NCBI GenBank assembly: GCA_002269645.1
Contig: NIVC01002107.1
Span: forward strand, 1-44,052
Direction: 5' to 3'
Source: Macrostomum lignano
Taxonomy: Eukaryota
DNA: 44,052 nucleotides
Of the stretch, positions 1-44,052 are shown piece after piece. How positions within the stretch are numbered: the stretch's first letter is position 1; the number at the start of each line of letters is the position of its first letter. The notes under the pieces were generated by a model. It made no database searches. It worked only from the letters and a program-made list of their open reading frames with translations, and had not been told where the DNA came from. A program made the position numbers and the translations under genes.

Positions 1-1594
1 AAACGAGTGTATTAAAAAAAAAGACGAAGTTCAGTGGGACACTACTCGGCAATAACCAATGTATATATTTTTTGTTTCTTTATCTCATTAAAAAAATAGA
101 AACTTTTCTTTAACATGTATATTTTGTTTTACTATAAACATTTTTTATGCTTGGCAATTTCATTTTAAAAACACTATTTTACAAATTATCAGCTTTACGA
201 TAACCTCACTGGAGTCCCTACTATAGGGTAATATTAGAGTTTCTATAGCTATGCAATACAGAGAATTGGAATAAGCCATAGTTTTACTTATAGCTACAGC
301 ACATAGACCCCCCTTACAATGGAACATAATAAATTTTGTTAGCAGTTTCAAAAATATATAAACAATAATAGAAGTAACAAAAAAAATTATTATAAAAATT
401 TAATGCATATTGGTTTTTGCAATAGACAAAAAATTAAACTAATAGTATATTAAGCTAACATAATTGTATACAAATGTATAAAATTATACAATTAAAGTTT
501 TGTTTGTTATACTAGGCTAAATTAAATTCAAATTTGAACAAAAACATTAGAAAACTTCTAATTCAATAATCTTTGTCTAGGCCCTATAGCTTAAGACACT
601 AAGCTTAGTCAAATCATCATATTCCATTTTGTCATTTGCCTAAATTGCAAGCAAGCCTATTGCCTTGGCTATGTTTCTATGTTATGACAAAGTGACTAAG
701 AATTTAATTCCAGCATGCACATGCCACTTTCCACTTTTTTGACTATGCCATCTATGGTACATTTGCAGCATTGTAACATTAAAAAACACAAAAACTTGAA
801 CAATATAGTACACTTTGCTAATGTAACCAACCAATGAGAAATAATATCACTGTTCAATAGTCATGTCACTGAAAATAGATTTAAAGATTTTTATAGAATA
901 CAGGTATATATTACAGTTTTGAAAAAAAAATACTGAAAAAATGAAAACTACAGAAAATAAAAATGCCTCCTTCAACATGTACCAATTTTACTTCTCATAA
1001 ACAAGTTGTTTCTAAGGAATGACTAAATAATATATATTGAGCAATGAATTAGATTAAAATACGAAGATAAAATCTTTTATTTACTTATTTTGTAAATTGC
1101 AACAGAAAACATAATTTAAAGTAGCAAAGTATTTAGACATTTAGAAAGTATTTAATACTTTATTATTTTATAATTAAAACGCTTAACTTAATTTTTAAAT
1201 TTTTAAAGACGCAGTAAAGTTTTTTTTGTTTTAACTGTTTTAATTTCATGACGTCTACGCCTGACGGGTTTAAATTGTTTCGAGTAAAATATATCCAGCA
1301 TATGGATCAAAGTGTATTATTCAGACACTAGCAGAGGCATCGCCACAGAAAACAGGAGGGGCATGTCCCCTAGTAAAAACTACTAAGTACAGCAATGCAT
1401 GTAGATATCTACACGTGTGCCTGTATACATTACAAGTATATATTTATTTAAGGGTTTGCAATTTGTACATGTAACAAATCGTGCGTACTACTACGCCTTT
1501 CCGCTGTGTCCTCGGACAGAGCAGCTAAGTCAAAGATATCAAAGGTTGCTCTCCAAGCGTTTAGAACTTTTTGAAATATCTTTCATTAAGGTAC

Positions 1595-2975
1595 GCGGTG
1601 AGGAGGCACCCAACATGGACCACGTACGGCGCACATCGTCGCAGTTCCAAAGAAGCCGTAGGCACCACGAGGCTTGAGGAGCATCGAGGTATCTGCCTTC
1701 AGTCCTGCGCTGCGAAGTTTTTCAACCGGATGCTGTTATCGCGGTTGCAGCCTAGCCGCAGAACGACTTCCGGCCCCATCGCGGCACAGTGACGCAGATC
1801 CTGGCTCTTCAGCGAGTCATCGAGGAAGCACGGATGCGGCAGTCGATCCTGATTGTTATCTTCATAGATTTCAAGAAGACATTCGACTCGGTGGTCGGCT
1901 CTGTGCTCCCAAAGGCGCTCCGTGCGTACAACGTGCCAGAGCAGCTGATTTCCGCCATCATGGCGATGTACCGCGATACGAAAGCTGCTCTTTCAACACC
2001 GGACGGCCTATCGGACTTTTTTGAAAAATTCTCCGGGGTGCCTCAGGGAGATACGCTTGCACCGTTCCTGTTCGCTCTGGTGCTTGACTGGTACGTGCTG
2101 CACGCACGGATCGCTCTTACGACGACGGCTTTCTGTTGCGGCGACGCGTGGGTCGACGTCAACCGGAGAGGCGGCTCAGCGTGCTTGCCTACGCTGGCGA
2201 TCTCGCGGCCTGCTGTCCTCAACTGTCGAGCCCAGCGACAACTGTGCAAGCTATACTACTAGTTGCTGTTGCGGCGAGTGTCGGCCTGGTGGTCAACACG
2301 CAGAAGACCGTCGTGCTCTGCGTGCCGGACGACATCGAGGCTGAAATTTTGTGAGAGGCGCTATAATGGACAGGCAACAGAGCTTCCGCGTTTTCAGCAG
2401 TTCATCTACCTCGGCGGTCTGGTTTCCGCCGTCCGCGAGGATTTGCGGCGTCGCCGCGGGCTTGCCTGGGCTAGCTGCCTTTCGTTCTGTGAAGGCAGTC
2501 CTGCAGTCCGAGGCTGTAACTGACCGCCAAAGGGTGGCGTTGTTCCAGGCGGTGATCGAGACCGTTCTGCTGTACAACGCCGAGACCTGGACGCTGAAGG
2601 AGTCGCTGGCCTGCTGGTCTGCTGCGCGCAGCCTTTAAAATCGGTTTTACGAGTGAGTGACCAACGCGGCTTTGTATCACCGCGTCGGCCTGGTGTCTGT
2701 CCCATGCAGCGACCTGTTGCGCCGTCGGCGCCTCCAGCTGGCAGGCCGCATCATCCGCGCCGAGTCGTACTGCCCAGAGCCGGTGCAGGAGGTGCTGCTG
2801 CTAACGCTGCAGGCACCCTACCGGCGGGGGCAGGCGCGCACTCGGCGTTTCATCGACTGCCTGCTGGCTGACGCCGGCGCCCCGGATTCGGCCGGCGGCG
2901 TGGCGTTCATTCGCGACCGGGGCTTGAGGCGCGCCCTGTGACGCTGAACGCGTATTCTGTTTTTGTTTTTTTGTT
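1595..2975 (+). mobile_element. 5'-truncated, frameshifted non-LTR retrotransposon (RTE-like reverse transcriptase remnant)
   Basis: RT motifs appear in order across several frames: AHIVAVPKKP, HRGICLQSCAAKFFNRMLL, IFIDFKKTFDSV, GVPQGDTLAPFLF, LAYAGDL (degenerate YADD), GLVVNTQKT, FIYLGG, LFQAVIETVLLYNAETWTL, then an RTE-type C-terminus (RRRRLQLAGRIIR) and a T-rich 3' end. Confidence 0.9.
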
Positions 2976-3659
2976 ATTATGTATATACTACTGCATTCTG
3001 CGGCAACTAAAAATGCATCGTGTGCTCCACACCTCAGATGCAACCAGAAACATACAACGAATGCTGTCTCCACGCTGGACAATTATCCTCAAAAAGCAGT
3101 ACCTCGATCTCCATAAAGTACCTATACATGCACTGTAGTTGTCTCAGATGAAAGCTATGCGATGCAATAGTACCCCAGTCTGAGCAAACTTTGACGATCG
3201 ATCTTGGTTGCTGGAAATGTGTCAGTCACGCCAAATCGCTTAGGGAATTGAACTACTCCTTATAATTGCATTGCTAGCTGAAAGCATGTGGAAGGAAAGG
3301 CCTGATCTACAGCTGCACAGTGAGAACCCGTCTCGTGTCCTCATCGACTAAAGGCAAATTGCAGAGAAATGCAACTCAATTTTTGGTTTGCCAGTCCAAC
3401 ATTGAAGCCGACCGACGCTGCTAGCTCACACTACCAAAACTGTCAACTCCTTTTGTGTTTAGCAAGCCATTAGCTTGCGTTAGTGACTCACCATCACTTT
3501 AATCAGAAACTCTACTGACATGGTATTTTAAAGAGACGTTTTACAAGTGGAATGATCCGAATTTCACCTGCTGCAGTTGAGACTGGATTGACGCACATTA
3601 GATTACTTTGCCTGAAAAATCAACTGGACAACTGAAACGCTAAAGAAAGCACATCAAGG

Positions 3660-4490
3660 ATGCAGTCAAACATCATCATCTGGATAAGTTTCCTTTGCGG
3701 TCTCGCAGCGCTTCTGGCTGTCGCAGCTGCGGAGGTGCCCAGGCCGGCTGTCCGGTTCACCGCGGCCTGGACGGGCAGCGCTGTCGCTCCGCCGGAGTTT
3801 CTATCGCAGCCCGGACTCAGCGAGCGCAGCTGCGGCTTCATGTGCAGCCACAGGCCGGACTGCTTCGGCTTCTACTGGCTGCTCGGAGCGTGTCGGCTGT
3901 TCGACCTGCAGGCGTTTTACGATGCCAGCGCCTGGGTCAGCACCGGCAAGTGCGACGTCTTCGTGCTGGGTGCGTTTCTGGTGCTTTCGCTCACTTTGGT
4001 TCTTTTTTGTTAATATGACAACTGTTTCTGTAAACTCATTGATTGTATCTTATGAGTAGATACATTTATTGTCTCTCCATCAGATTTCAAGAAGCTGCCT
4101 GCTGCGGACTGCAGCCAGAGCTCAACCAGTCCGAAATGGTTCTACCCATGCAACAGAGCCATCGACGGTAACACGAGCCAGTCTCTGTGGTCCGACTCCT
4201 GCACTCACACTCAGTTCAATGCTAGCGAGTGGTGGGAGGCCGGCCTCACAGCTCCGTCTCTCGTGTCCTTCGTCACCATCCACAACAGGCAGGACTGCTG
4301 CGCTGAGAGGCTCAACAAGTTCGACCTGCTGGTTGACGGGTCCGTGTGCAACCAGGTGAGGCTCAGCGCTCCGTTCTCCGTGGCCAACTTCACCTGCGGC
4401 GCTTTCGGCTCTCGGTTCCGAGTTGTGGCTCGCAGCGACCCGCCAACAGCCCTCACCATCTGCGAGTTCATGGCCTACGGCTTCTTCTGA
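3660..4490 (+). CDS. Secreted PAN/apple-like + F-type lectin (fucolectin) domain protein; exons 3660-3969 and 4084-4490
   Basis: Hydrophobic signal peptide; PAN-like SCGFMCSHRPDCFGFYWLLGACRLF; phase-1 GT-AG intron 3970-4083; exon 2 reads AIDGN..SCTHT..WWEA..VTIHNRQDCCAERL..LTICEFMAYG, which contains the F-type lectin His...R-x-D-x4-R fucose-binding motif. Confidence 0.9.
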
Positions 4491-5845
4491 TCGAGGAATT
4501 CTGAGAAATTCAATGTTGGATCACGGGATGCCCAGTGAAATACCATAATAGTTAAAAAGTCGGTTACAAAATAACCATCCTGATTCGAAAGCCCTTTGAC
4601 ATGTTTGTGTTATAATCACCTGCTGCTATTTTCCAAGTTTTCTGAATATTCAGAGAATTCGATCTTCTTTTCCCCTTCTACCGCTTAATTTGACATCGCT
4701 TTTAAGAAGCCGGTCAATCAATTTCCATTTATTCAAACTCAGAAAAATTAATCGTAATGGGACATATGGGCTATGAAGGATGTACATCTATAGTCAAACT
4801 CTCCTCAATACGACTACTAATCAACAACTTTTGACTCTCCTGCTTTTTCTGAACGAATTTCAAGAAAGAAAAGTCAACTTGGCAGAAAATAAATAAGAAA
4901 AATCAATGACCAGCAAGTTCAGATCCTGATCAAGTTGCTGTCGGTCGAAACTGCTGCCACAAAATTGTTTCTGGATTGCCAATTTATTTAAATTGTTTTT
5001 CAGTGTGCAGGCACGGAATGGTTGCTGGCATAGTCTAACGAGAATGTAGATAAAAACTGCTTCAAGTTTCACAGGCCATACTGTCGGTTGCTGTGCATTG
5101 CAATCATTATGCTCTGTCGATCCCACCCCGCGTGGTTTTGGAAATCAATAATTTTGCTTTAGGGTGCTAAAATATATGTGCATGTATAAGTAGCACCTGC
5201 GGCACCGAAATAGGTGGCGCCGAATGAGTTCCTGTGGCGCCATAATGAGGCGCCAATTTACATTTAAGAACAAATACTAAACGTCGGAACCACAGAGAAG
5301 ACAGAAACCAAATGGGATAATTATAGGAGCTATGGTACTCGTGGTACATTTATATTGATATTGCAGGGGGGTTGTGGCCGCACCCTGGCGAAACGCATCG
5401 TCCCACAACCAGCGCTGACGGTAATTCTGCCTATATTCCACTGACTCCAGAGCTTCTCGATCTTTAACCTGATTGGACGATGCCCAAAACTCAACCGATT
5501 GGCTGAAGACTGCAGCTAAATACACAAAACTTTAGCAATACACAGACAGATACAGGACGGTGGGAACTCCGTGAAAAATAAACCAATCGCTGAAGACTAA
5601 AGACTGCTGTCAATAAATTTAAAGCTGCTAGTTCAAAGCACCTTTAATTAATTCCGTTGAACATTACAATTGTTGCTTTTGCAAAATGAAAATTCTACAA
5701 ATGTTCCTCTATCTTGCGGCTTGTTGGACAGCTTTCTTAGTTATTTGTCTGCAGTGCTGCACACTATTTGGTAAGAGGCTGATGTTGAATATTCTACATA
5801 AAAAACTATTTTGCAGATATCAGCAAGCTAAGAATATGTATATAT

Positions 5846-5934
5846 GATATTCTATGGGTTTGAGGTCGGTATGTGATTATTTCACTTCACGAGGGATTTA
5901 AGTGAAATACCGACCGAAAAAACCATAGAATATC
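5846..5934. repeat. Imperfect 89-bp hairpin (foldback/MITE-like)
   Basis: Three nested reverse-complement pairs: GATATTCTATGG/CCATAGAATATC, GGTCGGTAT/ATACCGACC, TATTTCACTT/AAGTGAAATA. Confidence 0.75.
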
Positions 5935-6857
5935 TTATTTAAACTACTTTAATTTTGCGGGATGTATTCAGATAAATCCCGGAGCCATACTTGTATGTCT
6001 ATGGTTGAAGTTGGGGATGGGGTGTGGGGGCGAAGCCCCCACATTCTTACCATAGACAAAATTTCATTAAGAAATTTCTCGAGTCACGAAGGAAGAGAAG
6101 AGAGAAGCTCGCTTATTTAGACACATACAATAATCCTTGCAATATGTCCGGGAAAGTGATCGAATAAATCCCACAAAATAAAATCTACTTCAATAACCTC
6201 CCTGAAAGTGAGCTTTAAAGTGGTTTAAATGCTGTTTACCATAGATATTGTTAAGCAGCTATTCCTAATTCCTATTCCTAACTGAACATGCAGCAGATAC
6301 ATGGAATAGGCAGCAAAAGGGAATGATTTTTATTGTAACTCCAGGATCAACTATGAATATTGCTCGATTACCATAGACAGCAGCTGTGTCTATAGTCTAT
6401 GGTTTGACTGTACTGAGTGTGGAAGTCCTTTTTGTAGAAGGCGGGAACTGGCATTGTAAGCGCCAGACCATAGACACTGCATAGTGACGCAAGTTGACAG
6501 ATACATAGTGCGGGTAAAAGGCCAGGTTGACCATATATTTTTTCACTTTTATTTTATGCTTAATAGGTCAGATCTTTGTTGAAAAAAGACAAGCCTTGGA
6601 GCATCGAGGAACACATGTTCTCTGAACCGTATCAGAGCCTAAATTATCCCACTTCGAACCGTGTCATACAATTATTTACAGCTTTTGAATCCTTAGAGTC
6701 TCTTTGATATAATTAGTATGGTAGGAGAATTTTAATGATGTTCTGCTTAAAAAATGCAGTTACAGGTCGTACAGTGCTAACTAGGGCCGCCGAAAACGTT
6801 GAAGAATATTCATCTATTCATCTCTAACTAGCTTTTACATGTCAATAAAGGGGATTT

Positions 6858-7239
6858 ACATACAACATCGGTAAATTTTATCTGTCGAAAACCGCATTCG
6901 ATTCGTGCATTGGGTAACAGGAGCTTCAGCCCTTGATGATATAGCAAAAATGAGATGAAGACCGCAGGCAGCAGTTTCCGGATCGCGCTTTACGCCAGAG
7001 ACAGATGCTATGTTAAAGCAAGTTCTCGCTACCGGGAGAGCAACCATCTACCTCTTAGTCGGAGAAGGTCTAGGGACACTCCGCAACACCCGCCATGGGT
7101 TGATCGGCATTGGTGTCCCGCTGTATCCGGATGCCCGGAGTCCACTGCAGCTGAGTCAAGCGAGTCAAGGGTAAGTCAGTCACAATGCTGGAATCGAATG
7201 CAGTTTTCGACAGCAGATAAAAGTCACAAATGTTGAATG
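6858..7239. mobile_element. Old non-autonomous DNA transposon (MITE) with about 60-bp imperfect TIRs and TA flanks
   Basis: TA|CATACAACAT..TTTTATCTGTCGAAAACCGCATTCGATTC on the left mirrors GAATCGAATGCAGTTTTCGACAGCAGATAAAA..ATGTTGAATG|TA on the right. Confidence 0.6.
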
Positions 7240-8709
7240 TAGCGTTGTATATTTATAGATCAGGGGGTAAGACTGCCGAACAAGAGTCAAGTAAAATGAA
7301 AAGCTTTTTGGGACACCCGTTAGACGATTACACTACGATGGAGTACCTAAAAATATATGGTTGCTTTCTGGACCACCACGAGGGAAATAAACTTTTAATA
7401 CAGCTACCTATCGTCTCGCGCTGCTCCGTAGAACGCATCTAATAAATAATTCTGTTGTGTAATCCATTCTTTAACACCCCAACAACTTTATCTAAACCTA
7501 AATTATTCAATACAGACTGTCAAATACTTTGCGAAAGAAATAAGAATTAAGTTTAATGAAAACACATCGCGTGAGGTGTAGCACGTGTGTGACACATTTC
7601 TTTGATTAAATACTTAATTGAAAGATCATGGGACAGTCGACGGAACTGTCTACCAGCAAAAGAAGTTTAGAGACCAAAGCAGGAATTCCGCCAACATCAT
7701 GTACTCGCATTTTGAAATTGGAGCTATAGAATAAACACTGTGAGCTTTGCTGGAAAAGAATTCACTTCCTTGAAGTTAATACTTTCTTTGGCTCACTGTT
7801 TGTGCATCTCTCTGCCCACTCCCTGTCTGGTTGCTGTGCTCCAACTCCAGGATCCGTCTGCCCCCCTCCCCCGGGCAATTTCCTTCCCATTTCTCTAATA
7901 CTTTTGCTCCCGAAGTTCCTTCCGTCCCAGCTGGACGGCTCTCTAGCTTTCCCAGCCTTCATTCCGTCCTCCTGCAGGGGGTCTCGTCACTCCGGTTCCT
8001 GACTATTCGCTTCTCCAAAACCAGGCGCCCCCATCCAGGAATCGCTTTTTTGCCGGGCGACGCGGGAAATGAGAAATTGAATGTGTCGTAACCGAATTAT
8101 CGCCCCCTTCCGGCACCAACGCTCACGGCTGAGAATTGTTACTCTCCAAAGCAGCGTCATCCGTGGAGCTGCAATCTGCTTTTTTAGCCAGTCCCGCAAC
8201 TAACTCCACTCAAATCAGACGGCGCGTGACTTGCAGGATGTGCTTGTTGATTACAGCCCGACTGTCTACTGATGCACCATTTTGAATACTTTGTTTACTA
8301 TTGACTTTGTTGTTGTCTGGCATCAAATGAAATTTTGCGCAAAGGTCAGCTACAAGAACCAAAAGGTTGTATGGAAGTGAAAAAGAAAAGACTGCAAAAA
8401 CCATGATTGCCGAAACATGTCGACACGAACCGCTTGTGCTAGGTAAAACGTTTTGCTGAATCTGAATATGACACTGATTATCAGCTTTGTTCTAGGCGTG
8501 AATTTTAGTTTAAAAGACTAATAATTTACGCCCCAAAAGGGAACTCTCTTTCAAAATCGAAACAGGCAGAAAATCTCTCTCATGATTAGCAGCTGGGTCT
8601 CAGATGAATTTTCGAGACATTCGAGCAAGAATCCAAAATATCTGAGTTGATTTTCAATTTGATGAGGTCTGAGTAGTCTCAGGTACCAACTAACTCCATC
8701 TGCTAACAG

Positions 8710-15204
<6,495 letters not shown>

Positions 15205-16020
15205 ACTATGCGTAGCCGAAATACCTTTTCGGGAAATTGTGTACTGTAGATAAAAGTTGCCTACTGCTTGTAAAACAACATTGGTTCTAATGCTACAGTC
15301 TGTCACATTATGCACCAATATGCTGTTGTTTGTCGGCCGCAGCCAAGGATGTCAACTTACGCCCCTAAAATGGAGCCCAGAGTAACGCTCTGGACCAAAG
15401 TCGACTGTCATTGGTATCCTAAAACGCCGGATATCCCTCCTTGTGCTCCCAGGATGAAAAAAGGCTTGATACAAGAGACCACCAGGCACTAGTTTGCAAG
15501 GCATCATCAGCTGAGCCATCAAAAAATTGAACAGGACGTTTGATCGCCCGAAAATTGGTCTCATTTGATAGCTGCGCGAACGAGCCTTAAGAGTCCATTG
15601 ATTGATACTGTAAATATGTTGGAATTATTTAGACATAATTAAGCTTCTAAATAAGCAATAGAAGTGTGTTTCTCTCAATTGATAGAATCTGCTCACCTGT
15701 TTGCAAATCACCGATAGCCCAATAGTTACCGCCTACTAGGTAACTAAAAATTACTTGAAATGCTGCTTTTTATTACTTATAGTAGCCACCTATCAACTAA
15801 CTCTTTAAGTAAGTTTTAATAAATTTCGATTTTGACACTTTGTGAGTGAATCTGAGCAGCGATACATTCAGTTTTACATTTATTTTAACAAACTTTTTCA
15901 TCTCGCTGGTCTGTCTAGGAATTTCGGCTTTGGTAAAAATGCAGGACGACTCATCCACAACAGAAGTCTATAATTTTCTCTCGAATGCATTTACAGTAAT
16001 GAACAGCAAAGAATGAAATT

Positions 16021-18211
16021 CATTAGGGCCAACCCATTAGGACCAACCCATCAGTACCAACCCATTAGGGCCAACCCATTAGGGCCAACCCATTAGGGCA
16101 ATTACCCAATAGGGGGCCAACCCATTATTAGGGCCAACCCATTAGGGCAAACCCATTTAGGGCCAACCCATTATTAGGGCCAACCCATTAGACCATTAAC
16201 CCATTATTAGGGCCAACCCATTAGGAAACCCATTATTAGGGCCAACCCATTATTAGGGCCAACCCAACCCATTAGGGATTAGAACCAACCCATTATTAGG
16301 GCCAACCCATTAGGCCAATTAGGGCCAACCCAACCAACCCATTATTAGGGCCAACCCATTAGAACCAACCCATTATTAGGGCCAACCCATTAGGACCAAC
16401 CCATTAGGACCAACCCATTATTAGGCCAACCCATTAGAACCAACCCATTATTAGGGCCAACCCACCAAATTATTAGGGCCAACCCATTAGGACCAACCCA
16501 TTAGCACACCAACCCCAACCCATTATTAGGACCAACCCATTATTAGGGCCAACCCATTAGGGCCAACCCATTAGGACCAACCCATTATTATTAGGGCCAA
16601 CCCATTAGGGCAAACCCATTAGGACCAACCCATTATTAGGGCCAACCCATTAGAACCAACCCATTATTAGGGCCAACCCATTAGGCCAACCCATTATTAG
16701 GGCCAGCACAACCCATTATTAGGGCCAACCCATTAGGACCAACCCATTATTAGGGCCAACCCATTAGAACCAACCCATTATTAGGGCCAACCCATTAGGA
16801 CCAACCCATTATTAGGGCCAACCCATTAACCAACCCATTATAGGGCCCATTAGGAACCCATTATTAGGGTAGAACCAACCCATTAGGGGGCCAACCCATT
16901 AGGACCAACCCATTTTAGGGCCAACCCATTAGGGCCAACCCATTAGGGCCAACCCATTATTAGGGCCAACCCATTAGGGCCAACCCATTATTAGGGCCAA
17001 CCCATTATTAGGACCAACCCATTATTAGGGCCAACCCATTAGGACCAACCCATTATTAGGGCCAACCCATTAGGGCCAACCCATTAGGGCCAACCCATTA
17101 GGGCCAACCCATTAGGGCAAACCCATTAGGGCCAACCCATTATTAGGGCCAACCCATTAGGACCAACCCATTATTAGGGCCAACCCATTAGGACCAACCC
17201 ATTATTAGGGCCAACCCATTAGGACCAACCCATTATTAGGGCCAACCCATTAGGACCAACCCATTATTAGGGCCAACCCATTAGGACCAACCCATTAATT
17301 ATTAGGGCCAACCCATTAGGGCAAACCCATTAGGGCCAACCCATTATTAGGGCCAACCCATTAGGACCAACCCATTAGGGCCAACCCATTAGGGCCAACC
17401 CATTATTAGGGCCAACCCATTAGGACCAACCCATTATTAGGGCCAACCCATTAGGACCAACCCATTATTAGGGCCAACCCATTAGAACCAACCCATTATT
17501 AGGGCCAACCCATTAGGACCAACCCATTATTAGGGCCAACCCATTAGGACCAACCCATTATTAGGGCCAACCCATTAGGACCAACCTATTAATTATTAGG
17601 GCCAACCCATTAGGGCCAACCCATTAGGGCCAACCCATTAGGGCCAACCCATTAGGGCCAACCCATTAGGGCCAACCCATTAGGGCCAACCCATTAGGGC
17701 CAACCCATTAGGGCCAACCCATTATTAGGGCCAACCCATTAGGGACCAACCCATTATTAGGGCCAACCCATTAGGGCCAACCCATCATTAGGGCCAACCC
17801 ATTAGGGCCAACCCATTAGGGCCAACCCATTAGGACCAACCCATTACATTAGGGCCAACCCATTAGGGCAAACCCATTAGGGCCAACCCATTATTAGGGC
17901 CAACCCATTAGGACCAACCCACTATTAGGGCCAACCCATTAGCACATTAGGGCCAACCCATTATTAGGGCCAACCCATTAGGACCAACCCATTATTAGGG
18001 CCAACCCATTAGGACCAACCCATTATTAGGGCCAACCCATTAGGACCAACCCATTATTAGGGCCAACCCATTAGGGCCAACCCATTAGGGCCAACCCATT
18101 AGGCAACCCATTAGGGCCAACCCATTAGGACCAACCCATTATTAGGGCCAACCCATTAGGACCAACCTATTAATTATTAGGGCCAACCCATTAGGGCAAA
18201 CCCATTAGGGC
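16021..18211. repeat. Satellite of 14/17-bp units (TTAGGGCCAACCCA, TTAGGACCAACCCA, TTATTAGGGCCAACCCA), about 2.2 kb
   Basis: Directly visible tandem array, often alternating as a 31-bp dimer; there are no unique spacers. Confidence 0.97.
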
Positions 18212-18663
18212 ACCAAGGCCCTTAAGGCACTAAGGTTCAGAAAAATGCATCAGAAGCAAATTTCCACTTCTTTCTAATTGTTTCTACGGGCGCATTCTTG
18301 AAAAATCACTTTGCAAAAATTCGGAAAAATATTCGGAGCAAAATTGCAGTTCTTGCTATTAAAAAATGAAAATTTTCATTTCGTAAATTGGATTTTTGCA
18401 ACAAAAAAACTGTAGAAACTGCGGGTTGTTTCAATTCTCACTATTTCTGTTCGGATCAAAAGGGTGTCTTCGGTGTTTTTAATTGAAATTAAATTGCTCT
18501 CAGTTAAATTAAGCCCCGCGGCGGTACAGCTCAGAGGGACAGCAAATGTTGCTTGATGAATCTCGTAAATACGGGTACAACAATGTTTTTGTTAACGAAT
18601 TATCAGTTCTTTAATGGATTATCAAAGTTATCAAATTCATCAAATCATCGCATGTCCGCGGCA

Positions 18664-19512
18664 TCACACGGAAGCAACGCCGAACGCCTCGAACTCGCAC
18701 AAGTTGATGTCCCGCGGGTGGTAGGTTCTGCGGTTCACAATCCTCACTTGCGAGCCGAACGTGCCGCAGGTGAAGTTGGCCATGGAGAACGGCACGCTGA
18801 CGTTCACCTGCTTGCATTCGGACCCGTCAACGAGGAGATCGAGAGTGTTGAATCTGTCAGAGCAGCAGTCCTGCCTGTTGTGGATGGTGACGAAGGACAC
18901 GAAAGACAGGGCGGCGAGGACGGCCTCCCACCACTCATTCATGTTGTTTCCAGTGTGCGAGCAGGAACCAGCTTGCATATTCGAGTTCGTGTTGCCGTCA
19001 ATGGCCCGCTGGAAGACATTGTCCTGAGCTGTCGAACTCTGGTCGCAGTCGAGAATCTGCAGCTTCTCCAAAGCTGGATTCGGGTCAATAAAGACATGAA
19101 AATTGAAATAATCTGCATTGCATAGGCTTAATACACTTAGTTACATACAATAAGGTTTTGAAAACTTGGGAAGCTTCAAGCAAACTTTTACACCCAAAGC
19201 CTACCTATTACGAAGACCTCGCACTTGCCGGTGCTGACCCAGGCGCTGGCAATGTAAAACGCCTGCATGTCAAACAGCCGACACGCTCCGAGCAGCCAAT
19301 AGAAGCCGAAGCAGTCCGGCCTGAGGCCGCACATGAAGCCGCAGCTGATCTTGTTGGGTCCGGGCAGAGAAGCGAAATCTAGCGAGCGACAGCGCTGCCA
19401 CTGTTGGACTTGGTGAATTTCAGGACCAAGTTGCCGCCCTCAGCAGCAAAGAGAATTGCAAGACAATGGTGCTCATGGCAACCATGAAGTGTATAACAAA
19501 TCTGATGAGCAT
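18664..19512 (-). pseudogene. Second PAN/apple-like + F-type lectin gene (paralog of 3660-4490) with two apparent 1-bp deletions in exon 1; exons 19512-19205 and 19073-18664
   Basis: Exon 1 encodes SCGFMCGLRPDCFGFYWLLGACRLFDMQAFYIASAWVSTGKCEVFVI, close to paralog 1, with the same phase-1 intron position. Exon 2 has AIDGN, CSHT and TIHNRQDCCSDR. The frame breaks near 19459 and 19384. This is either a pseudogene or an assembly error. Confidence 0.8.
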
Positions 19513-19663
19513 TTTTATTCCACTTTTAAACAAATTTATCCGTATGACTACCCACAAAGTTGGCCATTCGAGGACGTGAAGTCGTTTTTAGCTAGACTGA
19601 TTTTGTACAAACTAGAGTTTATATGTTTATTGGATGAATCCAGTTGCTTTGTCACCCCATTGT

Positions 19664-19823
19664 CAGGGGCGTAGCCAGGAATTTCCTACGGGGGGATACA
19701 CCAAGGTAAAAGTGCTATGACAGAGTCACATAGTAGCATGTATAGCAACAAAGGGCAACAAAAAAGTTTTGGTCAGGCTATTCTGGGGGATACATCCCCC
19801 CTATCCCCCTCCCTACGCCCCTG
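19664..19823. mobile_element. hAT-type MITE, 160 bp
   Basis: 11-bp perfect TIRs CAGGGGCGTAG/CTACGCCCCTG with a perfect 8-bp TSD CCCATTGT (19656-19663 and 19824-19831). Confidence 0.9.
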
Positions 19824-20636
19824 CCCATTGTCCCAACCAATATCTTCTGGAAATTTTATGCTGTCAGTAATCAGGGGTGAGGCGCATTGTTCGTGACTGG
19901 CTGTCGGTACAAGAGCTGTCGAACAGGTTAGGAGATTCAAAGTGACAGAACAGTGGAATGCGGTAAAACAAACATTAAAACAAAAACATCACAGCTTCCT
20001 AGATTCGAGCAGACGTTGTACGTTATAGTAGTTCGACTTTAGAACAAGATATTGTAGCACAGAAGACAGCAAAACGAAAAATAACAACAAAGACAACAGA
20101 AAGAAACACTAGAACAACCAAACCTTCATGCATTATACACTATGCAATGCGTGAGTCTTCAGAATGTCTAAATCAGCATTGTGTAATTTTAAACTGAAAA
20201 ATATTACTAAATTCACGCCAATACGAGCGCGTAAGTACGAGTAAGAGCATCTTTCCTGATGTTTGAGAACTCGTAATGTTAAAGCGTTGCAAAAATTTTA
20301 ATAAATAATTGGCAAACAAATAGTTCAGCAGACGTGCCTACTGAAAGTAACATGATAGGCATTTTCATTTTGGTTCTTCGAAGTTAACGTTTTGATAACG
20401 ATTTGCATAGCTTTCGAGGCATGCGAGAACTTCATGCTTTGGTTTATCCATCCGCTGCACTTACCATAGACTTCTCAGAGCTGCAATCAGCTGCATCCCA
20501 GCATCACTTGATTAGCCTAGCCCTCACGACGTGCTGCATGTGCAACCGCATTCTTCAACAACTCGGAATCAAACTTCAACAGCAACATAAGCCAGTAAAA
20601 CAAATATCTTTGTGTCGAGAAGACCAACAGAGAAAC

Positions 20637-20939
20637 ATGAATCCTGCCACGTCGTCGTGCGAGTGCGAGCACTTCCAGGAAGCCGTGCGCAAATTCAGAC
20701 GCGTCAGGGAAGGCAAAGTGGCGGCTGCTCAATCAGCGGCGGCGAAGTCCGAGCCGCCCGAGTCCTCCTCGCCGTCCGCCGAGAATCAGCACAACGAAAA
20801 GCAGCCGGCCGCCGCTCAGCCGAAGCCGCTGTTCAATTATCCGAGCCTGTGCGATGAATCCAAGCCGGAGAGGCTGCCCAGTCTGGAGAATCACGTGATG
20901 CGAGGCGCTCAGGCCAGGACTGCTTCTGGGTCGGATTGA
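20637..20939 (+). CDS. Putative small orphan protein (100 aa, rich in Ala/Ser/Pro/Glu)
   Basis: GC-rich island in AT-rich DNA with codon style like the real exons; MNPATSSCECEHFQEAVRKFRRVRE..LFNYPSLCDES..; no recognised domain. Confidence 0.4.
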   Translation: MNPATSSCECEHFQEAVRKFRRVREGKVAAAQSAAAKSEPPESSSPSAENQHNEKQPAAAQPKPLFNYPSLCDESKPERLPSLENHVMRGAQARTASGSD

Positions 20940-21289
20940 CGGCCTCTGGGACCTTCAAATAATTCTAACATAGACGCAACACACTCCACAATCGTATAAG
21001 ATTATTTTAACACAGCTGGAGACCGTCTTTACTTTTGACATTTGTACTGCCTAAGCATGTAAATGATGCGTCGGTTTGTTAACTTACATTCTTTATGGGA
21101 GCCATGATAGTAGCCACTCTCTCAAGGCTTGACATCTCACAAGTACGAGGCTCCGATTCGGAGGGTCACATTTATCAACACTAAATTTCACAACTATAAA
21201 ATAGACTGAAGGGATTGGAGACTTCACAAACCGAAACAGTACTGAGGCGTTTCATATTACCCAATTCATAGCTGCTAAGAGTTGAAACT

Positions 21290-21540
21290 AAAAGAATCTA
21301 GCCTAGTGGTCCAAGCGTTGGACTTGGAGCGTCGAACATGAAAGGTCGGAGGTTCGATTCTCAACCCACTCGAACAATTTGTGTCCTTGAGCAAGAAAAT
21401 TAACTCTGCATTGCTTCAGTTCACCCAGCTGTAAAATGGGTGCCAGCATTAGCTGGAGTGATTGAGCGTGTGTGTGGCGACCCCCCAGTCCTTGGATTGA
21501 ACAGCCGTACGCAGCCTTTTATATACAAACAGCCTTTTGT
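21290..21540 (+). mobile_element. tRNA-derived SINE with a MIR/CORE-like central domain
   Basis: A-box TAGCCTAGTGGT (21299-21310) and B-box GGTTCGATTC (21351-21360), then GTGTCCTTGAGCAAG..TTAAC..TGCTTCAGTT..CTGTAAAATGGG (21380-21440), which resembles the CORE-SINE consensus. Confidence 0.75.
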
Positions 21541-22120
21541 AGATAAAAATATAAAAAATGAATCCTAAAACTCCAGGAAACGATCCTTCTGGGCGTAGGT
21601 TGAACAAAAAGAAGCTTAACAAGACAAAAACTGAAAATTTCGGGTTTGCAAAACGACCCCACCGAAACCAATACTGGAAGGATTGGCGCACAGCAACTCG
21701 ACTCCGCCATCATGACTCAGCCCACAAAAAATTACATTGAGTATTTTCAAGCTTTAAAAGCAGCCCCCATTCCAAATAATCAATTTTTGGCGGCAAAATC
21801 TTTTTGATAAATATTTTTGACAGCAGTGTATCGCGAATGATGCCTTCATACACGGAATTAAAACAATCATCGTAGCTGACTACCGAGAGCAGAACCAGAT
21901 TACTTGTAGAACGCCGTCAGAAAAATTGTAATTTAAAAATGAAAAAAGACTTTCACCAAATGAACAAAGCTGGGATATTTAATTGAAACGACCATTTTGT
22001 TTTGCGGGTACCCGCAGTGTCCTCAGTAGGCATTGCTTAATTTAAAAATTTCCCAAACAGTAGGCCCAAGCAATTGTCACTGATTGACTGTCGATTAGCG
22101 TAATTGAACACTTCAATCTG

Positions 22121-22126
22121 CTACTT

Positions 22127-22164
<38 letters not shown>
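22121..22164. repeat. (CTA)n microsatellite
   Basis: Directly visible. Confidence 0.95.
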
Positions 22165-22165
<1 letters not shown>

Positions 22166-22362
22166 AAAATGTTCACACCAATTATAGTAATTGAAATCAG
22201 AATTCAAGCAAAATTGGTCTATGAAAAAATACCCACTAATTGACGACCAATTTCACTGATTGGAAATTTGTTAATTAAATTTACACTTCATAAAAGAAGA
22301 GAAATTTCAAGCGAATCATCCCTAAATCTTGACTGACTTTTGTCACAGAAAAGCGGCAAACC

Positions 22363-23843
22363 ATGCGCCACTTGCTTCTGATCTCCCTGCTTCTTGGCGT
22401 GACAGCTCATCGTCTCAATGCTGCCGGCAGCGCAATCTGGCGGCGAGTGCAGCTCAACCTGACTGAGTACCGAACTCTGCAAGTTTTCCCCAGCAGTAAG
22501 CTCATCGAGTGCCTGACTGCTGCCACTGCCGACACCGACGCCGTGCTGTTCGCTGAGCAGACGGGGCTGTGCAGCCTCATGAGCTGCCCGAAGGGCCGGC
22601 TGGGCTGTCAGAAATGTCGGCATTTCAATCAACCGGACCTGCCGCCGTCCGTCTGGGTGAGTTCGACTCACCGAGTTTCCAGTTCTCGCCTTCAAAAACT
22701 TGATGATGAGATGAACAAGCACACTCCAGCTGCCTTTTCTTTGAGATACCGAAACAAAACATGATAATATTAATTAGAGACTTAGCGAGCAATTCTAGCT
22801 GAGATATCAAGGCTCAAAGTTGATAATTCTTGATATCAGACCTATTTCTTTCCTGCTTTTTGCACATTTAATTTCTAAGAAAGTAAGCATAGCATTACGT
22901 TTTTTAATAAGGAGCTTTTTGGGTATTTTTTTCTTTGTTGTCTCCCCAACGGGGGCTACAACTGCTATTCCAATGAACAAATTTCGCTCTATTAAAAAAA
23001 TTAAGGACCACTGTAGCATCAGGTCCAGGACGCAAAAGTTTCAATCGAAGAGAACTCATTGGACAGTCCGATTTTAATCTCGAGTTTGCACATTGACTTC
23101 ATTTGATTCTTGGAAGCATTCGAAGTTAGGATTTTTTACTGCATGGAAAACTAAAGTAAAAGGAGGCAATATCTCACCTGGACTTTAGCTGGTCATTCGA
23201 GCCATCTTACTGTCGAATCCGTTCGCTTTATCATCTAACGCAGATTCGAGCATCTCAGAGTCGCGTCACTTGCTGGAGAACCTTCCAGCACAGGGTTGAC
23301 GGCTCGCTGAGCTTCAACCGCAACTGGGCCGCGTACGTCAGCGGCTTCGGCCAGACCGAGCACGCCAACTTCTGGATGGGCCTGCAGCCGCTGCACCTTC
23401 TGACTCTGGACGGCACTCGGCGACTCCGGTTTGAGTTCGGCGACTGGGACGGCAACTGGTACTGGACGGAGAATCCCAACTTCACGGTAGCTGGCTCAGC
23501 CGACAATTACCGAGTCAGGATCGGGCCACTCGATGCCAGCAGGTCCAGCGTGCCCCAGTACAACCGCGGCTCTATGTGGAATATCCACAACTTTCAGTTC
23601 TCCACTCCTGATCAGGACAATGACGTGGCTGCAGTGAACTGCGCCTCCCTGCGCTCGGCTGGCTGGTGGTACGGCTACTGCAACTCCTTCAACCCCAACG
23701 GAATCTACTATGCGCCTCCGTTTCCGCCGGGCTTCGACTCCAGCTACTCACCTCTGTACTATTTCTACGACGGCTCCACGACCCCGCTCGACATGGACTA
23801 CTCCATGCAAACTGTCGAGTGCCTGGTCGAGGATACACCTTGA
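22363..23843 (+). CDS. Secreted fibrinogen-related domain (FReD) protein with an N-terminal PAN-like module; exons 22363-22656 and 23244-23843 (alternative acceptor at 23259)
   Basis: Signal peptide MRHLLLISLLLGVTA; phase-0 donor TGG|GTGAGT; acceptor CTAACGCAG|; exon 2 reads FQHRVDGSLSFNRNW..GFG..FWMG, FSTPDQDND, CASLRSAGWWYGYCNSFNPNG, all fibrinogen C-domain motifs. Confidence 0.88.
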
Positions 23844-24984
23844 GTATATATGATTAATTGAAGACATTATCAAACCTCGAACCAGTTGAGTGAGATACAA
23901 TTAACTTACCAATCGAGTAACCAGAAGATCGAAATTCGCTGCTCCGATTTCTGCCCCTGTAGATAGTCCACACTGTTGGCAGTGGCAAATAAATATTCAA
24001 ATGTTGCATCTCAAAACTTTTGGCCGATTCTTGAACTTCTTGCACTAATCTGGATCATCGAAATGCAGGTGTCTTTCGGAAACGAATTAGGCTGAAACTG
24101 GATAAAACGAGCGAAAAATTTGCTTCAAAATTTTCCCAGTTCGAACCAACGAGTCTTCAGTGGCATTTTCCTGAATTTAAAGTGGATTAACTACTGAAAT
24201 CTGCACTTCGTACGTACGCACGGTAAAATTTAGACTTTCTATCTCTCTAAATCGGGCCTTAAAATAAATTATCTATCGAACGCGACTCAAGTGTTCGTCT
24301 TGATAGAACGACAACTTTTAGCGCAGTTTGAGAGACCCAGACAGCCCAGTTCAGTAGGAGGCCCCCACCGGCTGTTTGACAACGCCATGGCCAACGCGGG
24401 GAGAGTCAGAGAGCGCGCATTCTTTGGGCATAAGTTACATTGAGATGACAGCAAGATCCTCAACCCAGTGTTTGATGATGCGAATAGACGCTGTTTCGGT
24501 GTTACGAGCGTATATAAGATTCACGTTTTGACTTTTTATAAGAACAGACTCATCTTGATTGACCAATTTTTGTGCTTAGAGACACGATCTAACGTTAGTA
24601 TTCGCAACTGCTATTGGTATCTTATTGACGTGGTGTTAGTTGATAGTTCCACAACAAAAGTAGTGCGCACGAGTTTTAATTCGACTTAAAAAAATTGCTC
24701 GATTCTGCACTCTGTGGAATTCTGTGCGTACATCTGGCTCAGTTTCAGTTTGCTGTGTTTCTAAAAATAGCGCGGTGATAAAATATCAGTTTTCTATTTT
24801 TAAACTGCGTAGAATTATGAAAGGAATATATAAATATAAGCATACATGAGCTGTATATCAACGTCAGTTGACAAGTTCTCAGCAGAATCACTTCGTCCAC
24901 TCGCGTCTCGGTTGGCTAGATTCAGCCACACTGCAGCCTTCTGTAAGTTCCATGAAATACAAAATATTCCATTAGATTATCGAT

Positions 24985-26765
24985 TCCTTACTGTACTAAT
25001 TTTTACTCCCATCTTTGTTGTCTCCCCAGATAGAAAGACAATGGGGGTGTATTTTAAATACACACATTTTCCTTTGTCTGTATCTCCGAAAATATTCAAC
25101 CAATTGCCATGAAACTCCCGAACACGGGCAAAAATTTTCCACTCTATTCGATGGAGCAACTTCGAGAATCACAAAAAATCGGCATCGTCGAGATATTCAA
25201 CGATTCTCCTCGGGGTGTCTGGTGGCAAAAACCACCAACATTGGCAAAATTTTTCTGCTCACAAAATCTCATCATGAAACCACGTCGGCTCGACAAACTA
25301 TGCATATCAGTCGTAGAAGCCTTTGTTCTCAGCATTCTAGAAACCAGGGTCTCCTTCATCTCCGTCTGTAGCATCGGCGGCGACCGTCGGGACCTTCAAC
25401 GAAAGCACCCGATCGGTGTCTCAGAGACGGCTGCGTTCCCAAAACTGAAATGGAAGAATCCTCTTCTGCATGCAGCATTCAGTCAGTAGACATAATCGGT
25501 GAATGAAATGGACGACGGCGACCCTCTAGGCTGACCTGTAGACATACGGGCGACCTTCGGGACCTTCAACGGAGTGCCACCACGCGGCCCCGACGAGCTG
25601 GAACCGCCAACATCGTGATTTTTCTATCAAGGCACCAAACCAGGCATGTCTGCATATTATACAATGGTCCTGCACCATGTTCAGCATTCAGCTCTGTCTG
25701 GACGACCTTCGGGACCTTCAACGGAGTGCCACCACGCGGCCCCGACGAGCTGGCACCCCACCAGTACTGCGCACGTTGTACACCAAATTAAATAGTGACA
25801 ATTGACTCCGCTTTTGTGTCTATTGGCCATTTGAATAAAGTGAGCAATAACTGGCGAGTTTCACCTCAAACTCTGAGATTGAGCAAGAGCTTAAACTCGA
25901 GCAACTGCTCTGATCTGGAGCAGTTGCTCAATGTTCATATGAATAAAGAAATTTCTCAAATGCGGAGCATTTGCTCCTCATTCTGAGCAACTGCTTGGCA
26001 CCTCTTGGCCATAGACAAAGAGAAAGCGGTTTTATATTTTTCTGTCGCCAATGAAATCGGTAACTCACCGATTTAACATGGTGCAGAACCATTGTATAAT
26101 ACGCAAACATGCCTGGTTTGGTGCCTTGATAGAAAAATCACGATGTTAGCGGTTCCAGCTCGTCGGGGCCGCGTGGTGGCACTCCGTTGAAGATCCCGAA
26201 GGTCGCCTGTATGTCTACAGGTCAGCCTAGAGGGTCGCCATCGTCCATTTCATTCACCGATTATGTCTAATGTTTGAATGCTGCATGCAGAAGACGATTC
26301 TTCCATTTCAGCTTTGGGAACGCAGCCGTCTCTGAGACGCCGATCGGGTGCTTTCGTTGAAGGTCCCGACGGTCGCCGCCGATGCTCCAGACGGAGATGA
26401 AGGGGACCCTGGTGTCTGGGATGCTGAGAACAAAGGCCTCTACGACAGATGGACCCAGATTATTGAGCCAATATGGATTCATCATAAAGGTTTATACAGT
26501 GTAGTGTTGCCACCAGTGTCTTCGACAAGAATCGTTGAATATCTCGACGATGCTGACGTCGGATGACTTTGAAAGTTAGTTCGTCGAAAAGGGTGGAAAA
26601 TTTTGATCCGTATGGTGGACTTTTACGAAAATTGGAAAATTCTGTTTGCGAGATATCGTGAAATGGGTCGTGTGTATTTGTAATACACCCCCGTGGTCTT
26701 TACCCATGGGGAAAAATAGCGTGGTCTTTCTACTGTTAAGTATCCCAAAGTAGAGCACAGGAATC
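24985..26765. repeat. Inverted duplication: arms about 24985-25681 and 26075-26765, 393-bp spacer
   Basis: The inner 195 bp align as reverse complements with 7 mismatches by hand; the outer parts are clearly homologous but much more diverged. Confidence 0.9.
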
Positions 26766-26873
26766 AAATTCATTCAAGATACGTTGGCCCCTTAGCATTT
26801 TCTGACTCAAATTGTACTAAAAATTAAACATGAAATGACCAAACAAATCAATTCAATAATATTTTAGGCCAAC

Positions 26874-28308
26874 ATGCAATGTTTTACATGTAAATGCTCT
26901 GTGGTCGGCGACAAGGGCGTTGGAAAAACCAGTATGATCATAACTTCTGCAACCAGCCAGTTTCCATCGGAGTACGTGCCGAATACGTGCGACCCCAAGG
27001 AAATCACAGGAAAAATTGGTACAGAGGACTTCATGCTGCAATTAATTGACTTGCCGGTGCCACTGGAATACGACAGGTAAATCGAGTGCAACTGATCAGC
27101 TAAAATACAACTTTAAAACCTCTTCTTATTAAAAGCCTGAAAGAAATCCACTTATAGCGGCCCGCAGGGCTGGCCATAGACTATAAGTTAGCTGCCAGTT
27201 CAGCAGCACTCATCGATGTCTTTGGCTGTACATCAGACTGTACACTGCATGATAATTCATCTTGCTTTGCATACTTTCTACTTTCCACTTCAGATTGCGT
27301 CCTCCCGCGTATCCCAGCTACGACGGCTACCTGATCTGCTTCTCGGTGATCGACCCGGCGTCATTTGAAAATGTGGAAACCAAATGGTTGCGAGAGGCTC
27401 CGAGTTACATCTACAATAGCAGTACTCCATTCGTCCTGATTGGCACCAAGGCAGATTTGAGGACAGACCCGGATGTGGTTGAGAAACTGGCAAAGAATGG
27501 AAGTGCGCCGGTCACCTTCAAGCAGGGAACAATGTTGGCTAAGAAGACTAAAGCTCTCAAGTACATTGAATGCAGTGCGCTGACACACGTGAGTGCCATT
27601 CTCTAAATATTCTGCAGGTGCTGGCGCCTCTGGTGCTGGCGCCTCTGGTGCTGGCGCCTCTGGTGCTGGCGCCTCTGGTGCTGGCGCCTCTGGTGCTGGC
27701 GCCTCTGGTGCTGGCGCCTCTGGTGCTGGCGCCTCTGGTGCTGGCGCCTCTGGTGCTGGCGCCTCTGGTGCTGGCGCCTCTGGTGCTGGCGCCTCTGGTG
27801 CTGGCGCCTCTGGTGCTGGCGCCTCTGGTGCTGGCGCCTCTGGTGCTGGCGCCTCTGGTGCTGGCGCCTCTGGTGCTGGCGCCTCTGGTGCTGGCGCCTC
27901 TGGTGCTGGCGCCTCTGGTGCTGGCGCCTCTGGTGCTGGCGCCTCTGGTGCTGGCGCCTCTGGTGCTGGCGCCTCTGGTGCTGGCGCCTCTGGTGCTGGC
28001 GCCTCTGGTGCTGGCGCCTCTGGTGCTGGCGCCTCTGGTGCTGGCGCCTCTGGTGCTGGCGCCTCTGGTGCTGGCGCCTCTGGTGCTCCTAGAGGTCGTA
28101 GATAGAAGGTTGACTGCTTAATTCCAAGAATTAATTAAATCCAAACTAATCTAGACAGGTTGAAACTGTTGCAACATTGCTGTAATAATCAGCAATTAAA
28201 TTCAAATTGCAGGAAAATCTGGCATCTCTCCCTACGGAACTTGTCAGCGCTCTCCAGGAACAGTATCTCAAAAGGACCAAGAAGAAGAGAGAATGTCAAG
28301 TTCTGTAA
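26874..28308 (+). CDS. Atypical Rho-family (Rac/Cdc42-like) small GTPase; exons 26874-27076, 27294-27588, 28213-28308
   Basis: KCSVVGDKGVGKT P-loop, FPSEYVP, YDRLRP, ICFSV, FENV..KW, LIGTKADLR (G4), YIECSALT (G5); the last exon ends in polybasic KRTKKKRE plus CAAX CQVL; splice phases 2 and 0 match. Confidence 0.9.
27617..28087. repeat. Perfect 15-bp minisatellite (TGGTGCTGGCGCCTC), about 31 copies, inside intron 2 of the Rho-like gene
   Basis: Directly visible; no variant units seen. Confidence 0.98.
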
Positions 28309-29756
28309 ATTACGACTCATTATTATTGCTACTTCACTACTGTGACGAACCTTGGCAATAAATTGCTGGGTCAAAACTAACTTTAAGGATGGTAATATAT
28401 TTGTAAAAAGCTGAGATTATCTGATATATATTCTTCTACTATTTCTCGCTTATTACTCTTGCTGATTACGGTATTTATTAATATTTTGATTTTAAATCTA
28501 ATATTGTGAAAATTGTTTAACTTCAAACTTTTAATGTAAGTTTTTAGGTGTTGAAAAAAAAGATTACCACAGTATTTATTTACTCAACAGTAGAATTTCT
28601 TGTTTTTTGTAACTTTATTTTATTTTATTCCAGCTGTGCTTGGGTCCCAGCTCATTTCGTAGGTTCTCCTGACTAAAGTGAGCGTAAATTGACGATTTTA
28701 GACGAATCAATGTTTTGACGAAAGTGAATCCGAGTTTATAGAAGTTGCGTCAGCAGATTGTCGATATGAATTGGAGTCTGACAAAACTAAAATGAAGTTT
28801 TGTCAATGCCAACAAAATATAGGCTTTCTTCCTCATACAAATCTGTGCTGGTCTGTCGATATTGAAAATAGGTTTGTCTAAAATGAATGTCGATTTACAT
28901 TTACGGAGCTAGAAGTGTCGAAGTTGAACTTGAACTTGAAAGTTGATCGAAAGTTTGTCTTCATGTGACATTACAGCATAGGTTAAAGGTTGCATGCATA
29001 GGTTAAAAGAACACTGAGTAAGATTTAAAAGCGTTAAGGAAGTTTATTAAGTTAAGCAATTAAATTGCGTGAAAAGTAAAACTTAAAATTAACCTACATG
29101 TATATCTTCTTTGGCAACACACCATTTTAAAGCAGTTCCTACAGCAGTCAATAAATATTTGGATACGTACATACAACGCTTGCAAGTATTTCACCTCAGA
29201 GCAAGTTCTTTTTCTACTCCAATATCCGTATGGATGCTTTACCAACCAACATATGGTTCTAATATTACTCGTATTGTAACCGGATGTCCACACCAGTCAA
29301 AATAACACTGCGATCTTACCAGTACATAGAAAGGGAAAATAAGAAATCGAGTTCACTTCGCGGTTACTAAAGCAGCCTCAGACTGGTTCGGAGTCGCTGC
29401 ATCGAGGGCTCTCGATTCACCGCAAACGAACTCATCATCAACTGTGGTTTTCGGTCGCTTCTTGCTCGAATTATACCATCTGCCCGCTGTGGTGTCGTGT
29501 CTCAATAGACTAACACAGAAAGCCGCGATTAATTAGCCAAACCAGAATTCGAGGAAGGTGCGCTCCACTTAGGAAGACGAGCAAGCTGCGCTTATATTTG
29601 CATTCAAGCATGAGTTATTATAAGATCGATAATTTCGGCAACGCAAAAAATACTAATTATTTGCATAACATTTACGTTGACGCCTACTTACAGTAGAGTA
29701 GTAAGAAAAATAACCCTATTCAAACTAAGCTTGATATTTAGTAAAACGGTCATTTT

Positions 29757-30088
29757 AAGGGTCGCCATCATAAACCCGAAAAATCACAACTCCGAATGCA
29801 CTTCCCATCATAAATCCGAAATATCATAAACCCGAAATATCATAAACCCGAAATATCTCAAAACCCGAAATATCACAAACCCGAAATATCATAACTCCGA
29901 AAACCAAAATAGTGTTGGACATTGCTAGAAATTTCAGAGTTATGATTTTTCGGGTATATGATGTGCGTTGCTAGCAATTTCGGAGTTATGATATTTCGGG
30001 CTTGTGATATTTCCGGTTTATGATATTTCGGGTTTATGATGGAAAGCGCTTTTCGGAGTTGTGATTTTTCGGATTTGTGATGCCCCCT
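29757..30088. mobile_element. Foldback-type MITE whose arms of about 130 bp are built from 16-bp subrepeats (ATATCATAAACCCGAA)
   Basis: The left arm AAGGG..CATCATAAACCCGAAAAATCACAACTCCGAA is mirrored by TTCGGAGTTGTGATTTTTCGGATTTGTGATGCCCCTT. Confidence 0.8.
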
Positions 30089-30817
30089 TTCAAGGGCTCC
30101 CTTGTCACGACACAACACCCGCAATGCTATTTTCCTGCAGTGCCACGCAACAGATTGTGTCTAACTTAGGGACGCGCAGCACCACTATTTTATTCGTTCT
30201 ATGCGCTGATCGATCGATTTCTACCTTCCAAGTACGTATTTGCATAAACCTATAGTTGCATAAACCTATAGTTTCCCTCATATATGAGTGCTCAAGTGGA
30301 GGCTAGGCTTGTAAATGTTAGGCAATTGGGACTGCCACCTGTGCACCCCTCTACCTGTCCGTCCGTCCCCCAAACTTTATCTCTCTCTTTTTCTCAGTAG
30401 GCGACACCTGATCACCCCTGGCACTACTATCTTTAACATAGCCACCGATCTCTCCAGTAGTTGAACTAGCCATGGAATTTCCACGGAATTTCCTGCAGTC
30501 GGGTTCCACTAACTCTCACCAGTTAACTACATGTGGCAGACTGGTGGAGAGAGGGGAGGGGCAAAAGATTGGCCGATATATTTGCCCTGGTAACTAATTA
30601 TTTTAACTAAGACTGCTGGAATTTTGTTTCCGATAGCTAGCTGGTCTGGATTTTATGCCCTAAGCATTAACTTATCTTAGCACAGCGAGTCTGTAAGTGT
30701 TTAAAGCATTACGAGCTACAAACGATAATCTTCGAATTCACAGCAAATAAATGGTTTCAACGAAATACCTTGCCAATTAAGAAAACTGCGTCAAGTAAGT
30801 TTTTCACGCATATAATT

Positions 30818-33800
30818 ATGTTCAATCGTGCTCGAAACTTCCTGGAAAGCAAAATAGAAGATATTTTGGAGAAGAATGCAGCAGAAAATGCAGTCAAAGC
30901 TGCTGCCAGTGGTACAAGAGAAGATCTGGAAAAATATTTGCAAAAGATTTCGGACAGAGACAGCTCGGACAAGTGTTGCACGGAGGCGACAAAAGCTGCA
31001 GCCTGCAGCAGCCAATGGCCACGGAGAAGTTGTCGCTGCTCTGATGGAATTCTTTTTCGACGAAAGCAGTAAAGTTAGTTGTTGTGCGGAAGCAGCCTGG
31101 ATCGCTGCAGGAAATCAGCACTGGAATGTTGTGACTTTTTTGGTGCAAAGCATCTCTGACGAACAACTGCGAGATGACTTCTGTTCATCTTACATAAAGG
31201 CCGTTTCGGAAAACGCTGGCACAACAGACGAAACTTTTGAAGACGCTCCTGCACTTGCAAATAACGATCTTTTTAACCATGAGCTCATTATTTTTCTAGC
31301 AGGTACAATTAGCGATGGGCAACTCAAAGATCAATACTGCATGGACGCTGCAGAATCTGCGTCCAGCCATGGCAATATGAACTGTGTGGCCTCTCTTGGG
31401 CAGATGATTTCTGATTCGGACGGCCGGGATTCTTTCTGCATCTCCTATGCAGAGCAATCTGCTGCATCCAATTGCTTGGAAGCAGCTACTTCGCTTTTAA
31501 GAAATATTTCTAATCCAGCACTTAGAGATAAAAAATGCATCGATTTTGCTGAATCCTTTGTATTATCTGGCAGTTGGGATATCGCGAAGTCTCTAGTTGA
31601 GCTGATCGCTGACCCCAGTCGCAGGTATCTGTGCTGCATGAAGCTTGCAGACTTAGCACATTCATCTGCTCAGTGCGAAGATCTGGTTTTTCTGGCTCTA
31701 ACCATTGAAGACAAAAACATGAGGGATCAGTGCTGCCTGAAAGCAGTAGAAATCCTTGCAGACAGAAACGAATGGAATGAAGTGAAAACTTTCATTGAGA
31801 TCATTGACGATCAAAGCATTCTCGAAAGTAGCTGCATGATAACTGCAGGGGCTGCAGCAGATACGAAAAACTGGGATGTTGTCGCGACTGTCGGCAAGTA
31901 TATTCCTTCCAGCATGTTGCTGAAAGACGAGTACTGGAGGTCCGCGACGGAGACTGTTGCAGAAAAGATGGATATCCGCAGACTCAACGAGTTTCTTGTG
32001 TCCACTGCTTCAAAAGCCGGAGTCGGGGTCAGTTCCGATCTTTATTCCTCAAGCTCGGACGGAACAGCAGTGGCAGCCATTCCAGCTGACTGGCTGCTCC
32101 GCAACTCTCCACTGCTGAAGCTGCTCTCTCAGCACCTGGAGATTCCTGGTGACGATTCAGTTTTACGATATACGCTGTCTAAAATGCATGCCGTTCGCAT
32201 CGCTCAACTGCTCTGCCTGTCCATCACGCACAGTCTTGTCGCACTGGCACTCACGATAATCAGAAGCCAATACTATAGCGACACGCATGTCGATCAGCAG
32301 AATAGCACAGGAGCAACCGCTTTAATGCTGGCAGCAGATGCGGGTCAGCACGACGTCATCAATGAATTGTTACTTCACGGTGCGTCTGTGAGGGCTGCAG
32401 ATGGCCAAGGTCGGACGGCTCTGTCTCGAGCGTGCATAGCGGGCCATGTTTTATCTGCCAAGGTTCTGATAAACGAAGGAGCAGACCCAAGTCATCAAGA
32501 TCACCAAGGCATGACATGCGAGCAGCTGGCTAATCAATATCATAACTACCAAGTGCTTCCGGTGCTGCAAAATGGGTGCGTCTTTTAATCAATATATATA
32601 TTTCTTTTTTTCTGAACGTCGATGCAAATTCATAGACTACGAAAGGGCACTACACCTTTTTTCATTCAATTTCAACCAAAGTCGGCATTCAATTTCAGCA
32701 AGCTGGCATTCAAAATCGGCAATCTAAATTAGCCAACCAAATCTTCATTCAATTTAAGCATGCTCGCATTCCATATCAGCGAACCACATTCAGCGAACTG
32801 CATTCAATTCAATTTTGTCTCAAACTTGTCTGCTCGTCTATGGGTAAACTTTATTGACGCGTGCAGATTTTGCACTCAATTTCGGCAATCTGCATTCAAT
32901 TTCAGCAAAACACATTCGATTTCAACCACAGACGAATGTTCAATTCCATGTACAGTTTACATCCAAAGAGGCTTTGTCGATCCTTTCATTTCACTTCACC
33001 CCAGCTTTCTGTTTTTTTTACTGCAAGTGTAGATATCGAGCATAGATATGAGTGACAATGAGATCATTAAAGAACAAGCTGACGAAGAAATTGAGTCAGA
33101 AGAAGAAGAAGGTCGAGGACCAAACGCACGAGTTTCTGACAGAGATAGAGCCCGCCTTATCGATGCCCACGAGACAGGGCAGGACTATTTACAACTTGCA
33201 GAGCTCATGAACATCAATGGGGACTGAAGGGCCACACTTGACGTGACTTCGATTTTCTGTTTTTGTTCCCTATGACACTGTACATGTATTGGACGACGTT
33301 CGTTTTGTTTTACGTTAAGTTAATAAAATTTTGCTGAATTTGAATGCAGATTGCCGAAATTGAGCGCAAAATCTGCACGCGTCAATAAAGTTTACCCATA
33401 GACGAGCAGACAAGTTTGAGGCAAAATTGAATTGAATGCAGTTCGCTGAATGTGGTTCGCTGATATGGAATGCGAGCATGCTTAAATTGAATGAAGATTT
33501 AGATGGCTAATTTAGATTGCCGATTTTGAATGCCAGCTTGCTGAAATTGAATGCGACTTTGGTTGAAATTGAATGCAAAAAGATGTAACAAGTCGTGAAA
33601 ATTTCACTGGAGGCCGGTTTTGTTCTGGTAATGTTGTTTCTCTCGACCAAGTTTGTCTATGGTAAAGCTCTATTTAATGTATGCAATGCAAGAGCAAAAT
33701 CCTTGCGAAATCCGTTTAGACAAGCAACCATAGCTAACATGCTTGCAACGAAAATTGGCCCCAATGAAATTCAGGAAATTTTTTGAGTTTCACTCATCCT

Positions 33801-35979
33801 CCTTCTTACAATGTCTTCCATGTACAAAAACGAATTTAAGTGTTTTAAAATTAATTTTGTGCTTTTAGAACTTCGGAAAACACGACAATGGATGTTTTGC
33901 GTCAACAAACTCGGTAAGCGATTCGGAGGTTGTCTAAATGCATTGTCCTGGTGCCAAAACCATAGACACAATCTACTATTGAGAGCATGTTTCTAAGAAA
34001 ATTTTGCTTCTGTTTTTTTAAATACGATCGTATGTGTTACTGAATATTTAGCTTTAACAAATTTAGAAACAGAGAGCTAAGTCGGAGTTGGCACCAGCAG
34101 CTTACCCAGGCAGGATTCAGTCTGCGCAGGGCAAAGTGTCAGCAAGTACTGGGTCGCACTCTGCAAACGCTGGTTCAAAGCTCTTCAGATGGTCAGAGGC
34201 AGATGACTGGCAGCTACCGAGAAGGCTGGGGGAACAGTCTCGTGCAGGTGAACGGCAGAGTAGGGGCTCAATCCGACATCGACTGGACTACGATGGACTC
34301 TAGACAAGTAACTCACCTGAAAGGAGGCTGCCAAAGGTCTGAAAATTGCAAAAATTCTCCACTGCTTCAGGTTAGAGAAGGCCACGCTCAGGTGCAAGCT
34401 GGATCGGGTAAGTTTTGCCCAGCTTATCAGTAACGCTTGCTTGTGCTCTGTTAAACCTTACAACTTTAATAGTCAAGCCGCAACGAAGATCAAAGACTGA
34501 TTTAAAGTACTAACTGAGCCCTGGCAACAATTCGACTAAGGTATAAACTCTTGTTGTCTCTTTTCAGGCAGCCAGCCGGCGATGACGACCCTAGCGAGCG
34601 GTGTTCGACCCACAGAAGACATCTGCGAAGCTATCCAATGTTGCAGCGACTTCTGTCAGGACCGAATTGCAAAGCTTCTTCCTAACCGAGATCTGCCCCC
34701 AGTGCACCTCGTTAGAGCGACTCGACCCAACTCGCCGAACGAACTCAGAGTGAGTTTCAGCTTCCATGAAAAAGAAATCTTGGAGAGCGTAAGCGAAGTA
34801 CAAGGCCAACTTTTCGTCATCTTGAAATACATATTTAAGATATACATGCCCATCAATTTGCAAACACCGGGTCTCAAGACCTACCACGCCAAGACTTTGC
34901 TCCTGTTCATGCTGGAGAAGCAAGGCAAAGATAGCAGCGTTTGGCATTCGGTGGAGAACTTGGTCGATCTGCTAAATGAATCGCTCGACACGATGCTAAG
35001 CTTCGTTGCTTCCGGCAGCTCGCCTGATGTCTGCATGCCGCACTTCTTCATGCCTGACGCTCCGTTGTACTTCAAAAATGCTGGAGTCGGAGGTGACTTA
35101 GTCAACACAAGGACAAAAGTTTCGGACCAACTCAGAGAGATTAGAAGCAATATAAGACAGGTGTATGAGGCAATGAAAGAACAGATGATGTCTCTACAGT
35201 CGGAGGACTTCTACTTTCACCCGTTCACTTTGCTACCTCTAACCAGAAAAGTAGAAAAACCTTTTCAAGCCACACAACCTGCAGATTCATCCATTGCGGT
35301 CTACTGCATGGTGAACCAATGCATGGTTGATCTGCAGTCAGAAGCAACTGACAAGGACGAGCTAATGGAACAGCTTAATATCCTGGATCAGCTTCAGTGG
35401 TGTAAATGCGCAGTCTTGTGCATGAAAGTCATGGCGCATTTGAAATCCGAGGATTCTGCACAGGCTGACATCCTCCTGAAGAAGCTGCAATCGCATCAAG
35501 TGCAGAGAGGTTGGAAGCCTGAAAACCTTCTGAGTAAAGACTTTTTCGATATTGAGGAAGACTGGGCGTGGAGGTTTTGCCTCCCCTGCGACAGTCCGCC
35601 TCGACTGCCGTTCCTCCCTGAGTTCACTCAGACTCTGTTGAAAGCCAGACTGTCGCAGCCTGGCTCCGCCCACCTGTACGTGAATTTTCGCTGCCTGAGC
35701 TGGAGTCTCCAAGCTGAGCTTCTACGAGATCTTCCAATCGACATTTTTGACGAGTGGCGTGTTGAACTGCAAGAAGACCAGGATTTAGAGGAGCTTCTTA
35801 CCCTGGCCCACTACAGCCAGTCGTTGGAACACTGGGAATTCTGCAGGCACCAAATCGAGACCATAATCTCTGAGAAACGCGTTACCCTGGATGGCGACGA
35901 ACTTCGACTCGTCCTTGACAAGCTTTCACCAATAAGTAGATTCGAATATTTAACAAACAAAAAGTCTGATATTGGATAG
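30818..35979 (+). CDS. cGAS-like receptor (Mab-21/cGLR nucleotidyltransferase) with N-terminal 33-aa helical repeats and ankyrin repeats; exons 30818-32575, 34067-34407, 34568-35979; one +1 frameshift near 31000
   Basis: Splice phases match (GG|GT..AG|A phase 2; G|GT..AG|GC phase 1). Exon 1 has ankyrin repeats (GATALMLAA, GRTALSRAC). Exon 2 has the NTase signature TGSYREGW..SDIDW. Exon 3 has QPAM..EDICEAIQC, LRVSFSFHEKEIL, LKTYHAKTLLLFMLE and CMPHFFMP, all typical of Mab-21 folds. Confidence 0.85.
32653..33585 (+). mobile_element. Internally deleted Tc1/mariner-like transposon with TIRs of about 257 bp, in intron 1 of the cGLR gene
   Basis: TA TSD (32651-32652 and 33586-33587); near-perfect TIRs 32653-32910 and 33329-33585 containing repeated CATTCAATT motifs; an internal 59-aa ORF at 33048-33227 (RVSDRDRARLIDAHETGQDYLQLAELMNIN) resembles a transposase N-terminal helix-turn-helix. 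Confidence 0.8.
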
Positions 35980-37786
35980 CATTCAGTTGGGATTTTTTTT
36001 ACATGATTTAGAAATAACTTAAGGAAAGACTATTAGGCTTTATTGTACAAGTCACCCTGGGTTCATCATTATTACAGGTGCAAGGCAAAAATTTAAGGCA
36101 GGAAGGGCGATATCAATAGAATACAAAATCTTTATTTTAGCTCGTATGAATATAAACTGTTCTAATAATCCTTATCAACACTAGAAAAGAAAACTGTGAC
36201 TTTATGTGAATCGATTTTAAATAAGGAGAAAATGTTAATGTGGCATGTGAGTTGCATAATTGCTGGACATTATCGCACATTCAAGTCTGATTGATTAAAT
36301 CTTGACCAAAGCTAAATTATAAAAAATATAAAAAGGAAGTCAACCGAAGGCATGTCTTTCTAGGCTCCTACAATAAGTTTATTCCTTTTTTGACTGAAAA
36401 GAAATAATAGCGCTGTACTTATATAGTTTATTCGAATGACAATTATATGCAATCGTTTTTGTCTTAAAACTGTTTTTCTCATGTGCCTCAATTTTGGTAC
36501 GAGCTTCTGTCCAGCGCATTCGGTTCTCTAATCATGTATATTGTAAAGTACAAATATGCTGTGCAAAACCTGCAACTGCATGTATTAATTTTTTTTGAAA
36601 AGTGCGTTTTGATTTGATATCCCTTATCCGGATTAGATGCATATCCTTGCGTGTAGTTTTATTATACTACGTTTTAACGTCCTCCATGTACGTTCGTAGT
36701 ATTGGCTGGACGTGAAAAATCCATCAATTATATATAGGGCGGTCGCGATATTGAATGTTTCAAATAAAGCTGACTGTCAAGGACTACTAAAGTACTCGTA
36801 GAAGGACGCAACACTCGAAATTTATCGAAAATGTTTTGAAGGCCACTTTTTGCCGAAAAATACACTACGGAGATGGGAAATTTTAATTTTTAAGCAAAAA
36901 ATTGTTATTGCGTTCGATAGGAGGCAGATCCAACTTTAATATTCTGAAATGTTGTGCCTTTCTTATAGCTCCATTCATATATAAAGCTTTTGGTTCAAAA
37001 AATAGGATTCATGTTAATCCTTTATTCTACGTACATTTTCTGCAACTAAAAATCATAAAAATCATGGTTTTATGAATCTATCTTATCATCTCCGTTACAC
37101 ATATTGTTACCCAGATAGCTAAGAATAACAAAATAGATTCATAAAACCAATGAGCTGTGCCGTGCCATTTTAATGGTTTTTTGGGCAATTGACTCACCCG
37201 ATTTCTCACTACCGGTGTCTCACCTGACTGACTGACTGAAAGAATATAAGATATAATGTATGTGATAGGGAATTCCATTAGTCCATAGAGAAATCTACTA
37301 TCCCATTCTACTGAATTACTCGTACTTTCAATGAAGTACCACTGGGTGACGAATTGAATCACGACAGAATAATTAGTTGAGAATTGAAAACGAGCAATGC
37401 GTGTACTTACAGAAAGCAGAAGTAAAAGCAGATATTTGAGACGCGTTGAAACAAACAACACAAGGCTTTTAGGCCGAAAGGAAGGAGAATTCATAAAAAC
37501 TGCCGAACGCCACACTGCGATGCCTCGCATGATGTGAAAAAGCAGGCGCTGGGGAGCAGTGATACAGCGCGGAGTCTGCAAGCCGCTCCCAGTAAACAGT
37601 TTGCAGTGTCGCTTTGGCAACAAAGTAGCGAAAAATGCCGAATCAAACAATTGAGCATCCCCATTGCCGCGCCTGCCATCCCAACCGTTGATTTAGAGAA
37701 AATTCAAAAAAGACGACAGCCCAAGCAGGTAGCAAGAGACAGAAGCAACAAGCCTACTCGTTTCTAAATCTGCACAGCCGCTGACA

Positions 37787-38630
37787 ATGCAGGCCTCATC
37801 AATTCTGTCGCTTCTCTGCTGCTGCGTCGCTTTCGGCTGCTCGCTGGGCGCCGAATTCGGCCTGGTGGGCTGCTTCGTGGACACCGAAACTCGAGACCTC
37901 GGCGGACTCGAAGGCAGGTCCACCATCGGGCCGTACTCGGTGTCTCACCTGAAAGGTTCATTTGTCGACCTCAGCGAGATGACTCTGGAACTGTGCAGCG
38001 AGATTTGCGCCTATGGAAACTTTGAGTACTTTGGCGCGCAGTATGCAAGCGAATGCCGCTGCGGAAACTCCTATGGCATCCACGGCCAGGCTGCCAACAG
38101 CGACTGCAACATGAACTGCGCCGGCAACTCTGCCCAAATCTGCGGATCAGCTTGGAGAAACTCCGTGTACCGGCAGGTCTACCTTCGTCCAGGTGAGTTC
38201 AATTGTTCTAACAGTATTTATTGATTTGTCATGAGAAAGTAAACTCAGAGTATGAGCAAGCTAGCGTCAAAGCCGATTTAAACTTTGATACGCTCGTACA
38301 CGTCACACGTCACGACACACAGTGCAATGCTAACTGAATTCTGATGGCTCACTGGGTCAGTATCACCGGAATTGCTGTGAACTCTCTCTGTCCCTAACAG
38401 TCAGCGGATACTTCACTTTTGCTGATCGAGTCTACCTGAACATGACCTCCTCCAGCGGGCCCTTCTACCGCACCGTGCAGCCCGTGATGGGCCTGAATGA
38501 GTGCCTGGTTCGTTGCCGTGCCGACTGCCAGGCCGTGCTGTTCCACCTGAACGCTTGCTACCTGCTGAGATTCGCCGCTGTGCCGCACGAGCTGAGGGCC
38601 GTGGCTGGAGATTTCGCCGTTCGCTTGTGA
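37787..38630 (+). CDS. Secreted WSC-domain + PAN/apple-like protein; exons 37787-38192 and 38401-38630
   Basis: Signal peptide; WSC motifs VGCFVD..MTLELCSEIC..YFGAQYASECRCGN..CNMNCAGNSAQICG..NSVY; phase-1 intron; exon 2 has ECLVRCRADCQAVLFHLNACYLL. Confidence 0.88.
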
Positions 38631-39384
38631 AGAATCTCCGTTCGTGCCTGATTCAAAAGAAAGACTCATCATGGTTGCTGAAACCTTTGATCGTTGAAGT
38701 GAAAACCTTAAAACTTTTATGAGACTGGCGAAAATCACTGCATCAAATTGCTATAGTAATAAAATTGCAATTGCATTACAAAATTTGTCGTAGACTTAAT
38801 ACTTTAATTCTTGGGTGATCGTTCCATGAATCTTCTGCTATATACCCTTAAGTGCTGAACACCTTGGACCTTGTCGGGGACAAACCGTCCGTGTTGGTCA
38901 AGCGCTTGACCGCCTATATGGAACAGTGTGGCCTGCATGAGAGACCTGGTCCCGCCCGACCTTGGCACTGCAGTGAGCAGTGCCACCAATCTAGTGGCGC
39001 ACAATTAGTCCTACATGTACCTTCGTTTGTCATTCCTAGTCAACACTGTTGTGTCGTGTAACCTGACAGACCAACTTAATGATAGATAATGTTTTTACGC
39101 TAATTTCTACTATAACGTAAATGCTAACTATTAGCATTTAACTATTATTATTATTGTTGTCTTTTACGTATACTGCCACTTTAAGTAGAATAGTTCATAA
39201 ATTATTTGTATAATGTATTATTAATCACGTGACATTTCTGGGTCTTTAATTTATCGATCGTGCAGTTTTTTATAGTGTAGTTAAAATATCGATCATGTAG
39301 TTTTTCTTAAATAACAAAATATAAATAAAGCAACTGTGCGCACCTAGCTTTCAACTACAACTGGAAACCTCAAGTCTCGGCTAC

Positions 39385-40010
39385 ACAACAGACACTGGAG
39401 CAGCAGTTTCCATCATCCCTCCGCAGTACATTTATCTAAGCTGAAACGTACATGAGACGCAATGAGATACCACCAAAACATCTACCGCCAAAGGTATGAT
39501 TGCCGTCGCAGGTGAAATTCCACTCGAGGTAGCGATTCGAGGCCTGCAGCGTTCCTTCCGTTGAACCTACCTCGTGGCCTTTGTCTTTCAATACTAGGCT
39601 GCGATTTCCTCCCGAATTTCTGACTGCAAGGCACGACTTCTGGTAGATCCCACGACGTGACTTCATACGCCAGAATTCCATGACCACCCTCAGCATCCCA
39701 GCTTTTACCGTCACACCAGCCTATCCGGTAGGCTGCAACGCACGGATCAAGCGCAGTTGATCGACCGCTTCCAGGAAAAATTCGCCCAGCTACGAGGAAG
39801 GAGTTTCGATGTGGTTCAGCACGACACAGTGCATCGAATCGACACCAGCAACCAATACCCGGTACACTCCAGAGCCCGTCAGCTGCACGTGGAGAAGTTG
39901 GCCGCGTGGCCTGAGAAGAATTTCAACAGCTAATCGACACCGGCTATATTCGGCCATCTAAGAGCTCTCAGGCATCACCACTCCACACATGGTTAAGAAG
40001 TCGGACGAGG
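39385..40010 (+). mobile_element. Decayed Gypsy-type LTR retrotransposon pol fragment (protease and start of RT)
   Basis: DTGAAVSIIP protease active site at 39391, ILGCDFL, VHRIDT..PVHSRARQL, GYIRPSKSSQASPLH; many stops and frameshifts. Confidence 0.8.
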
Positions 40011-43000
40011 CACTCATAGTAGTACATATATACGTAGTACGAGTAGTAGCGACGACTATGTGAACTGACTAAACCGTGCCCTTAACAAAGTCCCGAAATT
40101 AGATAAATTTAAATGTACTGTAGCTACCCAGTACGGCACATTCAGAGCTTCACTTGCTACTTGCATGGCACCACGAAATGTAGTAAACAGGATCTGGTGC
40201 ATCATCAAATTTCAAATGCGGAGGACGACAGTCCAAAGACAATTCAATCATCACGCCTTTATTTTTTGGTCTTTTCAGTTGACCATAATTGTGAAATAGT
40301 GACACGTCGATGAACTTTAAAATACGAAGGTTGTGCGCACTGAATTGTTGCACGTAGGAAGGCTAGTCTGTGTAGTCTCTGTAGTCTCTTCGCTTTTGGG
40401 GGTCTCTATTTGAACTAGCTTTTAACCCTCAATTTGGTGTCAAAACCGGGCGGAGCAAGAGTGCATGTACTCAACCTCCGGCCAATACATGTAATACCCA
40501 AAACCGGCCCTAACACGCAAAAAGGGGAACAGATCTAGATCGAGAGCGAAACCAGGCAAAGGGTGCAGTCAATCAGCGTGGCCCGAACCCCGAAGGGCAG
40601 AGCTGACAATAGTAAAGCCAGCTTCTCGATCAGAGAAGGGCAGTACACTGGGAGTTGGCCGGCCCAAACGCCGAGCTAAAGCAAACTGGAAAGTGCACAT
40701 GCACAACTCTACACAATACAGCCACATGGATCTCATGATTTGGAGGAGTACATGTACATGTACGTGTACGGGCCATCGATCAATATGAAGAATGCCAATA
40801 TAATTAACCCGAAGAACACAGTTCGAAGCGGAACTTTACCAATATCCTCTCATCGTAGGTACATACGTAGCTACATAAGAAGCTATATGTTTGGCTCCAT
40901 GTACAGAAGTCTTACATATACCACGGCGTACATGCATGTACCACGAACATGTACACACACGGTGCAACGGAAGAGTGAAGAGAACCCACCGTAATCATTG
41001 TCTATAAATGATTAACTAAAAGCATCCGACACTCCGTATACTCGAGCCTATCTTTTCCACATGGAAAACTAGTGATCAAAGACAAAACAAAAGTGCCACC
41101 GCTTGCAAAGTTCTTGCCTTCAAGCCTGATTCATTTAAGTTCGCGTTCGCTACAATTAATTAGCTTAAAACAAAACTTAAATAAAACTGTAAAAATTAAA
41201 GTGCAGAGTGACCGATTTAAAGGCGAATAAAAAGTTAGAAAAAAGCTAAAAAACAAAGCTAGCTAATTCGCGTTTTTTGAAGCTTTGTGCAGATAATGCC
41301 TTTTAACTTCATTTAAAATCTTGTCGCGCCATATCACACGACACGTGATAGGCATATGCGTGCTCCAGTAATGGGTCTTTCTAAGCAGGCAGCGGCCAAC
41401 TTTTTTGCTTAGAAACCTCTTTCCTACATTCAGATCGCATTACGTGAGACAATGACAAAACTTTATTGCTTGTTTTTTTCCTAGATATGTCAAAAAGTAA
41501 GCAAAAAGGGCTAGGCCCTAGCCGCCCTAGGGCCTACTTCAAAGCCAAAGGCAAAACATATGGCTTATCCTAAGCATTAAATTTAGTGGGTAGCCATTGC
41601 ATTAGTAGGCCTACAATGAATTCAGTCATTGAGGCCGAGCGTCCTGGTCCCGTGACCTAATATGCATACAAAAGGCAAATTGGAATAAAAAGTAGGCCTA
41701 GTTTTTGTGAGGCAATTGTTTTTGTTATGTTATGGTGACTCTATAAATAGTGAGACAGTTATTTTTACAGTTTTACACTTAAAACAAATACCATCTAAAT
41801 GAAGTGACAAACTTGCTGTGCAAATACTATGATGGTTAAATTAAAAAAAATAAAGAAATGTTTTATTAATAAATAGGGGGGCCTACAATAGTAATTTCTA
41901 GTGGTTCTTGTCATGGTAGCTTACTTTAGGTAATTGTTAATTGTTTAGGAAATTTCTTCCACATGACTGTAAAAATAGCCATTTTGCTTCTTACCTAGGG
42001 TGACCATAACATAAAAATAACAGTTTTGCTATTTATACAGTTACATTAAGATTAAGTAAAGACAATAGGCCCGCATTAGCTGCATTCTGCATAATGTCTT
42101 ATGCATTAGCCGTTAACCATAAAAATAACCATTTTGTTATTTATATAGTCATTGTAACAATAACAACTGCCTTTTTTCAAATGAATTATTTATTTAATGA
42201 ATAATTTAAGAGCAATAATAAACTAGGCCTATATTTAGACAAGCGGCCAAGAAATAGAAAAAAAAAAACTTTATAAACATATAATCTGCTTTTATTGACA
42301 TTTGGATGATAACAAACTAGGCCTAGGCCTATCTATGTCATCTTTTTTATAAGAGTAAAGACTTATTAAAACTTGCATAAAACTTTTGCATTTTTTACAT
42401 GGTAGCAGTATTAGGTTCTAATGGCAGATTCAGTATTTTTTATTGTTATTTCAAAGTGTTTGCCTAACTAGGCCTATTTTATTTATTCAATTAGTATCTA
42501 TCTCTAAGTAGGCCTAATATCATTAGACAAACACTCTAGTCATAACATTAGTCAGTCAATTTACACTATTGTTTAAATTAGCCTATTATGACTAGGCCTA
42601 TGAGATCCTTTTGCATTTGAAATAGGTTTATTTCCTTAGGTAGCAAGTCCCATAAGCTAGGGCCTATATACAAGGTGGAAAAGTTGAAAAACAACATAAA
42701 AAGGTATCAACTTTAAAAGTGAATAAAAAACAATAAATAATATAAAAAAGCCACAATACAAACTAAAAAGTTTATAAGTTGATGAATGCTGCTTTCTGAT
42801 AAGTGTCTAAGTGTTTAAATTGTGCAAATGTACAAAAAAGTTTTACTTGGTCAAACTCTTTACATTTGTATTAAATTTTTAAAATGAAGCCAAAAAGTGG
42901 AAAAAACATGCTTCTAGAAAAACTGTGGTAATGTAGCTCGCTTTAAAATTAGCAAAAGAGCAAATGTCAAAACAAACATTTAATCTATTTAAACTGCCAA

Positions 43001-43133
43001 CAAGTTTTGTCCAAAGCAGACATCTTCAAGGCAAATGAGCTATTGAAAACACAAACGAGAATGTATTTAAATTAAATAAAAAATATTGACCAAACAAAAA
43101 ACAGAAAGAACAAAAAACATGTACATGCTATAA

Positions 43134-43453
43134 CATACATGCGCAACAGTCAGCCGAGTCGACCAATTCGGCCAACCGATTTGGCAGCCAACCAAGGAAG
43201 TTGCAAAAATGCCCACCCAAAAAAATACCAAATTAGTAGTACTAAGTAGCTGATGAGTTATTTTGACTTAATATGACAGTCATAGTTACTCCTGCCATTT
43301 ACCCAAAGTTGCATTAATTTTGCATTAGGGTTTTTTTACATGTAAGTCACATTTTTGGCTGAAAACTACATTGCATTTTTGTTAAAACTAAGTCGCATTT
43401 TTGTTAAAACTAAGTCGCATGGCCGACCAAATTTTGGAAGTTGCGCATGTATG
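43134..43453. mobile_element. MITE with 14-bp TIRs and an 8-bp TSD (hAT- or P-type)
   Basis: TIRs CATACATGCGCAAC/GTTGCGCATGTATG; TSD TGCTATAA at 43126-43133 and 43454-43461; internal tandem duplication of CATTTTTGTTAAAACTAAGTCG. Confidence 0.85.
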
Positions 43454-43525
43454 TGCTATAAACTTTTAACTAACAAACCAATCAGTTAAAAGGGTGCACC
43501 CATCTCACCACTGCGCACAATGAGA

Positions 43526-43900
43526 TCAAAAAATTCTGAGTTGTTGCTCTATACCTTTACTCACAAGCTGAACATTTAAGCTAGGATTGTACTTCCTAAT
43601 GTATGTAGCCTCCAACGATTTTAGTTTTCTATCATTGTTACATCCATCCATCACCTTGAACAACTGCATAGGCTCACAGTCACAACACGCCTTGCACACG
43701 AATAGGTGGTCTTTAATGGCCAAAGACCTAAGCCAGTGCTCCCTTACCCTCTGGTGTAGATGCCGTTTAGTTTTTCCAATATAGGAAACACCCTGATCAA
43801 CAGAGCATTGAAATTGATAGACGACACCAGCCTTAAGTGGGAGAAGAACACTAGATTTGAGTCTGCTTGCATAGCGCGCAATCTTTTCAGTCCTGAACAC
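43526..43900 (-). mobile_element. Penelope-like element GIY-YIG endonuclease fragment (no RT visible)
   Basis: GVVYQFQC..SYIGKTKRHLHQRVREH..LEATYIRKYNPSLN matches the Penelope endonuclease motif order; the DNA upstream on the minus strand is non-coding AT-rich sequence. Confidence 0.85.
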
Positions 43901-44052
43901 AACTCTAGAAAATGCTTCTAGAAAACTGAAAACTATTGCAAAATTAAAGGAATATAACTAAAGGTAGTAAATACAATGGAATATAAATATATTTCTGGTA
44001 GAGTAGCTCGCTTAATAAATAAAGATAAAAAGAATGAAAACAAACATATTGA

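What the first reader, a model, noticed from the sequence alone, without database searches (positions are those of the whole stretch)
30818..35979. Hidden multi-exon cGAS-like receptor: helical-repeat solenoid + ankyrin + Mab-21 nucleotidyltransferase
Seen in sequence: three pieces that look unrelated in the ORF track (an ankyrin ORF, a 76-aa ORF and a 465-aa ORF) splice in matching phases into one protein of about 1170 aa. Exon 2 carries GSYREG and SDID, and exon 3 carries a candidate third acidic residue (EDIC) plus Mab-21 lobe motifs. Established: in cGAS, cGLRs and CD-NTases the G[S] motif with D-x-D and a third acidic residue catalyses cyclic dinucleotide synthesis after ligand sensing. 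Inference: this is a probably active innate-immune second-messenger synthase whose long repeat N-terminus may act as a built-in sensor or autoinhibitory module. I do not recognise this exact architecture from characterised cGLRs.
Basis: partly seen in the sequence, partly recalled or inferred. Interest (0 to 1): 0.92.

Follow-up and report, generated by a model that had tools for sequence, protein, structure and literature searches.

The report
Frameshifted flatworm ankyrin–cGLR gene copy
This is an unannotated three-exon gene of the flatworm Macrostomum lignano encoding ankyrin repeats fused to a cGAS-like nucleotidyltransferase; it is one copy of a very large, already catalogued family, and this copy has a frameshift near its start, so it is probably a young pseudogene and not a new kind of immune sensor.

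Summary
The three ORFs do splice in matching phases through canonical GT..AG sites. The product is collinear with about 90 or more paralogous loci in the same 764-Mb genome, and all named protein hits are Macrostomum lignano. The C-terminal half folds as a cGAS/cGLR nucleotidyltransferase. Evidence: AF2 pLDDT 84; Foldseek top hits human cGAS, MB21D2 and Cv-cGLR1; Pfam Mab-21_C. G48-S49, D70-x-D72 and D131 are intact, and D131 aligns with the invariant third Asp of mollusc cGLRs.

1. The ATG at 30818 is not in the frame of the ankyrin ORF. A 7-bp tandem duplication (CTGCAGC, 30996-31009) shifts the frame after codon 62. Two other contigs share it, and two sister copies lack it but carry other lesions.
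2. The "helical solenoid" is eleven divergent 33-residue ankyrin repeats.
3. The ANK–cGLR architecture, and members of this family, are already in Li et al. 2023. Five M. lignano proteins were cloned for that paper's screen, and none is flagged among its 15 active enzymes.

No near-identical annotated protein exists. No STING domain was found, but that search is inconclusive.

Verdict: a real gene model, a new and probably disabled member of a known kind. Interest is low to moderate.

The parts
30818..31002 (+). Original start codon and first 62 codons (MFNRAR...TEATKAAA), covering the first one and a half ANK-like repeats. In the window this frame runs into a stop at 31070-31072.
   Evidence: In the sister copy C1020 the same ATG frame continues uninterrupted into the ankyrin ORF.
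30996..31009 (+). 7-bp tandem duplication CTGCAGC|CTGCAGC, giving a +1 frameshift after codon 62.
   Evidence: DNA alignments. Present in the window, C616 and C4752. C1020 has a single copy, and the C284 ORF reads TKAAAANGHG, which implies a single copy there too.
30848..32009 (+). Eleven divergent 33-residue ankyrin-type repeats (consensus I-x-D-x4-D-x2-C-x3-A-x2-AA-x7-V-x2-L). The fourth repeat carries a 19-residue insertion.
   Evidence: Strict 33-aa register. A profile of nine of the window's own repeats hits DARPins and consensus ankyrin at E 1e-8 to 1e-4. BLASTP to the N-terminus of paralog P0015 gives E 1e-28. AF2 shows helix pairs, and Foldseek top hits are AnkB, ankyrin-1 and DARPin arrays over ~600-700 columns.
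32277..32501 (+). Canonical ankyrin repeats at the end of exon 1.
   Evidence: Pfam Ank_2 62.9 bits (cut-off 27.3) and Ank 46.7 bits.
32576..34066 (+). Intron 1 (GT..AG, phase 2). It contains a ~870-bp TIR transposon remnant at 32685-33554.
   Evidence: Splice sites. The 226-nt inverted arms are 98% complementary. At least 46 matches in the genome. Paralogous loci have an intron at the same protein position.
34067..34407 (+). Exon 2: N-terminal spine helices and first strands of the NTase core, with G48-S49 (34209-34214) and S69-D70-I71-D72 (34272-34283).
   Evidence: Identical in all three copies aligned.
34408..34567 (+). Intron 2 (GTAAGT...ttttcag, phase 1). Its position is conserved in most paralogs.
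   Evidence: Exon-3 matches of paralogs start at the same residue.
34568..35289 (+). Exon 3, first part: the rest of the NTase core with the third catalytic Asp D131 (34618-34620), and the Mab-21 C-terminal lobe (Pfam PF20266 at 34819-35067).
   Evidence: Pfam 28.6 bits against a cut-off of 24.1. PDB profile hits are cGAS, cGLR1 and MAB21L1, plus one negligible designed protein at E 1.9. hhalign to mollusc cGLRs has prob 98.5. AF2 and Foldseek support the fold.
35290..35979 (+). Exon 3, second part: a ~230-residue family-specific C-terminal domain, mostly helical with a small sheet, and the stop codon. The last 15 codons (35930-35976) are a frameshifted tail caused by a 1-bp deletion between 35929 and 35930.
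   Evidence: Conserved in all paralogs. AF2 pLDDT is about 90 over residues 360-540. No Pfam family found. The deletion is seen against C616 and C1020.
30876..30878 (+). An ATG in the post-frameshift frame. It is the only way this copy could still give a near-full-length (~1150 aa) product, by leaky scanning past ATG 30818.
   Evidence: Translation of ORF 30858..32588 begins KIFWRRMQQKM.... Use of this start is inferred, not shown.

Best explanation
The locus is one copy of a very large, Macrostomum-restricted family of ankyrin-repeat–cGAS-like receptor (cGLR) genes.

The intact archetype has four parts in order:
- about 11 divergent plus about 5 more canonical ankyrin repeats;
- a Mab-21/cGAS-fold nucleotidyltransferase with a complete G-S / D-x-D / D active site;
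- the Mab-21 C-lobe;
- a ~230-residue family-specific helical domain.

By analogy with cGLRs (inferred, not shown), the enzyme would hold two NTPs and two Mg2+ on the acidic triad. It would make a cyclic or linear oligonucleotide signal when a ligand or partner is bound, with the ankyrin solenoid as the recognition or regulatory surface.

The copy in this window is most likely a young pseudogene or null allele. A 7-bp tandem duplication shifts the frame after codon 62, so translation from the native ATG ends after 84 codons. The gene is absent from the public protein sets searched. Its closest copies each carry their own frame-breaking lesions, as expected in a birth-and-death immune gene family.
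For: Gene model:
- Canonical splice sites, matching phases and an open joined frame.
- Collinearity with paralogs.
- Conserved exon boundaries.

Family:
- 53 protein hits, all named Macrostomum lignano, best identity 58%.
- At least 89 scored loci out of 652 first-look candidates in the window's own genome.
- 144 Mab-21_C hits over the cut-off.
- Only 138 clusters at E<1e-3 among 1.84 billion representative proteins. All seven strong hits sampled were M. lignano.

Fold and active site:
- Pfam Mab-21_C.
- PDB profile hits are cGAS, cGLR1 and MAB21L1, plus one negligible hit at E 1.9.
- AF2 pLDDT 83.9 and pTM 0.86, with GS after strand 43-47, D70/D72 at the head of strand 71-84 and D131 in strand 130-138.
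- Foldseek top hits are human cGAS at E 1.3e-6, MB21D2 and Cv-cGLR1.
- D131 aligns with the invariant Asp of mollusc cGLRs.
- The triad is lost together in P0052, P0037 and P0046.

Ankyrin nature of the N-terminus.

Disablement:
- Frame break.
- The duplication is shared by three contigs and absent from two sister copies.
- C1020 has a different 1-bp deletion, and the C284 copy has several lesions.
- No protein at 90% identity or more in either length range.
- omega 0.48, not significantly different from 1.
Against: - An ATG at 30876 lies in the post-duplication frame and could still give a ~1150-aa protein lacking only the first one and a half repeats.
- Apart from the indels the ORF is clean: no stop in 3.4 kb, exon 2 identical in the three copies aligned, and all catalytic residues intact. 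If this is decay, it is very recent.
- omega is below 1.
- Small indels in a long-read assembly can be errors. The 1-bp events at 35929/35930 and in C1020 are of that kind, although the 7-bp duplication seen in three contigs is not.
- No transcript data could be consulted.
- No enzymatic activity has been shown for any family member. The five M. lignano constructs in Li et al. 2023 are not flagged among the active enzymes.
- No STING ligand-binding domain was detected in the genome.
Confidence: 0.6

Rival explanations
1. The copy is still a working gene. Ribosomes skip ATG 30818 or reinitiate, and start at ATG 30876 or 30888 in the post-duplication frame. Alternatively an upstream or trans-spliced 5' end is used. 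Either route gives a ~1150-aa ANK–cGLR whose first ~44 residues are new sequence.
For: - ORF 30858..32588 contains ATGs at 30876 and 30888 and is open to the exon-1 donor.
- The catalytic motifs and the whole 3.4-kb frame are otherwise intact.
- Three assembled copies keep the same allele without further damage.
- omega is 0.48.
Against: - ATG 30818 comes first, has A at -3, and opens an 84-codon ORF that overlaps the downstream starts.
- No annotated protein or cluster member is near-identical to any part of the product.
- The sister lineage (C1020, C284) is also accumulating frame breaks, which points to relaxed selection on this subclade.
Confidence: 0.25
2. The family proteins are not second-messenger synthases. 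They would be Mab-21-fold scaffolds or pseudo-enzymes like MAB21L1 or MiD49/51, or nucleotidyltransferases with another chemistry such as linear 2'-5' oligoadenylates or protein nucleotidylation. The ankyrin array would then serve as a protein-interaction platform.
For: - Pfam's Mab-21 NTase model (PF03281) does not hit; only the C-lobe model does.
- There is a family-specific ~10-residue insertion between the GS motif and the DxD strand.
- TM-scores to cGAS are modest, at most 0.53.
- MiD51 and MiD49 also appear in the fold hits.
- None of the five M. lignano constructs is flagged as active in Li et al. 2023.
- No STING_LBD match was found in the genome, although the same method finds 144 Mab-21_C loci.
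Against: - G48, S49, D70 and D72 are invariant or nearly invariant across paralogs, and D131 is kept in most. Paralogs that lose one acidic residue lose the others too, which is the pattern expected for a used active site.
- Known pseudo-enzymes of this fold lack the triad (established knowledge; Li et al. 2023 say this of Mab21L1/2/3).
- The best structural matches are active cGAS and cGLRs.
- Many genuine cGLRs are inactive in vitro without their unknown ligand (Li et al. 2023, Limitations section).
Confidence: 0.2
3. The frame breaks are assembly artefacts, and the animal carries an intact ~1155-aa gene.
For: - The 1-bp differences lie in or beside short homopolymers: CACCCAAT against CACCAAT at 35929/35930, and GATCTTT against GATTTT in C1020. 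Long-read assemblies are prone to such errors (general knowledge).
Against: - The 7-bp event is a clean tandem duplication of a non-homopolymer word. It is identical in three separate contigs and absent from two diverged copies. That is the signature of a real inherited mutation.
- The three contigs could be redundant haplotigs built from the same reads, so they are not fully independent.
Confidence: 0.1

Closest known systems
Macrostomum lignano ANK–cGLR proteins in the cGLR catalogue of Li et al. 2023 (PMC9980059), e.g. PAA68676.1 (BOX15_Mlig016402g1 = P0005) and PAA93208.1
   Same: - Same order of parts: ANK-like repeats, canonical ANK, NTase core, Mab-21_C, then the C-terminal helical domain.
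- 55-59% identity over the NTase half.
- The motifs MTGSY.EGW, SDIDW, RP..D.C, VHLVRATRP and ELRVSFSF are shared.
- Same intron positions.
   Different: - The window gene belongs to a small divergent subclade (about 60% identity to the rest).
- Its repeats are more degenerate.
- It starts MFNRAR, not MGQNQS.
- It is unannotated.
- It carries a frameshifting 7-bp duplication.
Bivalve/mollusc cGLR expansions (Crassostrea, Mizuhopecten sequences of Li et al. 2023, Table S3)
   Same: - Profile-profile match with prob 98.5 and E 2e-15 from the third catalytic Asp through the Mab-21 C-lobe.
- Shared motif style: TGSxxEG[FW], SDxD, and WR[IL]SF against LRVSF.
- Lineage-specific mass expansion.
   Different: - The mollusc proteins shown have no ankyrin array.
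- They lack the ~10-residue insertion between GS and DxD.
- They have extra segments between the third Asp and the C-lobe.
- Identity is only ~23% over the aligned part.
Human cGAS, MB21D2 and Cv-cGLR1 (solved structures 9c8n, 6lrc, 7lt1, 8gjw)
   Same: - Best structural matches of the AF2 model (E 1e-6 to 1e-4, TM up to 0.53 on the target).
- Same order of spine helix, GS loop, DxD strand and third-Asp strand.
- They are also the meaningful sequence-profile hits in the PDB.
   Different: - 14-17% identity.
- No cGAS-type Zn thumb at the cGAS position.
- Additional ~580-residue ANK N-terminus and ~230-residue C-terminal domain.
- Ligand and product are unknown.
ANK- and death-domain-fused cGLRs of the coral Stylophora pistillata (Li et al. 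2023)
   Same: The cGLR core is fused to ankyrin repeats. The authors interpret these as protein- or ligand-interaction modules.
   Different: These come from a different phylum and probably arose by an independent fusion. No sequence comparison was done here.
MAB21L1/2 and MiD49/MiD51 (inactive Mab-21-fold proteins)
   Same: Same fold. The genome also has three canonical Mab-21 loci scoring 102 bits.
   Different: Those proteins lack a functional acidic triad (Li et al. 2023; established knowledge). The window protein keeps GS, DxD and D.

Membership tests
cGAS-like receptors (cGLR; Mab-21/cGAS-fold CD-NTases of animals) | Bilobed Mab-21/cGAS nucleotidyltransferase fold | tested here: met
   - Pfam Mab-21_C 28.6 bits against a cut-off of 24.1.
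- PDB profile hits are cGAS, cGLR1 and MAB21L1, plus one negligible hit at E 1.9.
- AF2 pLDDT 83.9 and pTM 0.86.
- Foldseek top hits are cGAS, MB21D2 and Cv-cGLR1, E 1e-6 to 1e-4.
- The N-lobe Pfam model PF03281 gave no hit.
cGAS-like receptors (cGLR) | Catalytic G[S/G] motif, [D/E]-h-[D/E] on the next strand, and a third acidic residue | tested here: met
   - G48-S49, D70-I71-D72 and D131 are present.
- G48 and S49 are invariant, and D70 and D72 at least 90% conserved, in 22 sequences.
- D131 aligns with the invariant Asp of mollusc cGLRs.
- The triad is lost together in divergent paralogs.
- Spatial clustering was not measured because model coordinates are not exposed. Only strand positions were read.
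cGAS-like receptors (cGLR) | Synthesis of a nucleotide second messenger, usually ligand-dependent | not testable with these tools
In Li et al. 2023, Table S3, the five M. lignano constructs (#89-93) have an empty field where active enzymes are named.
cGAS-like receptors (cGLR) | A downstream receptor such as STING in the same organism | tested here: inconclusive
   A six-frame search with PF15009 (STING_LBD) found no candidate in the 764-Mb genome. The same method finds 144 Mab-21_C loci. No STING-positive control genome was searched, and an intron-split domain could be missed.
cGAS-like receptors (cGLR) | Intact, expressed coding sequence (needed to call this copy a functional member) | tested here: not met
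   - The native ATG frame stops after 84 codons because of the 7-bp duplication.
- There is no near-identical annotated protein.
- Expression itself could not be tested.
Ankyrin-repeat proteins | Tandem ~33-residue helix-turn-helix repeats matching the ANK profile | tested here: met
   - Pfam Ank_2, Ank, Ank_3 and Ank_4 are over their cut-offs at residues 487-561.
- Eleven further repeats sit in a strict 33-residue register. Their own profile hits consensus ankyrin and DARPins.
- The full-length model matches AnkB and ankyrin-1 arrays.
- The N-terminal repeats are atypical: a ~17-residue first helix and no clear beta-hairpin.
Macrostomum ANK–cGLR family | Collinear ANK + NTase + family-specific C-terminal domain, with introns at the same positions | tested here: met
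   95-99% coverage of the 583-residue C-terminal half at 52-59% identity. The alignments are, and the exon boundaries.

The most novel reading that the evidence does not exclude
The most novel reading concerns the family, not this broken copy. On this reading the several hundred ANK–cGLR loci of Macrostomum are an NLR-like, hyper-expanded receptor repertoire in a phylum otherwise reported to lack cGLRs. Three findings feed it:
- at least 89 loci were scored and 385-652 were first-look candidates;
- some paralogs are fused to caspase or kinase domains;
- all paralogs share an uncharacterised ~230-residue C-terminal domain.
The family would signal without a canonical STING, either through a new nucleotide receptor or directly through the fused effector domains.
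Probability: 0.2. Interest if true: 0.65.

Novelty: new member of a known kind. Interest (0 to 1): 0.3.

Why it matters
This locus adds little by itself. It is one more copy, probably dead, of a gene family whose members are already listed as cGLRs.

The wider context may be worth a specialist's attention:
- The published survey says most flatworms have no cGLRs beyond Mab-21.
- M. lignano is a laboratory model with transgenesis (from memory). It carries one of the largest cGLR-like expansions seen here, all fused to ankyrin arrays.
- No STING domain was detectable with the search used here.
- No family member has a demonstrated product or ligand.

That makes the family a tractable system for asking what cGLRs signal through when STING is absent. 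It also offers a way to study how repeat-domain fusions tune these enzymes. The frame-broken copies document rapid birth-and-death turnover.

Tried and rejected
1. I first suspected that the conserved VHLVRATRP strand held the third catalytic position, with His replacing Asp, which would have made the family inactive. I rejected this. That strand corresponds to cGAS FYLVPK...WRLSFS, just before the C-lobe, and hhalign places the catalytic Asp at D131.
2. A PDB profile search with full-length paralogs (A1) was swamped by ankyrin proteins. I repeated it with a trimmed alignment.
3. The Pfam N-lobe model PF03281 gave no hit at E<=1.
4. The STING_LBD six-frame search found nothing and had no ringing control. 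I treat it as inconclusive. PF20266 served as a control of the method.
5. The look-up of encoding contigs gave nothing for P0005, with a note that records of the window's own genome may be left out. I used the genome search instead.
6. The full-length AF2 model has pTM 0.46 and low confidence in the NTase part. I drew no inference about ANK–NTase packing or autoinhibition from it.
7. One DNA alignment used wrong coordinates for C4752 and was redone.
8. A short intron that could explain the frame change near 31000 was considered and rejected. No GT..AG interval of plausible length exists there, and the sister copies show a simple 7-bp duplication.
9. The dN/dS test between the window and C1020 (17 nonsynonymous, 10 synonymous changes) cannot separate neutral from mildly constrained evolution.

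Full report
**What is there.** The window is eukaryotic DNA. Its assembly (G000) has 764 Mb in 5,269 contigs, and the window is contig C2107. Every named protein homolog is from the free-living flatworm Macrostomum lignano.

The proposed junctions are canonical:
- donor GG|GTGCGT at 32575/32576;
- acceptor tttag|A at 34066/34067;
- donor GG|GTAAGT at 34407/34408;
- acceptor ttttcag|G at 34567/34568.

The frame of ORF 30858..32588 continues through exon 2 into ORF 34540..35979 without a stop. The joined protein is collinear across both junctions with annotated M. lignano proteins. Genome searches with exon 3 and with paralog PAA68676.1 show that paralogous loci break into exons at the same protein positions. 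Exon 3 starts at residue ~464-466 of that protein, and exon 2 covers ~347-468. Some paralogs lack intron 1. The multi-exon gene model is therefore sound.

**What is wrong with the observation.** It lies in ORF 30671..31072, which stops after 84 codons. The three exons as given add up to 3511 nt, not a multiple of three.

DNA alignment with the near-identical copies of the gene explains this:
- The window, C616 and C4752 carry a 7-bp tandem duplication, CTGCAGC|CTGCAGC, at 30996-31009.
- Copy C1020 (98% identical) has one copy of the word. There the MFNRAR... frame runs straight into the ankyrin ORF (...TEATKAAAANGHGEVV...). The ORF of the degraded copy C284 reads the same way.
- C1020 has instead lost one base at the equivalent of window 32040.
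- C284 has several lesions: internal stops and a broken exon 3.
- The window also lacks one base between 35929 and 35930 relative to C616 and C1020. Its last 15 codons (ISRFEYLTNKKSDIG) are therefore a shifted tail, and the sister copies end ...DKLS[P/L]NK*.

Between the window and C1020 there are 17 nonsynonymous and 10 synonymous differences. That gives omega 0.48, with binomial p = 0.10 against neutrality.

No protein at 90% identity or more to any part of the product exists in the 5.8-billion-protein collection, in either length range searched. The gene is unannotated.

**The C-terminal half.**
- *Family hits.* Pfam finds only the Mab-21 C-lobe, at 28.6 bits against a cut-off of 24.1. A profile of the trimmed family hits cGAS (E 9e-5), cGLR1 8gjy (1e-4) and MAB21L1 (0.09) in the PDB, plus one negligible designed protein at E 1.9.
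- *Model.* An AlphaFold2 model of the spliced 583-residue half is confident (pLDDT 83.9, pTM 0.86). Its best structural matches are human cGAS (E 1.3e-6, TM 0.53 on the target), MB21D2 and Cv-cGLR1. Bacterial CdnE, MiD51/49 and DncV follow.
- *Catalytic positions in the model.* G48-S49 follow strand 43-47. D70-I71-D72 open strand 71-84. D131 sits in strand 130-138. This is the order found in cGAS-type enzymes.
- *Third acid.* A profile-profile comparison with seven mollusc cGLRs from Li et al. 2023 gives probability 98.5 (E 2e-15). It aligns TEDICEAIQCC with EIDIAFSFHC, so D131 falls on their invariant Asp.
- *Conservation.* Across 22 family members G48 and S49 are invariant and D70 and D72 at least 90% conserved. 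The few divergent paralogs that lose one acidic residue lose the others too: P0052 has SNVNW and no third Asp, P0037 has CDMNW with E-S, and P0046 has SGIDW with T-S. That pattern argues the site is used in the rest.
- *Differences from mollusc cGLRs.* The family has a ~10-residue insertion between GS-x2-EGW and SDID. It also has a conserved ~230-residue, mostly helical C-terminal domain with no Pfam match.

I could not measure inter-residue distances because model coordinates are not exposed.

**The N-terminal half.** The "helical-repeat solenoid" consists of eleven repeats in a strict 33-residue register, at residues 11-395 of the read-through protein. The fourth repeat has a 19-residue insertion.
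- A profile built only from nine of these repeats hits consensus ankyrin proteins and DARPins, at E 1e-8 to 1e-4.
- The region aligns with the N-termini of paralogs, at E 1e-28 to P0015.
- The conserved domains listed in Li et al. Table S2 call the equivalent region of PAA68676.1 Ank_2.
- The full-length AF2 model shows one long and one short helix per repeat (pLDDT about 80-90). It matches 24-repeat AnkB and ankyrin-1 over 600-700 columns.

Together with the canonical ankyrin repeats at 32277-32501, the whole N-terminal ~580 residues form one ankyrin-type solenoid. The inter-domain arrangement is not reliable (pTM 0.46), so I draw no conclusion about autoinhibition.

**The family and the literature.**
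- The exon-3 protein finds at least 89 loci at E<1e-159 among 652 first-look candidates in the genome. Pfam Mab-21_C finds 144 loci over its cut-off among 385 candidates, and the three best are canonical Mab-21 orthologs.
- An exhaustive phmmer search of 1.84 billion representative proteins finds only 138 clusters at E<1e-3. All seven strong hits sampled were M. lignano. The only sampled hit named from another organism was an annelid protein at E 5e-7, matching over the C-lobe only. Two other weak hits carried no name.
- Paralogs carry variable extra domains: caspase p20, protein kinase, or a second NTase.
- Li et al. 2023 (PMC9980059) state that nematodes and most platyhelminths have no predicted cGLRs other than Mab-21-like proteins. 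They also state that 87% of cGLRs are single-domain and that some are fused to TPR or ankyrin repeats.
- Their Table S3 lists five M. lignano proteins cloned for the biochemical screen, including PAA68676.1 (my P0005) and PAA93208.1. For these rows, the field that names the 15 active enzymes is empty. M. lignano does not appear in their table of cGLR and STING counts.
- The architecture and the family are thus already recorded as cGLRs, but without a demonstrated activity.
- A six-frame search of the genome with the STING ligand-binding-domain model found no candidate. The method works on this genome, but without a STING-positive control I treat the result as inconclusive.

**Most likely explanation.** The locus is a recently disabled copy of a Macrostomum-specific ANK–cGLR gene. 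At best it is an N-terminally altered one.

*Shown here:*
- the gene structure;
- family membership;
- the cGAS-like fold;
- an intact catalytic motif set;
- the ankyrin nature of the repeats;
- the inherited 7-bp frameshift;
- the absence of an annotated product.

*Inferred:*
- Intact family members make a nucleotide second messenger on the D70/D72/D131 triad, and the ankyrin solenoid is the recognition or regulatory surface.
- This copy is not translated into a full-length protein.

The main rival is that translation starts at ATG 30876 or 30888. Those ATGs happen to lie in the post-duplication frame and would give a ~1150-residue protein. A second rival is that the family is not a cyclic-nucleotide synthase at all. 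A third is that the indels are assembly errors. That is plausible for the two 1-bp events and unlikely for a clean 7-bp duplication seen in three contigs.

**Verdict.** This is a new, probably defunct member of a known kind. A moderate interest attaches to the family as a whole: a very large ankyrin-fused cGLR expansion in a tractable flatworm, with no detected STING and no known ligand or product.

Noticed in passing
window 32685-33554 (inside intron 1): A ~870-bp non-autonomous DNA transposon remnant with 226-nt terminal inverted repeats (98% complementary). It contains a short acidic ORF (33048-33227, starting MSDNEIIKEQ...) with no Pfam hit. The arm sequence has at least 46 matches in the genome. 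The insertion is shared by all five copies of the gene, so it predates their divergence.
   Followed up: partly
window 23160-23843 (+), 4056-4490 (+), 18664-19140 (-), 37733-38224 (+): Neighbouring ORFs encode a fibrinogen C-terminal domain (E 7e-34), two F5/8-type-C (galactose-binding-like) domains and a WSC domain. These are lectin-type domains often tied to invertebrate immunity (from general knowledge). No link to the cGLR gene was tested.
   Followed up: partly
window 14227-15204 (+): An exon encoding the transmembrane region of a neurotransmitter-gated ion channel (Neur_chan_memb, E 2e-17).
   Followed up: no
window 1756-2262 (+) and 43526-43957 (-): A reverse-transcriptase fragment (RVT_1) and a GIY-YIG nuclease ORF, presumably retroelement remnants.
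   Followed up: no
window 27617-28087; also L014 8341-9001 (C1020): A perfect 15-bp x 31 tandem array (GGTGCTGGCGCCTCT) lies ~2.7 kb upstream of the gene. A matching repetitive Ala/Pro-rich open frame lies upstream of the C1020 copy, so the duplicated segment extends well beyond the gene.
   Followed up: partly
window 13161-13880 and 16021-18211: A (GTTA)x180 microsatellite and a 2.2-kb satellite with a 14/31/45-bp period (CATTAGGGCCAACC). Both show strong strand skew in base composition.
   Followed up: no
paralogs P0005, P0009, P0010, P0019 (N-termini): Several paralogs begin MGQNQS, MGQNLS or MGQYLS, which is an N-myristoylation-type start (from general knowledge). That would place these cGLR-like proteins on membranes. 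The window gene begins MFNRAR.
   Followed up: no
paralogs P0037/P0038, P0014, P0004: Family members carry other domains: a C-terminal caspase p20, a C-terminal protein kinase, or a second NTase copy. Some of these may be annotation fusions.
   Followed up: no
window 34329-34349 and 34624-34656 (residues C88...C94 and C133, C138, C139, C143 of the NTase half): A conserved cysteine cluster (GGC...C and C-x4-CC-x3-C) sits directly after the third catalytic Asp. It could be a metal site or a disulfide cluster. It does not lie at the position of the cGAS Zn thumb.
   Followed up: no
G000 C401:225579-225872, C402:76422-76715, C835:101338-101631: Three loci with identical, much stronger Mab-21_C scores (102.5 bits). 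They are presumably the canonical Mab-21 orthologs, present in three copies, which fits the redundancy seen for the window gene.
   Followed up: no
protein P0057 (JGI metagenome contig, 3.2 kb): A 467-aa family member, 48% identical to exon 3, comes from a metagenome source and not from the M. lignano records. It may be a related flatworm in an environmental sample.
   Followed up: no
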